Notes under the pieces: generated by a model
Seen by the model: only the letters and a program-made list of their open reading frames with translations
The model's database searches: none
Told to the model about the DNA's origin: nothing
Shown: positions 1 through 64,000 of the stretch, piece after piece
Layout: every line of letters begins with the position of its first letter
Position numbering within the stretch: position 1 is the first letter of the stretch
Translations under genes and position numbers: made by a program
NCBI GenBank assembly: GCA_965248195.1
Contig: CBDFIQ010000002.1
Coordinates: 256,001 to 320,000 of the forward strand
Reading direction: 5' to 3'
Length of the DNA: 64,000 bases
Origin: Longimicrobiales bacterium
GTDB taxonomy: Bacteria > Gemmatimonadota > Gemmatimonadetes > Longimicrobiales > Gaopeijiaceae

Positions 1-93
1 GATGGAAAGCGAGAGGACGTGGCCAGCGTGCTCGCGCGTGCGGGACTCGAAGCGATAAAGACTCCTTCCGTCTACAGCGTCGGCGGTCATTGA
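1..93 (+). CDS. 3' end of an unidentified upstream gene (partial)
   Basis: Frame 1 is open from the window edge (DGKREDVASVLARAGLEAIKTPSVYSVGGH) to TGA at 91-93. Confidence 0.4.
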   Translation, partial: DGKREDVASVLARAGLEAIKTPSVYSVGGH

Positions 94-172
94 CGCTAAC
101 GGGGCCGGCCATCATTGACGCTAACGGGGCCGGCCATCGTTGACGCTAACGGGGCCGGCTGTCGTTGACGCT
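87..172. repeat. 25-bp tandem repeat, about 3.4 copies
   Basis: Unit TCATTGACGCTAACGGGGCCGGCCA; TGACGCT recurs at 91, 116, 141 and 166. Confidence 0.95.
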
Positions 173-193
173 GCATCCCCTCGGTTCTACCTT
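165..193 (+). promoter_or_regulatory. putative sigma70-type promoter upstream of purA
   Basis: TTGACG (165-170), 17-nt spacer, TACCTT (188-193). Confidence 0.6.
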
Positions 194-216
194 TTCCTAA
201 AGGATGCACCGCCCAG

Positions 217-250
217 AGCCCATTCCCACCGGAATGGGCTTTTTTCTTTT
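217..250 (+). terminator. intrinsic terminator-like hairpin in the purA leader
   Basis: Perfect 10-bp stem AGCCCATTCC/GGAATGGGCT, loop CACC, followed by TTTTTCTTTT. Confidence 0.8.
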
Positions 251-291
251 TATTCAAGGGCCTTTCGGCCTTTTCAACGCGGAATGACGCC

Positions 292-1584
292 GTGTCTGAA
301 GGTAGAAGCTCCGGCAACTGCACGGTCGTGCTGGGTTGCCAGTGGGGCGACGAGGGGAAGGGCAAGATCGTCGACGTCCTCGCCGAGGACGTGCATGTGG
401 TCGCCCGTTACCAGGGTGGGGCCAACGCCGGGCACACCGTCCATGTCCGAGACGATGAATTCATTCTGCACCAGATTCCCTCGGGGATCCTCCACCCGGG
501 AAAGCGGTGTCTCCTGGGCAACGGTGTGGTAATCGACGCACTCGGCTTCGGCGAAGAGTACGACGGCCTGGAGGCTCGCGGTATCGCCCTCGAGGGGCGG
601 GTAGGCGTGAGCCAGAAGGCGCATCTGGTGATGCCTTATCACCGGTTGCTCGACCAGGTTTCGGAGGATCGGGCGGAACAGAAGATAGGGACGACAGGTC
701 GAGGTATCGGACCGGCTTACGAGGAAAAAGCGGGCAGGGGGGGTCTTCGAGTTTCCGATCTCGCCCACCCCGACCGCGTTGCCTCGCTCGTCGAAGAGGG
801 AGTCGAGAGGGCCCGCCGGCGTGCCCGGATGCTGGGGGGAGAGCTCTCTGGCGATATCGGCGCAATGGTCGATGAGGCCTTGCTGGCCGGGGAGCGCCTG
901 CGTGGACTCGCCACGGATACGGGTCTCGAGATCCTGGACGCCGTTCGAAGCGGCAAGGGGGTACTGCTCGAGGGAGCACAGGGTACGGCGCTGGATTTGG
1001 ATCACGGCACCTACCCCTTCGTCACCTCCTCGAACACGACCGCCGGTGGCGCGGCTACGGGCTCGGGGATCGGGCCCACCGCGATCGACGCGGTGATCGG
1101 CGTGGTGAAGGCCTACACTACGCGCGTCGGGAACGGGCCGCTTCCGACGGGATTCGAGCCGGAGATGGATGAAAAATTTCGGGAGTTGGGCGGAGAGTTC
1201 GGCGCGACGACCGGGCGGCCTCGGCGGTGTGGTTGGTTCGACGCCGTGCTCGCCCGTTACGCGGCCCGGGTGAATGGCCTGACGGGATTGGCCGTGACCA
1301 AGTTGGATGTTCTGGATACGGTTCCCGAGATTTCGATCGCCACTGCGTACCGAACACCGAGGGGTGAGCTGCATGAATTCCCCGCCGACACTTGGCAGCT
1401 CGGAGAGGTGGAGCCGATCTACGAGACGCTTCCGGGCTGGGAGGCACCGACTCGGGAGGCCTCCACCTTGGCGGATCTACCGGCGGCAGCCCGCAGTTAC
1501 CTGGATCGCATCGAGGAACTTACCGACACGCCCATTGAGATGGTGTCCGTAGGAACTCGCAGGAGGCAGATCATCAGGGTCTGA
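292..1584 (+). CDS. purA: adenylosuccinate synthetase
   Basis: QWGDEGKGK, RYQGGANAGHT, IGTTGRGIGP, EGAQG, GATTGRPRRCGW motifs; GTG start. Confidence 0.98.
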   Translation: MSEGRSSGNCTVVLGCQWGDEGKGKIVDVLAEDVHVVARYQGGANAGHTVHVRDDEFILHQIPSGILHPGKRCLLGNGVVIDALGFGEEYDGLEARGIALEGRVGVSQKAHLVMPYHRLLDQVSEDRAEQKIGTTGRGIGPAYEEKAGRGGLRVSDLAHPDRVASLVEEGVERARRRARMLGGELSGDIGAMVDEALLAGERLRGLATDTGLEILDAVRSGKGVLLEGAQGTALDLDHGTYPFVTSSNTTAGGAATGSGIGPTAIDAVIGVVKAYTTRVGNGPLPTGFEPEMDEKFRELGGEFGATTGRPRRCGWFDAVLARYAARVNGLTGLAVTKLDVLDTVPEISIATAYRTPRGELHEFPADTWQLGEVEPIYETLPGWEAPTREASTLADLPAAARSYLDRIEELTDTPIEMVSVGTRRRQIIRV

Positions 1585-1747
1585 CGTCGACGGCCTCGAC
1601 GATGCACGCCGGTGCCGGGAAAAGGGGGTGCACGATCTACCGTTGCCCCACCCATACTCTTATCTTTTTAAGCTTTGTCGCATCCATTCGCTCGGGCGTC
1701 TGTGGTGAGAGAGTGGGTGGTTTGCCAATGAGGAGGACTGGGCGCCG

Positions 1748-3046
1748 ATGTTCGACGAACTCGGCAACAAGCTGGACAGTGTTCTGGGGAAGTTCCGGCA
1801 GCGGGGCGTCATTACGGAGCCCATGATCCGGGATGGCCTTCGTGAGGTCCGGCGGGTTCTTCTCGAGGCAGACGTCAACTATAAGGTGACGCGGCAGTTT
1901 CTCGAGCGCGTGCAGGAGCGGGCTCTCGGCGAGCAGGTCATCAAATCGGTTTCGCCGGGACAGCAGATCGTCAAGATCGTCCATGACGAGTTGGCGAGTC
2001 TGCTGGGCGAGGGACCGGCAACGCTCGAGTGGGCGTCGTCAGTGCCGACGGTGATTTTGGTCGTGGGCCTGCAGGGTTCGGGTAAGACGACCACAGTGGC
2101 GAAGTTGGCGAAGCGGTTCGCAGGTGAGGGCAGGGCGCCCTTGCTGGCCGCTTGTGACCTGTACCGCCCGGCGGCCGTCGACCAGTTGGCAACGCTCGGG
2201 GAGCAGGTCGGCGTGCCGGTTCACCGGGGCGGCTCGGGTGAAGATCCGGTCGCCGTGGCGAACGCCGCCGTGGCGATCGCACGGCGCGACGGCAGGACCG
2301 TGCTGATTGTGGATACGGCCGGTCGGCTCCAGATCGACGAGCCGATGATGGACGAGCTTCGCCGGCTCAAAGCGGATCTGGCGCCGCAGGAGATCCTGCT
2401 GGTGGCCGACGCCATGACCGGCCAAGAGGCGGTGAATATCGCGGAGGGCTTCGACCAGGCGTTGGGCCTGACCGGTGTGATCCTCACGAAGATGGACGGT
2501 GATGCCCGAGGCGGAGCGGCGCTCTCGATTCGGGGAGTGGTCGGGAAGCCGATCAAGTTCGTGGGCGTGGGCGAGACAGCAGACGATCTGGAGCTGACCG
2601 ACCCGGAGCGCATGGCGGGGCGCATCCTCAAGATGGGGGATGTGGTCGGTTTGGTGGAACGGGCAGAGCGGGCCCTGGACGCTGGAGCGCAGGTAGAGCT
2701 TCAGCAGCAGATGCTCAGGGGACGCTTTACGTTGGAAGACTTCTTGACCGCGATGCGGCAGGTCCAGAAGATGGGTCCGGTGGAGCAGTTGTTGAAGATG
2801 ATTCCGGGTGCGGCCCGGGCGATACCGGACGGGGGAATCGATCCGAAAAGGATGAAGCATGTCGAGGCGATCATCCTCTCGATGACGAAGGCTGAGCGAA
2901 TCGCGCCGGAGATCCTGGACGGATCGAGGAGAGCGCGAATCGCGAAGGGAAGTGGGCGGCCGGTTTCGGAGGTGAATCGACTGCTCAAGCAGTTCAAGGA
3001 GACGCAGAAGTTCATGAAACAGATGAAGGGCATGCTGCCCGTCTGA
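1748..3046 (+). CDS. ffh: signal recognition particle protein
   Basis: GLQGSGKTTT, DTAGR, TKMDGDARGGAALS, M-domain SRRARIAKGSG. Confidence 0.98.
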   Translation: MFDELGNKLDSVLGKFRQRGVITEPMIRDGLREVRRVLLEADVNYKVTRQFLERVQERALGEQVIKSVSPGQQIVKIVHDELASLLGEGPATLEWASSVPTVILVVGLQGSGKTTTVAKLAKRFAGEGRAPLLAACDLYRPAAVDQLATLGEQVGVPVHRGGSGEDPVAVANAAVAIARRDGRTVLIVDTAGRLQIDEPMMDELRRLKADLAPQEILLVADAMTGQEAVNIAEGFDQALGLTGVILTKMDGDARGGAALSIRGVVGKPIKFVGVGETADDLELTDPERMAGRILKMGDVVGLVERAERALDAGAQVELQQQMLRGRFTLEDFLTAMRQVQKMGPVEQLLKMIPGAARAIPDGGIDPKRMKHVEAIILSMTKAERIAPEILDGSRRARIAKGSGRPVSEVNRLLKQFKETQKFMKQMKGMLPV

Positions 3047-3101
3047 TCACGTGGAAAACCGCCGGATGGACTGGCGACAAAGGACGAACTGGAAAGCGCA
3101 T

Positions 3102-4208
3102 ATGTCCGTAAGAATTCGACTTCGCCGTATGGGCCGGAAAAAGCTGGCTCATTATCGCATCGTAGTGGCCGACTCCGCGGCACCGCGGGATGGTCGCTTC
3201 GTGGAGACTCTCGGGTATTACAAGCCCCTGACGAGCCCGGCGCGCCTTGTCGTGGACCTGGAGAAGGCCGATGAGTGGATCGGCAAGGGTGCCGAGCAGT
3301 CCGACACGATCCGCACGCTACTGAACAAGGCTCGCAAGGGCGGGGATAGCAAGGTCGCGGTTGGCGAGATCGATCCCGAGGAGGCGAAGGCCGCCAAGGC
3401 CGCCGCCGTGGAGGAACGCCGCAAGGCCGAGGCGAAAGCCCGCGAGGCGGCGGCCGCTGCAGCGGTTGCCCAGGAAGCGGCGACCGCAGCTGCGGCTGAG
3501 GTGGAGGCTGAAGAGGTTGCCGAGGCTGAGCCCGAAGCAGAGGCTGCCCAGGAGGAGCCCGCTGCGGAAGAGGAAGCTGAGCCCGAAGCAGAGGCTGCCC
3601 AGGAGGAGCCCGCTGCGGAAGAGGAAGCTGAGCCCGAAGCAGAGGCCGCCGAAGAGGAGCCCACAGCTGAAGAAGAAGCTGAGCCCGAAGCGGAGGCTGC
3701 CGAAGAGGAGCCCGCAGCGGAAGCAGAGGCTGAGCCCGGAGCGAAGCCTGCCGAGGAGGAGCCCGCAGCGGAAGAAGAAGCTGAGCCCGAAGCGGAGGCT
3801 GCCGAAGAGGAGCCCGCAGCTGAAGCAGAGGCTGAGCCCGAAGCGGAGGCTGCCGAAGAGGAGCCCGCCGCTGAAGCGGAAGCTGAGCCTGAAGCGGAGG
3901 CTGCCGAGGAGGAGCCCGCCGCTGAAGCAGAGGCTGAGCCTGAAGCGGAGGCTGCCGAGGAGGAGCCCGCAGCTGAAGCAGAGGCTGAGCCTGAAGCGGA
4001 GGCTGCCGAGGAGGAGCCCGCAGCTGAAGCAGAGGCTGAGCCCAAAGCGGAGGCTGCCAAGGAGAAGCCCGCCGCCAAAGCAGCAGCTAAGCCCAAAGCG
4101 AAGGCCGCCAAGGAGAAGCCCGCCGCCAAAGCAGCAGCTAAGCCCAAAGCGAAGGCTGCAAAAAAGAAGAAGCCCGCTGCCAAGAAAAAGGAAAAAAAGT
4201 CGAAGTAA
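3102..4208 (+). CDS. rpsP: 30S ribosomal protein S16 with a very long low-complexity C-terminal extension
   Basis: MSVRIRLRRMGRKK..YRIVVADS..PRDGRFVETLGYY; ffh-rpsP-rimM-trmD-rplS synteny; start moved to ATG 3102. Confidence 0.96.
   Translation: MSVRIRLRRMGRKKLAHYRIVVADSAAPRDGRFVETLGYYKPLTSPARLVVDLEKADEWIGKGAEQSDTIRTLLNKARKGGDSKVAVGEIDPEEAKAAKAAAVEERRKAEAKAREAAAAAAVAQEAATAAAAEVEAEEVAEAEPEAEAAQEEPAAEEEAEPEAEAAQEEPAAEEEAEPEAEAAEEEPTAEEEAEPEAEAAEEEPAAEAEAEPGAKPAEEEPAAEEEAEPEAEAAEEEPAAEAEAEPEAEAAEEEPAAEAEAEPEAEAAEEEPAAEAEAEPEAEAAEEEPAAEAEAEPEAEAAEEEPAAEAEAEPKAEAAKEKPAAKAAAKPKAKAAKEKPAAKAAAKPKAKAAKKKKPAAKKKEKKSK
3522..4184 (+). repeat. 51-bp (17-aa) coding tandem repeat, about 13 units
   Basis: EAEPEAEAAEEEPAAE[A/E] repeated at a 51-nt period; the last three units are Lys-substituted. 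Confidence 0.95.
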
Positions 4209-4226
4209 CTCCTCGCACGCACCGTC

Positions 4227-4769
4227 ATGGGTAAGACCCAAGCGCCGAAGAATTTGGTCGTGGGGCACCTCAACAAGGCCCACGGCACCAAGGGCGAGAT
4301 CTTCATCTGGCCCCTGACTGACCACCCCGAGAGCACGTTCGCTCCCGGGGTGGATCTGTACCTGGGTGACGCGAACGGCGATCTGCCGACCGACCCACTG
4401 ACGCTGCGGGTCGAGTCGAGTCGAGCGTATCGCCGTGGGTTCCTGGTTCGTTTCGCGGGGGTCCACGACCGAAGTGGAGTGGATGGCCTTCTGGACCGGT
4501 ACGTCATGCGCGCCATGGAACAGATCGAAGAGTTGGCTGAGGGTGAGACCTTCTACCACCAACTCCTGGGCATGGAGGTCGTCACCGTCGAGGGTGAGCA
4601 GGTGGGAGAGGTCGTCGAGATCTACGAGTTGAGGCCAGCGGACCTCTTGGAGATCCGGGGTCCGGAGAAGACCTTCATGATCCCGTATATCTCGGAGATG
4701 ATCCAGTCGGTGAGCGTGGCGGACAACCGGATCGTGCTCGACCCGCCTCCGGGCCTCTTGGAGGTGTAA
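4227..4769 (+). CDS. rimM: 16S rRNA processing protein RimM
   Basis: VGHLNKAHGTKGE, FYHQLLGMEVVT, MIPY..., DPPPGLLE; synteny. Confidence 0.95.
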   Translation: MGKTQAPKNLVVGHLNKAHGTKGEIFIWPLTDHPESTFAPGVDLYLGDANGDLPTDPLTLRVESSRAYRRGFLVRFAGVHDRSGVDGLLDRYVMRAMEQIEELAEGETFYHQLLGMEVVTVEGEQVGEVVEIYELRPADLLEIRGPEKTFMIPYISEMIQSVSVADNRIVLDPPPGLLEV

Positions 4770-4770
4770 C

Positions 4771-5448
4771 TTGGGCGGCCACGATCCGATCACGATCAAC
4801 ATCGTCACGATTTTTCCCGAATTCTTCGAGACGCCGTTGGCGACGAGTATCCCTGGGCGTGCGGCCGAAAAGGGGCTCGTGCGTTATCGGGTGGTGGACC
4901 TTCGAGCGTTCACGACGGATCGGCACCAGACGGTGGACGACATACCGTACGGAGGGGGGGCGGGAATGGTCCTGAAGCCTGAACCCTTCTTCGAGGCGGT
5001 CGACAGCCTGGCCACGAAAGGCCCGGTCGTGCTCCTTTCCGCGCGTGGAAAGATCTTCAGCCATCAGGATGCGGTGCGGTACGCCGTGCAGCCGGACCTC
5101 ACGCTGCTCTGCGGCCATTACAAGGATGTCGACCAACGGGTCGCCGACCACCTTGCCACGGAGGAGATCTCACTCGGCCGCTTTGTGCTGTCTGGGGGAG
5201 AGATCGGGGCACTCGCGGTCGCGGACTCGGTGGTCCGACTCCTTCCCGGAGCGATGGGCGACCATGACTCGGCGGCGACGGACTCTTTTTACGACGGTGC
5301 CTCTCTCAGTGCTCCATCCTTCACGCGCCCACCGGAGTACCGAGGACACGCGGTCCCGGAGGTCCTTCGCACCGGGGATCACCGGAAAATTGAAAAGTGG
5401 CGAGAGGCGGAAGCGAGGCGCCGGACGGCGGAGCGGGAGGGCGAGTAA
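4771..5448 (+). CDS. trmD: tRNA (guanine37-N1)-methyltransferase
   Basis: TIFPEFF, VDDIPYGGGAGMVLKPEP, FVLSGGE, FTRPPEYRG; TTG start uncertain. Confidence 0.96.
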   Translation: MGGHDPITINIVTIFPEFFETPLATSIPGRAAEKGLVRYRVVDLRAFTTDRHQTVDDIPYGGGAGMVLKPEPFFEAVDSLATKGPVVLLSARGKIFSHQDAVRYAVQPDLTLLCGHYKDVDQRVADHLATEEISLGRFVLSGGEIGALAVADSVVRLLPGAMGDHDSAATDSFYDGASLSAPSFTRPPEYRGHAVPEVLRTGDHRKIEKWREAEARRRTAEREGE

Positions 5449-5467
5449 CCCCCTCCCGCACGTCCTC

Positions 5468-5496
5468 TTCACCGGTCGTCGGACGTCGATTATCTT
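5468..5496 (+). promoter_or_regulatory. possible internal promoter for rplS
   Basis: TTCACC-N17-TATCTT about 50 nt upstream of rplS. Confidence 0.4.
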
Positions 5497-5544
5497 ATAG
5501 GCTACCGACGAACGGGACGTTCGCCTGAACCACAAGGACATGAC

Positions 5545-5895
5545 ATGTCTGATCTTATCCAAGAGCTCGAGAAGGCGGAGTTTAGGGACGACTCCCCCGA
5601 CTTTGCTCCCGGTGATACGGTTCGGGTGCTCTATAACGTCCGAGAGGGCACCAAGGAGCGCATTCAGGCCTTCGAGGGCGTCTGCATCGGGCGCCGGGGC
5701 GGTGGAATGGGTGAAACGTTCACGGTACGGAAGATTTCCAGCGGGATCGGCGTCGAGCGCGTGTTCCCGCTTCACGCGCCGACTGTCACGGGAGTCGAGG
5801 TCGTCCGTCGCGGGCGCGTACGACGTGCCAAGCTCTACTACATGAGAGGCCTGCGAGGCAAGGCGGCACGCATCCGGGAGAAGCGGACCACCTAG
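5545..5895 (+). CDS. rplS: 50S ribosomal protein L19
   Basis: [44 protein letters not shown]. Confidence 0.98.
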
Positions 5896-5912
5896 GAACA
5901 CGACCTAATACG

Positions 5913-6569
5913 ATGAGCGCACCGGCCCAGTCGCCGGACCACGCGGAAAACGAACGGCTTCAAGACCCCCTCGAGTACGAGAGGCGGTTCTGGAGCCGAG
6001 GTCTTTTGGGGGTAGCCGGCGTCGATGAGGTCGGGCGCGGCCCCCTCGCCGGGCCGGTGGTCGCGGCCGCGGTCGTCCTACCCGAAGGCATGAGGATCGA
6101 GGGGGCTACCGACTCCAAGGCGCTCGGTCATGCGGAGCGGGAGAAACTCTCCGCATTGATCCTGGCCCATGCCCAGGCCGTTACCCTTGGGGCAGCCTCA
6201 GTTCGGGAAATCGACTGTGCCAACATCCTCGTGGCGACCGCATGGGCCGTGAACCGTGCGCTCGAAAGGTTGCCTCGCAAGCCGGATCACGTTGTCGTGG
6301 ATGGCCTTCCGATGAAGTCACTTCGGTGGATGCACGAAGCGGTGGTCGGGGGAGACGCCACAGTGCACTCGGTGGCGTGCGCTTCCATTGTGGCGAAGGT
6401 CTGCCGGGATCGGCTCATGGCCAAACTGGCGATTCGATATCCCGGGTATGGATGGGATCACAACATGGGCTACGGGACCAAGGAGCACCGGGCCGCCCTA
6501 GAGCGGCTGGGAGCCACACCGCACCACCGGCAGACATTCCTGGGTTTACAGTACGCGATGGAGCTGTAG
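5913..6569 (+). CDS. rnhB: ribonuclease HII
   Basis: GVDEVGRGPLAGPV, DSK, ASIVAKV.RD, GYGT..H; follows rplS. Confidence 0.96.
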   Translation: MSAPAQSPDHAENERLQDPLEYERRFWSRGLLGVAGVDEVGRGPLAGPVVAAAVVLPEGMRIEGATDSKALGHAEREKLSALILAHAQAVTLGAASVREIDCANILVATAWAVNRALERLPRKPDHVVVDGLPMKSLRWMHEAVVGGDATVHSVACASIVAKVCRDRLMAKLAIRYPGYGWDHNMGYGTKEHRAALERLGATPHHRQTFLGLQYAMEL

Positions 6570-6639
6570 TAGGGGGCGGCCACGAGCCCTGGCTCGCGTA
6601 CGGTGATCCAGAGCCCGTCTGACGAGCTATCGGAAACGC

Positions 6640-6675
6640 AGAAGGGGCGGTCCTCGCCTTGAGGCCGCCCCTTCT
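6640..6675. terminator. hairpin between convergent genes
   Basis: AGAAGGGGCGG-T-CCTC..GAGG-CCGCCCCTTCT stem; weak U-tract. Confidence 0.6.
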
Positions 6676-6701
6676 AGCACGTGTGGTTGAAGACGCCGTT
6701 C

Positions 6702-8399
6702 TTAACTAACCCCTTCCTCTACCCCGGCGACCTCTGTTACGCGATCATCATCGTCGTCATCATCGTCCTCGTCATCATCGTCGTCATCAATGTCATTATC
6801 GCCATCATCATCGTCATCATCGTCGTCATCGTCGTGACATTCACCGCCGCAGCGGGAGCCGTAATATAGCCTCCGGTCCAGTTGAATCGACGCCACGCTG
6901 ATGTCGGAACCGAGCCACAGGGAGAACTCGACGGGATTGCTGAAGTTCACCGTATGCAGATCGGAGCTGTACGGACCCCTCGCCTGAATCTTGAAACGAC
7001 CGTCATCGTGAAGGTCCATCCTCTGGACACCCGATGCGCGCCGGGAAGCTTTGAACTGCCACTTGTGGTCTTTTCGAACGAAGGAGTCGGCCGAAATCAC
7101 CCCTTCGACTCCCGCGAACGTGACGGTCAGGTCCTCGTAATCCGGATCGAAGCGCTCGAGCAGGCTGAGCGGGAGCCTGCCGTCTACATCGTAGGTATCT
7201 TTTCCGCGTCTCCTCCGCCTGTCCAACTTGACGGTGGCCTGGTGGATCGTCAGGGGATAGACGACGGTGACCTGCGCCGTGCCCATACCGGACGCAGTGC
7301 CATCGTTTACCGTAACCCTAACCGTGAAGGGTCCGGATCCGTTGCCAGAGTATACGTGAGAAAGCTCGAAGCTCCTGGCGTCGAGCGACCGCATCTCGAC
7401 TGGACTGTCATCACCATAGTTGATCGTAGCGTCCCACGATTCTGAGTCGTCGTCGGTGAAAGAGACGGAGGTCACGAAGACGTCGCCCTCCTCAATGACG
7501 TCACCTGTAATCTCGTTAAGGTTCGGAGCCGCGTTGTTGCACCTGCCGTTTTCGAAGATGTTCCGAAGCTCGGGCTCGCCCAACGCGCTGCCAAAGATCT
7601 CCACTTCGTCGATCAGTCCGTGAAAGCCCCGCGGCCATCCGGCGGCACGAGCGAACTCAGCGGTGCTACCGATGACGACCGAACCCCCGCCGTACACTGG
7701 CGTGCCGCCCGCCGCTTCGGCCACCTCGGCTCCATTGACGTAGAGTCTCGACGTCGAGCCGTCGACCGTGAGGGCTATGTGCACCCACTCGTCTGCAACA
7801 GAGGCCACTCCGTTCTCCAAACGGGACAGGACACCACCGAGGTTCACTCCAGCTTTGATAATGCCCGCCCCGTTCCACCAGATGGAGTAGGAAATTCCCT
7901 CGTTGATGCGATCGTTGATGGCTTTCTGGATGAGCACATTTCCGTAAGCGTCGTCGGCGTTCTGGCCGTCCCCGGTGCGCCTGGCCCACAGGTCGATCGT
8001 AAACTCCGCAGGCTGGAGATCGACGGCGTCCGGTATTTCGATGAACTCAGCCTCCCAGGCCCCCGTGATTGGTGTGAAGCTGAATGCCTGACCGACCAGA
8101 CCGCTTTCGAACGTTACGTCGCCGTCGTTGAGTTCGGCGGTTCGCCAACCGTTCACGGAGTTGAAGCCGATGTTGTTGGCGGCGTCGAGGGGCCCCGCAA
8201 TGTCGTCGAACGTGCCGTCGCCCGGCCACCGTGAAATCAGATCGGGTACGACGCAAGCTCCAGTCGTGCCCAGGGTCAGGGGCGGCGCTGCCTGGAATTC
8301 AACTACAGGAGCGGCGACCGAGGTGATGGATTGCTCGCACGCGACGAGCGCGAGGGTGAGGACAGCAGGAACTACCTGCCAACAGTTCCTCTTGATCAT
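6702..8399 (-). CDS. lipoprotein with LamG/concanavalin-A-like domain, PKD-like domain and poly-Asp tail
   Basis: Lipobox LALVAC; LamG motifs FTIDLW..WVHIALTVDG..LYVNG..FHGLIDEV; PKD-like INYGD..HVY..VRVTVND; GGAGG RBS. Confidence 0.85.
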   Translation of the reverse strand: MIKRNCWQVVPAVLTLALVACEQSITSVAAPVVEFQAAPPLTLGTTGACVVPDLISRWPGDGTFDDIAGPLDAANNIGFNSVNGWRTAELNDGDVTFESGLVGQAFSFTPITGAWEAEFIEIPDAVDLQPAEFTIDLWARRTGDGQNADDAYGNVLIQKAINDRINEGISYSIWWNGAGIIKAGVNLGGVLSRLENGVASVADEWVHIALTVDGSTSRLYVNGAEVAEAAGGTPVYGGGSVVIGSTAEFARAAGWPRGFHGLIDEVEIFGSALGEPELRNIFENGRCNNAAPNLNEITGDVIEEGDVFVTSVSFTDDDSESWDATINYGDDSPVEMRSLDARSFELSHVYSGNGSGPFTVRVTVNDGTASGMGTAQVTVVYPLTIHQATVKLDRRRRRGKDTYDVDGRLPLSLLERFDPDYEDLTVTFAGVEGVISADSFVRKDHKWQFKASRRASGVQRMDLHDDGRFKIQARGPYSSDLHTVNFSNPVEFSLWLGSDISVASIQLDRRLYYGSRCGGECHDDDDDDDDDDGDNDIDDDDDDEDDDDDDDDRVTEVAGVEEGVS

Positions 8400-8880
8400 T
8401 TATGCCTCCAAGTACCCGTTGCAAACACATGTTTACGAGGGCGGAGGCGCGCTCCTCTTCATTAACGTTAGGACCAGGATGAAATGTGAGCAATCTTTTT
8501 TTCGCCTGGAAGATGCTCCCGCCACAACGGAGAAGGGGTTTCTACGGACTGGATGGCCCAGAATATCGCTTCACAGTTCGTTTTATAGCCTCCCCTGGCC
8601 GCTGCCGGCTTGACCGATCACAGGCGGGCCGGTCTTGTCGAATCAGAGGAGGAGGCGTTCCGTGCACTCTTGTGGGGGGGAAGTACCGTCCACCGACTGT
8701 AAACATATGTTTCCCAGACGGCGTTAGTGCGACCTGCGCCAGGATCGCTTCGTGGCGATGGTTCCTTCGCTATTGGAGCTGGTGGCGGTAATGCGTGGGG
8801 CAGGTACCGAAAACGAACGCTGGATCAAAGACAAACGAGCCCGTAGAGCTTGCAGGTCGGAGCGACTAGCTTTACCGCCA

Positions 8881-8953
<73 letters not shown>

Positions 8954-8957
8954 CTGG

Positions 8958-8993
8958 GCCGGAAGTCCAGTAAATAAGCGGACTTCCGGCTTT
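8958..8993 (+). terminator. hairpin after tRNA-Lys, repeated after each att copy
   Basis: GCCGGAAGTCC..GGACTTCCGGC-TTT; variants at 13429-13465 and 19921-19958. Confidence 0.75.
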
Positions 8994-9109
8994 CGTGTGT
9001 CTGTGAGTTAGGTGCGAAAATGGGGCTTTGGTACCCCAAGTGGTACCCCAAAAACTCGGGTTACCTGGCGGGAACTCAGCGGATGGGAGGGGAACTCCGA
9101 GTGTCTGGA

Positions 9110-9217
9110 CGCACGAAGGAGTCGAGCGCTCGAGCCTGGCGACGACCGCGACCGCAGCAATACGCGGGTTAGGCGGGCGCGCGGATTCGATTCCGCCCCC
9201 ATCAAGTTGACAATGCC
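9110..9217 (+). mobile_element. IS6-family right-end remnant
   Basis: CAAGTTGACAATGCC (9203-9217) matches the IS6 IR at 16888-16902; upstream degenerate ..RSRALE..TTATAA resembles the transposase C-terminus RARSFKDWSAATAA. Confidence 0.6.
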
Positions 9218-9227
9218 ATTTGTCGCG

Positions 9228-10676
9228 CTAGGTGCCGCAAAAAGTCTTGTGGACGATTTCTTCTGGTCGCGGTGGCGCTTCGAGATCAGTGTATTCGACC
9301 TGGTCAGCATAGGGCGCGGCTAGCGCATCGACGAGGCGGTGGAACGGGGCGAAGTCTCCACCGTAGGCGCTTTGGATGGCTTGCTCGACGCGGTGATTGC
9401 GCGGGATGAGGATGGGGTTGGCAGCGCGCATGTCAGCGAGGTGCTTGGCTGGGTCGGCTTCGCTACGCCATGTGGCGAACCATTTTTGAAAAGGCTCACT
9501 GCTGTGAAACATTGCCGCAAGCGTTTTCGAATCCTCTCCGCCGGCGACACGTGTGAGGTGACGGAAAAAGAGTGTAAAGTCGACCCGTTGGGTTTCCAGT
9601 AGATCGAGACACTCATTGATGAGCTCGACGGGTGCCTCAGGTGGGAGGCCGAATTTGACGCGGAAGCAGGCGATGTATTGGCCGCCGAATCGTCCAGGAT
9701 ATCCGGAAAGAGCGGCTTGGGCGATTTGGGTCGCTTCACCAGGATCCTCAGACAACAATGGCAGCAGGGTTTCCGCGAAACGCGTGAGGTTCCAGAGCCC
9801 AATGTCGGGCTGGTTGCCCCACGCATAACGCGCACCGGAGTCGATGGAGCTGAAGACGCACTGCGAGTGGAAAACGTCCATGAACGCGCACGGGCCGTAG
9901 TCGATCGTCTCCCCGGAAATGGCGGTATTGTCCGTGTTCATCACACCGTGGATGAAGCCAAGAGACATCCACTGGGCGATGAGATCCGCTTGGGCATCCG
10001 CGACCGACTCCAACAAAGCCACATAAGGATAGGGCGCTTCGGCGGCCTCCGAGTAGTGCCGCGCAATGGCATGATCGGCGAGCAGTCGCAAGGCATCGAT
10101 ATCGTTGCGTGCGCCAAAATACTCGAAAGTCCCGACACGAATGTGACTTGCGGCAACGCGGGTGAACACACCGCCGCGGAGCGGTCCTTCCGGGCGTATG
10201 ACGTTTTCGCCCGTGGCAACAGCAGCGAGCGCCCGTGTCGTGGGAACCCCAAGCGCGGCCATGGCTTCGCTGACAATGTATTCGCGGATCACCGGGCCGA
10301 GCGCAGATTTGCCATCGCCGCCGCGCGAGAATAACGTGCGCCCTGAGCCCTTCAACTGCAGATCGCGACGTGCGCCGTCCACGTCGATGACTTCGCCGAG
10401 CAGGATGGCGCGGCCGTCGCCGAGTTGTGGCGAAAATCCACCGAACTGGTGGCCAGCGTAGGCTTGTGCAATCGGCTCGGCGCCCTCGGGAATCGCGTTG
10501 CCCGCGAGCATCGCGACCCCGTCGGCCGATTGCAGTGAGTCAGTGTCGATCCTGAGCTTTGCCGCCAGTTCACGGTTGAGACGGATGAGCTTCGGTTCCG
10601 GAACACAGGCCGGTTCCTGTCTGGCGAAGAAACGTTCCGGCAGCTGGGCGTAGGTGTTGTCGAAGGGAATGTTCAT
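9228..10676 (-). CDS. selO: protein adenylyltransferase SelO/YdiU family
   Basis: YAGHQFG..QLGDGRA, QLKGSG.T.FSR.GDG, GFIHGVMNTDN, IDYGP, NP..IPRNH, C-terminal TFCGT. Confidence 0.95.
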   Translation of the reverse strand: MNIPFDNTYAQLPERFFARQEPACVPEPKLIRLNRELAAKLRIDTDSLQSADGVAMLAGNAIPEGAEPIAQAYAGHQFGGFSPQLGDGRAILLGEVIDVDGARRDLQLKGSGRTLFSRGGDGKSALGPVIREYIVSEAMAALGVPTTRALAAVATGENVIRPEGPLRGGVFTRVAASHIRVGTFEYFGARNDIDALRLLADHAIARHYSEAAEAPYPYVALLESVADAQADLIAQWMSLGFIHGVMNTDNTAISGETIDYGPCAFMDVFHSQCVFSSIDSGARYAWGNQPDIGLWNLTRFAETLLPLLSEDPGEATQIAQAALSGYPGRFGGQYIACFRVKFGLPPEAPVELINECLDLLETQRVDFTLFFRHLTRVAGGEDSKTLAAMFHSSEPFQKWFATWRSEADPAKHLADMRAANPILIPRNHRVEQAIQSAYGGDFAPFHRLVDALAAPYADQVEYTDLEAPPRPEEIVHKTFCGT

Positions 10677-11838
10677 CGAAGCGGGTTTTTGAGGTCCAGA
10701 CAACACCGAAGCTGAAGGCTCCCGGAAGCTAACCCGTCCTAACCGCTAGGAACCACCGGCCTCATCGGAAGCGACTGAGACAGGAAGGGTATCGTACGGT
10801 CGAGGGGGACATCGGTCCCCGCGCATCGTAGACCTCAGCGAGTTACACGGGCTATACTGTCTTGCCGAGCCTGCCTCAATCAGAGTTGAGCCCCTCCCAG
10901 GGGATAGCCTTTCTATCGTTTGCGCTCTGGACCGTGAATCGAGACTCGAAGTGTGCGTCTGATTCGTCAGCAAGGCGACAGTCCTCCGTGACGACCTCAG
11001 TGACAACAGCGCGGCGCTTGCAGATCGCGGGTTCGTCCATCGCGTTGCAGGATCCACAATCGAGGCTCGTCGAGCTCGATCGCTTCTTTATACGACGTTC
11101 TCGAAGCGTGCGAATGCCTTCTGCGCCGAGCCGGCCAACCCACACCTCTGCACTACGGCTGCAGCCACTGCTGCAAAAAGGGCGCCTTCTTTGCCGTCAC
11201 CCTCGTCGAGGCGCTGCGCTGGGCCCTGGCGATCGAGAGCACCGACACGTCCTTGTTGAACCAGGCCAGGACGCACGCGACGAAGCTGCTCGCTCGGCAG
11301 CAGCAAGTCTTCGCGGATGGCATTGATCCAGCCGATGTCCCGGGATCGTGTGACGAGGAGTCGTTTGGCTGTATCCATGGATCCTTCGTTCGCGATGGCT
11401 CACTTCAATATTGGGAACATCCATGAGGCGGAGGGCCGACTGGAGGAGGCGATTGGTTGCTTCCGGCGCGCCGTGGATCTCTCGGACAGGACACCCGTAA
11501 TCGTGAGCTGTCTCGGGGCCGCGTTGGCACGCGCAGGGAAGCCCGATGAGGCGCGCCCGATCCTTGAGGAGCTTCGTGCCCAGGCGGACAAGGGGGCGGC
11601 CCTGTCTGTGTGGATAGCCGCCGTACACGAAGCGCTCGGTGAGCGGACGGAGGCGCTGGCCGAACTCGAACGTGCTCTGGAGCAGCGAGAGCCGATTCTC
11701 ATAGGGTTGGACGCCCCATGGCTGCCGTTCACTTCACTTCGGGACGAGCCCCGGTATAGGAAGGTCTTGCAGGACGTGAGCATGCACTGGGGTTGGGGCG
11801 GAACCTGTCAACGACAATGGGACACTCTACGGGATTAA

Positions 11839-12846
11839 TTAGAGAGCAATATCCTGTGTGGTGAGGGAAGGGATGGGAGGATTGATGTAGACGGCCTCCG
11901 GGAGCGGTTTGGGCTTCGGCACACCTGTGACGAAGCGTTCGGGATGAGCGGCCCATGCTTCGCGGAGCACGGATTTCCTGCCGGCAATGACCTGATCGGC
12001 GTTCCCGAAGTGGACCTGCTCGGGGGTTAGCATCGAGATACCGCCATGGCGGTGCTCGGCATTGTACCAGCGGAAGAACGATCGACACAACGTCTTGGCC
12101 TGGCCCTGATCCCCGAACCGCCCGGGAAACGAGGGATGGTACTTCAAGGTTTTGAACTGAGCCTCGGAAAACGGGTTGTCATCCGACACCTGAGGCCGGC
12201 TCAACGAGCGAGTCACGCCGAGGTCAGCGAGAAGTTGAGCGGTGCATTGGCTCGTCATTGGAGCTCCCCGATCCGAGTGCAGGGTCAGGACCCGGGGCTG
12301 GACGCCATGCTTCAGGCAGCTCTGCTGGATCAACCGGCCGGCCAGGGCCGAGTTCTCCCGGTCCGCCACCATCCAGCCCACGACGTAGCGGCTGTAGATG
12401 TCCATGATGACGTAGAGGTAGTAATAGCTCCACTTCTTCGGCCCGAGTAGCCGCGTGATATCCCAGGACCACACCTGGTTCGGCGCCGTGGCCATCAACT
12501 CGGGCTTCTTGTACTCGGGATGGGTGCGCTGCGCCCGGCGTTCCTGAACCGGCACCTCGGAGGCCAGAACACGATACATCGTGCGTTCGCTGCACAGGTA
12601 GACCTCTTCGTCGAGCAGCGTGGCCACCACCTCGGCGGGTGAGCGGTCCACGAACCGCTCCGAACACAGCGTGTCGAAGACCTCGCCTCGTTCCGTCTCG
12701 CTCAATGCCCGGGCGGGCGTCGGGCGGGGCTGCCGTTGCCCGGTCGATGGGCCTCGACGACGGTAGAACGTCGATCGGGAGACCTCGAGAGCCGCGCACG
12801 CCGGTTTTACACCGACGTGCTTAGCCAGCTCATCGGCCGCCTTCAA
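11839..12846 (-). CDS. IS3-family transposase OrfB (rve/DDE)
   Basis: APNQVWSWDIT, DIYSRYVVGW, LHSDRG, DNPFSEAQFKTLK, WYN.EHRH. Confidence 0.93.
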   Translation of the reverse strand: MKAADELAKHVGVKPACAALEVSRSTFYRRRGPSTGQRQPRPTPARALSETERGEVFDTLCSERFVDRSPAEVVATLLDEEVYLCSERTMYRVLASEVPVQERRAQRTHPEYKKPELMATAPNQVWSWDITRLLGPKKWSYYYLYVIMDIYSRYVVGWMVADRENSALAGRLIQQSCLKHGVQPRVLTLHSDRGAPMTSQCTAQLLADLGVTRSLSRPQVSDDNPFSEAQFKTLKYHPSFPGRFGDQGQAKTLCRSFFRWYNAEHRHGGISMLTPEQVHFGNADQVIAGRKSVLREAWAAHPERFVTGVPKPKPLPEAVYINPPIPSLTTQDIAL

Positions 12847-13271
12847 GAGTTCGTCCCGTCGTCGAGGCTTATCCCCAGCAGCCCCGCAACTTTTCCCTGC
12901 ACGTCGATGATCAGGTGTGCCTTCCTGAGCTCATTCTCGAGCCGTGCGTTTTGCCGCTCCAGCTTGCGTACCTTCTCATCCAGCGGATTCCGCTCCGGCT
13001 TGCGGCCGCGTTTCTTCGACAGGGCCTTCAGCGACCCGCTATGCGCCGCCTTGCGCCACGTCGTCAGGTGCGACGAGTACAGGCCCTCGCGCCGCAGGAG
13101 CTGACCCACCTCGCCGGGCTCGGTGCACCGGTCCGCTTCTTCGACGATCCGCAGCTTGTACGATGGACTGAACCGCCGGCGTAGCGGCCTATCTACTACC
13201 TCCGGGTCCGCAGGAGCTGCCGCGCTTCGCTTGGCCTCCCCGATTCCAGGGGCACTACCATTCTCTTCCAT
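12843..13271 (-). CDS. IS3-family OrfA (HTH plus coiled coil)
   Basis: RRRFSPSYKLRIVEEAD..LLRREGLYSSHL..W; overlaps orfB by 4 nt. Confidence 0.88.
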   Translation of the reverse strand: MEENGSAPGIGEAKRSAAAPADPEVVDRPLRRRFSPSYKLRIVEEADRCTEPGEVGQLLRREGLYSSHLTTWRKAAHSGSLKALSKKRGRKPERNPLDEKVRKLERQNARLENELRKAHLIIDVQGKVAGLLGISLDDGTNS

Positions 13272-13395
13272 TCTCTCTCGCAGTCCCAACATGTTCGTTT
13301 TCTCTGCCTTCGCCCTACTCTAATTCTTTGCGTGCTCCGTGTCTCACGTACGTTGGCAGAGAGGGGGGCATGGACAGGCCAGATTGACTCGGCGG

Positions 13396-13426
13396 GGTCG
13401 TGGGTTCGAGACCCACCCGGCTCACT
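13396..13426 (+). repeat. 31-bp copy of the tRNA-Lys 3' end (internal att-like site)
   Basis: GGTCGTGGGTTCGAGACCCACCCGGCTCACT equals 8925-8955; the next ~120 bp resemble 8956-9080. Confidence 0.93.
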
Positions 13427-13548
13427 AGGCCGGGAGCCCCTAGGTAGGCGGGCTTCCGGCTTTTTGGTGTCGGTGGGGTAGGGCGAAAAATGGGGCTTTG
13501 GTACCCCAAGTGGTACCCCAAAAACTCGGGTTGCCTGGGGGAAACTCA

Positions 13549-13598
13549 CCGGTTTTCGAGACCGAACGGAGGTGTACCGCTAAGTACCTCTAAGGCCG
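13549..13598. repeat. 50-bp imperfect direct repeat containing the tRNA-Ser(CGA) anticodon arm; second copy at 16057-16106
   Basis: CCGGTTTTCGAGACCG-N7-GTGTACCG[C/T]TAAGTACCTCTAAGGCCG, 45/50 identical by manual count. Confidence 0.9.
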
Positions 13599-13822
13599 TT
13601 TACGGCCTGTTCACAACGATCTTCTCGCACTGCCTCTCCGGCGAAGTACCGCTAAGACCTTGTAAGGCCTTCTACCCGGGTAACGAATCGGGTAACGCGT
13701 CTACCTCTACTCGTGCGCCAACGCCCGAAGCGGACCCACCTGGCTGGCATGCCTGGCAGGCGAGTAGCAAGCCACCATCGCGTCGGCGACCATCGCGACA
13801 GGAACCCCCCAGCGCGATCCAG

Positions 13823-15198
13823 GGTCAAGTCCCGATTTGTGTGTAAAAGCGGAGGAAGCTCCTCGCCTTCGGCTAGGCTGCTTGGGCGACCTCCTGTTTC
13901 TGGAGGAGTGAGAGGTCGAGGTAACGCCGGTCGCCCCAGACGTGTGTGGTCCTGAGTGCGACGGCCGTGATGAGCCTGAGGGCGCTGGCCCGGTCCGGGA
14001 AGGCGCCGGCGGCCTTGATCCTGCGTTTGATCTCGCCGTGCAGCCGCTCGAGGCTGTTGGTGGTACGCAGCCGGGGCCAGTGCGCCTCGGGGAACGCGTA
14101 GAACTGCGTCGCTGCCCCGAAGCCCCGCTCCAGGACCTCCACGGCCTCGGGCAGCTCCTTCTTCCAGCGTGCGCCGAACTCGCCCAGGAGCTTCTTCGCC
14201 TCGGCGAGTCCGGATGTCTGGAAGATCACCGAGACCTCACGCGCCACGCGCTTGCGTAGGCGGTGGGGGACCCTCGCCCCCACATTACGCTGCAGATGGA
14301 CCGTACACCTCTGACGGCGTGCCTCGGGCAGGAAGCGGCGGACCGCAGCTGCCAGGCCTGCGTGCTCATCGGCGATCACGAGCTCGACACCGCCGAGGCC
14401 GCGGTCCTGGAGTTGCTCGAGGAGCTCCGACCAGCTCTGCTGCGACTCCTCAGCGCCCAGCGTGACGGCCAGGAGCCGTCGGTGACCCTCAGGGCCCACT
14501 GCATACGCCACGAGCGCACTCACGTTCTCGACTTTGCGGGCCCAGCGGGCGTCCAAGAACGTGGCGTCCAGGTACAGATAGGGGTGAGGCCCCTCGATCG
14601 GCGCACGGCGCAGCCCTTCCACGGCCTCGTCGAGCCGTTTTGCCACACGACTCACCGTCGAGCGCCCAACACGCTCGCCCATCAGCGCCTCGGTGACGTC
14701 GCCCATCTTGCGCTGTGACACGCCGCTCACATACGCCTCGACCATCATCTCGTCGAGCTCGGGGCTCCTGCGCTGGTAGCGGCCGATCACGTCGGCCGGC
14801 GAACCGTTGTCCCGGCTCCGGGGCATGGCGACCTCGATCTGCCCCAGGCTCGTCAGCAGCCGCCTCAGGTATGTGCCGTTCCTATGGTCCTTCCGGCTTC
14901 CCACCCGCTCGAAGCGGCGTGCACCTACCATGGCCTTCAGCTCCTCTTCCAGCACCATCTCGAGCGTCAGCCGGATCGCGCCTTGAAACAGCTCGCGCAA
15001 ATCATCGCGTAGCTCGTCTTGCGTGGCCCGACCGATCTCCACAATCTCTTGCATCGGAAGCTCCTCTCCGGTTCCGAGCCTGCTCTGCAGACCCGGACTC
15101 CCGGGTTCATGTGACAGTGAACAACAACAGAGGAGCTTCCGTTTTTCTTTCCCTCCTGTCCAGCTTATCCGCTTTTACACAAATCTAGGGACACTACC
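13823..15198 (-). mobile_element. IS256-family element, copy 1 (1376 bp)
   Basis: Ends GGTCAAGTCCCGATTTGTGTGTAAAAGCGG and CCGCTTTTACACAAATCTAGGGACACTACC; 9-bp TSD GCGATCCAG (13814-13822, 15199-15207). Confidence 0.97.
13873..15054 (-). CDS. IS256/Mutator-family transposase
   Basis: RNG.Y.R.L, YLYLDA, IADEH.GL, QRCTVH, RTTNSLERL.GEIKRR. Confidence 0.96.
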   Translation of the reverse strand: MQEIVEIGRATQDELRDDLRELFQGAIRLTLEMVLEEELKAMVGARRFERVGSRKDHRNGTYLRRLLTSLGQIEVAMPRSRDNGSPADVIGRYQRRSPELDEMMVEAYVSGVSQRKMGDVTEALMGERVGRSTVSRVAKRLDEAVEGLRRAPIEGPHPYLYLDATFLDARWARKVENVSALVAYAVGPEGHRRLLAVTLGAEESQQSWSELLEQLQDRGLGGVELVIADEHAGLAAAVRRFLPEARRQRCTVHLQRNVGARVPHRLRKRVAREVSVIFQTSGLAEAKKLLGEFGARWKKELPEAVEVLERGFGAATQFYAFPEAHWPRLRTTNSLERLHGEIKRRIKAAGAFPDRASALRLITAVALRTTHVWGDRRYLDLSLLQKQEVAQAA

Positions 15199-15354
15199 GC
15201 GATCCAGGGATCAAGGGCCTCCATTCCATAGAGGAGCCCTTCCAGCACCCCCATCAGGGGAAGCGAGACGCCGCACGGGTGTGTGACAACCGCATTGGCA
15301 CGCTGGATGACGAGCAGTGGGTGCCGCTTCTCCGAGATATGGAGCGGGGATTCG

Positions 15355-15903
15355 TCAACCTGCCGCGGCTTCACGCGCTTGGGCCGTGCGCGCTTCCCGC
15401 TGCCGAGTGAGGTGCGGCACAATACCTAACATCCGCTGGACCAGCATGACCTGGCCACGGTGATGCATCTCGTGCTCTTTCACCGATAGAATCAACTCGA
15501 ACCGGCTCTTGGGCGGCTGGGAAAATTCCGGTGGGAATGAGACGGTCTCGGCCAGGAACTCGTCGGAGACGCCATCGAGAAAGGTCGCCCAGATCTCGCC
15601 CTCGTCCTCAAGCAGCGCGAGCACCTGGCTCTTCGTTCGGGGTTCCGCTTCTTTCGCCGCAAGCTCGGCCATCACCGCCTGGAAGTCGAAGCCCACCATG
15701 CTGGACAGCTTCTCGACGGCGTTGACTTGATGCTGAAACCGATAGCCCAGCGCGATATGGGTCAGCATCTTCTCGACGCTTTTGCAATCCGGCGTCGGCT
15801 GAAAGTCGTACTTGTCTTCCGGAATGTCTCGCGCCGTCTCGAGGGTGTTCTTGCGAACGGTGCGAAAGCTCTGCGCGAGTTCCTTGGAGCCGTAATGGGT
15901 CAT
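15355..15903 (-). CDS. DinB-family protein
   Basis: LTHIA..HEMHHRGQ motifs; AGGAG RBS before ATG 15903. Confidence 0.88.
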   Translation of the reverse strand: MTHYGSKELAQSFRTVRKNTLETARDIPEDKYDFQPTPDCKSVEKMLTHIALGYRFQHQVNAVEKLSSMVGFDFQAVMAELAAKEAEPRTKSQVLALLEDEGEIWATFLDGVSDEFLAETVSFPPEFSQPPKSRFELILSVKEHEMHHRGQVMLVQRMLGIVPHLTRQREARTAQAREAAAG

Positions 15904-16016
15904 GCGTTCACTCCTGTTGAGGGAACGGATAATAGCACGTTCGGAGGCGTTTGTTGGCTTCCTGGCGTTCGGCTGTAGAAAAAGACCCCCCCAGGCCAAA
16001 GACCTGGAGGGCAAAG

Positions 16017-16073
16017 CGGAGCCGGTGGGATTCGAACCCACACACCCTCACGGGCGCCGGTTTTCGAGACCGG
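16017..16073 (-). pseudogene. 3' part of tRNA-Ser(CGA), attR-like fragment
   Basis: Minus strand CCGGT-CTCGAAA-ACCGG, long variable arm, GTGGG-TTCGAAT-CCCAC-CGGCTCC-G; no D-arm or 5' acceptor strand; followed by a hairpin and U-tract (about 15979-16012). Confidence 0.85.
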
Positions 16074-16105
16074 TCGGGCGTGTACCGTTAAGTACCTCTA
16101 AGGCC

Positions 16106-16902
16106 GGTATTGTCAACTTGAGCCGGCGTCAGCGAGACTTTGCGGATGAAAACGAATGCGAAGAGCTACCGCGGCTACCGGTTTCCTCCTGAGATCATCA
16201 GCCACGGCGTCTGGCTGTACCACCGGTTCGCCCTAAGCTTCCGGGACGTGGAAGAACTCCTCGCGAAGAGGGGGATCATCGTGTCCTACGAGACCGTCAG
16301 GCAGTGGTGCCGGAAGTTCGGACCGCAGTACGCACGGAGCCTCAAGCGGCGCCAGGGTCGGCTGGGCGATATCTGGCACCTGGACGAGGTCTTCGTGAAG
16401 ATCAGGGGCAAGCGCCACTATCTGTGGCGGGCCGTGGACCAAGACGGGGACGTGATCGACATTCTGGTTCAGCGGTATCGCATGCCCGCGCGGCCAACCG
16501 GTTCTTTCGCAAGCTACTGAAAGGGCAGGGGAGCAAGCCGTGGCGGGTGGTTACGGACAAGTTAAAGAGCTACGGGGCGGCACACCGCGCGACGATGCCC
16601 TCGGTGAATCACAACACAGTACGCTACGCGAACAACCGGGCTGAAGTATCGCATCAGCCGACGCGACAACGAGAGCGGCAAATGCGACGGTTCAAGTCAG
16701 TGGGTCAAGCACAGAGATTTCTGTCCGTTCACGGCGTTGTCCAGAATCTGTTTAACCTCGGTCGCCACCATCTCCGCTCAGAGAACTACCGCTTGTTACG
16801 GGCTCGTTCTTTCAAAGATTGGAGTGCGGCTACGGCTGCCTGAGCGATCTGGGCGGAGCCTCCGCTCCGGCTTCACCCCGGACCCACCAAGTTGACAATA
16901 CT
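16106..16902 (+). mobile_element. IS6-family element with frameshifted transposase (16146-16843)
   Basis: IRs GGTATTGTCAACTTG / CAAGTTGACAATACT; RFPPEII, WHLDEVF, YLWRAVD, TDKL.SY, NNRAE.SHQ; frame break near 16480. Confidence 0.93.
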
Positions 16903-16919
16903 CGGCGAAAGCCGAGCGG

Positions 16920-17843
16920 TCACTCAGCAACCCACACGAACGTGCCACCACGGTTCTCGAACTTGCCAAGACCCGGGAAAGGGAAGTGCACCGAGTAGAC
17001 GCGCTGACTGGAGCCGGCGGCGGAGGCAAGCACCGCTTTCCGGCTTTCCTGCGCCAACGGAGCGTCGCCATCGAAGGCGATGGTCCAGTCGGGTCGCTGC
17101 ACCGAAATCACCGAATGGTGCATCGTGTCGCCGATATAGAGTAGTGAGGCCTCGCCCGAGGTGATGAGGAAGCCAGAGTGGCCAGGCGTGTGCCCCTGGA
17201 TGTCCACGGCCTTGACGGTGCCCGGCACACGATCCGCGCCGGGCTCAAATGCCACAACCCTTGGACTGATCGCCGTCACTAGTGAGGCGAGTTGTGCGTT
17301 CGCCTGCATTGCTGCCCACTCATTGACCGAGATGTGGATGTCGGCGTTGGGGAATGCCAGCGCGCCGTCCGCGTCCACAAGCCCGCCGACGTGGTCGCCA
17401 TGGCTGTGGCTGATGAAGATGTCAGTCACTTCGGCTGGCTCGACGCCGGCGGTTGCCATCGATGCGGATAGCATTCCGGACGGGCCGTTGCCGGTGTCGA
17501 ACAGCAGCACGCGGTCGGGTGTGCGGACGATCAGTGGCTGGACACTGAGTTGGAGGACATCGGTCGCGAGGCCCGCCGCTGTCAGCAGGGCATCCACATC
17601 GGCCTTCGTCACGTTAATGGCGAGCGTCATGTTGTCGTTGGCTGGTGCGAAGGCGGCGTCTCTCAGTGACGCGGCCTGCAGCGAGCCGATCGCGAAGGAG
17701 GACACGTTTTCTCCCGCGCCAAAAGCGGCGATGGCTGCCGCCGCCGCTTCGGCAGTTTCAGCGGGAGCGGCTTCTTCTGTTGTCGGCGAGCACGCGGCGA
17801 GGCTCGCTACGAGCATGGTGACGATGGCTGTGTCGGTTCTCAT
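16920..17843 (-). CDS. metallo-beta-lactamase-fold hydrolase (OPHC2/methyl-parathion-hydrolase-like), lipoprotein
   Basis: SHSHGDHVGG, GHTPGH, GD..H, HFPFPG.G; lipobox LAAC. Confidence 0.88.
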   Translation of the reverse strand: MRTDTAIVTMLVASLAACSPTTEEAAPAETAEAAAAAIAAFGAGENVSSFAIGSLQAASLRDAAFAPANDNMTLAINVTKADVDALLTAAGLATDVLQLSVQPLIVRTPDRVLLFDTGNGPSGMLSASMATAGVEPAEVTDIFISHSHGDHVGGLVDADGALAFPNADIHISVNEWAAMQANAQLASLVTAISPRVVAFEPGADRVPGTVKAVDIQGHTPGHSGFLITSGEASLLYIGDTMHHSVISVQRPDWTIAFDGDAPLAQESRKAVLASAAGSSQRVYSVHFPFPGLGKFENRGGTFVWVAE

Positions 17844-18392
17844 GGCGGTGGTCTCTTGTGGGAGGCGCATCAACGCGCGTGGCGGATCTGGGAGGCTACC
17901 GGTCGGGAAACCCTCCCGTAGGTCGTGTCACCTAAGTGCCATCCGGCGACCCAACGATTCCTCTGGCGCTCAATCGCTGGGCGGCCTTCGAGGGCTGCGT
18001 TCGGGCGGATGATGAGGTCGCTCATACGCGCAACATAGTCTCTCTGATCCGGTTGTGCGCCACCCACACCGCCTCAGGACTGGCCATCAGTCACTACTAC
18101 CGAGAAGCCGCTTGATCGGTCGATCGAACATTGGAACAGGATGCCGTCGAGCCGGGGAAAGCCCCCTGAGTTTCTCCAGCACCTCCTCGTAGGTTTTCAT
18201 CGTGCGCGATTGGCCTTCGTAAACCCGATTTCAGAGTGCCACGGCACGCACCCGGGCGTCGGTGCCTGACCCGCGCCACACCGATGTTGTAGTTTGCCGC
18301 GAGAAACGCACGCAAGAAGACACCACATGCACCCGAAGGTCGGCCCGCCGCCGGGCCCCCAGGGGACAAAAGTTGTCAGCCGAGGTTCAGCT

Positions 18393-19628
18393 GTGGCCAC
18401 TGTCCACATCGCCATTCCGGTTCAGGACGAGCTCGAATGCCTTCCCGCCTGCCTCGACGCGCTTCGGCGACAGGAGGGCGTGCGATTTGTCACGTGGTTA
18501 TGCGTAAACCAACCGGAAGCGTGGCAACACGAGCCGGATCGACGCCCCGTGTGCGAAGCCAACCAGGCCTGTCTCCATCTGCTTGCCGGCGTCACGGACC
18601 TCGACCTCCGCATTATCGATCGCTCCTCACCGGGCCGGGGCTGGCTACCGAAGCGGAGCGGTGTTGGGCACGCGCGAAAGGAGTTGATGGATGCGATCTG
18701 TGCGGAGGCCGCCCCCCGGGATATCATCGTAAGCCTCGATGCTGACACGCTGACGCCCCCGGGTTATCTGCGGTCCCTTATCGTCTCCTTCAACCGGCAT
18801 CCGGCCGCCTGTGCCATCGCCGCGCGTTACTACCATCCACTCACCGACGACGGAGCCGTCACCCGCGCGATGCTGGGTTACGAAATCTACATGCGCTTCT
18901 ATGCGCTCAACCTCTGGCGAATCGGGTCTCCCTACTCCTTCACTGCGCTCGGCTCGGCAATTGCCGTGCCTGTTTCCGTCTACCGAAGAGTGGGCGGGCT
19001 GACGCCTCGAACCAGCGGTGAGGATTTCTACTTCCTGCAGAAACTGACCAAACATGGACGGGTACTCCATTGGACCGCCGCCCCGGTTGCCCCCGCGACC
19101 CGCAAGTCCTGGCGCGTTCCCGTCGGGACCGGTCAAGCCATCGTCGCCGCCTGCGAAGGCGAATACTCCGACCGCTATCCACTCTATGCTCCGGAACTCT
19201 TCGACCGGATCAGCCGCACCACCAGGGCCTTCCCCGAACTGTTCGCCGGACCGGTCGAAACGCCGCTTGACGAATTCCTGCGGAACAAGATCAGTACCGA
19301 CGCTCCATGGCAACCGCTGCGCGATAACCACACGACACTGGATCGATTTGTCCGCGCCTGCCACGAGCGGCTCGACGGACTCCGCATTCTGCAATACCTG
19401 AAGGCCGAGTATCGTGAAGCGCCGACCGACGACCGGGCCACGCTGATAGACTGGCTGGACCGGTACGGGTGCCAGTTTCCCGGAACCGAGACCGAAGCTT
19501 CGCGCGTGCGGGCCCTGCTTAACGAGCGCATGCTGGCCGATCTGAGCATTTCTGAACTCGACGCGATACGCCGGGTGCTTTTCCAAATGGAAGATCGCTA
19601 TCGTCGAGAGGACGACCTGGAGGGCTGA
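18393..19628 (+). CDS. glycosyltransferase family 2-like protein
   Basis: IAIPVQDE, VSLDAD, GG....SGEDFYFLQKL; GTG 18393 chosen after GAGG. Confidence 0.85.
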   Translation: MATVHIAIPVQDELECLPACLDALRRQEGVRFVTWLCVNQPEAWQHEPDRRPVCEANQACLHLLAGVTDLDLRIIDRSSPGRGWLPKRSGVGHARKELMDAICAEAAPRDIIVSLDADTLTPPGYLRSLIVSFNRHPAACAIAARYYHPLTDDGAVTRAMLGYEIYMRFYALNLWRIGSPYSFTALGSAIAVPVSVYRRVGGLTPRTSGEDFYFLQKLTKHGRVLHWTAAPVAPATRKSWRVPVGTGQAIVAACEGEYSDRYPLYAPELFDRISRTTRAFPELFAGPVETPLDEFLRNKISTDAPWQPLRDNHTTLDRFVRACHERLDGLRILQYLKAEYREAPTDDRATLIDWLDRYGCQFPGTETEASRVRALLNERMLADLSISELDAIRRVLFQMEDRYRREDDLEG

Positions 19629-19871
19629 GTCACCCATCCCGAGAAGGGTCATCGTGCCCAAGGGTCCTGCACGCGAGCTTCTCGTCGCATGACCCGCCTC
19701 GCTGAGCACTGGACAACCGGTGTCGCATGACCCATGAGACCCCAACTGGGACCCCAAACTCCCCGAAACTGGTCGAATCTCAGCAAAACTCTGGAGAACA
19801 ACCGACCCTCTAACCCCCTAACTCACAGTAACTTAGACGACCTCAATAGCACTCTGCGTATATGCTGCTAT

Positions 19872-19917
19872 CGGACTTTTAATCCGTAGGTCGTGGGTTC
19901 GAGACCCACCCGGCTCA
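19872..19917 (+). repeat. attR: 46-bp copy of the tRNA-Lys 3' part
   Basis: CGGACTTTTAATCCGTAGGTCGTGGGTTCGAGACCCACCCGGCTCA identical to 8908-8953. Confidence 0.95.
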
Positions 19918-20112
19918 TTGGCCGGAAGTCCAGTAGGTAGGCGGGCTTCCGGCTTTTTGGTGGCACGCCAGGCATGGCGCGACCCGCCGAAAGGCGGGAA
20001 GTAACCGTGTTGTTGGCGGCCACCCAATATTTCCCATATGTTGGAGTGAACCCTACAAAGTGGACACAGAGGGGGCGATGGATTGACCTTCCGTAATCAC
20101 TCGGGAGGTTCG

Positions 20113-20475
20113 ATGACGGTTCGACGACACACGAGGTACAGCACGGAGTTCAAGATCCAGCTGGTCCAGGCGTACTTGGATGGAGAAGGCAGTGCGAGGG
20201 CGATCGCTACTCGACACAGTGTACCTCACTCCCTACTCATGATCTGGGTCAAGAAGTACGGGGAAGGCGAACTTACGGAGGAGATCCACCTGCAGGAGCA
20301 AGTTGTCGAGGACCAGGCCAAGATCGCGGCACTCGAGCGCAAGATTGGTCAGTTGACGATGGAACTCGACGCCATGAAAAAAAGGGCTCTGATACAGCCG
20401 TCACAGAAAAGCGCGCGGCCGTCGATCATCTCCGGGCCAGGGGTGTCCCTGTCCGACGGGGATGCAGCCTCATGA
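20113..20475 (+). CDS. IS3 OrfA
   Basis: RYSTEFKIQLV..LERKIGQLTME; GGGAGG RBS. Confidence 0.9.
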   Translation: MTVRRHTRYSTEFKIQLVQAYLDGEGSARAIATRHSVPHSLLMIWVKKYGEGELTEEIHLQEQVVEDQAKIAALERKIGQLTMELDAMKKRALIQPSQKSARPSIISGPGVSLSDGDAAS

Positions 20476-21266
20476 ACATCCCGAGGAGTACCTTCTACAA
20501 GCGACCGGATGCGGCCTGCGAGACCGCTCGGGAGAGAGCGGACGGGGACCTGCGCGTGCGGATCGAAGACATTCTCGCCGAGTTCCCCGCCTACGGATAT
20601 CGCCGGGTCACGCACGAACTCGGGAGACGCGGCCTGGTGGTCAATCACAAGCGAGTCTCTAGGATTATGCGTGAACACGCGCTTACGCCCCACCGCGTAC
20701 GCGCATGGCTTGCTACGACGAACAGCAATCACAAGCAGCGCATCTACCCGAACCTGAGGTCGTCGATCACGCCCGAGGGGCCTGACGAGCTCTGGGTGGC
20801 CGATCTGACGTACATCCGGCTCACGACCGGCTTTGTTTTCCTAGCCGTCGTGCTCGACGTGTGGTCGCGGCGTGTCATTGGCTACGCCATCAGCCATCTC
20901 CTGGACGTGCGTCTTTGCCTGGCCGCACTCGATGCCGCACTCGAACTTCGGCAGCCGCGGTCTGGCCTCATCCACCACTCCGATCGCGGCGTCCAGTATG
21001 CATCCCAATTGTACCGTTCACGTCTCGCCGAACACGGTGTCCGAGGATCGATGTCCCGGCGGGGCAACCCGTACGACAACGCCCATGTTGAGAGCTTTTT
21101 CAAAACCCTGAAGCACGAGGAGATCTTGGCAAACGACTACAGCACAATTGATGACGTAGCCAACCGACTCCCCCACTTCCTTGAGGAGGTGTACAATCGA
21201 AGACGCTTGCACTCCTCGCTCGGTTACATGCCACCTGAGGAATTCGAGAGCATTCATGCAGCTTGA
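20472..21266 (+). CDS. IS3 OrfB transposase, probably expressed as OrfAB by -1 frameshift
   Basis: YGYRRV, WVADLTYI, HHSDRGVQY, GNPYDNAHVESFFKTLK, YN.RRLHSSLGY. Confidence 0.94.
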   Translation: MNIPRSTFYKRPDAACETARERADGDLRVRIEDILAEFPAYGYRRVTHELGRRGLVVNHKRVSRIMREHALTPHRVRAWLATTNSNHKQRIYPNLRSSITPEGPDELWVADLTYIRLTTGFVFLAVVLDVWSRRVIGYAISHLLDVRLCLAALDAALELRQPRSGLIHHSDRGVQYASQLYRSRLAEHGVRGSMSRRGNPYDNAHVESFFKTLKHEEILANDYSTIDDVANRLPHFLEEVYNRRRLHSSLGYMPPEEFESIHAA

Positions 21267-21367
21267 AGCCACTGACTGGTCAATCCAACCAACTCTCGTT
21301 GTCCACCCTCAGGGGTTCACTCCATGTGGCCATCGAAAATTGCACACTTGGCGGAGGTGACGAGCCT

Positions 21368-22210
21368 CTAGTTCGTCGTTTTCTCCTTTGCTCTTGCTCT
21401 CTTTCTCTTCGGGGGTGAAGGGCTCGACTCCGCAGGAGGCGAGTGGAGGATCTTGGAGAGGTCGGTGTGCTTGCGCATCCGGTAGCTGCTGCCGCGGATG
21501 TTGACGATATGGCAGTGATGCAGCAGGCGATCGATGAGCGCAGCGGCCATGACCTCGTCGCCCAAGATGTGGCCCCACTCCTCGAAGCCTTTGTTGGAGG
21601 TCAGCACAGTGGATGCGCGCTCATAGCGCCGGTTGATGAGTTGGAAGAAGAGCATGGCGCCGGTCTGGCTGACCGGCAGGTAGCCGATCTCGTCGATGAC
21701 CAGGAGCGAAGGATAGGTGAGGATCTTGAGGCGGCGTCCCAGCTGGCCGGTGGTCTTGGCTTCTTCGAGCGAGGTGATGAGGTCGGCCAGAGCGCCGTAG
21801 TAGACTCTGCGCCCGCTCTGAGCCGCGGCAATGGCGAGGCTGATCGCGAGATGCGTCTTGCCGACGCCCGGAGGGCCGAGGAAGATCACGTTCTCCTTAC
21901 GCTCCAAGAAGCCGAGCTCGTGCAGCGAGTCGATCTGCTCGCGCTTGATCGAGGGCTGGAAGCTGAAGTCGAAGTCGTCGAGGGTCTTGATGCCCGGTAG
22001 CCGGCTCGAGCGCATCGCAGCCTGAAGGCGGCGGTTGTTGCGCAGCGTGATCTGGGCACCGAGGAGTTGCTCGATGGCCTCCGAGGCCGTCACGCCTCCG
22101 CCATCGACCCCGGTGAGGACGTCGTCGATGGCCTCCAGCGCACCGGGCATCTTGAGATCGGCGAGCTGGGCTCGGATCCGGTCACGGCGAGAGCGAGCGG
22201 CAGCCTTCAT
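21368..22210 (-). CDS. istB: IS21 helper ATPase IstB
   Basis: FDFSFQP, GPPGVGKTHLA, LLVIDEIGY, TSN, DRLLHH, G.SYR. Confidence 0.96.
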   Translation of the reverse strand: MKAAARSRRDRIRAQLADLKMPGALEAIDDVLTGVDGGGVTASEAIEQLLGAQITLRNNRRLQAAMRSSRLPGIKTLDDFDFSFQPSIKREQIDSLHELGFLERKENVIFLGPPGVGKTHLAISLAIAAAQSGRRVYYGALADLITSLEEAKTTGQLGRRLKILTYPSLLVIDEIGYLPVSQTGAMLFFQLINRRYERASTVLTSNKGFEEWGHILGDEVMAAALIDRLLHHCHIVNIRGSSYRMRKHTDLSKILHSPPAESSPSPPKRKRARAKEKTTN

Positions 22211-23236
22211 CGGTCCCCTCCCGCGATCTGGGCATAGGCCGTGAGGGGACGTCGCTCGACGTGGATGGCCGGCAAGGACGTCGTGCCGGGTGAGGAGCGA
22301 TCCGGAGGCAGGACGAGGGGGTGATACGGGCGAGTCGCCAAGGGCTCGAGGAGCAGTCGTTCACGCTCGAAGCGATCGAGGGGCCGCTCCTTCAGCGTTG
22401 CGTGGCTGCGCACATTGGCTTCCGTCTCAAGCCAATGAAGGGCCTGCGCGTTGAGATCGTCGTCCGACGTGAAGGTGCGCCCGTAGAAGAAGCTCTCCCT
22501 GAGGTAGCGGATCGGCCGCTCCACCTTGCCCTTGCTCTGAGCCCGATAGGGTCGGCACGCTCGGATCCTGAAGTTCCAGTGGTAGGCGTAGCGCATGAAC
22601 TCCGGGTTCTCGACGAGGGCACCATCGTCGTATCGACCGTCCTCGATGACGACCGCCTTCATTGGGTCGAACAGAAGCTCACGGGGCACGCCGCCGAAGT
22701 AGGAAAACGAAGACTCCAGGCCATGCATCAGGGCCTTCATGGTCTGCCGGGTGTAGAACTGAACCCACAGCAGCCTCGAGTAGCCCAGCACGACGATTAG
22801 TGCGTAACGCTTGCCCCACGGTAGCCGGAAGTGGGCGAAGTCCACCTGGCCCTGACGCCCAGGCGCCGTCTCGAAGCGCACGACCGGCTCCTCTGGGGGT
22901 CGAGGCCGGACCTTGCGTACATAGCGCTTCACTTTGGTTGTAACTGCCCGGGTAGCCAGCGGCCCGGACCTCCTTGAAGAGCCGTACAGCCGTGAGCTTC
23001 GGGTACTCCTTGAGACGCGTGTCGATCAACGGCTTGTACGGATCCAGCTTCGACGGCATCAGACATCTCGGACCGTACCCGACACGCTCTTCGTCCAACT
23101 CCCGGTCCAGTTGACCGGTCTCTATCCAGTGGTACACGGTACGGCGACTGACCCCCAGATCCCGGGCGATCACCGCCTTGTTCATCCCCTGCTCGAGGTA
23201 ATGACGGAGCAGCACGCGCTTCTCCCTTCCGATCAT
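22207..23236 (-). pseudogene. istA: IS21 transposase IstA, frameshifted near 22935
   Basis: HTH N-terminus (IARDLGVSRRTV, SKLDPYK) and catalytic part (RFETAPG.QGQVDF, R.QSKGKVER) lie in different frames. Confidence 0.9.
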
Positions 23237-23367
23237 TGCACCTCCACGTTCGCGGTGGAGGCGCCAAGTGAATGGATCGGCCGGAAGATCGCTCGGGGTG
23301 GTGCCTACATCCCCACTCTCCCGCCCGCTAGGTCAAAGCGCCAAGTGTGCAATTTTCGATGGCCACA

Positions 23368-26220
23368 TGGAGTGAACCCCTGAGGGTGGACAACGAGAGT
23401 TGGTTGGATTGACCAGTCAGTGGCTTCAAGCTGCATGAATGCTCTCGAATTCCTCAGGTGGCATGTAACCGAGCGAGGAGTGCAAGCGTCTTCGATTGTA
23501 CACCTCCTCAAGGAAGTGGGGGAGTCGGTTGGCTACGCGGAACCTGTCAACGACAATGGGACACTCTACGGGATTAATTAGAGAGCAATATCCTGTGTGG
23601 TGAGGGAAGGGATGGGAGGATTGATGTAGACGGCCTCCGGGAGCGGTTTGGGCTTCGGCACACCTGTGACGAAGCGTTCGGGATGAGCGGCCCATGCTTC
23701 GCGGAGCACGGATTTCCTGCCGGCAATGACCTGATCGGCGTTCCCGAAGTGGACCTGCTCGGGGGTTAGCATCGAGATACCGCCATGGCGGTGCTCGGCA
23801 TTGTACCAGCGGAAGAACGATCGACACAACGTCTTGGCCTGGCCCTGATCCCCGAACCGCCCGGGAAACGAGGGATGGTACTTCAAGGTTTTGAACTGAG
23901 CCTCGGAAAACGGGTTGTCATCCGACACCTGAGGCCGGCTCAACGAGCGAGTCACGCCGAGGTCAGCGAGAAGTTGAGCGGTGCATTGGCTCGTCATTGG
24001 AGCTCCCCGATCCGAGTGCAGGGTCAGGACCCGGGGCTGGACGCCATGCTTCAGGCAGCTCTGCTGGATCAACCGGCCGGCCAGGGCCGAGTTCTCCCGG
24101 TCCGCCACCATCCAGCCCACGACGTAGCGGCTGTAGATGTCCATGATGACGTAGAGGTAGTAATAGCTCCACTTCTTCGGCCCGAGTAGCCGCGTGATAT
24201 CCCAGGACCACACCTGGTTCGGCGCCGTGGCCATCAACTCGGGCTTCTTGTACTCGGGATGGGTGCGCTGCGCCCGGCGTTCCTGAACCGGCACCTCGGA
24301 GGCCAGAACACGATACATCGTGCGTTCGCTGCACAGGTAGACCTCTTCGTCGAGCAGCGTGGCCACCACCTCGGCGGGTGAGCGGTCCACGAACCGCTCC
24401 GAACACAGCGTGTCGAAGACCTCGCCTCGTTCCGTCTCGCTCAATGCCCGGGCGGGCGTCGGGCGGGGCTGCCGTTGCCCGGTCGATGGGCCTCGACGAC
24501 GGTAGAACGTCGATCGGGAGACCTCGAGAGCCGCGCACGCCGGTTTTACACCGACGTGCTTAGCCAGCTCATCGGCCGCCTTCAAGAGTTCGTCCCGTCG
24601 TCGAGGCTTATCCCCAGCAGCCCCGCAACTTTTCCCTGCACGTCGATGATCAGGTGTGCCTTCCTGAGCTCATTCTCGAGCCGTGCGTTTTGCCGCTCCA
24701 GCTTGCGTACCTTCTCATCCAGCGGATTCCGCTCCGGCTTGCGGCCGCGTTTCTTCGACAGGGCCTTCAGCGACCCGCTATGCGCCGCCTTGCGCCACGT
24801 CGTCAGGTGCGACGAGTACAGGCCCTCGCGCCGCAGGAGCTGACCCACCTCGCCGGGCTCGGTGCACCGGTCCGCTTCTTCGACGATCCGCAGCTTGTAC
24901 GATGGACTGAACCGCCGGCGTAGCGGCCTATCTACTACCTCCGGGTCCGCAGGAGCTGCCGCGCTTCGCTTGGCCTCCCCGATTCCAGGGGCACTACCAT
25001 TCTCTTCCATTCTCTCTCGCAGTCCCAACATGTTCGTTTTCTCTGCCTTCGCCCTACTCTAATTCTTTGCGTGCTCCGTGTCTCACGTACGTTGGCAGAG
25101 AGGGACGTCATCAATTGTGCTGTAGTCGTTTGCCAAGATCTCCTCGTGCTTCAGGGTTTTGAAAAAGCTCTCAACATGGGCGTTGTCGTACGGGTTGCCC
25201 CGCCGGGACATCGATCCTCGGACACCGTGTTCGGCGAGACGTGAACGGTACAATTGGGATGCATACTGGACGCCGCGATCGGAGTGGTGGATGAGGCCAG
25301 ACCGCGGCTGCCGAAGTTCGAGTGCGGCATCGACTGCGGCCAGGCAAAGACGCACGTCCAGGAGATGGCTGATGGCGTAGCCAATGACACGCCGCGACCA
25401 CACGTCGAGCACGACGGCTAGGAAAACAAAGCCGGTCGTGAGCCGGATGTACGTCAGATCGGCCACCCAGAGCTCGTCAGGCCCCTCGGGCGTGATCGAC
25501 GACCTCAGGTTCGGGTAGATGCGCTGCTTGTGATTGCTGTTCGTCGTAGCAAGCCATGCGCGTACGCGGTGGGGCGTAAGCGCGTGTTCACGCATAATCC
25601 TAGAGACTCGCTTGTGATTGACCACCAGGCCGCGTCTCCCGAGTTCGTGCGTGACCCGGCGATATCCGTAGGCGGGGAACTCGGCGAGAATGTCTTCGAT
25701 CCGCACGCGCAGGTCCCCGTCCGCTCTCTCCCGAGCGGTCTCGCAGGCCGCATCCGGTCGCTTGTAGAAGGTACTCCTCGGGATGTTCATGAGGCTGCAT
25801 CCCCGTCGGACAGGGACACCCCTGGCCCGGAGATGATCGACGGCCGCGCGCTTTTCTGTGACGGCTGTATCAGAGCCCTTTTTTTCATGGCGTCGAGTTC
25901 CATCGTCAACTGACCAATCTTGCGCTCGAGTGCCGCGATCTTGGCCTGGTCCTCGACAACTTGCTCCTGCAGGTGGATCTCCTCCGTAAGTTCGCCTTCC
26001 CCGTACTTCTTGACCCAGATCATGAGTAGGGAGTGAGGTACACTGTGTCGAGTAGCGATCGCCCTCGCACTGCCTTCTCCATCCAAGTACGCCTGGACCA
26101 GCTGGATCTTGAACTCCGTGCTGTACCTCGTGTGTCGTCGAACCGTCATCGAACCTCCCGAGTGATTACGGAAGGTCAATCCATCGCCCCCTCTGTGTCC
26201 ACTTTGTAGGGTTCACTCCA
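23368..26220 (-). mobile_element. IS3-family element, copy B (inverted), orfB disrupted by a nested IS
   Basis: Same IRs and ORFs as copy A (orfA 25787-26149); 3-bp TSD ACA; at least one substitution (LAALD vs LAAVD). Confidence 0.95.
23538..25104 (-). mobile_element. IS3-family-like element, copy 2, nested in IS3 copy B
   Basis: Same ORFs as 11799-13365 (orfB 23578-24585, orfA 24582-25010); AC(G) target duplication deduced from intact copy A. Confidence 0.95.
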
Positions 26221-26319
26221 ACATGTGTGCAATATTGGAAGGCCGCTAACACCCGGCCACGACCTCCGTCCTGGCGTAGGGCGGGGAAGGACCTTTAACC
26301 GAGGGGAATTGAGCGCGGA

Positions 26320-27515
26320 ATGAAGGTGAGGATCGTCAAAAAGCTCCCAGTTCTGGTCTTGATCATGGCGCCTCTGGGCCTTGAGGGGCAAGAGTTCTCG
26401 GGACCCGTCCTCCCAGTCGGCCAATTCCGGGTCGAGATCAATTCACTCTTCCATTTTGTGGACGAGCGTTTCGGCTCGCGTATGGAGGGCGGATCGCTCA
26501 TCGAGGAGGACGAACCGCTCGGGTTCGACTTTACGGACACGGCAGTCGGCACGCGCCTGTTTCCGGCTCTCGAAGATCTGGAGGCCGACCTGACAGCCGC
26601 GGCGGGTACCGCCATCACGCCATTGGTGCTCGGACGAACTCGGGCCGTTTTGACGAGGGACGCGGTCTGGCTCCCGATCCGGCTGGACGTGGGCGTGCTC
26701 GACTAGTTCACCGTTGGAACCACGGTTCCGTTTTCGCGACGCCGCGCGGAGTTCGCGACCTCCATCCAGACAGACGGAGCCGACGTGGGCGTCCCGCCGG
26801 GCACGGCCGGCGACTTCCTTGGAGAGGTCTCTGCGGCCAACGGCGCTCTTACCCTCGTAGTCACAACCTTATGCACAGCGGACCCATCGAGTCCGGAGTG
26901 CTCCCAAGCCACGAGCCTTTTGGCTGAGGGCGAGAATTTCTACGGGGCCTTGACTGATGCGTACGGGGATTACGGGGTGTTCCCGCTCGAGGGCTCCGGT
27001 ACGGGAGACGCTCTCCAGTCCCGTACGACAAACCTCCTGAACGCCTATCAGGCAGTCGGCGTCCCGCTTTTCCCGACGACCATCCCGTTGGCCACTCAAG
27101 TGCTGACCGAGGCGACATACCTGGACCTGGTGTCGAATCCCGCGTTCCGAATAAAGGGTGATTCCCTTAAGACGTGGAGGAGCCCTTGGGAGCTAGGGGA
27201 CGTGGAAATCCATGCCTACGCCCGCCTGTGGGGGATCGGCCAAGAGACCCCTCCAAACGAGCCGCAGCCCACCATTCGCGTGGAGATCGGCGCGGGTGCG
27301 CTCTTTCGAATCGGCTCGGGGCGAACGGACTCCCCGCGGAACTTCATCGACACCGGAGTGGAGATGGCCAGAACGACATCGAGTTGAGCGTGTTCGGAAC
27401 GCTGCACGTTGGAAACTTCCTCGGTATCGTGGGAGAGTTTCGGTATGGGATCCAGCAACCGGTCCAGGTTCTCAGACGGATCACGCCTCCCGATCGGATT
27501 TTCGCCCCACTCGAC
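26320..27515 (+). pseudogene. degraded secreted or outer-membrane hypothetical protein
   Basis: Signal-like N-terminus; in-frame TAG at 26704-26706; frameshift near 27360; truncated by phage-like DNA near 27515. Confidence 0.65.
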
Positions 27516-27575
27516 CCAACCGAACAAGAGCCCGGCTCGGCAGACCACGCTCTCACTCTAGTAGGAGGCACGGCC

Positions 27576-28040
27576 ATGCAGTTCAGCACGATCAAGCGGC
27601 ACAACGGGAAGGTTCATCTCAGTTGGGAGCTCACGAGCCACGGCCAGAACGACATCGCTCAGGCCACGCTCACATCCGAGGACGAGCCGCTCTCCGAATT
27701 CATCGAGGCGCTCGATGCGTTTAAGGACGACGTGCTCTGCCTGTTGGAGTTGCCGAAGAAGTATGAGGATGGCCTCGAGGTCACGAAGCTCGCGATCAAC
27801 CGCGAGGCCGACGACGGACGCATCGGGTTGGTGATCACCGCAGTCAAGTCGCTCGGCTGCGGATCACTGGTCCTGAACACGCCGCACCTCCATGAGCGCA
27901 CCGAAGAAGGCGATCCCGGAGAGGGACACCTCACGTCCGTACAGTTCGACCGGATCCATGCGATCGAGGAAGCTGCCGAGAAGTTCGTCAACGGGCAGCG
28001 CCAGCAGGTCGACATGTTCGACCAGGACGAGGCGGCCTGA
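27576..28040 (+). CDS. phage-like hypothetical protein
   Basis: AGGAGG RBS before ATG 27576; 154 aa. Confidence 0.75.
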   Translation: MQFSTIKRHNGKVHLSWELTSHGQNDIAQATLTSEDEPLSEFIEALDAFKDDVLCLLELPKKYEDGLEVTKLAINREADDGRIGLVITAVKSLGCGSLVLNTPHLHERTEEGDPGEGHLTSVQFDRIHAIEEAAEKFVNGQRQQVDMFDQDEAA

Positions 28041-28168
28041 GGCCATGAGCAAGGCGAGCGAGAGGAGGTCGCTGCGCGTGGGCGGCCCTGGGGCCGTGGC
28101 GGAGAACATAGACAGATGAATGGGCTCGGGCTCGCAGGTGGGGGCGGACTGCACACAAGGAAGGTGCA

Positions 28169-28828
28169 ATGATGACAGAGACACGTAGCGAGCCGTGGTT
28201 CTGGCGGAGCGCGGAAGACTTCGGGCGCCTGAGGCTGGAAAATGGATCGCACGAGAGCCCGGATGAAGGCGTGTGCCTCATGGAGGCCGTCGCATGGCTG
28301 GCGCGCGAGCCGCACGGCGATGAACCGAAATGCGTCTGCCCGGTGCTCGGCGCGTTCGGGCGCGGACTCAACGACCGTCTGGACGTCGAGCGGCGGCAAC
28401 GGCTGAAGCCACTCATTCCGGTGCTCGTCGGCACGGCGAGCGATGGCCACGCCGAGGCTCGCGGCTTCATGGCGATGGATTGGATCGTCCGTACCTATAC
28501 GCCCGCATGGCTTCGGCTGGCTCGGCTGGACACGGAGGCCGACGGCCTGCAGGCGCTCCCCGAGATCGCGGACGCAGCTACGCTCAGGGGTGCGCAGGAG
28601 ATGTTGGATGCCGCCCGCAAGTCGGCGGCCGCTGCCGGGGACGCTGCCTGGGACGCTGCCGGGGACGCTGCCGGGGACGCTGCCTGGGACATGCTGGAGC
28701 GCACCAAGCTCGCGTTGCAAGACAGCGCGGTCCTTCTGTTCCGGCGGATGATGGAGCTGGGCGCGGAGGAGCGGATCGTGCGCCCGGCTCCCTGGGCTAC
28801 TGAAGCCGTAAGAGGCGTGGTGAGGTGA
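28169..28828 (+). CDS. phage-like hypothetical protein with DAA[W/G] repeats
   Basis: GSH..C.MEAVAW...H.D.P.CVCPVL..LND motif, 12-bp repeats at about 28638-28690, GGAAGG RBS. Confidence 0.75.
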   Translation: MMTETRSEPWFWRSAEDFGRLRLENGSHESPDEGVCLMEAVAWLAREPHGDEPKCVCPVLGAFGRGLNDRLDVERRQRLKPLIPVLVGTASDGHAEARGFMAMDWIVRTYTPAWLRLARLDTEADGLQALPEIADAATLRGAQEMLDAARKSAAAAGDAAWDAAGDAAGDAAWDMLERTKLALQDSAVLLFRRMMELGAEERIVRPAPWATEAVRGVVR

Positions 28829-29067
28829 GCAGAACGAAAACCCCGGAGCAGTACGATGCGGAGTACAACTGGCTCAGCACGGAACAGGCCGCCAAGCGCA
28901 TTGGGATGTCCACCGGCTTCGTCCTCAAGATGATCCACGAAGGCCACCTGAAGCCCCCCGGGGTCCTAAACGTGTCGCGCTCTGGCAAGGCACACTACCG
29001 AATCTCGCCGAAGGCTGTCGATCGCTTCGTCCAAGAGTGTGAGGAGCTCGTGGGCAGTGAGTCCTAG
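28825..29067 (+). CDS. excisionase-like HTH protein
   Basis: WLSTEQAAKRIGMS..V...I..G.L..YRI; overlaps the integrase start. Confidence 0.85.
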   Translation: MSRTKTPEQYDAEYNWLSTEQAAKRIGMSTGFVLKMIHEGHLKPPGVLNVSRSGKAHYRISPKAVDRFVQECEELVGSES

Positions 29068-30307
29068 AAAGCGCTCACGTGCCCCCAAGGGCCTCGTATG
29101 GCGAGCTGGCCGCGCCTACTTCGACCGTCGGCACTCGCGGTTCAAGGGCGGGCGGCTGGCGATCTCGCTCAGGACCGGCGATCGGGATGTGGCCACCGAG
29201 CGTCATACCGTCCTGACTCAGCTCATGGATCGTGGCGACTGGAACGTGCTTGAGGCGATCCGCCGTGGCGACATGCACATCACCGACGCGCAGGCCGCGC
29301 TACGTAATGGCGACGCCACCAAGCTGCGGCGCATGGGCTCCGACTCGCCACGGCTCGGGCCGGCCGTCGAGAGGTTCCTGAGGCTCAAAGAGGCGACACG
29401 CAGTCGGTCCACCATCAAGAAGTATCGTACGGTTCTCGGGCACCTTGAGAGAGACGTCGGCTCGGACTTCCCTATGGAAGAGCTGACGGTCGACGAGGCG
29501 CGCGCGTACCTGCACGGCCCGAAAGCCAGCACAGCGGGGCGTCCGTGGGCACCTGCTAGCCAAGGGGCTTGCCAGGTCGTGTGCGGGGCACTCTGGAGTA
29601 TGGTCATGGACGAGGAGGCCGACCTGCTCGCTCGCCGCAACGTACAGCCCGCGATCCGTAGCAACCCCTGGAAGGGCGTCGCGATGCCCGAGATCCGGCC
29701 GACACGGGCTGTGTTCCTGACTCCACCGGAGTGGGTGGACCTGGACCGCAGTATGGTTGGGGTCCCCAGCCGGGCGATGATCGCGATTGCGTTCCTCGCC
29801 GGACTGCGCCAAGGCGAGATCCTACATCTGCGCACCGACGTGGATGTGCTCCTGGAGAGCCCCGAACCGCTCATCCGCGTCCAGTCCCGAAAGGATGTTT
29901 ACTCCTGGAGGCCGAAGACGCGGCGCGGTGAAAGGGACGTTCCAATCACCGAGAGCCTCGTCACGATCATCGACGATCACCTCCGCAGAGGGTATGCCGG
30001 GGAGCGGTACTTGATTGTGAGCCCTCATCGCGGCGACCAGCCTGTGACGGCCGGCACCTCGGCTCGCTGGGCCCAGGACGCCTTCGAGCTGGCCGGGATC
30101 AAGTACGGGAGGGAGGGCGACGGGCTCACGCTGCATTCGGGTCGTCACACTTACGCCTCATGGCTGGCACAGGACGGCGTTCCGCTCAATGTGATCGCCA
30201 CCCTGCTAGGTGACACGACCAAGGTCGTCGAGGAGACCTACGCCCACCTTATTCCTGACACCTACCGGGCCGCCGTTCAGTACATCGAAAAGAGGATCCA
30301 GGGGTGA
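29057..30307 (+). CDS. tyrosine recombinase/integrase
   Basis: GLRQGE, PKT, LHSGRHTYAS, LLGD, ETYAH. Confidence 0.93.
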   Translation: MSPRKRSRAPKGLVWRAGRAYFDRRHSRFKGGRLAISLRTGDRDVATERHTVLTQLMDRGDWNVLEAIRRGDMHITDAQAALRNGDATKLRRMGSDSPRLGPAVERFLRLKEATRSRSTIKKYRTVLGHLERDVGSDFPMEELTVDEARAYLHGPKASTAGRPWAPASQGACQVVCGALWSMVMDEEADLLARRNVQPAIRSNPWKGVAMPEIRPTRAVFLTPPEWVDLDRSMVGVPSRAMIAIAFLAGLRQGEILHLRTDVDVLLESPEPLIRVQSRKDVYSWRPKTRRGERDVPITESLVTIIDDHLRRGYAGERYLIVSPHRGDQPVTAGTSARWAQDAFELAGIKYGREGDGLTLHSGRHTYASWLAQDGVPLNVIATLLGDTTKVVEETYAHLIPDTYRAAVQYIEKRIQG

Positions 30308-30374
30308 CAGCAAAAACAACGGTTTGCCATAAGCCAGGCCACAGAGTGTTGTATTTGCTAGATTATAGTAGAAG

Positions 30375-30656
30375 GTGTACTTCGGCGATCAGAAGATCAA
30401 CTTCCACCGTCCGTCCAGCTGGCAGAGCGGGACGTTTACCCTGCGAGCGCCGCCGGCCCAGCCGCCCTGCGGCGACTTCTGCTGGGTGTGGAAGGGCACG
30501 CGGGAATCGCTTGCCGAGATGTTGGAGCGTGCCGATGCGGAGATCGTCGCGGAGGGTGAGCGGTCGGGCGGTCGCGACGGCGGGGACGCATTGGGCCAAA
30601 GCGTCTATACACGAGATCCGGACGGTAATCTGCTCGAATTTATGCGTTATTCTTGA
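30375..30656 (+). pseudogene. 5'-truncated VOC/glyoxalase-family gene
   Basis: FGDQKINFH..GDFCWVW..SVYTRDPDGNLLEF; first beta-alpha unit missing. Confidence 0.75.
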
Positions 30657-30699
30657 GCGGGGTGGCCGGTTCAGCGGCCTCATCGAGTCCAACGCGCCT

Positions 30700-31578
30700 T
30701 TACGCCTCGTTCTTCACCGCCCGACCCACGACAACGGTGATGTTGTCGCTGCCCCCATCGTCCAGAGCGTCCTGCAGCAAGTCCTCGCACACCTGCTTGG
30801 CGGACGTCATGGATCGTAGCCGCTCGGCGATCAGCTCATCCGGCACGTGCCTGGTCAGCCCGTCGCTGCACAGCATGTGGACGTAGTTCCAATCCTGGTC
30901 GATGCCGGTGACCACCGGCGTCGTCTCCGAGCCCCCGATGGTGCTCGAGAGCACGCTGGAAAGAGGCGATTTAGCGGCTTCAGTCCTGGAGAACACGTCG
31001 TCGTCCACCAACACCTGGGCCAGCGTCTGATCCCGGGAGATCTGCGTCAGCTCGCCATCCCGTAGGATGTAGTAGCGGCTGTCCCCGACCTGAAGGAGGT
31101 AGGCGCGCGGCCACACGAAGAGCATGAGGGTGAGCGTTGTGGCCATCCCCCCGGGCTTGGCGCCCGAGCGCCGACGGAGATCTTCGTGGCAGTGCAGTGC
31201 CGCGTCGGCAAGGGATTGCGTGAACGCCTGATCGTCCGTGGGATCGGCCGTGTAATAGCAGTCCATGCTCCTGGCTGCGTACTTGCTCACGGCCTCCAGC
31301 GCCAACCGGCTCGCCGCCTCACCTCCCGGCCCACCCCCGACGCCATCGGCGACCATCATCAGGAAAGCGAGACGATCCGCCTCTCGGTACAGCCGACCCG
31401 TGTCGGGGAGACTGGTCAGATGCACCTCCATGCGTTTGTGGAGGGAGGAGAGGAGGAAGTGGTCCTGATTTTCCTTCCGGACCCTCCCCGGGTGGGTGAG
31501 ACCGTAGGAGTCGATTTGGTCGTCGGTGGGCTTTCGGCCGAGGGCCCGTGCGTCTGGCGCATTCTCGATCGTAGTCAT
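30700..31578 (-). CDS. PP2C-family Ser/Thr protein phosphatase
   Basis: GRVRKENQD, VADGVGG, VGDSR, CSDGL, GGSDNITV. Confidence 0.93.
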   Translation of the reverse strand: MTTIENAPDARALGRKPTDDQIDSYGLTHPGRVRKENQDHFLLSSLHKRMEVHLTSLPDTGRLYREADRLAFLMMVADGVGGGPGGEAASRLALEAVSKYAARSMDCYYTADPTDDQAFTQSLADAALHCHEDLRRRSGAKPGGMATTLTLMLFVWPRAYLLQVGDSRYYILRDGELTQISRDQTLAQVLVDDDVFSRTEAAKSPLSSVLSSTIGGSETTPVVTGIDQDWNYVHMLCSDGLTRHVPDELIAERLRSMTSAKQVCEDLLQDALDDGGSDNITVVVGRAVKNEA

Positions 31579-31941
31579 GGCTCTCATCCACATCTTCGGC
31601 CACAGCGGGGGCGCCATCTCGTCCAGCAACCGCCGCCAGACGATCCAGGTGTGTGCTCCGGAGAGCTATTGCGGCCGGTTCGGATTCCCTGAAGGTGGAC
31701 CCCCCACCAGGAAAGGACTGAACCCCTTCCGGGGCTTGGGACTATGGGCGCCGACGTCCCACGGAGCAAGAGTGTAGCCTTGGTCTGGGGAGCCCTCGGA
31801 ACCTCAGCTCTGAGTCGGGCGGACCCTCCTCAACTCGGCCCTCGGACACGCGAACGGAGACGGCCCAGCCTGCCGACAGATCCGCCCGCTGGCGGTGCCC
31901 GCCTTTTGTCAACCATGGGCCGAAGCCGGTAAGATGACCCC

Positions 31942-32859
31942 ATGCCCACGATCCACTCCCTTCCGGACGACCGACCCATTGAGGCCGCCGACGGCGAAAC
32001 CATCCTCACGGCTTCACTCCGGGCGGATATCCCGCACGCTCACGCGTGTGGGGGAATGGCGCGGTGTTCGACGTGTCGGGTACTCGTGCTCGACGGCGCC
32101 GAGATGTGCGGCCCCCGCACACCGCCCGAAGAGAAGCTCGCCGAGCAACTGCACTTCGGCGACAACGTCCGTCTGGCATGTCAGACGACGGTGCACGGAG
32201 ATTTGTCGATCCGGCGGCCGGTGGTCGACCGGGTGGATCTGGCGCTGGCCAATCTCCTGGATCGGAGCCAGGCCACCGAGCGGGTTGGGAAAGAACGGCG
32301 TCTGGCGATCCTGTTCGCGGATATCGCCGGGTACACGTCGTTCGCGGAAAGCTTGATGCCGTACGACGTGACCCACGTGCTGAACCGGTATTTTTTCTTG
32401 ATGGCCGAGGTCATTCAGTCCCACGGTGGTCACATCAGCGACTACATCGGGGACGGCCTGATGGCCCTGTTCGGCATCGATGGTGACGACGACCACGCGG
32501 CCCAGGCGGTCCGGGCAGGCCTAGGCATGTTCGAGGCGCTGGAGGAGCTCAATCCCTACCTCCAGACGATGTACGGACGAGAGTTGGGCGTTCGGGTGGG
32601 CGTCCACGTGGGTGAGGTCGTGGTGGGCACGATCGGCATCGCTCCGATGGAAAAACTCGCGGCCATCGGCGATCCGGTGAACTTCGCGAGCCGGATCGAA
32701 GCGGCGAACAAAGAAGTCGGGACCCGCTTTCTGGTGTCGGAAGACACGGTCGGCGAGCTGGACGAGAGTTTCCAGGTCGGTCGCAGCTTCGAGCTGCCCA
32801 TCAAGGGCAAGTCCGGGACGCACAGGCTGTACGAGGTCGTGGGGCTCAACTCCGGCTGA
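31942..32859 (+). CDS. class III adenylate/guanylate cyclase with N-terminal 2Fe-2S ferredoxin domain
   Basis: CGG.ARCSTC..RLACQ; ILFADIAG, IGDGLMA, GDPVNFASRIE, IKGK. Confidence 0.93.
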   Translation: MPTIHSLPDDRPIEAADGETILTASLRADIPHAHACGGMARCSTCRVLVLDGAEMCGPRTPPEEKLAEQLHFGDNVRLACQTTVHGDLSIRRPVVDRVDLALANLLDRSQATERVGKERRLAILFADIAGYTSFAESLMPYDVTHVLNRYFFLMAEVIQSHGGHISDYIGDGLMALFGIDGDDDHAAQAVRAGLGMFEALEELNPYLQTMYGRELGVRVGVHVGEVVVGTIGIAPMEKLAAIGDPVNFASRIEAANKEVGTRFLVSEDTVGELDESFQVGRSFELPIKGKSGTHRLYEVVGLNSG

Positions 32860-32964
32860 GAACGCCGGCGTCCTACTCGCCAGGCCTGTCGCTCGCCCGA
32901 ATCCCCAGGTGCTTGAGCGTGCGTTGAAGACGCCGGGGTTGCACCCGGGCGCCTCGACCCCGGT

Positions 32965-33897
32965 TCACTCGACCGGAACCAGGATCCGACGGGCCTTCAT
33001 GTCGTAAACGTCGCCCGGTGCCAGCACGAAATACGGCTTCTCCCAGGGCTGATATGCGCGTGTGTTGTCGTGCACCGCGACCATCCACTTGCCCACTACT
33101 TCGAAGGTGTCCCCGGTAACGATGATCGCCGTGCCCTCCGAGAGACCGATGCCGAGCAGATGCGGCTTTCGCTCGATGAGCGGGATAATGTGGTCCCAGC
33201 GGTTCCGGGTGTTGATGTGCTGGTCGATCCCCACCTTGCGGAGGAACTCGAAGCCGAGCTGATGGTTCTCCTCGTCGGTCATGACGATCTGAGAGCCCCT
33301 GGTGTCGCCCCTGACGAGGTACTCCCCCAAAATCGTGGCGCCGGCCGAGCTCCCACCGACGACGCCCCCGCGCTCGACCACCTTGTGGAACTCGTCGTAG
33401 GTGCGGGTCCCCGCGTAGGAGTCGACGATGTTCCACTGGCGCCCTCCGTTGAACCACACCGCGGTGGCCTGCTCAAGCTCAGCCACGAACTCCTCGGTGT
33501 CGGCGATCGTTGGATCGTGCGTATGCAGCATCGAGACGTTCTCGAGTCCGCGGTCCCGCCAAGAACTCAACACGCGATCCTCGTCATAAGCCCGGACGTT
33601 GCCGTCCTCATCGTAGTTTCCGCCCGCCGTCGGTACGATGACGAAACGGCCGTCCTCCGCACCGCCTCCAAGCTCGATGAAGCGCTCAAAAATTCCGGTG
33701 CCGTTCAAAGGACCGCCGCCCGCGAGAACGAGGGTGCCGGTGGGCGGCCCGTACTCGGGCGTCTCTTGGGCGTGGATCTGCGCGGCGGGGATCTGGGCCG
33801 ACAGCCCGATCGTGAGCGCCAGGATCGGGACGAGCAGTTGGAGGGCTCGACTCCTCGTTGCCACACTCGTCATCGTTCTGTTTCTCATCGCTCTCAT
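32965..33897 (-). CDS. secreted cyanophycinase-like peptidase (S51)
   Basis: IVPTA, WFNGG.Q, GGSSAGA nucleophile, IDQH, GIGLSE; signal peptide. Confidence 0.88.
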   Translation of the reverse strand: MRAMRNRTMTSVATRSRALQLLVPILALTIGLSAQIPAAQIHAQETPEYGPPTGTLVLAGGGPLNGTGIFERFIELGGGAEDGRFVIVPTAGGNYDEDGNVRAYDEDRVLSSWRDRGLENVSMLHTHDPTIADTEEFVAELEQATAVWFNGGRQWNIVDSYAGTRTYDEFHKVVERGGVVGGSSAGATILGEYLVRGDTRGSQIVMTDEENHQLGFEFLRKVGIDQHINTRNRWDHIIPLIERKPHLLGIGLSEGTAIIVTGDTFEVVGKWMVAVHDNTRAYQPWEKPYFVLAPGDVYDMKARRILVPVE

Positions 33898-33899
33898 CC

Positions 33900-35564
33900 T
33901 CACCGTTCTTCTCCTGAGCTCGGGTCGATCCGGCCCGCCGGGGCCCCGCTCACTTCTTTGACGAAGAAGGCCATGAAACGGGCCATCCGCTCGAGGCCCG
34001 GCGTCGAGACCATTTCCACGACTTCGCCGGTCGTGTGATACATGGGTGGCCCCTGCATCGTGGTGAACACCGGTATACCCGCCCGGCGATACGTTCCGCC
34101 CTCGCCGCTCGCCATGGTGTTGGGACCGGAAACGAAGTTGGTGCCGTAGCGCTGGATTCCCCGCTCGACGAGGCCCTCCAGGAAGGGAGCGAGATTGGTG
34201 ATGCCGGCGACGATGGGAGCCTCGTGCGAGTCCATGGTCCACTCCCGGTAGCCGTCTTCGTGGTTGCTGCGCGCCGGCGTTATGTGCCGCTGAGCGGTGT
34301 GCTCGAGATTCACCACGAGGACCGCTCTCTCGGCGATGTCCGGGTTCATGGCGACGAAGTGCCCAGGCCCGCTGAGGCCCGAGGAGTGGTGCCCAGCGCT
34401 GGCCACGAACACGATGGTGCGCTCCTGCTGCATCCCGGGCATGGCAAAGTGGCGGGCCAACGCTACGAGCACCGCCAAGCGGTCGGCATTGTCTCCGGCT
34501 CCATCGAACCAGCCGTCCGCGTGGGCGTTGAGTACGACGTATTCGTCGCTCCGTGACGTGCCCGGAATGATGGCCACGCCATTAGCCGCGGACAGGCCCG
34601 AGAACCTCTGAGATTCCAGGCGCATCTGCACGCGGAGATCGCCCAGTGTGCCCGCCTCCGCCGCGGCATTCATGACGGACTCGACAAACAGTCCGTCACG
34701 TCCACCGATATTGAAGCAGGCGCCGCCCCCACACCCGATGTCCCGCGCACGCATGTTGCCCGGTAGGTCGATGATCGTAAGGACCGCCACCGCCCCGCGG
34801 TCCAGGAGATCCTGAGCTCTCGGTCCGACCGGGCTCCGCACGAAGACCGTATGGCCCTGGGGGATCGCTTTCTGAACGGCGACTCTCCCGCGAACGTCGA
34901 TGTGGGCGAGCTCCGCGGGGCTCGCCGTACCGACGTATACGAGGGGTGCCGTAAGGCCGCCTCCCGTGAGGCCACCCTCCGCGAGGCTGCCTCCCGCGGA
35001 AAGTGGCATCGCACTTTCGAGAACCACGTCCTTGCTCCCCACCCCGAAGGCGGGGTCACCAACCAGCCGCACTTCCCAGGACAGCGGCAACCAGATCGAC
35101 GCGTCCGGTTCCTGGTCGAATGGCTGAAGTTCCACATCGTGGATGCCCGCGGCTCGGAACTCGTTCACGGCCCACTCGATGGTCTTCGACCCCGACGGAA
35201 AGCCCGTTATGCGGCCCCAGATCTGCCCCTCACCCACCTCCGCGGTCTCCTCGCTTTCCCTCGAGAAGCCGACGATGGTTTCGAGATCCGCTTGGATGGC
35301 AGATCCGGCGAGCTCCGGGTACTGGCTCTCACCCTGCGGCACCACCGCCGGGGCAGCCCCGCGGGCGTTGATTACCTGGACGGCGTGAGGCGCAAAGCCC
35401 GGTGGAAGCATCACACCGAACCATGGCCCGTCGGTGGAAGGCGCCTCTTCCGCGGGCATGTCCGCACAAGCCACGGCGCCGACCACCAGAACGCCTACCG
35501 CCAGAGCATATAGGGTGGCCCGAGTGCGAGCGGAGCCAGTGCTCACCGACCTCGTGGAATTCAT
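33900..35564 (-). CDS. M28-family peptidase with PA-like insert, probable lipoprotein
   Basis: NAHADGW, GAGDNA, NLEH, YHT; lipobox AVAC. Confidence 0.82.
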   Translation of the reverse strand: MNSTRSVSTGSARTRATLYALAVGVLVVGAVACADMPAEEAPSTDGPWFGVMLPPGFAPHAVQVINARGAAPAVVPQGESQYPELAGSAIQADLETIVGFSRESEETAEVGEGQIWGRITGFPSGSKTIEWAVNEFRAAGIHDVELQPFDQEPDASIWLPLSWEVRLVGDPAFGVGSKDVVLESAMPLSAGGSLAEGGLTGGGLTAPLVYVGTASPAELAHIDVRGRVAVQKAIPQGHTVFVRSPVGPRAQDLLDRGAVAVLTIIDLPGNMRARDIGCGGGACFNIGGRDGLFVESVMNAAAEAGTLGDLRVQMRLESQRFSGLSAANGVAIIPGTSRSDEYVVLNAHADGWFDGAGDNADRLAVLVALARHFAMPGMQQERTIVFVASAGHHSSGLSGPGHFVAMNPDIAERAVLVVNLEHTAQRHITPARSNHEDGYREWTMDSHEAPIVAGITNLAPFLEGLVERGIQRYGTNFVSGPNTMASGEGGTYRRAGIPVFTTMQGPPMYHTTGEVVEMVSTPGLERMARFMAFFVKEVSGAPAGRIDPSSGEER

Positions 35565-35679
35565 GGCCCGACTCCCTCCCGATGTGGGCTGCGAAACGCC
35601 GTGGTCCAACCGATGTCCAACCGACGCAGCTAAGCCTACGCGCCCCGGAGGAGATTCCGCCAGCCCCCTTCGAACGGGG

Positions 35680-36897
35680 TCAAGCGACGGCGGCCCTCGG
35701 ATCCCTCACCCGCTGGAGAAGAAAGAGCCCAAGAACGAATAGGCAGGTCAGCATCAGAAAGCCGGGTCGCTGGTTCCCGCCGCCCAGCACCGTGATGTAG
35801 CCGAAGAGCGTCGGACCCAGGACAGAGGATGATTTCCCGCACAGCGCGTAGAAGCCGAACATCTCCGCTTCCTTCCCATCCGGGATCAGGGACGCCATGA
35901 AGCTTCGGCTCGCGGCCTGAACCGAGCCGAGGCCGATACCGGCGACGACCGCCATCGCGTAAAAGACGTTCGAATCCTGGACGAAGAAGGCCGCGATACT
36001 CACCATGATCCAAACGACGAGCACCGCATTCAACACCTTCTTGGGACCCCAGCGATCGGTGGGCTTGGCCAGAGAGAAGGCACCGATCAGCGCAGAGAAC
36101 TGGACGATCAAGAAGAGCACGATCGTATCTGCTTGGTCGAAGCCGAAGGTCTGCGTCGCGATGAGCCCTGCATAGACAATGATCGTGAGTACGCCGTCGA
36201 TGTAGAAGAAGAATGCGAAGAGGAAGTTTCGCAGCTCCCTCAGCCGCCACACCTCCCCGACGATCGTCTTGAAATGGGTGAGACCCCATTGAGCGGCCTC
36301 TGGAACGGTCATGTTCCCCTTCTCATCGGCGGGTAGGAAGAGGAACGCCGGTACGGAGAAGAGCAGGAAGAAGCTGGCTACCAGGAACCATACGACTTCC
36401 CACCGGTCTCCGGCGAAGGGAATTACCATGACGAGTCCGATGGTGGAGCCGAGGTAACCGACGCCGAAACCGAGACCCGACACCCATCCCTGCTTTTCGG
36501 GGGGAGCGATGTCGGGCAGGTAGGCATTGTAGAAGACCAGCGCGCTCTCGAAGCCGATGTTTGCGACGACGAAGAGGATGAACCCTTGTACCACCATCCC
36601 GGCCTCGAGCGTGGACATCATCGCGACTCCTGCGAGGCAGAGCGCTACATAGAAGAGCATGAACTTCTTGCGCGCCCCGCCCCGGTCGGAGATTGCACCC
36701 AGAAGCGGAGCCGAGGCCGCCACGATTAGCGCGGATAGGGAGACCGCGCGCCCCCACCACCAATCGCCCTGACCGCCCTCGCTACCTACCACAACGCCGA
36801 CGTAGAAGAGGGGGAAGACGGCCGTCGTCATCACGGCCGGATAAACCGAATTCGCGAAGTCGAAGAGCGCCCAGGCGCCAACCTGTTTCTTGTCCAT
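35680..36897 (-). CDS. MFS transporter (UMF1/Atg22-like)
   Basis: WALFDFANS, P.LGAISD, FYNAYLP, EMFGFY; many hydrophobic segments. Confidence 0.9.
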   Translation of the reverse strand: MDKKQVGAWALFDFANSVYPAVMTTAVFPLFYVGVVVGSEGGQGDWWWGRAVSLSALIVAASAPLLGAISDRGGARKKFMLFYVALCLAGVAMMSTLEAGMVVQGFILFVVANIGFESALVFYNAYLPDIAPPEKQGWVSGLGFGVGYLGSTIGLVMVIPFAGDRWEVVWFLVASFFLLFSVPAFLFLPADEKGNMTVPEAAQWGLTHFKTIVGEVWRLRELRNFLFAFFFYIDGVLTIIVYAGLIATQTFGFDQADTIVLFLIVQFSALIGAFSLAKPTDRWGPKKVLNAVLVVWIMVSIAAFFVQDSNVFYAMAVVAGIGLGSVQAASRSFMASLIPDGKEAEMFGFYALCGKSSSVLGPTLFGYITVLGGGNQRPGFLMLTCLFVLGLFLLQRVRDPRAAVA

Positions 36898-36930
36898 GAG
36901 GTGTCTCAGGAGAGCGGCGCGCGAGACCGC

Positions 36931-38301
36931 CTACCCGGGCGACGGAGCGGTGATCACGGACGGCTCGTCCCCCAGCTTCCGCTTCAGTTCGAACGAGAGC
37001 ATCCACCAAGAGACCCCGGCCTGGAGGGCCACGGTTGCGACCGAGGCATACCAGAGGTGGCGGAGCTCGAACCAACTCTGGCCGGAGAGCCAGATCGCGG
37101 GAATGGCAAAGGTCACGAGGCGCGTGGCGCCCGCGAGGAGGGCGGGGACCGTGTTTCCGATCGCCTGAAACATGCCGGAGCACGTGAAGACGATTCCCAT
37201 CGCCACGAAGTTCCACGAGATGATCCGCAGGAACTCGGCACCTGCTTCGATCACCGCCTGGTCATCGGTGAAGAAGGCGATGAATACGCTCGGGCGTAGC
37301 TGACACAGCAGCGTCAGCAGAAGCATGATCGAGCTGAGCGTGACCATAGACGTGCGGAAGGTCTCCCGGACCCGATCGGGCTTGCCGGCACCCACGTTTT
37401 GCCCGGCGACCGGGGCGGTCGCGAACGCGATCGCCATCGCCGGAAGGAAGACCGCTTGCATGACACGCGAGCCGACTCCGAAGCCCGCCTGGGCCTCGGG
37501 TCCAAAGCCCCGGATGGTCCAATAGACGATCGCCACGTAAACGAACATGAGCGCAAACTCGCCCCCCGGCGGCAGCCCAACGGCGAGGATTCGCTTCCAG
37601 GTGGACACGTGCGGGCGGACCATGCTTCGATCGAACACCACGTATCGCTCGAGACGCTTGAAGTAGACGCTCATCATGACCACAGCGACGGCGATCGAGA
37701 TCGATGTCGAGATGCCCGCGCCGGCGACCCCGAACGGCCGGCCCGTGCCCCAGCCCGCGATCATGATCGGTGACAGGATCGCGTTCAGCACGACCGTCAG
37801 CACCTGAACGATGATCGTCGGAGTGACGATTCCGGTCCCTCGGAGCGCGGAGCCCATCGAGATCAGGGCGAACTGGAGGCCGAGGCCCGGGAGGACCCAG
37901 TAGAGGTACGTGGTTCCCGCGGTCACGGTCTCGGCGTCCGCACCGAGCGTGCCCATGTACCATCTGGCCAGGGCGTATCCCCCAACCAACACCATGGCCC
38001 CGCACACCGCAGCGAGCACCAGACTCTGGTTGAAGATCAGGTTCGCGTCGTCCCGGTCCTTTCTCCCGCTCGCCTGAGCGATGAGCGCCATCGTCCCTAC
38101 ACCGAGGACCTGAGTGATGGCCATCACGAGGAAATTCACGTTGCCCGCCGATCCCAAACCGGCGATGGCGGCGTCGCCGAGCTGGGCCACGAAGTAGAGA
38201 TCGACCAGGTAGTAAAGCGTCTGAAAGACCATGCCGATCGCGATCGGTACGGCCATGCTCATGATGTGGCCCGGGATGGGGCCCTCGGTCATGTCTCGCA
38301 T
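36931..38301 (-). CDS. MATE-family efflux transporter
   Basis: DMTEGPI, LVDLYFV.QLG..A, LRG.G, GQN.GA. Confidence 0.92.
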   Translation of the reverse strand: MRDMTEGPIPGHIMSMAVPIAIGMVFQTLYYLVDLYFVAQLGDAAIAGLGSAGNVNFLVMAITQVLGVGTMALIAQASGRKDRDDANLIFNQSLVLAAVCGAMVLVGGYALARWYMGTLGADAETVTAGTTYLYWVLPGLGLQFALISMGSALRGTGIVTPTIIVQVLTVVLNAILSPIMIAGWGTGRPFGVAGAGISTSISIAVAVVMMSVYFKRLERYVVFDRSMVRPHVSTWKRILAVGLPPGGEFALMFVYVAIVYWTIRGFGPEAQAGFGVGSRVMQAVFLPAMAIAFATAPVAGQNVGAGKPDRVRETFRTSMVTLSSIMLLLTLLCQLRPSVFIAFFTDDQAVIEAGAEFLRIISWNFVAMGIVFTCSGMFQAIGNTVPALLAGATRLVTFAIPAIWLSGQSWFELRHLWYASVATVALQAGVSWWMLSFELKRKLGDEPSVITAPSPG

Positions 38302-38449
38302 TACTCGTCAGGTACCCTCGACTATCGAGTTCTTCGGAGGAAAGCTCGTCGAACGCCACCTCGCTGGGGAGAGCGAGGCCCAGGGCCGGGAAGAAGGGTA
38401 ACCTCCTTGGGCCTCCCGCAAAGGTTCCAGTCCGCCGGTGGTCGACTTG

Positions 38450-38473
38450 ATATGCAACCCATAGGTTGCATAT
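38450..38473. promoter_or_regulatory. palindromic operator for the ArsR-type regulator
   Basis: Perfect ATATGCAACC-N4-GGTTGCATAT, overlapping TTGATA and ending 6 nt before the ATG. Confidence 0.8.
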
Positions 38474-38479
38474 TAAAGC

Positions 38480-38794
38480 ATGTCGGATACCTTCCTCGCC
38501 ATCTCGGACTCCACCCGCCGCCGAATTCTCAATCGGCTGCGGACCCAGGGCTCGCTGTCGGTCACCGAGTTGTCCGAACCGCTGTCCATGACGAGGCAGG
38601 CCGTCACCAAGCATCTAAACGTACTCGAGCGGGCCGGACTTCTGGAACACAGTCGGCAGGGACGAAAACGCATCCATCGTTTGAAGGCCCAACCGCTCGA
38701 GGACGTCGCTGACTGGCTGGCTCCTTACGCCGCCGCTTGGGACCGACGTCTGTCACGCTTACAAACACATTTGGGGGAGGACGACTCGACATGA
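38480..38794 (+). CDS. ArsR/SmtB-family transcriptional regulator
   Basis: TRRRIL..L, MTRQAVTKHL.VLE.AGL, W..RL.RL tail. Confidence 0.92.
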   Translation: MSDTFLAISDSTRRRILNRLRTQGSLSVTELSEPLSMTRQAVTKHLNVLERAGLLEHSRQGRKRIHRLKAQPLEDVADWLAPYAAAWDRRLSRLQTHLGEDDST

Positions 38795-39531
38795 GCGAGA
38801 TCATCACGAGAGCGTTGGAGTTCAGCTCCGACATCGAGCGTGTGTGGAAGGCGCTTACGGACCCGAGTGAGATCGCGAAGTGGTTCTCGGACCGGGTCGG
38901 ATTCGATCCCCGGCCCGGCAGCCTCGGATGGCTCGAGTGGGACAAACACGGCCGGTATCCGCTTCGGGTCGAGGCGGTGGAGTCGCCCCATCACATTTCC
39001 TGGAGTTGGAGTCACGATCCTGATCACGATTTCGACCCCGAGAACTCCACCCTGGTCGAGTGGACGCTGAGCGAGCGAGAGGAAGGGGGCACCTTGCTCG
39101 AGCTACGCGAGTCGGGCTTTCGTACGGAGGCGGATTATCAGGAAAATCAGGGCGGGTGGACCGCGGAATTGGGGGAGCTGGCGGAGCTCCTGGAGGGTCA
39201 GCAAGCCGTTTTCGCATCCAACTCCGAGGTCGCGATTCATGTGCCCGACCTCGAAAGGGCCGAGGCCTTCTACGTCGGTGTGCTGGGCGGGCGCCTGATC
39301 AGCAAGAGCGACGCTGGCCTGGAAATCGAGAGCGGAGCTCTGAGGCTCTACGTGAACCGAGACGAGGACGCCCTGCGCTCGTTCATTCCATCGTTCGACG
39401 TCGCCGACGCGACGCGTGCCGCTCTGCAACTTCAGGTTGCCGGCTGTGAGGTGGAAGCGGGTGCCTCGGGCGGTCGCTACTTCAGGGACCCCTTCGGGCT
39501 CGTCTTTGATATCGTGGAGCGAGTCAAATAA
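38791..39531 (+). CDS. SRPBCC (AHSA1-like) plus VOC-domain protein
   Basis: ERVWKALTDP..W; C-terminal VPDLERAEAFY..YFRDPFG; ATGA overlap with arsR. Confidence 0.87.
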   Translation: MSEIITRALEFSSDIERVWKALTDPSEIAKWFSDRVGFDPRPGSLGWLEWDKHGRYPLRVEAVESPHHISWSWSHDPDHDFDPENSTLVEWTLSEREEGGTLLELRESGFRTEADYQENQGGWTAELGELAELLEGQQAVFASNSEVAIHVPDLERAEAFYVGVLGGRLISKSDAGLEIESGALRLYVNRDEDALRSFIPSFDVADATRAALQLQVAGCEVEAGASGGRYFRDPFGLVFDIVERVK

Positions 39532-39686
39532 CCGGCAACGAGCTTTGGCCGCACGGGCCTTCATGAAAGGCGGCAGCCCCAGTATCATATGCCGCAGGGT
39601 AGGTAGATCCGAAAGTAATTAGGCTGAACCCGCGAACTGAACCGGCGGATCATCCTGATTGGTGTTAACACCCGTGGGGTCCAAGC

Positions 39687-40190
39687 TTGAGCGACGCGAT
39701 GGAGTCAGGGCCGTCGGAACCGATAGATCCGGAGACCGTTGTCGGTCATGTTCACCTCAAGGTCGCGGAGTTGGACCGATCGATCCGTTTCTACTCCGGT
39801 GTGCTCGGGTTCGAGGTGACGAATAAAATGGGCTCCCAAGCTGCGTTCCTCAGCGCCGGGGGGTACCATCACCACGTCGGTTTGAATACATGGGAGTCGA
39901 AGGGGGGGAACCCGCCGGCCGCGGGCACCACCGGGCTTTACCACGTCGCATTTTGTTATCCGAATCGGAGCGCCCTGGCGAAGGCGCTTCGGCGACTCGA
40001 TGACTTCTCGATCCCACTCGAGGGAGCGGCGGACCACGGCGTGAGCGAGGCCCTCTACCTTCGGGATCCGGATGGCAACGGCGTCGAGCTCTACTTCGAC
40101 CGACCTCGGGAGGAGTGGCCGCGGGGCCCTGATGGCGAGCTCCAGATGTTCACCAAACCGCTGGATCTCGTGGATCTGCGTCGGTCCTGA
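39687..40190 (+). CDS. VOC-family protein (catechol-2,3-dioxygenase-like)
   Basis: GHVHLKV, GGYHHHVGLNTW, GLYH.A, DHGVSEALYL.DPDGNGVELY. Confidence 0.9.
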   Translation: MSDAMESGPSEPIDPETVVGHVHLKVAELDRSIRFYSGVLGFEVTNKMGSQAAFLSAGGYHHHVGLNTWESKGGNPPAAGTTGLYHVAFCYPNRSALAKALRRLDDFSIPLEGAADHGVSEALYLRDPDGNGVELYFDRPREEWPRGPDGELQMFTKPLDLVDLRRS

Positions 40191-40230
40191 CGGACCTCAG
40201 GCGATTCGGAGTTCGGATCGGGCGTTTCCC

Positions 40231-40701
40231 TCATGCGTAGGGCATCGGAGGCTCTTTGCCGATCAGCCGCGCGTAGACCGCCAACGATCCGCGATGGTGA
40301 GCAGTGTGATCGACAATCCCCGACACCACCGCGAGGCGCGGCGCCCCTTCCATGATCTTCTTGTCCGGAATGGGCTCGACCAGGTCTTGATCCGAGGCCG
40401 CTCCTACCACTGCGATGGCGTTGGTGAACGCCCGATCCAGCCGCTCGAGAGCTTCTACGAGCGAGGTGACCGCCTTCGCCTTGGCGATCGAGGCGTCGAA
40501 CTCCAGATCCCAGCCGTCTCCAAACGCTCCCTCGATGAACCAGTCGATCGAGTCCGCCGCGTGAGCGACGTGGCCCGCGACCGTATAGAGCTCGGGATAG
40601 GGGGCGAACCCGCCGTCTTCCGGTGCGAAGACGGATAGGGTGGTCCTGAAGAACTTCTGGGTCGATTCGAGCTGTTGAACCAATCCTTGTGAGACGGCCA
40701 T
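40231..40701 (-). CDS. DinB-family protein
   Basis: HVAH..DHTAHHRG.L.VY.RL.G..PP.PY. Confidence 0.87.
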   Translation of the reverse strand: MAVSQGLVQQLESTQKFFRTTLSVFAPEDGGFAPYPELYTVAGHVAHAADSIDWFIEGAFGDGWDLEFDASIAKAKAVTSLVEALERLDRAFTNAIAVVGAASDQDLVEPIPDKKIMEGAPRLAVVSGIVDHTAHHRGSLAVYARLIGKEPPMPYA

Positions 40702-40770
40702 GGGGAGTTCTCCGGTATATTCGGCTTTTGTTCGGTTATTTTGCCAGGACTCGGTGGGCGTGTCAAGAAC

Positions 40771-41062
40771 TCAGCCGTAGGTCTTCCGCAGTTCCACTTT
40801 CTGCACCTTACCCGTGCCACCGATCGGCAACTCCTCGACCATGACTACGTCATCCGGAATCCACCATTCTTCAACCTTGCCCTTGAAGAATCCGAGCAAC
40901 TCCTCTTTGGAGGGTTCCGCCCCCGGGTTCGGCCTCACGATGAGGAGCGGGCGCTCGCTCCATTTTTCATCGGGAATTCCGATCACCGCCGCCTGCATTA
41001 CGTCAGGATGACTCATTGCCAAGTGCTCGAGCTCGATCGAACTGATCCACTCCCCTCCTGAC
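40771..41062 (-). pseudogene. 3' fragment of a fatty-acid--CoA ligase, truncated by IS256
   Basis: SGGEWISSIELE..HPDV.QAAVIG.PDEKW.ERP..TGKVQK; begins at the IS end. Confidence 0.88.
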
Positions 41063-42438
41063 GGTCAAGTCCCGATTTGTGTGTAAAAGCGGAGGAAGCT
41101 CCTCGCCTTCGGCTAGGCTGCTTGGGCGACCTCCTGTTTCTGGAGGAGTGAGAGGTCGAGGTAACGCCGGTCGCCCCAGACGTGTGTGGTCCTGAGTGCG
41201 ACGGCCGTGATGAGCCTGAGGGCGCTGGCCCGGTCCGGGAAGGCGCCGGCGGCCTTGATCCTGCGTTTGATCTCGCCGTGCAGCCGCTCGAGGCTGTTGG
41301 TGGTACGCAGCCGGGGCCAGTGCGCCTCGGGGAACGCGTAGAACTGCGTCGCTGCCCCGAAGCCCCGCTCCAGGACCTCCACGGCCTCGGGCAGCTCCTT
41401 CTTCCAGCGTGCGCCGAACTCGCCCAGGAGCTTCTTCGCCTCGGCGAGTCCGGATGTCTGGAAGATCACCGAGACCTCACGCGCCACGCGCTTGCGTAGG
41501 CGGTGGGGGACCCTCGCCCCCACATTACGCTGCAGATGGACCGTACACCTCTGACGGCGTGCCTCGGGCAGGAAGCGGCGGACCGCAGCTGCCAGGCCTG
41601 CGTGCTCATCGGCGATCACGAGCTCGACACCGCCGAGGCCGCGGTCCTGGAGTTGCTCGAGGAGCTCCGACCAGCTCTGCTGCGACTCCTCAGCGCCCAG
41701 CGTGACGGCCAGGAGCCGTCGGTGACCCTCAGGGCCCACTGCATACGCCACGAGCGCACTCACGTTCTCGACTTTGCGGGCCCAGCGGGCGTCCAAGAAC
41801 GTGGCGTCCAGGTACAGATAGGGGTGAGGCCCCTCGATCGGCGCACGGCGCAGCCCTTCCACGGCCTCGTCGAGCCGTTTTGCCACACGACTCACCGTCG
41901 AGCGCCCAACACGCTCGCCCATCAGCGCCTCGGTGACGTCGCCCATCTTGCGCTGTGACACGCCGCTCACATACGCCTCGACCATCATCTCGTCGAGCTC
42001 GGGGCTCCTGCGCTGGTAGCGGCCGATCACGTCGGCCGGCGAACCGTTGTCCCGGCTCCGGGGCATGGCGACCTCGATCTGCCCCAGGCTCGTCAGCAGC
42101 CGCCTCAGGTATGTGCCGTTCCTATGGTCCTTCCGGCTTCCCACCCGCTCGAAGCGGCGTGCACCTACCATGGCCTTCAGCTCCTCTTCCAGCACCATCT
42201 CGAGCGTCAGCCGGATCGCGCCTTGAAACAGCTCGCGCAAATCATCGCGTAGCTCGTCTTGCGTGGCCCGACCGATCTCCACAATCTCTTGCATCGGAAG
42301 CTCCTCTCCGGTTCCGAGCCTGCTCTGCAGACCCGGACTCCCGGGTTCATGTGACAGTGAACAACAACAGAGGAGCTTCCGTTTTTCTTTCCCTCCTGTC
42401 CAGCTTATCCGCTTTTACACAAATCTAGGGACACTACC
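41063..42438 (-). mobile_element. IS256-family element, copy 2 (transposase 41113-42294)
   Basis: Same ends and protein as copy 1; flanks CCTCCTGAC and GGTGGCGTC are not duplicated. Confidence 0.97.
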
Positions 42439-43947
42439 GGTGGCGTCGACACGATGGTCGATTCGGGCATCACCGTAGACTCGTGGTTTGATCGTGGCGA
42501 GAAAACTCATCTGAGTTCGTCGCAGCTAAACCCGAACAGTCAGTTTTCTCAGTACGACAGTGTGGCAACGAACGAGACCCGCTTGATGCCCGGTGCCACA
42601 ATCGATCTCGATCCTGACGTGACGATGGCTGTTGTTGCGTCGAACGGTCACGTGCGAGGGGCCGTGGGGCACTACGAGGTCGATGGACCCAGTCACAATG
42701 AGAACTTCTACTCTATCGCGCTTCTGATCAGCTACGAGGGGTTCAACTACTTCGTGGGTGGTGACCTTACCTCTGACATAGAAGAGCGGATCGTCGAGCA
42801 GGCAGCCCTCGGCGACATTGATGTCTACAAGGTGAGCCACCACGGGTCGGCCACTTCTTCGACAGCGGCGTTGCTAGAGTTGATCCGACCGGAGGTAGCC
42901 ATCATCTCGAACGGCTCGGAGAGCTGCTTCAATCATCCGAGGCAGTCGGTCCTAGACACCCTTGGTGCGATTCCGGGCATCGTGATCTTTCAAACGAACC
43001 GGCTCAAGGATGAACACCTCGACCAGTGCCAGAGCGGGGCCATCGTCAGCGGGAATGTGGCCGACGCGAATATTGCTGATCCTGAGACCGACGAGGTTGA
43101 TGGTCACGTCACGATAGTGGTGAGCGACGGGAACTACGTTGTGAGCTTGCCTGCAAGGGGAACGTCGCGGACTTTTTCGATCAACGGCACCCTCCCGACT
43201 GGACGGGTTCCCGAAAACGCCTGCGACGCCGATGCGAGACTGGAGCCGGTCAGGGCATTGGAGTGCCACTTCGCCAGGAATCTCCTGAGGCGTTTTCCTT
43301 TTCACGGTCGGTTTGGTCCTCAAACGAGGGACGCTGCCCCTGACGATGTACGCCAGCTCCTAACGCTACTGGATCGAGTTGAACCTGATGTGGCGCTGCC
43401 GACAACCTCCGGCCTTACCGAGGCGCTCTATCGGGCCAAGCCAGCACTAGAGACCCTTCTCGGAGATGAGCGCTCGCGGTTAACCTTCCGGATCACCGAA
43501 AGTCGTCACGCAACCGAAATCGCGGAATGGTCGGTGGTCAGCGGATGGAATGGCTCAAGTTCGAGCGAACGCCGCTTGCTCGAAACCGTCTGGCGGGTGG
43601 GAGACCGCTTAACGGTAAGCCTCACCCTCGCGCACTCCTCTCGATTCCGATTCCTGCCAAGGGAGGAGGGCCTTTCAATGGTCGATGGAGAAGGCCGAGT
43701 ATTGTCGTTCGAGTTCCTTGGCGCCTGGGGTTTGTGGCGTCTACTCGACCGACATGGCTTGAGCGACGAGCCGTCAAGTAACAGCACGGTGACGGTGCGT
43801 CTTGATTTCGACTTGGTGGATTTGTCTGAAGTCGAACCGGGCGTATCGGAGGCGTCCTGGGTCGTCCTTGAAGTGGAGGTGCTTGGTGCCGGTGGCGGCC
43901 AGGCGTTCGACCTGCGCCTGCCGTCCGCTGTGGGATGGAGCCGATAG
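42439..43947 (+). pseudogene. 5'-truncated ComEC/MBL-fold hydrolase fused to a possible IcmF/TssM-C-like domain
   Basis: NEN.YSIALL, GGDL, KVSHHGS.TSS, PEVAIIS.G, HP; HxHxDH region missing; C-part has RRFPF and GAWGLWRLLD. Confidence 0.65.
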
Positions 43948-44039
43948 TACACTCTAGATTCTCTGCCCCAAAACAAGCGATTGCTACTGTCGGCGTCCAA
44001 CATCAACTCCCTCCACCCCCATTTGGTGCGTGAATGCTT

Positions 44040-44357
44040 TGACGGGTCCGAGCCAGCGCATCGAGAATGTTTCCTTCACCCAATGATCCCACGAAACCCA
44101 TGACGCGCCACCTCGCCGACAAGTGGCTCAGGAAGGCGGAGAACCTTGCGGGGATTGAATCACAGAAGGGCTCACTCTGGCACGCAGACCGTCGAAAGTG
44201 GGCCACCGAACGGAAGCACCTATCTGACACCGATGTGGCTGCAGCCGGAGGCTGGACGAACTCACTCACGCTCAGGAAGGTCTACCAACAATCCGATGCT
44301 GAGACTATTCTACAGGTCGCTCTCAGCGGCGGTGAGTTGAGAGAAAAGCAGGGATGA
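44040..44357 (+). pseudogene. tyrosine integrase C-terminal remnant
   Basis: FPSP..WHADRRKWATERK..VAAAGGW..VYQQ (HxxR, W, Y); N-terminus absent. Confidence 0.8.
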
Positions 44358-44453
44358 GCCAACCCGTTCCTGCGCAAAACATTGCACAGCACTGCCTGTC
44401 GCTGAACGTGGCGGTGTGAGAATGACGCGCAGTTATGCGACGAAGTGACACAT

Positions 44454-44526
44454 TGGGGCGTAGCTCAATTGGCAGAGCGCCTGGCTGTTAACCAGGAGGT
44501 TGGTGGTTCGAGTCCACCCGCCCCAG
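44454..44526 (+). tRNA. tRNA-Asn (anticodon GUU)
   Basis: Acceptor TGGGGCG/CGCCCCA, anticodon arm CCTGG-CTGTTAA-CCAGG, T arm GGTGG-TTCGAGT-CCACC. Confidence 0.97.
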
Positions 44527-44958
44527 TAGAAGTTCCGGAAAACCGCTTCCTTCCTAGCGGCCTGCAAGCGGGATATGGCGCGCCTCGAGCGAGCCTACCG
44601 GACGCTGTTCGAGGAGTGGAAACGCAGAGAAGCGAACTCGACAGGCAATAGCGGCCCGTGAAGCATGTCGGGGAGCGAAGCGCACGAGCCCGATGGCTAC
44701 CGCGACAGGCGAGGAGCCGAGCGGGAAACGCCGGATCGAGGACAAGACCAAACTCAAGAGTAGCTCTGATTCTGCCTCTGACGGGCTTCTGCTTGCGCCT
44801 ACCGGCCCTCTTTCGGATGTTGAACGCGGATCTGATCCCGGAGTGCGCCTATGTCCGATGCAGTCGCTTGTCTGTGGTGGTTCAGACGGGGTAGCCTAAC
44901 CGGGGGACACATGTTAAACTCGGAATGTAAATGCTAGGCAGAGACTGTTCGCCACGCC

Positions 44959-46334
44959 GGTCAAGTCCCGATTTGTGTGTAAAAGCGGAGGAAGCTCCTC
45001 GCCTTCGGCTAGGCTGCTTGGGCGACCTCCTGTTTCTGGAGGAGTGAGAGGTCGAGGTAACGCCGGTCGCCCCAGACGTGTGTGGTCCTGAGTGCGACGG
45101 CCGTGATGAGCCTGAGGGCGCTGGCCCGGTCCGGGAAGGCGCCGGCGGCCTTGATCCTGCGTTTGATCTCGCCGTGCAGCCGCTCGAGGCTGTTGGTGGT
45201 ACGCAGCCGGGGCCAGTGCGCCTCGGGGAACGCGTAGAACTGCGTCGCTGCCCCGAAGCCCCGCTCCAGGACCTCCACGGCCTCGGGCAGCTCCTTCTTC
45301 CAGCGTGCGCCGAACTCGCCCAGGAGCTTCTTCGCCTCGGCGAGTCCGGATGTCTGGAAGATCACCGAGACCTCACGCGCCACGCGCTTGCGTAGGCGGT
45401 GGGGGACCCTCGCCCCCACATTACGCTGCAGATGGACCGTACACCTCTGACGGCGTGCCTCGGGCAGGAAGCGGCGGACCGCAGCTGCCAGGCCTGCGTG
45501 CTCATCGGCGATCACGAGCTCGACACCGCCGAGGCCGCGGTCCTGGAGTTGCTCGAGGAGCTCCGACCAGCTCTGCTGCGACTCCTCAGCGCCCAGCGTG
45601 ACGGCCAGGAGCCGTCGGTGACCCTCAGGGCCCACTGCATACGCCACGAGCGCACTCACGTTCTCGACTTTGCGGGCCCAGCGGGCGTCCAAGAACGTGG
45701 CGTCCAGGTACAGATAGGGGTGAGGCCCCTCGATCGGCGCACGGCGCAGCCCTTCCACGGCCTCGTCGAGCCGTTTTGCCACACGACTCACCGTCGAGCG
45801 CCCAACACGCTCGCCCATCAGCGCCTCGGTGACGTCGCCCATCTTGCGCTGTGACACGCCGCTCACATACGCCTCGACCATCATCTCGTCGAGCTCGGGG
45901 CTCCTGCGCTGGTAGCGGCCGATCACGTCGGCCGGCGAACCGTTGTCCCGGCTCCGGGGCATGGCGACCTCGATCTGCCCCAGGCTCGTCAGCAGCCGCC
46001 TCAGGTATGTGCCGTTCCTATGGTCCTTCCGGCTTCCCACCCGCTCGAAGCGGCGTGCACCTACCATGGCCTTCAGCTCCTCTTCCAGCACCATCTCGAG
46101 CGTCAGCCGGATCGCGCCTTGAAACAGCTCGCGCAAATCATCGCGTAGCTCGTCTTGCGTGGCCCGACCGATCTCCACAATCTCTTGCATCGGAAGCTCC
46201 TCTCCGGTTCCGAGCCTGCTCTGCAGACCCGGACTCCCGGGTTCATGTGACAGTGAACAACAACAGAGGAGCTTCCGTTTTTCTTTCCCTCCTGTCCGGC
46301 TTATCCGCTTTTACACAAATCTAGGGACACTACC
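44959..46334 (-). mobile_element. IS256-family element, copy 3 (transposase 45009-46190)
   Basis: Same protein; one substitution noticed at 46298; flanks CGCCACGCC and CTAATGTAC are not duplicated. Confidence 0.97.
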
Positions 46335-47719
46335 CTAATGTACTCGTTGGCGGCGTGGGCGACCGCGTCCCGGCGTGCCGGCGAAACGACACCGGCGCAG
46401 GGAATGCCCTCCTTGACGAGGTAGTGGGTGTCGGTGGTCCCAATGGCGAAGTTGGCTGGCTCCACGTCGCCGAAGTCGGGGGGCCTTCCGGCCAGCGCCT
46501 CGTAGGCCGACGCGGTCGCTTTGACCACCGGCCAGTCGAAGTCCACCCGGTAGCCTGGCCTCCGGTCTATCTCCCCGATTGTCGCTCTGAAGTCGTTGTC
46601 CTGGGCCGCGAGCCGGTCGAGGATCACCTGTATATCCCTCCAGACGTCGTCGGGGTCGTGGTCCGGCACCAGCCGGGTGTCGAGGAACACCCGACAGAAC
46701 GCCGGCTTTTGGGAGGTCTGGGTCGTGGGCCACCCGCCCTTGACCTGGAGCACCTGATAGAAGGAGGGCCCGTAATACCGGCTCGGGGGATGGTTCGGCG
46801 CCGCCTCGGCGATGGCGGCGATGAACTTGCTGGCTTTGTGGATGGCGTTGACCCCCACGCCGGGCCGGGGAGAGCTCCCTGCGTGGGCGTTCGTGCCATA
46901 GAAGGTGATCATCGCCGACGTCCGCCCGGGCACCGTCGCGCGGATCCGCGAGCCCGTCCCCGCGCCCTCGGAGAAGGCGCCCGAGACCTCCTTGTGAAGA
47001 CCGGACTTGATGAACTGCTTGATGCCCAGCATGTAGCCCTCTTCGTCGGCCACCAGCCCGATCAGCAGGTCGCCGGGCAGCTCCACCCCCGCCTCCTTGA
47101 TGGCTTTCGCGGCCATGATCTTGGCCACGCAGCCTGACTTGTTGTCGGAGGCCCCAAGCCCATAGACGCGGCCGTCCCGGATCTCACCCGCGAAGGGATC
47201 CACAAACCAATCGTCCTCGTTGGCCGTGTCGTCGAGGTGGATGCTGTCCAGGTGGGACGTGACCATCAGGGTCGGCCCCTTCGGCGTCCGCCCCGGGAGC
47301 CTGGCGACCAGGTTGGACCGGCCCGGGTGGCCCTCGATTCCCTGGATCATCGCGTCGTCGATCCCCCACTCGCGCAACCTGCCGGCGAAGTACTCGGCTC
47401 CCGCCTGCTCGTTGGACATGGCCGTCGGGATGCGCACGAAGTCCTGGAGGACGGAAACCACCTCGTCCTCCCTGATCAGGTCGAGAACCTCCTGTTCCTC
47501 TGGGGTCAACTGGGCGGGGGGAACTTGTCGAGGGCGCGAGCCGGAGGTCGCGGCAGCCGGCTCATCGGAGATGTTTCCGTCCGGGGAAGTCCGGGGACCG
47601 GCGACAAGTCCGGCGGTCATGAACGACCCGCCGATGACCGACGCTCCTTTGAGGAAATCCCTTCGATCCAAGCCCTCGGTGCTTTGCCCGGTATTGGGAT
47701 TCGCAGTGGAAGTATCCAT
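46335..47719 (-). pseudogene. Tat-exported M20 (ArgE/DapE-like) hydrolase, 3'-truncated by IS256
   Basis: RRDFLK; SHLD, GLGASDNK, ADEE, AHAANEYI then IS sequence. Confidence 0.85.
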
Positions 47720-47910
47720 GATCACGCCTCTCTCTTTTTGTCTACCTCGCCCGCTACCTACTTGGTTGTTGCGGTTCCAGGTCGATTTAGGACGCGCGCA
47801 CGGAGCGTCGGCGGTCTCGTCGTCCGGTGGGCGCCCTGAGGGGGGCGTCTACTCCGGCGACGGGCCAGCGTGGGTCACCAGCAAGAGGCCAGACTCTTCA
47901 TCCAGGCGAC

Positions 47911-48744
47911 TCACCTCAGTTTCGAAACGACGACCTCCCGAGTGCTCCGTAGAATCGAGTACAGCGTTCCCGGCTCGCTCCGATCCCAGGCGATACCCTG
48001 CCCCTCGGCCGTCACCGGGAGGACTTCCTGGAGGCCGAGGACCGACCCGGCTTTGGGCAGCGACAGCACGAACACCGCACCGTCGTCATGACCGGTGGCG
48101 TAGAGCCGTCCATCCTCTCCCCAGGTGCCGCCCGAGTTGCTCATCTGCTCGAATCGCTCAACCACCGCACGCGGATAGACGTATCCGGCGACCCGACGCC
48201 AGCGCTCGTCGAACTTCACCAAGTTCGTCCATGCCGGTCCCTGATCGGGGACCCCGCCGACACCAGCGTAGTGGCCGAAGGCCACCCACCAGTGCCCATC
48301 CGCGCGGTCGACCCAGGTGGCAGAGCCACCGAGGATGCCGAAGCTGTGGGATTCCACGTGCTCGAGGGTGGCGGTCTCGAACACCTCGATCGAGCTCACC
48401 ATAGGGACACCGGGGTAGTTGGAATGGGCGCAGTACAGACGGCCGTCGAGAACGATGCCGCTGTCCAGATGGATGATCGGTCCGTCCGGTGCCCCTTCCC
48501 AGCCGCCGACCCGCTCACCGCTCTGCTTGTCGTACTTTCCGATTTGTCGATTCGAGATGGCATAGAAGTGCCGATCATCAACGGCGACACCCTGCCTCGC
48601 CTCCTCAGCGCTGAACCGCCTGACCTCCTCGAAACGCCGAGACTGATCTTGCGCCTGCGCGGCGGGCGCTACCAGGAGACCGAGCGCGAGCACGAACAGT
48701 GCACGGTCGGCGTGCTCGATTGACCCGAGTCTAGCCATCGTCAT
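47911..48744 (-). CDS. secreted hypothetical protein, possibly a beta-propeller
   Basis: Signal peptide ending AQA; A.QGVAVD, GQGIAWD repeats. Confidence 0.75.
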   Translation of the reverse strand: MTMARLGSIEHADRALFVLALGLLVAPAAQAQDQSRRFEEVRRFSAEEARQGVAVDDRHFYAISNRQIGKYDKQSGERVGGWEGAPDGPIIHLDSGIVLDGRLYCAHSNYPGVPMVSSIEVFETATLEHVESHSFGILGGSATWVDRADGHWWVAFGHYAGVGGVPDQGPAWTNLVKFDERWRRVAGYVYPRAVVERFEQMSNSGGTWGEDGRLYATGHDDGAVFVLSLPKAGSVLGLQEVLPVTAEGQGIAWDRSEPGTLYSILRSTREVVVSKLR

Positions 48745-48769
48745 GTCATTCCCGTCATGTGCGGGGCCG

Positions 48770-49993
48770 TCATGCGCGGGGCACCCGCGTGCCGCCGAGC
48801 ACGGTCTCGCTCGGGAAGAGTCTTTGGCGGCCGGTCCGCGTGTTCCCGTAGTTGTCGACGAATTCGAACGTGCCTTCTCGCAGTTCGAGCACCGCCACGT
48901 CGGCCGGCGCACCCACGTTGAGCGTGCCACGATCATGGAACAGCGGGAATATACGCGAGGCATTGAGGGTCGCGCGGGCGACGACCTGATCCAACGTCAT
49001 CCCGAAGTTCAGGAACTTGGACATAACGTTGGGGAAATCGATGACACTTTCCGCGGTCGGGCTCGTCGTGCTCCCGTCGGTGGAGATCGTATCTGGCCAA
49101 AAACCCGCCTGGATGATCCGGTCGAAGGTGCCCCAACCCAGATGCCCCGTCCGTCTGTTGGCGACGTCGAACCACACGCCGCGGCGGCGCGCGGCAAGCA
49201 CCGCCGGCAGGATATGATCGTCGGCGGCGATGATGCTGTTCGGCGGCGGCGCAAACATGTGGGTGACGATGTCGCCCCGCTTGAGCTGGCCGAACAGCCT
49301 GGGCAGTGCCGAGGCAGTTTGGCCCATGTGGATCATCACTGGCAGGTCGAAGGACGTGGCCACCTCCTGCGCGCGGCGCAACACCTCGACGTCGTCGGCA
49401 GCGACCCCCCTCGTGAGTCGCGCCTTGACGCCCACGACGACGTCGCGGTTGCGCGCGATGGCCTCCTGCGCCGCAACGACATCGGCCAGGCGCAGGTCCA
49501 TCGTGTCGCCACCGGGCAGGATACCGGCACGCCCGATGTTGATGAGCATGCGCCCCGGCTGCGGCGCGGACCTCGCAATGGCCACCATGTCGTCGATCTG
49601 ATCCGCGCCCGCTGATCCGGCATCGACCCATCCGGTCACACCCCCGGCCAGGCCCACCAAAGGGCCTTCTTCCTCTCGGGCATAGTGTGTATGGATGTCG
49701 AGCAGTCCTGGGACGACGACCTTCCCCGTCGCATCGATGACCTCCGCGGCATCGCCCGAGATGTCGGCCTCGACCGCTGCGATCCGGCCGTCCGTGATCG
49801 CCACGTCGCGGATTGCGTTGACCCGCAGTGAGGGGTCAATGACGCGCCCGCCCTTGACGATCAGGTCATAGTCGGCCGCGAGCAGCTCTGAGCCACGGGC
49901 TAACGCCCCGGCGCCTAGGGAGCCTACGGAGCCTAGGGCGCCTACAGCGCCGGCTGCGGCGGTTGCGGAGACGAACTGGCGCCGGTTCATCAT
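48770..49993 (-). CDS. Tat-exported amidohydrolase/deacetylase (dihydroorotase-like)
   Basis: NRRQFV; PGLLDIHTH, DAGSAG, GVKARL, MIH, THMF, ISTD, GAPADVAV. Confidence 0.9.
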   Translation of the reverse strand: MMNRRQFVSATAAAGAVGALGSVGSLGAGALARGSELLAADYDLIVKGGRVIDPSLRVNAIRDVAITDGRIAAVEADISGDAAEVIDATGKVVVPGLLDIHTHYAREEEGPLVGLAGGVTGWVDAGSAGADQIDDMVAIARSAPQPGRMLINIGRAGILPGGDTMDLRLADVVAAQEAIARNRDVVVGVKARLTRGVAADDVEVLRRAQEVATSFDLPVMIHMGQTASALPRLFGQLKRGDIVTHMFAPPPNSIIAADDHILPAVLAARRRGVWFDVANRRTGHLGWGTFDRIIQAGFWPDTISTDGSTTSPTAESVIDFPNVMSKFLNFGMTLDQVVARATLNASRIFPLFHDRGTLNVGAPADVAVLELREGTFEFVDNYGNTRTGRQRLFPSETVLGGTRVPRA

Positions 49994-50238
49994 TGTCTGA
50001 AGCCTCGTGTGTCTATAGCCTCGTGAGTCTGTAGCCTCTTGGCTCGGTTTAGAGAGATGCTGTGCGCAGGGCCCCGGCCTGTCAACAGGACGTTGACCGC
50101 GAAATGCCCCTTGGGGCAGGAGCGGGGCTGGTCCTGGTCCCAGCAACGGGCAACTGGACGCTCATTTGTATGTTGCGATGCGCCAGCGACGGATGGCGGA
50201 CGACATGATTCGACTCCTTACTTCCCGGAGGAGCTCTG

Positions 50239-50718
50239 ATGCGCACTCACGTTCTAATGTTGGTTGGTCTAGTGTTGGTTGGCGCCGTCAGCCTCGGTAG
50301 CGCGGCGCCCACGGCGGCCCAGGCGTTCGTTCGTGAGCAGGCGCCGACGGATCGGGCGGCCGACATTCCGGTCCAGGTCCTCGCGAAGGAAATGGACATG
50401 ATGGAGGCCGAGGGGACGTCGACAGTCCGGCTGCTCGAGGGCGGGACGCACAACGTGAACATCCGGCATGACGAGAACATCACGCGGGAGACCTCGGTGG
50501 TGCGATCTCATCCGGAGACGGTCGACGTCTGGGTAGTGCAAAGGGGCTCGGGCGTCCTGGCGACCGGGGGCGAGTTGGTCGACGGCGAGCATGTCGGTGG
50601 AGTCGAGCGGGTGATCGCTGCAGGCGATGTGATCTTCATCCCGGCTGGAACTCTCCACGGCATAAGGGAGACTCAATCGATCACCTGGCTGAACATCCGG
50701 TACGATATGGTTGACTAG
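50239..50718 (+). CDS. secreted cupin-domain protein
   Basis: Signal peptide; H....D...V..GSG, GDVIFIPAG..H; GGAGG RBS. Confidence 0.82.
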   Translation: MRTHVLMLVGLVLVGAVSLGSAAPTAAQAFVREQAPTDRAADIPVQVLAKEMDMMEAEGTSTVRLLEGGTHNVNIRHDENITRETSVVRSHPETVDVWVVQRGSGVLATGGELVDGEHVGGVERVIAAGDVIFIPAGTLHGIRETQSITWLNIRYDMVD

Positions 50719-50889
50719 CTTACTCGTCCTCGATGGCTCCACGCACATGGGAACTCACTCGTGGATCTTTATCATTCAGTCTCCTAGTGGTATTTTGTAG
50801 GGTACGTAAGAACAACCCCACCCGGCCAATTCCGCCCCGCCTCTTGGCGTCCGAGTTTAGGGGAACACCCCTTGCTTCGGAGGCTTGAT

Positions 50890-51108
50890 ATGAAGAAGGC
50901 TTCTTTTCTCGTAACAGAGAGTATTCCCGGCATTGCCGCGAAAGGCGAAATCATCAAGGTGTCCGACGACGGCATACTCATCGGTCGCTGGCTGTCGCTT
51001 TCGAAGTATCCGCAGCTCATGAAGAATCGCCGTTCTCTTCGCGCCCCTTCGGGAAGTCAATATTCCCCGCCAACTCGTTCGCCGCGTCGTCCTCGGGAAT
51101 GGTGGTAA
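50890..51108 (+). CDS. small hypothetical protein
   Basis: GGAGG RBS, 72 aa. Confidence 0.5.
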   Translation: MKKASFLVTESIPGIAAKGEIIKVSDDGILIGRWLSLSKYPQLMKNRRSLRAPSGSQYSPPTRSPRRPREWW

Positions 51109-51216
51109 CGAGCTTACGTAGCTCCTCGAACCGCTACCAGGATTGGTGCGGTGGAGCTTACCCCTTAGCGGTGGAGCTTACCCGTAAAGGAAGGCGGGAC
51201 CTGGCGGCGGGCCGTG

Positions 51217-52128
51217 CTAATTGGCACGGGCCTCTTCGCCGGCTTGCACCTCGTACGCCTTGATCAGGGCCTGCGTGCCTTCGTCGGCACAGCCGAGCCG
51301 TTCGACGATGTTGAAGAACTGGTGGGCCAGGCTGGCACCGGGCAGCGCCAGCTTGACGTCGTTCGCGGCCTCCAGGACGATCTTGAGATCCTTCTGCTGC
51401 AGGCGCACCATGAAACCGGGGGCGAAGTCCCCCTTCAGAATGCGGGGCCCCAGATTCGTCAACTGCCACGAGCCCGCGGCGCCGCCGCTGATGGCATCCA
51501 CCACCTTGCCCACGTCCAGATCGGAGGCCGCGGCCAGCATCAGGGCCTCGGCCATGGCCAGGTTCGCTCCCGCCACCGCGATCTGATTGCAGGCCTTCGT
51601 CGTCTGGCCGGCACCGTTTCCGCCGATCAGGTTGATGTTCTTGCCCATCGCCTCGAACACGGGCAGACAGTCGTCGAACACGCTCTGCTCACCGCCCACC
51701 ATGATCGAGAGCGTGCCCTGCTGCGCGCCTACGTCGCCGCCACTCACCGGCGCGTCGAGCATGTGCACACCCTTCTCCCGAAGGGCAGCGGCGATGTCCC
51801 TTGTGACCCGGGGAGAGATCGTGCTCATGTCGGTGACCGTTGCTCCTGCACGAGCGGTCTGCAGCACACCGTCCTCGCCGAGGATCACCTTCTCCGCGTC
51901 GGGTGTGTCCGTGACCATGGTGATGATCACGTCGCTCCCGTTCGCCGCCGCCGCCGGCGTCGCCACGCGCTTGCCACCCGCGTCGACCACTTCCTGCACG
52001 CGCGGCCGGTCTGTGCGATTGTAGACTTTCAGCGAGAAGCCCGCTTTGATCAGGTTCAACGCCATCGGCGCTCCCATGATTCCGAGGCCGACGAAGCCGA
52101 TCTGTGTGCTCCCGGGCTTGGCTGGCAT
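51217..52128 (-). CDS. 2-hydroxy-3-oxopropionate reductase / beta-hydroxyacid dehydrogenase
   Basis: IGFVGLGIMG.PMA, DAPVSGG, GQ..KA.NQ, F.PGF; GGAG RBS. Confidence 0.92.
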   Translation of the reverse strand: MPAKPGSTQIGFVGLGIMGAPMALNLIKAGFSLKVYNRTDRPRVQEVVDAGGKRVATPAAAANGSDVIITMVTDTPDAEKVILGEDGVLQTARAGATVTDMSTISPRVTRDIAAALREKGVHMLDAPVSGGDVGAQQGTLSIMVGGEQSVFDDCLPVFEAMGKNINLIGGNGAGQTTKACNQIAVAGANLAMAEALMLAAASDLDVGKVVDAISGGAAGSWQLTNLGPRILKGDFAPGFMVRLQQKDLKIVLEAANDVKLALPGASLAHQFFNIVERLGCADEGTQALIKAYEVQAGEEARAN

Positions 52129-52496
52129 GTTTGATCTCCTCAGTACGAGTAGAAGTGGTGTCGATGGTCCTGGATGTCCGCGTCCTCGTAGATCTGTGCG
52201 AACCGGAATCTGAGCAGGATATGCTTGGCGCGCACCCTCTCCTCGCCGAGCCCTCACTCCTCTCGAGTTCCTCGAGCGACTCGCTCTGCTCATCTCCCCG
52301 CCCACGAATGCTTATCCCTGCCGCGAAAGCGTGTTTGCCTCGCCTTCGAACAGCTTGGCCCTGCCTCGGTTATCGCCTTGTTAATCTTCAGCCACGTCAG
52401 CACCTTTCCTGTCCTTGTCGTTCGGAGCCGTCTAATAGACGGCCGCAGAAAGGTCACCAGTGACGTCTCCCACCACTCGAATTTCCCGGTACGGCT

Positions 52497-53930
52497 ATGG
52501 GCGTTGATGAAGCTATCAACCAGGTGATGCGACCCCTCGCAGATCTGATTTCCCAGTTCATCTTCTACGCCGTACCTGTGGCTGGAGCGGAACTGCCTCT
52601 GATCGTAGCATGGCTCATTGCTGGGGGGCTGTTTTTCACCCTTTATCTGGGCTTTATCAATGTGCGTGGGTTCAGACACGCCCTGGACCTTGTTAAGGGG
52701 CGCTACACGGATCCCTCACAGCCGGGCGAAGTCACCCCGTTTCAAGCTCTGGCTACCGCGGTGTCGGGTACCGTCGGAATCGGAAATATGGCCAGTGTGG
52801 CTGTGGCTATATCCTTGGGCGGGCCCGGAGCTACGCTATGGATGATCATCGCAGGTGTGCTCGGCATGAGCACCAAATTCGCCGAATGTACCCTGGCCGT
52901 AAAATTTCGGCGCGCTCACAGTGACGGCTCTGTCAGCGGTGGGCCCATGTATTATCTGCAAGATGGACTGGCGCTGCGAAATCTGCCTACGCTAGGCCGT
53001 GCGCTGGGGATATTTTACGCAGCCAGCATGGTGTTGGGCTGCCTGGGTATCGGTAACATGTTCCAGTCCAATCAGGCCGCCGCCATTCTGATTGACGTGA
53101 CTGGAGGCAGCACGAGCTTCTTCCAGGACAAGGCCTGGATGCTGGGTCTTGTCATGGCCGTTGTCGTGGCTCTGGTGATCGTCGGCGGGATCAAGAGCAT
53201 CGCCAGAACCACCTCAAAACTCGTCCCCTTCATGGCGGTGTTGTACATCGTGTTGGCCCTGGTGATTCTGGCAATCAACTTTGCAAGATTGCCCACTGCC
53301 ATTGTTCAAATCTGGCAGGGTGCCTTCACTCCGGAGGGCATCGCTAGCGGCTTGGTCGGGGTCATGATCATTGGCTTTCGTCGGGCGGTATTTTCCAACG
53401 AAGCTGGCCTCGGTTCCGCTGCAATCGCCCACTCTGCGGTGCGTACCGACGAGCCTGTTACGGAAGGGTTCGTCAGTTTGCTGGAGCCGTTTATCGACAC
53501 GGTAGTCATCTGCACCCTGACTGCCTTGGTTATCATAACCACCGTTTACGACCCGGCATTGGCTTCTTCAGGTATCAGCGGGATCGAATTGACCACGAGG
53601 GCATTTGCAAGCACCCTGTCCTGGTCGCCCATCCCCCTGTCCATCGCGGCAGTGCTATTCGCCTTCTCGACCATAATTTCCTGGAGCTACTACGGCTTGA
53701 AAGCGTTCACCTACCTCGCCGGACAGCATCGGCTCGTCGATGTGGGGTTCAAGTTCTTCTACTGCAGCTTTATCGTCCTTGGCAGCAGTATCCAACTCGA
53801 CGCCCTGATAGATCTGTCAGATGCCCTGGTATTCGTGGTGGCGATTCCCAACCTGCTGGGGTTGTATTTTCTCGCTCCAGTGATAAAGAGAGAAATGCTT
53901 TCCTATCGAGAGCGCCTCAAACGTTATTGA
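52497..53930 (+). CDS. alanine/glycine:cation symporter (AGCS family)
   Basis: FQAL.TA.SGTVG.GN, GGPGA..WM, GGPMYY, FSNEAG.GSA.IAH, FIDT..IC. Confidence 0.95.
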   Translation: MGVDEAINQVMRPLADLISQFIFYAVPVAGAELPLIVAWLIAGGLFFTLYLGFINVRGFRHALDLVKGRYTDPSQPGEVTPFQALATAVSGTVGIGNMASVAVAISLGGPGATLWMIIAGVLGMSTKFAECTLAVKFRRAHSDGSVSGGPMYYLQDGLALRNLPTLGRALGIFYAASMVLGCLGIGNMFQSNQAAAILIDVTGGSTSFFQDKAWMLGLVMAVVVALVIVGGIKSIARTTSKLVPFMAVLYIVLALVILAINFARLPTAIVQIWQGAFTPEGIASGLVGVMIIGFRRAVFSNEAGLGSAAIAHSAVRTDEPVTEGFVSLLEPFIDTVVICTLTALVIITTVYDPALASSGISGIELTTRAFASTLSWSPIPLSIAAVLFAFSTIISWSYYGLKAFTYLAGQHRLVDVGFKFFYCSFIVLGSSIQLDALIDLSDALVFVVAIPNLLGLYFLAPVIKREMLSYRERLKRY

Positions 53931-54012
53931 TTTCTAGCAGACCCAGAGGCGAGAGAGTTATGGTGCCTCACGGCTTTTCGCGGGGTGGACCGTCGTACCA
54001 TCCCCACATGTC

Positions 54013-55140
54013 ATGCTGATCGGAATACCGAAGGAAATAAAGCGCGAGGAGTACCGTGTGGCCCTGACGCCGGCGGGTACCGAAGCGTTGACGCACGCGG
54101 GTCACCAGGTCTTGCTGGAGGCTGGCGCAGGCCTGGGGAGCGGCTTCACGGACGACTTCTATGCAGCTGCCGGGGCGGAGCTGGTGCCCACGTCGGACGC
54201 GGTATGGGCCAGGGCAGAGATGATCATGAAGGTCAAGGAGCCCGTCGAGCCGGAGTGGGGGCACATCCGGCCGGATCAGATTCTCTTCACCTACTTCCAT
54301 TTTGCGTCTTCCGAGGAGCTGACGCGGGCGCTCATCGCCTCCAAGGCCGTCGCGATCGCCTACGAGACGGTGGAACTGCCGAGCGGTGAGCTGCCTCTTC
54401 TGACCCCCATGAGCGAGGTCGCGGGTCGGATGGCCATACAGGAAGGCGCCAAGTACCTCGAGTGCCACTCGGGTGGCGCGGGCGTCCTGCTGGGTGGAGT
54501 GCCCGGAGTGCTGCCCGGCAAGGTCGTCATCCTCGGCGGCGGCATCGTCGGAACCCACGCCGCGCTGATGGCAGCGGGCCTGGGTGCCCGTGTGGCGATC
54601 CTGGACGTATCCCTCGCTCGCCTCCGTCACCTCGAAGGCATCATGCCGGCCAACGTCAATCTGCTCTACTCCACCCGCTATGCCATCCGGAAGCAGATCC
54701 AGGACGCCGACCTGGTGGTGGGTGCGGTGCTACTCCACGGGGCCAAGGCGCCCAGCCTCATCCTCGAGGACGATCTGAAGACCATGAAGCCGGGATCCGT
54801 GATCGTTGACGTGGCCGTGGACCAGGGCGGCTGCGTGGAGACGATTCGTCCCACCACACACGACGACCCGATCTACACCGTCCACGAGGTCATCCACTAC
54901 GGTGTCGCCAACATGCCGGGCGGTGTGCCGAGAACGAGCACTCTCGCGCTGACCAACGCCACGCTACCCTATGCCATCACGCTCGCGACCAAGGGCTGGC
55001 AGGTGGCCTGCCTGGATGACCCCGCGCTCGCGCTGGGCGTGAACATCGTGGACGGAAACGTCACCTACACCGGGGTCGCCGAGGCCTTCGGGTTGGAGTG
55101 TGTGAACGTGGCCAACTTCCTCGATCTCACCAACGGCTGA
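54013..55140 (+). CDS. ald: alanine dehydrogenase
   Basis: IGIPKEIK..E.RVALTP, KVKEP, PMSEVAGR, DVAVDQGG, VANMPG.VP.TST.AL. Confidence 0.97.
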   Translation: MLIGIPKEIKREEYRVALTPAGTEALTHAGHQVLLEAGAGLGSGFTDDFYAAAGAELVPTSDAVWARAEMIMKVKEPVEPEWGHIRPDQILFTYFHFASSEELTRALIASKAVAIAYETVELPSGELPLLTPMSEVAGRMAIQEGAKYLECHSGGAGVLLGGVPGVLPGKVVILGGGIVGTHAALMAAGLGARVAILDVSLARLRHLEGIMPANVNLLYSTRYAIRKQIQDADLVVGAVLLHGAKAPSLILEDDLKTMKPGSVIVDVAVDQGGCVETIRPTTHDDPIYTVHEVIHYGVANMPGGVPRTSTLALTNATLPYAITLATKGWQVACLDDPALALGVNIVDGNVTYTGVAEAFGLECVNVANFLDLTNG

Positions 55141-56617
55141 TGACCACCCGCTTGTCTGTGAAAAACTCGACGGCGTCCCTTCCCTGAGCCTTCAGGTCGC
55201 CGTAGAAGGAGCCCCGGGAGCCTCCGAAGGGAAAACATGCCATCGGAGCTGCTACTCCGATATTCACACCGATCATGCTGATGCCCGCGTGGTAGCGAAA
55301 CTCCCGGGCCGTCCGACCGCTCCGGGTGAAGATCGAGGTTGCGTTCCCATACCCGATCTCGTGCATGAGCGCGATCGCGTCCTCGACCGACTCCGCACGC
55401 GTGAGGCTCGCCACAGGACCAAAGATCTCCTCCTGTCCCACGTGCATTCCCGGCTCTACGCCCTCCAAAAGGGTGGGCCCGACCCAGTGACCCTCCGGGT
55501 AGCCGTCGACCTGGAACCCCCGCCCGTCTAGCGCCACATCAGCGCCTTCCCGTTCTCCCTGGTCGATCAAGGCGACGACCCGATCTCGGTGCCGGCGTGA
55601 GATCACCGGCCCCATGAAGGTGTCCTCGTCCAACCCGTAGCCCACCGGGAGGGAAGTGGCTCGGTCGAGTAACCGCACTTTCACCCGTTCATAAGCTTCT
55701 CCCACTCCCACCAGGACGCTGTTTGCGAGGCAGCGCTGTCCCGCCGAACCAAAGATCGACGAGATGGCTGCGTCGGTGGTCAAGTCCAGATCGGCGTCAG
55801 GCAGCACGACCATGTGGTTCTTTGCTCCACCCAGGGCCTGGACCCGCTTGCCGGTCTGTCCGGCTTTCGCGTAGACGACCCGAGCGACCGCGCTGGAGCC
55901 AACGAATGAGACTCCTGATACGTCTGGGTGCTCGAGGATGGCATCTGCCGCGGAGGCGTCACCATGGACCACGTTAAGCACCCCGCTGGGGAGACCTGCC
56001 TGCACCGCCAGCTCAACGATCTTCTGGTGCGTAAGTGGATCCTGCTCGCTCGGCTTCAAGACGAACGTGTTTCCGGTTGCCACCGCGTATGGCCAGAACC
56101 ACATCGGGATCATCACCGGGAAGTTGTAGGGAGTGATCCCTGCGAAGACGCCCAACGGTTGCCGAACGGTCTCACAGTCGATTCCCCGAGCGACATCCTC
56201 GAGGGTCTCACCCATCATCAGCGTGGGGATGCCGCAGGCGTGTTCAACGTTCGCGATCCCCCGCTGGATCTCGCCCGAGGTCTCGGCGACGTTCTTGCCG
56301 TGTTCCCGGGTCAGCTCTCGCGCCAAGTCATCCCGATGTTGGTCGAGGAGCGCCTTGAGGCGGAACAAGACCTGCACGCGGTCGACGGCAGGTGTCGCCC
56401 GCCACGCCGGGAACGCCTCCTTAGCCGCCGCTACCGCGACATGTACGTCGTCACGAGTCGAGAGCGGTACGCGTCCGAGGAGCTCCCCAGTGCCCGGGTC
56501 GTGGACTGGGAGGGCGTCGGATGTGGATGACGGCATCCACTCTCCCCCGATGAAGTTGGGAATCGGGAGCTCAACGTCGCCGGTCGAGCGGCTCTGGGAA
56601 GTCTCACTATGGGCCAT
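55127..56617 (-). CDS. mmsA: CoA-acylating methylmalonate-semialdehyde dehydrogenase
   Basis: GITPYNFP, KPSE, SFVGS, GGAKNH, GQRCLA, EEIFGPV, GVNIG...P...FPFGG. Confidence 0.92.
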   Translation of the reverse strand: MAHSETSQSRSTGDVELPIPNFIGGEWMPSSTSDALPVHDPGTGELLGRVPLSTRDDVHVAVAAAKEAFPAWRATPAVDRVQVLFRLKALLDQHRDDLARELTREHGKNVAETSGEIQRGIANVEHACGIPTLMMGETLEDVARGIDCETVRQPLGVFAGITPYNFPVMIPMWFWPYAVATGNTFVLKPSEQDPLTHQKIVELAVQAGLPSGVLNVVHGDASAADAILEHPDVSGVSFVGSSAVARVVYAKAGQTGKRVQALGGAKNHMVVLPDADLDLTTDAAISSIFGSAGQRCLANSVLVGVGEAYERVKVRLLDRATSLPVGYGLDEDTFMGPVISRRHRDRVVALIDQGEREGADVALDGRGFQVDGYPEGHWVGPTLLEGVEPGMHVGQEEIFGPVASLTRAESVEDAIALMHEIGYGNATSIFTRSGRTAREFRYHAGISMIGVNIGVAAPMACFPFGGSRGSFYGDLKAQGRDAVEFFTDKRVVISRW

Positions 56618-56667
56618 GATGGCTCCTCACTCCGGTGTAGTGGCTGGTCAAGCTAGGGTAACACGGC

Positions 56668-58188
56668 TCACTGGTCGGCAGCTTCTGGTGGACGCCAGTC
56701 CAGGACACTTTGGATGATTCGCTCAGCGTGCTCGGGCACGCCCTCCAGCTCCACCTCCATACCACTGGCCTGCACCTCGTCCACCAGCTCCCTCAACACC
56801 AGGGCTCCCGTGAAGTCGATTCGGCCAAGTCCTTCCAAGTGCAGGATCAGCGTGGTGGCCTCAGCAGCTTGGGCCACCCGCTCCTCGGCCATCTGCTCCA
56901 GGTATGCTGCCGACCCGAACCACAGCACCCCCCCCGGCTTCAGATGCACCCCCCGGGCGTCGCTCCAGGACTCGATGCCGGGCTTCAGCTCCCGCCAGAT
57001 ATGAACCGCCACCGCCGCCAGGATGCCCAGGACCACCGCCTGCTCGATATGCGGCGCTAACCACAGAGTGAGCACGAACGTGATCCACGCGACGGCCGCC
57101 TGCGGTCCCGACATGCTCCAGAGGGAGGCGAGAGGCCGTAGACGAACGAGGGGAGCCACCGCCACGATGACGATGGCGCTGAGAACCGCCCTGGGAAGCG
57201 GGGCGAGGACCTGAGCGAAGGGCAGAAAGACGAGGACGGTGGCTCCCGTCACTGCGCCGCTCCAGCGCGTGCGAGCTCCGGAGAGGTAGTTCAGGCTGCT
57301 TCGGGTAAAGGACCCCCCGACGGGGAACCCGCCGAAGAGGCCGGCCGCCACGTTGGCGGCCCCCTGGCCGATGAACTCCCGGTCCGGACTCCAGGCCATG
57401 CGCTCCTTGCTGGCGTAGACCCGAGCGATGGACGCGGTCTCGGCAAAGCCCACCAAGGCGATCACGAATCCAGGGAGGACGAGGACCGGCAGGCTCGCCC
57501 AGGGGAGGTCGAGACCGAGGGACGGAAAGCCCACCTGGATATCTCCGACCCGGGGACCTGTATACCCGGTGACGATGGAGAACGTCAGACCCGCGACTGT
57601 GGCGATGAGGACTCCGGGCACCAGAGGATGAATGCGGGGTCCCACATAAATCACGGCCACGGTCACCGCCGTGAGGACGAGTGCGGCAGCCTCCCAGGAA
57701 CCCGGATGAGCCAGCGTCCAGAATGCCCGTGAAAGCACTCCGTCACTCGGGGCCAGGACGCCGGCTGCCCCGGGAAGCTGCGAGCTGATGATCAGGATCG
57801 CCGCCCCCGAAGTGAAGCCGTCGAGCATGGGTCTCGACATCATGTAAGAGATCCACCCGCCCTTGAGCGCGCCCACTAAGACGCGGGTGATACCCACTAC
57901 CAGGGCCAGAAGCGCGGCCAGGCGGACGTAGTCGGCCGAGCCCGGCACGGCCAGGGGAACGAGGGCCCCCAACGTGAGCAGGGCCGTCACCGCCACGGGA
58001 CCGGTCTGGAGGTAAGGCGACGAAGCGAAGAACGCGGCCGCAAGGGGCGCCACGGCGGCCGCGAAGAGCCCATGCCGGCTGGGAAGACCCGCCAGCTCCG
58101 CGTACGCCATGGCCTGGGGAATGAGCACCAGTCCCACGCCGAAGCCCGACACGAAGTCCCTCGCGGAAGGCCTCTGGACAGCCTTCAA
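56668..58188 (-). CDS. sulP: SulP-family sulfate permease with STAS domain
   Basis: IPQAMAYA.LAGLP..GL, GGSFTRS, C-terminal STAS IDFTG. Confidence 0.92.
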   Translation of the reverse strand: MKAVQRPSARDFVSGFGVGLVLIPQAMAYAELAGLPSRHGLFAAAVAPLAAAFFASSPYLQTGPVAVTALLTLGALVPLAVPGSADYVRLAALLALVVGITRVLVGALKGGWISYMMSRPMLDGFTSGAAILIISSQLPGAAGVLAPSDGVLSRAFWTLAHPGSWEAAALVLTAVTVAVIYVGPRIHPLVPGVLIATVAGLTFSIVTGYTGPRVGDIQVGFPSLGLDLPWASLPVLVLPGFVIALVGFAETASIARVYASKERMAWSPDREFIGQGAANVAAGLFGGFPVGGSFTRSSLNYLSGARTRWSGAVTGATVLVFLPFAQVLAPLPRAVLSAIVIVAVAPLVRLRPLASLWSMSGPQAAVAWITFVLTLWLAPHIEQAVVLGILAAVAVHIWRELKPGIESWSDARGVHLKPGGVLWFGSAAYLEQMAEERVAQAAEATTLILHLEGLGRIDFTGALVLRELVDEVQASGMEVELEGVPEHAERIIQSVLDWRPPEAADQ

Positions 58189-58299
58189 GCCGGCACCCCC
58201 ACGTCGGCTTGGGCCTCCCAGCCCAACCTCTCGCGAGACAAGAAGGGGCGGATCGACGAGCTGGTCATGGTGGCCCCATCCGCATCAGACGCCATTCCA

Positions 58300-59460
58300 T
58301 CAAGCAGAATCGGTGGGAGATGCGACACCTTCCCCGCTTCGTGAGGCAGCATCGTGCAGCATGGCCACCGTACGATAGACGACGTGAGCAAACTTGGAAT
58401 ACGGGATGTACACGAGCAGGAAGAACACGAACAGGAGGTGCACGAAGTACGTCGGGTACGCAATGGCTCCGACACCCATCAGCCTCGTGACCTGCGCGAG
58501 AAACCCCGTAAGCGTGGTCAGCAGCAGGATGTCAAGGAAGAGCCAGTCGGAATAGGTGCTCTTGCCAGCCTGAATCTTGTCGGCGATCCGGCGGTAGCCG
58601 AACCCCAGGAGCGCGACGATGACCGCGGCCCCACTGAGGTTGCCGAGGATCTTCACGGGATGCCAAAGCGGCCAGGGCGTGAGGTAGCCGAAGGCGTAGA
58701 TGCCGATCCCGACGGACGAGGTCGTCACCACGAGCCCGAGGAAGCCGTAGAACGCCAGCAGGTGGGTGCGAGCAAAAGGCTCCCGAGGCGATGGGCGGGT
58801 TCCGGGCGATTCGTCAGCACACTGCCTGAACTTACGGTGTCGGAGGATCGTCCGGAGCGTCGGCAGCAGCCGCACCGGACCTCGGTCGCGGATCATTCCA
58901 CGGTTCATCGCCCTCCAATATCGAAGTCCGCCTGTTGCCGCCGCGGTGAGTGAGAGCGCCATGGCCGCGGTGAAGACCACTTCGATGAAGACGATGGGCA
59001 TGAACTTGGAGAAGACGACGGTGCCCCCCGGCAACGCGGTAAGGTTACCGATCCCCGCGAGAATGGCACCGAAAATCAGGGCCGGGATGGCGAACAGGAG
59101 CGGCAAGAACTTCGACTCGCCCAGCATGCGACCCATCACGCGAGGCACCGCGTAGTGTTCAATGCTGTACTCCCTGAGGGCAGCCATCACCTGGGCGGGC
59201 TGCGCCTCTCTCGGACAGTACGAGGTGCAAATGGCACAATCGTGGCACGCCCATATCGAAGAATTCGACAGCGCCAGATCCTTCAGGCCCCACTGGACCC
59301 AGACCATCTCCTTGCGGGGAAACGGATTCTCGGGGGTGGAGATTGGGCAGACGATCGAGCAGGTCCCGCACTGGTAGCAGGCGGTCAGGTCGTGCGCGCC
59401 CCGACCGAGGATCTGGGACTTGAACTCTAAATCCGGCTGGATCAGCGACGTCTCTGGCAC
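58300..59460 (-). CDS. qmoC: quinone-interacting membrane-bound oxidoreductase subunit C
   Basis: CYQCGTCSIVCP and CHDCAICTSYCP, PFPRKEM.W.QWG, TM region with YFVHL and PYSKFAH. Confidence 0.93.
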   Translation of the reverse strand: MPETSLIQPDLEFKSQILGRGAHDLTACYQCGTCSIVCPISTPENPFPRKEMVWVQWGLKDLALSNSSIWACHDCAICTSYCPREAQPAQVMAALREYSIEHYAVPRVMGRMLGESKFLPLLFAIPALIFGAILAGIGNLTALPGGTVVFSKFMPIVFIEVVFTAAMALSLTAAATGGLRYWRAMNRGMIRDRGPVRLLPTLRTILRHRKFRQCADESPGTRPSPREPFARTHLLAFYGFLGLVVTTSSVGIGIYAFGYLTPWPLWHPVKILGNLSGAAVIVALLGFGYRRIADKIQAGKSTYSDWLFLDILLLTTLTGFLAQVTRLMGVGAIAYPTYFVHLLFVFFLLVYIPYSKFAHVVYRTVAMLHDAASRSGEGVASPTDSA

Positions 59461-59472
59461 GCTCGACCCCCC

Positions 59473-61617
59473 TCAGAAACCCTTGAACGGGTTCGGTCCC
59501 ACCCGCTTGATGGTGTCGACGAACTCCTCCAATAGCCCCGGGATTCGATGCGAGTCCGTGATCTCCACTTCCATGAACCGCACCCGCTCGGCTTCCAAAG
59601 CCAACCGATCCAGGGTTTCGCGCACGTTTTCCATGCGGGTCTCCAAGAGCTCACTGCCACGAATGAAGTGACATTGGTAGTCCTCGCCCGCCTTGCATCC
59701 GAGTAACGCGACACCGTCGAATCCGCGAGAGACGGCATCGGCGATCAAGATGGCGTTGACGGATCCGAGGCAGCGAACTGGAATCACCCTCACGCAGGCC
59801 GGGTAGTGACGGCGCGCGATGCCCGTCATGTCCAAGGCGGGGTACGCGTCGTTCTCACAGGCGAAGACGAGAATCCGAGGTTTGTCCTCGTCGTCCTCTG
59901 GAATCTCCACGGCCTTGATCATGCTGGAGAGCATGTCGACGGAGTAGTCGTTGAAGGAGATGATCTGAACCGGGCAAGCGCCCATGCAGATGCCGCAGCG
60001 ACGACATCTGTTGGGGTCGAGCACCGGATGATTCTGATCGTCGACCTCCAAGGCGCTGAACGGACATTCTTGCGAGCACCGTCCACAGGAGGTGCACTTC
60101 TGCATGAAGAACTCCGGATACGAGAGATCGTGCACACGCGGGTGCACCGCTTCTCCCTCCGACGAAAGTTCGATGGACTGGATGGCCTTGAGGGCTGCCG
60201 CAGCACCGTCCTGCATACTGGCAGCCAGATCCGTCGCCTGGCGTACCGCACCCGCTGCGTAGATCCCCGTGCGCTCCGTTTCGTACGGGAAGCAGATAAA
60301 GTTCGAGTCGGCAAACCCGAACTGGGTGGTCGGCAACTCTCCGCCCTGAAGGTACTGGAGGTTCAGTGATTGGGACGGGGGCGAGTCAAACCCGGTCGGA
60401 ATCATGTCGGCGGACAGCACGAGCAGGTCGACCGCGATCCGCACCGGGCCTCCCAACACGGTCTTGTCGGCGTCGAACACGATCGAGCCGTCGTCGTCCT
60501 GGCCCACGTTTCGGATTTCGCCACACGAGAACAGAATCCGTGGATCCTCCTGGACACGTTTGTAGAAGTATTCGTGCTGTCCCGGCGTCTGCATGTCGCC
60601 GTAGAAGACGTACACGATCGAATCCGGACAAAGCTCGCGGAGATACAAGGCTTGCTTCAGGGCCACCAGGCTCCAGACGTTCCCTCCATACGGCAGATGG
60701 GCGTCGTCCTCGGGCGCGTCGCAGATCACGAAGGCCGCGTGTTTTACGGGACGTCCGTCCGACGGACGTCTGATGACCCGCTGCTGTGCCATCTCCTCAA
60801 CGGCCATCGTCGTGACGACGTTGGGATACGCGACCAGTCCGTAGGACTCGTGCCTGGCGGGATCGCCAGGCACCCAGCCGGTCGCGACGACGACGGCGCC
60901 CACCGTGGCCTGCTCGTCGCCATCACCGGTTCGGATCGTCGCGTCATAGTGTCCGGGTTGGCCCGACAGCTGCACGAGCTCTGCCCCGACCAGCGTGCGG
61001 ACATTGGGTAGGGAGGTCGCCTCTTGAATGCTGGCCTCGATGTCGACGGGCTCCAGGTCGCGGTAGGGCGGGCGTTTGGGAAACTGCCGATAGAGACGCG
61101 CGGCATAGCCGCCCAACTGCGCGGCCTTTTCCAAGAGGAGGACCTCGAAACCGGCCCGTCCGGCGCTCACGGCGGCGGCGAGCCCGGCGGAACCACCCCC
61201 GATGACCAGGATTCTGCGTTCGCGGGCGTCGGTGTACGGGCTCGGCGGGCTCGCTTTCTGGGCTCGGACAATGCCGATGCGAAGGTAATCATCGGCCAGA
61301 CTCTGGGTCTCCTCGTGTTTTGGAGGCTGACACCAGGCTACTTGCTCGCGGATGTTCACTCGCTCGACGAAGGCAGAATCGAAGCGGAAGACGTCGGTAT
61401 TGACGCGAGGTGAGCACGCGGCGATGACTACCCCGTCCACGCCGTTTCGCTCGATGTCTTCCTGGATGAGTCCGGCATCCTCGAGACAGAAAGCCGGAGA
61501 GGTCCGCACGACCGATACCGCGTTCTCGGGCGAGGCGATGTTGACGAGCTTTTCGGTGTCCAGGCAGTCGCTGATGCCGCACCCGCCGCACACGTACACA
61601 CCGAGCTTCTTGCTCAT
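59473..61617 (-). CDS. qmoB: Qmo subunit B (HdrA-like plus MvhD domain)
   Basis: GVYVC.GC, ERVNIREQ, FAD motif, GFADSNFICFPYE, two 4Fe-4S motifs, ACENDAYPA..CLGS..GC..C; start ATG 61617. Confidence 0.95.
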   Translation of the reverse strand: MSKKLGVYVCGGCGISDCLDTEKLVNIASPENAVSVVRTSPAFCLEDAGLIQEDIERNGVDGVVIAACSPRVNTDVFRFDSAFVERVNIREQVAWCQPPKHEETQSLADDYLRIGIVRAQKASPPSPYTDARERRILVIGGGSAGLAAAVSAGRAGFEVLLLEKAAQLGGYAARLYRQFPKRPPYRDLEPVDIEASIQEATSLPNVRTLVGAELVQLSGQPGHYDATIRTGDGDEQATVGAVVVATGWVPGDPARHESYGLVAYPNVVTTMAVEEMAQQRVIRRPSDGRPVKHAAFVICDAPEDDAHLPYGGNVWSLVALKQALYLRELCPDSIVYVFYGDMQTPGQHEYFYKRVQEDPRILFSCGEIRNVGQDDDGSIVFDADKTVLGGPVRIAVDLLVLSADMIPTGFDSPPSQSLNLQYLQGGELPTTQFGFADSNFICFPYETERTGIYAAGAVRQATDLAASMQDGAAAALKAIQSIELSSEGEAVHPRVHDLSYPEFFMQKCTSCGRCSQECPFSALEVDDQNHPVLDPNRCRRCGICMGACPVQIISFNDYSVDMLSSMIKAVEIPEDDEDKPRILVFACENDAYPALDMTGIARRHYPACVRVIPVRCLGSVNAILIADAVSRGFDGVALLGCKAGEDYQCHFIRGSELLETRMENVRETLDRLALEAERVRFMEVEITDSHRIPGLLEEFVDTIKRVGPNPFKGF

Positions 61618-62921
61618 CCACCAGGCCTCTGCGCGGCGCTCTGAATGGCCCCTATCGCCTTCACGGCGGCGGCCGTTGCGTCCTGCACGGCCGTGGCCAC
61701 GTCCACCGGTCCCCGGGCGCAACCGGCGGCAAAGAGACCAGGGGACGGCTGGTCGGGTAGTAGAAAGTGGTCCTCGTCGCACGCCAGGTCTGCGGTGGGC
61801 AGGCCGTTTTCGGCACTGGCCACCATCCCCGTGGCCAGCACCACCAGATCGACCGCGACCTGGCGCTTCTTCGGCGCCAGAATCTCCTCCGCCTCCACGA
61901 GCAGCTCCCCGGTTCGGGGATCGTCGGCGATCCGGCCGACCTTTCCCTTGATCACTTCCACGCCGGGGTCGGCTTGCACCTTTCGGGCGAAGAACTCGTA
62001 CGTCCCCGGCGTCCTCAGATCGATGTAGAAGATGAAGACTTTGGCGTCCGGATTTTGGTCGCGCACGTAGGTAGCCTGCTTCAACGAGCCGAGGCAGCAG
62101 ATCCCCGAGCAGTAGCCGAGGTGGGTCTCGTCTCGTTGTCCCGCACACTGGACGAACGCGACCTTGTTCACCGGCTCGCCGTTCGACAATCGGACGATCT
62201 TTCCGCCCGTCGGCCCGTTCGGCGAAGCGAGGCGTTCCATCATGACGTTGGTGATCACATCGGCGTAACGGCCGAAGCCCAGGTTGTCGATCCGCCCCGC
62301 GTCGTACGGTTTCCAGCCGGTCGCCAGTACCACGGCACCGACCTTCAAGGTGAACGTCTGCGGTTTCATGCTCAGATCGATCGCATCGTATGTGCATACG
62401 TCGACACAGCGCGCGCACTCAGCGAGCTGGCATACCGAATCGTCGATCGCGTACTTCATCGGAAACGCCAGCGGATGCGGAAGATAGATCGCCTTGGTCG
62501 TTCCCATCCCGAAGTTGAAAGCATCGGGTCGATCCGTCGGACAGACCGCCACACAGTCATTACAGGCGGTGCAGCGATCGTTGACGTAGCGCGGCTGCTG
62601 AGTGATCGTCACGTCGAGATCACCGGGCTCTCCGGATATGCTCTCGACTTCCGCTAGGGTGTAGAAGCGGATCAGACGGTTGTTTTTCAGGCGCTGAAAG
62701 TTGATCTCAAGGCCACAATAGGGTGGACACAGCTTGGGAAAATACTTGTGGAGCTGAGCGACACGCCCGCCAAGGTACGGCTCCTTTTCGATGACGACGA
62801 TGTCGTAGCCGGCCTCTGCTGCCTCCAAAGCGGCACTCATGCCAGCGATCCCTGCGCCCACGACGAGGATCGTCCGCGAGACTGACAGCGGAGGGGACGA
62901 TGACGCCGGCGTGGTTGGCAT
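61614..62921 (-). CDS. qmoA: Qmo subunit A (HdrA-like flavoprotein)
   Basis: VVGAGIAG, YFPKLCPP.CGLEIN, FVQCAG.RD, CS.ICC...LKQ, YIDLR. Confidence 0.95.
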   Translation of the reverse strand: MPTTPASSSPPLSVSRTILVVGAGIAGMSAALEAAEAGYDIVVIEKEPYLGGRVAQLHKYFPKLCPPYCGLEINFQRLKNNRLIRFYTLAEVESISGEPGDLDVTITQQPRYVNDRCTACNDCVAVCPTDRPDAFNFGMGTTKAIYLPHPLAFPMKYAIDDSVCQLAECARCVDVCTYDAIDLSMKPQTFTLKVGAVVLATGWKPYDAGRIDNLGFGRYADVITNVMMERLASPNGPTGGKIVRLSNGEPVNKVAFVQCAGQRDETHLGYCSGICCLGSLKQATYVRDQNPDAKVFIFYIDLRTPGTYEFFARKVQADPGVEVIKGKVGRIADDPRTGELLVEAEEILAPKKRQVAVDLVVLATGMVASAENGLPTADLACDEDHFLLPDQPSPGLFAAGCARGPVDVATAVQDATAAAVKAIGAIQSAAQRPGG

Positions 62922-62948
62922 CTGCTTTGATAACCTTTGAAATGAGCT

Positions 62949-64000
62949 CTAGGAAACCACCTGGATATAGGGCTTCTTGACCATGGTCCACTCCTTGGTG
63001 GCAGGGTCCCAGGTCGAGTTGGCGAAGCACTTCCAGTTCTCCTCGTCCAGCGTGGGGTAATCGGCGCGATAGTAGTAGCCCGGCCAGCGCGTCTCTTCCC
63101 GAAACATCATGTGCCGCATGTGCGCCTCGAGACACCAGATGCGGTCCCACACCTCCCAACAGCGGAGGAGGTCGTGCAGGTCTCGTGCGCCCAGCTTCTC
63201 AAGGTCCTCCTTGAGGAGATCCAGCATCTCGAGCCCGCGCTCCAGCATCTTCCCATTCGTGAGGTAGTACGCGCCGTGACCCGCAGCGTACTCATCGGCG
63301 ATCTTCTGAAGCCGCAGCAGGGCCTGCTTCGGCAAGATGTAGTGTGGGTTGACGTCGGGCTGGGTCGACGCGCCGACCCCGCGCTCGAACACTTCGATGG
63401 GCTGCCACAACTCTTTCTTGATCTCCTCGACGCGGTCCTGCTCCAGGTTGCAGTCATCGGGGTTGTCGTGGACGTACGCGACAGCAGCCTTGCCGGCAAA
63501 GCGTCCTTCGGTATAGGACCCTGACGAAAACTTATGCGCCGACCCGCTGACGCCGTCGCCGGCCGCGAAGAGCCCGTTGATGGTTGTCATGCGATTGTAG
63601 CCCCAGAAGTACTCCGGGGGCGCCAGGTCCTCCGGGCCGCTCACCCAGGCTCCGGTGGCCGACGCATGTGAGCCCATCAGATACGGTTCGGTCAGTACGA
63701 TCTCGGAAGGGGTCTTGGCGGGGTCGATGTTTTCCGACGCCCACAGCAGGGCCTGCGACATGGTCATGTTGAGAAAGTCTTCCCAGGCCTCGCTCTCGAT
63801 CTCCCGGATCTTCTTTTTGTCGTGCTGCGCGTCGGCGAACATCTTCTGGAGGGCTTCGTCGGTCCGAAGGTAGTGAGGTCCCCCGCCAGCGAGAAAATCT
63901 TGTAATAGCTGGTGATTTCGGAGTGGTGTCGGAATGGGCTTCTGCCCGCCATACGGTTCCCAATCCTTCAAGAGGTGGGCCCACTTTTCCTCCACCTTCT
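62949..64000 (-). CDS. aprA: adenylylsulfate (APS) reductase alpha subunit, C-terminal part (runs off the window)
   Basis: EAWEDFL.M, TEPYLMGSH, WVSGP, YNRMTT, HKFSSGS, RLQKI.DEY, FREETRWPGYYYR.DYP. Confidence 0.96.
   Translation of the reverse strand, partial: KVEEKWAHLLKDWEPYGGQKPIPTPLRNHQLLQDFLAGGGPHYLRTDEALQKMFADAQHDKKKIREIESEAWEDFLNMTMSQALLWASENIDPAKTPSEIVLTEPYLMGSHASATGAWVSGPEDLAPPEYFWGYNRMTTINGLFAAGDGVSGSAHKFSSGSYTEGRFAGKAAVAYVHDNPDDCNLEQDRVEEIKKELWQPIEVFERGVGASTQPDVNPHYILPKQALLRLQKIADEYAAGHGAYYLTNGKMLERGLEMLDLLKEDLEKLGARDLHDLLRCWEVWDRIWCLEAHMRHMMFREETRWPGYYYRADYPTLDEENWKCFANSTWDPATKEWTMVKKPYIQVVS

Follow-up and report, generated by a model that had tools for sequence, protein, structure and literature searches.

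Organization of the locus

The window, a 64,000-nucleotide stretch of a Longimicrobiales genome, contains an element of the IS21 family, identified by istA and istB (NF033546 and NF038214, both above cut-off), each end of which is interrupted by a copy of the same IS3-family element (Table 1). Assignment of the latter to the IS3 family follows from the combination of an orfA with a helix-turn-helix domain, an orfB with a DDE (rve) core in the -1 frame and TG...CA ends, and OrfB scores 283 bits against the NCBIfam IS3 transposase model NF033516 (cut-off, 160). Members of this family are typically 1.2-1.55 kb long and generate duplications of 3-4 bp. Compared with named subgroups, the element shows 35-43% identity to IS3, IS150, IS600 and IS1133, and the database records of its clade are unnamed. 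The terminal inverted repeats of copy 1 extend over 47 nt with 74% identity, and a slippery A7G run starts at 20377 within orfA, from which point the -1 frame is open into orfB.

Table 1. The interrupted IS21 element and the IS3 elements inserted into it (positions in the window)
Feature	Position	Strand	Remark
IS21-type tip (TGT and first repeat) with 3-bp duplication TGT	20011..20041	+	native tip in 7 relatives differs
Targeting IS3 copy 1, intact, 1283 bp, ends TGGAGTG...CACTCCA	20042..21324	+	
orfA of IS3 copy 1, HTH_Tnp_1, leucine-zipper-like region	20113..20475	+	
orfB of IS3 copy 1, HTH_21 and rve DDE core	20472..21266	+	
Duplication TGT and inner (second) repeat of the istB-side IS21 end	21325..21353	+	native to the window IS21
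istB, intact AAA+ helper	21368..22210	-	
istA, split by a one-base frameshift near 22933	22207..23236	-	
Inner (second) repeat of the istA-side IS21 end and duplication	23339..23367	-	
Targeting IS3 copy 2, left end at 26220, orfB interrupted	23368..26220	-	
Unrelated 1567-bp IS3-family element nested in copy 2, 3-bp duplication ACG	23538..25104	-	
Duplication and native istA-side tip of the window IS21	26221..26251	-	empty allele at C1:1480045

A preliminary description of this locus held that the IS3 copies start 31 bp inside both IS21 ends, in mirror orientation, each between the first and second repeat of its end, and this geometry is confirmed. Copy 1 starts at 20042, immediately behind the 31 bases that begin with the TGT at 20011, and is flanked by TGT at 20039-20041 and 21325-21327, whereas the left end of copy 2, at 26220, lies 31 bases from 26251, with ACA at 23365-23367 and 26221-26223. 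The two copies, described as near-identical, indeed differ by one substitution, but copy 2 is not contiguous: it runs from 26220 to 23368 and is split by the nested 1567-bp element, so that IS21 sequence makes up only some 2.1 of the 6.2 kb. The nested element, of which the genome contains 49 full copies at scattered targets, serves as an in-genome control. TG...CA ends with two direct repeats each are found in the empty allele on contig C1 and at the native right ends of relatives, in line with the two-repeat architecture of IS21 ends outlined in the available text of PMC10122671.

The outer 28-bp segments of the IS21 differ from each other, as had been noted. The extent originally given to the IS21, 20011-26251, is correct with respect to the native istA-side tip (26221-26251) but not to the other extremity. 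The tip at 20011-20038 is carried by none of seven relatives with 96-99% identical interiors and is not the native istB-side tip; it was probably brought in through recombination between IS3 copies. The same comparison with relatives places the native istB-side tip at two further copies of the IS3 in this genome (copies 3 and 4), which rules out that the tip there is the left end of a second IS21. We also rejected the idea that the opposite end had served as template for the inner repeat at 21325-21353, given that this repeat is native in the 96-99% identical relatives, the outer tip being the foreign part. No direct repeat was found outside 20011 and 26251 that could represent a duplication flanking the entire IS21. 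The proposed IS3-bounded composite transposon carrying istAB is not supported, as it gives no indication of having moved: the unit occurs once in the genome, each IS3 has its own duplication with none around the unit, and both outer ends are left ends.

The frameshift in istA, already recognized in the preliminary description, is shared by the partial copy on C1, the contig with the empty allele, and is absent in four public runs. Because it is present in both genomic copies, we rejected an assembly slip and take it as real; the genome, which is 91.8% complete, yielded no intact istA. The suggestion that the IS3 insertion disabled the IS21 is reasonable, since two complete repeats are required according to PMC10122671, but the sequences indicate that istA was most likely frameshifted before the IS3 arrived. 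The empty istA-side end is observed both on C1 and as a joint between 23364 and 26221 in three of the four public runs, which come from different studies. No public contig spans the whole 6.2 kb and, consequently, the complete arrangement is documented in this assembly only.

Targeting of IS21 ends by a clade of IS3 elements

All four genomic copies of the 1283-bp IS3 start 31 bp inside an IS21 tip, behind three different tips, which, together with the observation of an empty end, argues against chance; targeting is also seen in congeners. The preliminary description had named such placement of other copies as support for targeting. The transposases involved form a well-supported clade (FastTree support 0.98), in which a TGT tip lies exactly 31 bp out at 41 of 92 insertions, compared with 2 of 152 in relatives outside the clade (Fisher p = 2e-18, an overstated significance because kin are not independent). 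The count of 92 was obtained from 94 by leaving out L364 and L391, for which the wrong element end had been taken; eleven miscalled flanks (in the motif test) and matches with less than 43% identity or fewer than 120 residues were left out as well. TGT occurs at offset 31 in 46 of 168 clade flanks and at any other offset in at most 9. The 41 insertions cover 21 tip classes (below 80% identity) and 28 OrfB clusters (below 90%), and istA or istB is present at 14 of 35 offset-31 clade loci versus 1 of 84 non-clade loci.

The landing site is the junction of two IstA-binding repeats, and the same junction geometry is found in closed plasmids and in dozens of genomes. Neither orientation prevails at targeted ends (18 left-end, 17 right-end, 6 both), and one and the same tip sequence has received the IS3 in both directions; of the 72 clade elements having both ends, only 33 retain the duplication. 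A phylum-wide search around a deltaproteobacterial member added two matches, both at contig edges and without usable flanks; a pattern scan of viral contigs gave 7 matches, all attributable to chance; and none of four IS3-like loci, three of them from E. coli, Klebsiella or Shigella, was in an IS21 end. Among the 46 plasmid records with a match to a clade OrfB at E<=1e-70, none comes from Escherichia. Our search, which covered papers rather than the ISfinder and TnCentral pages, found no description of such targeting. That an IS3 lineage targets IS21 ends, and does so generally, is strongly supported. The earlier notion of a hyperparasite is supported as regards the targeting of IS21 ends, but these elements are not strict IS21 specialists, as they also use an end of another IS3 and motif sites outside insertion sequences.

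The target motif and a natural target switch

Insertion is two-ended, occurs in either orientation with a 3-bp duplication, and takes place at the center of a quasi-symmetric site of about 45 bp, in which both half-sites carry, at 24 to 10 bases from the junction, a G/C block followed by an A/T tract. An IS21 repeat consists of a G/C block, an A/T spacer and a second G/C block and is itself close to a palindrome; the place where two such repeats abut, 29-31 bp from the tip, is therefore the natural sequence that most often matches the site. We trained a matrix on IS21-end targets only, and high scores of IS21 ends are accordingly built in; nevertheless, 61 other clade flanks score -1.5 compared with -9.3 for 244 non-clade flanks, a signal that appears in register only and was reached in none of 5000 shuffles. 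For two congener insertions that lack the 31-bp tip and were held out of training, the in-register scores are 9.9 and 11.3, against a background with a mean of -20.9 and an SD of 8.3, and the motif is also found in register at sites inside coding sequence. When the source genome was left out of training, the two window targets ranked 6th and 86th of 4,861,381 positions. The matrix is incomplete: 85 empty positions outscore the left window target, and the empty allele on C1 (rank 6) is unfilled. No clade-specific DNA-binding or extra domain was found in the transposases, only scattered residue differences.

A different choice of target is seen in genome G895, where a clade member fills 9 of 13 left ends of an IS407-like IS3, at base 40 or 41, and base 41 is the matrix peak in the empty IS3 ends. 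The 18 flanks of this genome outside IS21 and IS3 ends score -1.2, whereas the value is -10.7 in 98 flanks that belong to the nested control IS. G895 carries more than 30 intact istA copies, and none of the 35 right ends of its abundant IS21 with intact istA is filled, even though these ends, at 8.9, score above one filled site (6.8, in G374). The 35 near-identical IS21 copies may simply be recent.

How the target might be chosen

We consider it probable that these are ordinary two-ended insertions aimed by direct reading of the symmetric motif, 10-24 bp on each side, through DNA sequence or intrinsic shape. Elements of the clade, about 1.25-1.28 kb long, would produce OrfAB by -1 frameshifting; as in other IS3-family members, this protein would circularize the element and insert the joined ends, and the helix-turn-helix domains of OrfA and OrfAB would be the likely readers of the two half-sites. 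Other matches to the motif, such as the left end of the IS407-like IS3 and scattered sites, are used as well. The IstA tetramer could not be accommodated by a split IS21 end, and subsequent recombination or deletion events involving pairs of IS3 copies would exchange tips and eliminate the IS21 interior. A broader version, tentative and in our estimate doubtful, is that the transposase is a two-sided long-range reader of the generic architecture of transposase-binding repeats, making the clade a parasite of mobile-element ends in general, able to change victims among IS21 ends, the IS407-like IS3 end and, possibly, Tn7-like ends and integrase arm sites.

Alternatively, the transposase could capture DNA bent or exposed by a bound protein, such as the IstA-bent repeat junction and similar repeats elsewhere, the motif being only a footprint. 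According to the available portion of PMC10122671, IstA introduces a bend of about 70 degrees into each end, sharpest near the R1-R2 junction, which is the landing spot; moreover, the offsets follow the repeats when their spacing changes (41 in L012, 32-37 in L142), other targets of the clade include the IS3 end and arrays resembling integrase arm sites, and the frameshifted IstA of the window retains its N-terminal helix-turn-helix region. Several of the target sites outside insertion sequences are part of repeat arrays or other mobile DNA, where proteins probably bind, so that some help from proteins is possible. However, the IS21 right ends of G895 are unfilled despite its intact istA copies, the only istA found in the source genome is frameshifted, including that next to the empty end on C1, and the motif appears in register inside coding sequence. 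On balance, protein capture appears rather unlikely.

Very unlikely, in our view, is near-random insertion, with IS21 ends as harmless places of survival and spread by hitch-hiking on, or recombination with, a small number of founder events. Copies 3 and 4 have the same tip, and the far side of both has been lost; tips are also swapped in the window and in G1107, so that copy counts overstate the number of events. Survival, however, cannot yield single-base precision across so many tip classes and transposase clusters; a given tip sequence carries both orientations, and nothing similar is seen for the nested IS or the 152 non-clade relatives. We regard as highly improbable that an IS21 repeat is mistaken for the element's own inverted repeat, as in targeted insertion by IS911 and IS30. 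The IS3 end filled in G895 is struck beside its internal inverted-repeat motif, and there is a weak excess of identity in two registers (0.33-0.34 versus 0.24-0.27). The resemblance between the two repeats claimed in the preliminary description nonetheless failed, as no register exceeds about 0.34 identity and the abutting, IS911-type register reaches 0.26 against 0.22 in controls; in addition, non-targeting relatives have similar inverted repeats. The IS911/IS30 pathway, as summarized in the available text of PMC9333248, creates a new IR-IR junction in strict orientation, whereas here we see a duplication, no abutted ends and no orientation bias. Finally, an assembly artefact behind the mirror arrangement is scarcely credible: the lack of a spanning public contig, the foreign left tip and the missing duplication around the IS21 would fit it, but the copies differ by one substitution and by a nested IS with its own duplication, and the same geometry recurs in closed plasmids and many other genomes.

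Comparison with known systems

Elements of the IS110 family rely on RNA guidance and produce no duplication; no guide is implied for the targeting IS3. Two of them, IS4321 and IS5075 (IS1111 group), likewise insert at a fixed base inside the terminal repeat of another element (PMC9330008, available part), but they employ another enzyme class and their victim is Tn21, whereas the targeting IS3 has a DDE enzyme, makes a 3-bp duplication and attacks IS21. IS1397, ISKpn1 and ISPsy8 are IS3-family elements with sequence-specific insertion into a symmetric repeat; the transposase is reported to set the choice, explicitly for IS1397 and ISKpn1 in the accessible text of PMC1525189. These elements target REP, in contrast to the IS21 or IS3 ends and scattered motif sites used here, with information 10-24 bp out on both sides. 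IS911 and IS30 share with the targeting IS3 copy-out/paste-in transposition and insertion at transposon ends (PMC9333248, in the part available), but they abut their own repeats, whereas the targeting IS3 lands between foreign ones.

Significance

The present analysis defines a cross-phylum clade of IS3 elements with a base-precise preference for the ends of another IS family. IS3-family elements are mostly regarded as weak in target preference, the REP-targeting members being the exception. As the clade offers a testable target motif and a natural switch of target, and has a sister group that does not target, the choice of target by an IS3 transposase becomes directly testable, and the combination of a compact DDE transposase and a long symmetric target might be developed into a site-preferring insertion tool. 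The finding also explains confusing annotations, such as IS3 elements wrapped in 31-bp "inverted repeats" and IS21 remnants with swapped tips. If the clade is indeed a general parasite of mobile-element ends, this would represent element-on-element control of IS21 copy number.

Insertions in the two ends of the IS21

All features tested place the targeting element (1283 bp) in the IS3 family. Its OrfA has an HTH_Tnp_1 domain, its OrfB has an rve domain and matches the NCBIfam IS3 model at 283 bits, and an A7G run opens into the -1 frame. Both junctions in the window agree with the preliminary description: the first copy starts after base 31 of the TGT-tipped IS21 end, with TGT on either side, and the left end of the second lies 31 bases from the opposite terminus, with ACA on either side; istB and a frameshifted istA are located between the copies. 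The second copy has the end originally assigned to it but is not continuous: a further member of the IS3 family, 1567 bp long, interrupts it. The interrupting element has 49 full genomic copies, of which 40 are flanked by a 3-bp duplication. This nested element ends 7 bp beyond its TG...CA repeats, which is unusual for IS3, and its 3-bp duplication flanks two non-complementary 7-mers.

The local history is more complex than two hits on a single IS21: the tip at 20011 is foreign. In seven relatives with a 96-99% identical IS21 interior, the inner repeat on the istB side is unchanged whereas the tip differs, and none of the seven carries the tip at 20011. The native istB-side tip is the one preceding the other two genomic copies of the IS3, both of which have lost the far side, and we infer that tips were swapped via recombination between IS3 copies. 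A comparable mixed element is present in a congener (G1107); no flanking duplication was found around the window's IS21. The four genomic copies lie behind three different tips, implying at least three targeted events. The istA frameshift is common to the empty istA-side allele on contig C1 of the same genome and, thus, most likely preceded the insertion; no intact istA was found in the 91.8% complete assembly. The IS21 begins ~50 bp past the third copy of the 3' part of tRNA-Lys, and these three copies suggest stacked islands. The 1.38-kb element with three identical copies in the window is abundant genome-wide.

Coordinates of the features in the window and in two plasmid loci of relatives
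Feature	Sequence	Position	Strand
Tandem array of 51-bp units	window	3357-4217	
tRNA-Lys gene	window	8881-8954	
3' part of tRNA-Lys, three copies	window	8925-8998, 13396-13469, 19889-19962	
1.38-kb element, 33-bp inverted repeats	window	13821-15199, 41062-42440, 44957-46336	
IS21	window	20011-26251	
Targeting IS3, copy 1	window	20042-21324	+
Targeting IS3, copy 2 (interrupted)	window	23368-26220	-
Nested 1567-bp element	window	23538-25104	
Clade IS3, L017	Sphingobium plasmid	3030-4380	
Inverted clade copies, L323	Variovorax plasmid NZ_LR594693.1	9376-16158	

Target preference across the IS3 clade

Relatives were gathered by protein similarity only, after which ends were called and a tree was built. 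One clade (support 0.98), comprising 72 of the 226 unique proteins, includes the window's element; other members come from Alphaproteobacteria, Betaproteobacteria and one genome carrying the label Deltaproteobacteria. Of the 168 clade flanks, 46 have TGT at a distance of precisely 31 bases, and no other offset accounts for more than 9; the non-clade figure at 31 is 2 of 243. This test undercounts ends of other spacing (32, 37, 41) or with non-TGT tips and may include a few chance matches. Per insertion, the counts were 41/92 and 2/152, respectively, and 41/71 for the clade when one relative's genome, G895, was left out. The tips of these 41 insertions fall into 21 classes, and their OrfB proteins into 28 clusters. 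Either istA or istB was present in 14 of the 35 TGT-at-31 clade loci; elsewhere in the clade the figure was 7 of 45 loci, and outside it 1 of 84. The clade is uncommon, found in 6/301 and 7/401 genomes of two alphaproteobacterial samples; the plasmid sample comprised 19 of the 46-60 matches listed, with additional regions from 10 of them. No Escherichia plasmid is among the 46 listed records that match a clade OrfB at E<=1e-70.

Six clade elements carry tips at both flanks, as loss of the IS21 interior would be expected to produce. In L286, L312, L314, L321, L331 and L334, the IS3 lies between two IS21 tips without istAB, mimicking 31-bp inverted repeats. In L323, two inverted clade copies surround an IS21 (ISPpn1) and a third IS3; one of the two copies is at base 41 of the ISPpn1 end, and its partner occupies a separate motif site.

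Target motif and target switch

According to PMC10122671, IstA binds two repeats per IS21 end, both required for integration, and each repeat consists of two G/C blocks flanking ~10 A/T-rich bases; the IS3 insertion site is the junction of these repeats. Insertion orientation shows no bias (18 left-end, 17 right-end, 6 both), and opposite orientations occur within the same tip, suggesting that the target is symmetric. In the direction of the junction, a G/C block gives way to an A/T tract over positions -24 to -10 in both outer and inner flanks. A matrix trained on IS21-end targets alone scored the 61 other clade flanks, part of which are probably unrecognised IS21 ends, at -1.5 and the 244 non-clade flanks at -9.3, a separation seen only in register (0/5000 shuffles). 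With the window's genome left out of training, the window targets ranked 6th and 86th among 4.86 million positions; two IS21 ends that are not filled came 13,304th and 34,854th at base 31. Two congener insertions found later, neither of them behind a tip, scored 9.9 and 11.3.

In G895, another IS3 (L411-L423) has 13 left ends, 9 of which are occupied by the clade member. These insertions lie at base 40 or 41 and in either orientation, between the victim's inverted repeat and the orfA start; on the four empty left ends, the matrix maximum is at base 41. The victim has an IS407-like OrfA start. The clade member also occupies one end of another IS21 but is absent from all 35 right ends of an IS21 that is abundant and has its istA intact. 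Its flanks outside IS21 and IS3 ends (n=18), several of them within repeat arrays or mobile DNA of other kinds, scored -1.2, compared to -10.7 for the nested control element. In L017, a clade member flanked by short repeats, with a high motif score, immediately precedes an operon for a Mu-like transposase, TniB and TniQ, possibly at a Tn7-like end. Among non-clade relatives, flanks in L021, L176, L182, L201, L165, L166 and L197 resemble REP-type repeats or integrase arm-type sites in tandem; distinct targets may exist for sister subclades.

Possible mechanisms

The clade transposase would read the symmetric target DNA directly, setting insertion at the repeat junction, and we consider this rather probable. 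Against it, many positions that outscore the targets, as well as the C1 allele, stand empty, and the 35 unfilled G895 ends, which may just be recent, score higher (8.9) than a filled site in another relative, G374 (6.8). Furthermore, the truncated IstA retains its HTH region, and no special domain was found to distinguish the clade transposases. Capture of protein-bent DNA is possible, if doubtful; IstA bends the IS21 end, most strongly near the repeat junction (PMC10122671). Survival of insertions combined with hitch-hiking appears improbable. Still less probable is mimicry of the element's own repeat, hinted at by the previously noted resemblance between the IS3 and IS21 repeats, which did not hold up (abutting-register identity of 0.26 vs 0.22 for controls); that pathway yields oriented IR-IR junctions (PMC9333248). 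An assembly artefact behind the mirror arrangement is exceedingly improbable. No contig in four public runs spans the whole 6.2-kb arrangement; the empty istA-side end on C1 recurs as a joint in three of them.

Comparison with known elements

The window's element acts in the manner of IS1397 and ISKpn1, which are sequence-specific IS3 elements (PMC1525189), but appears to fall outside their group. IS4321 and IS5075, cited in PMC9330008, occupy the same niche but belong to a different group. Full-text searches, which covered neither subscription papers nor ISfinder, turned up no account of an IS3 directed at the ends of IS21. The targeting itself is nearly certain. The target preference is real, base-precise and clade-wide, and it comes with a motif open to testing and a natural change of target.
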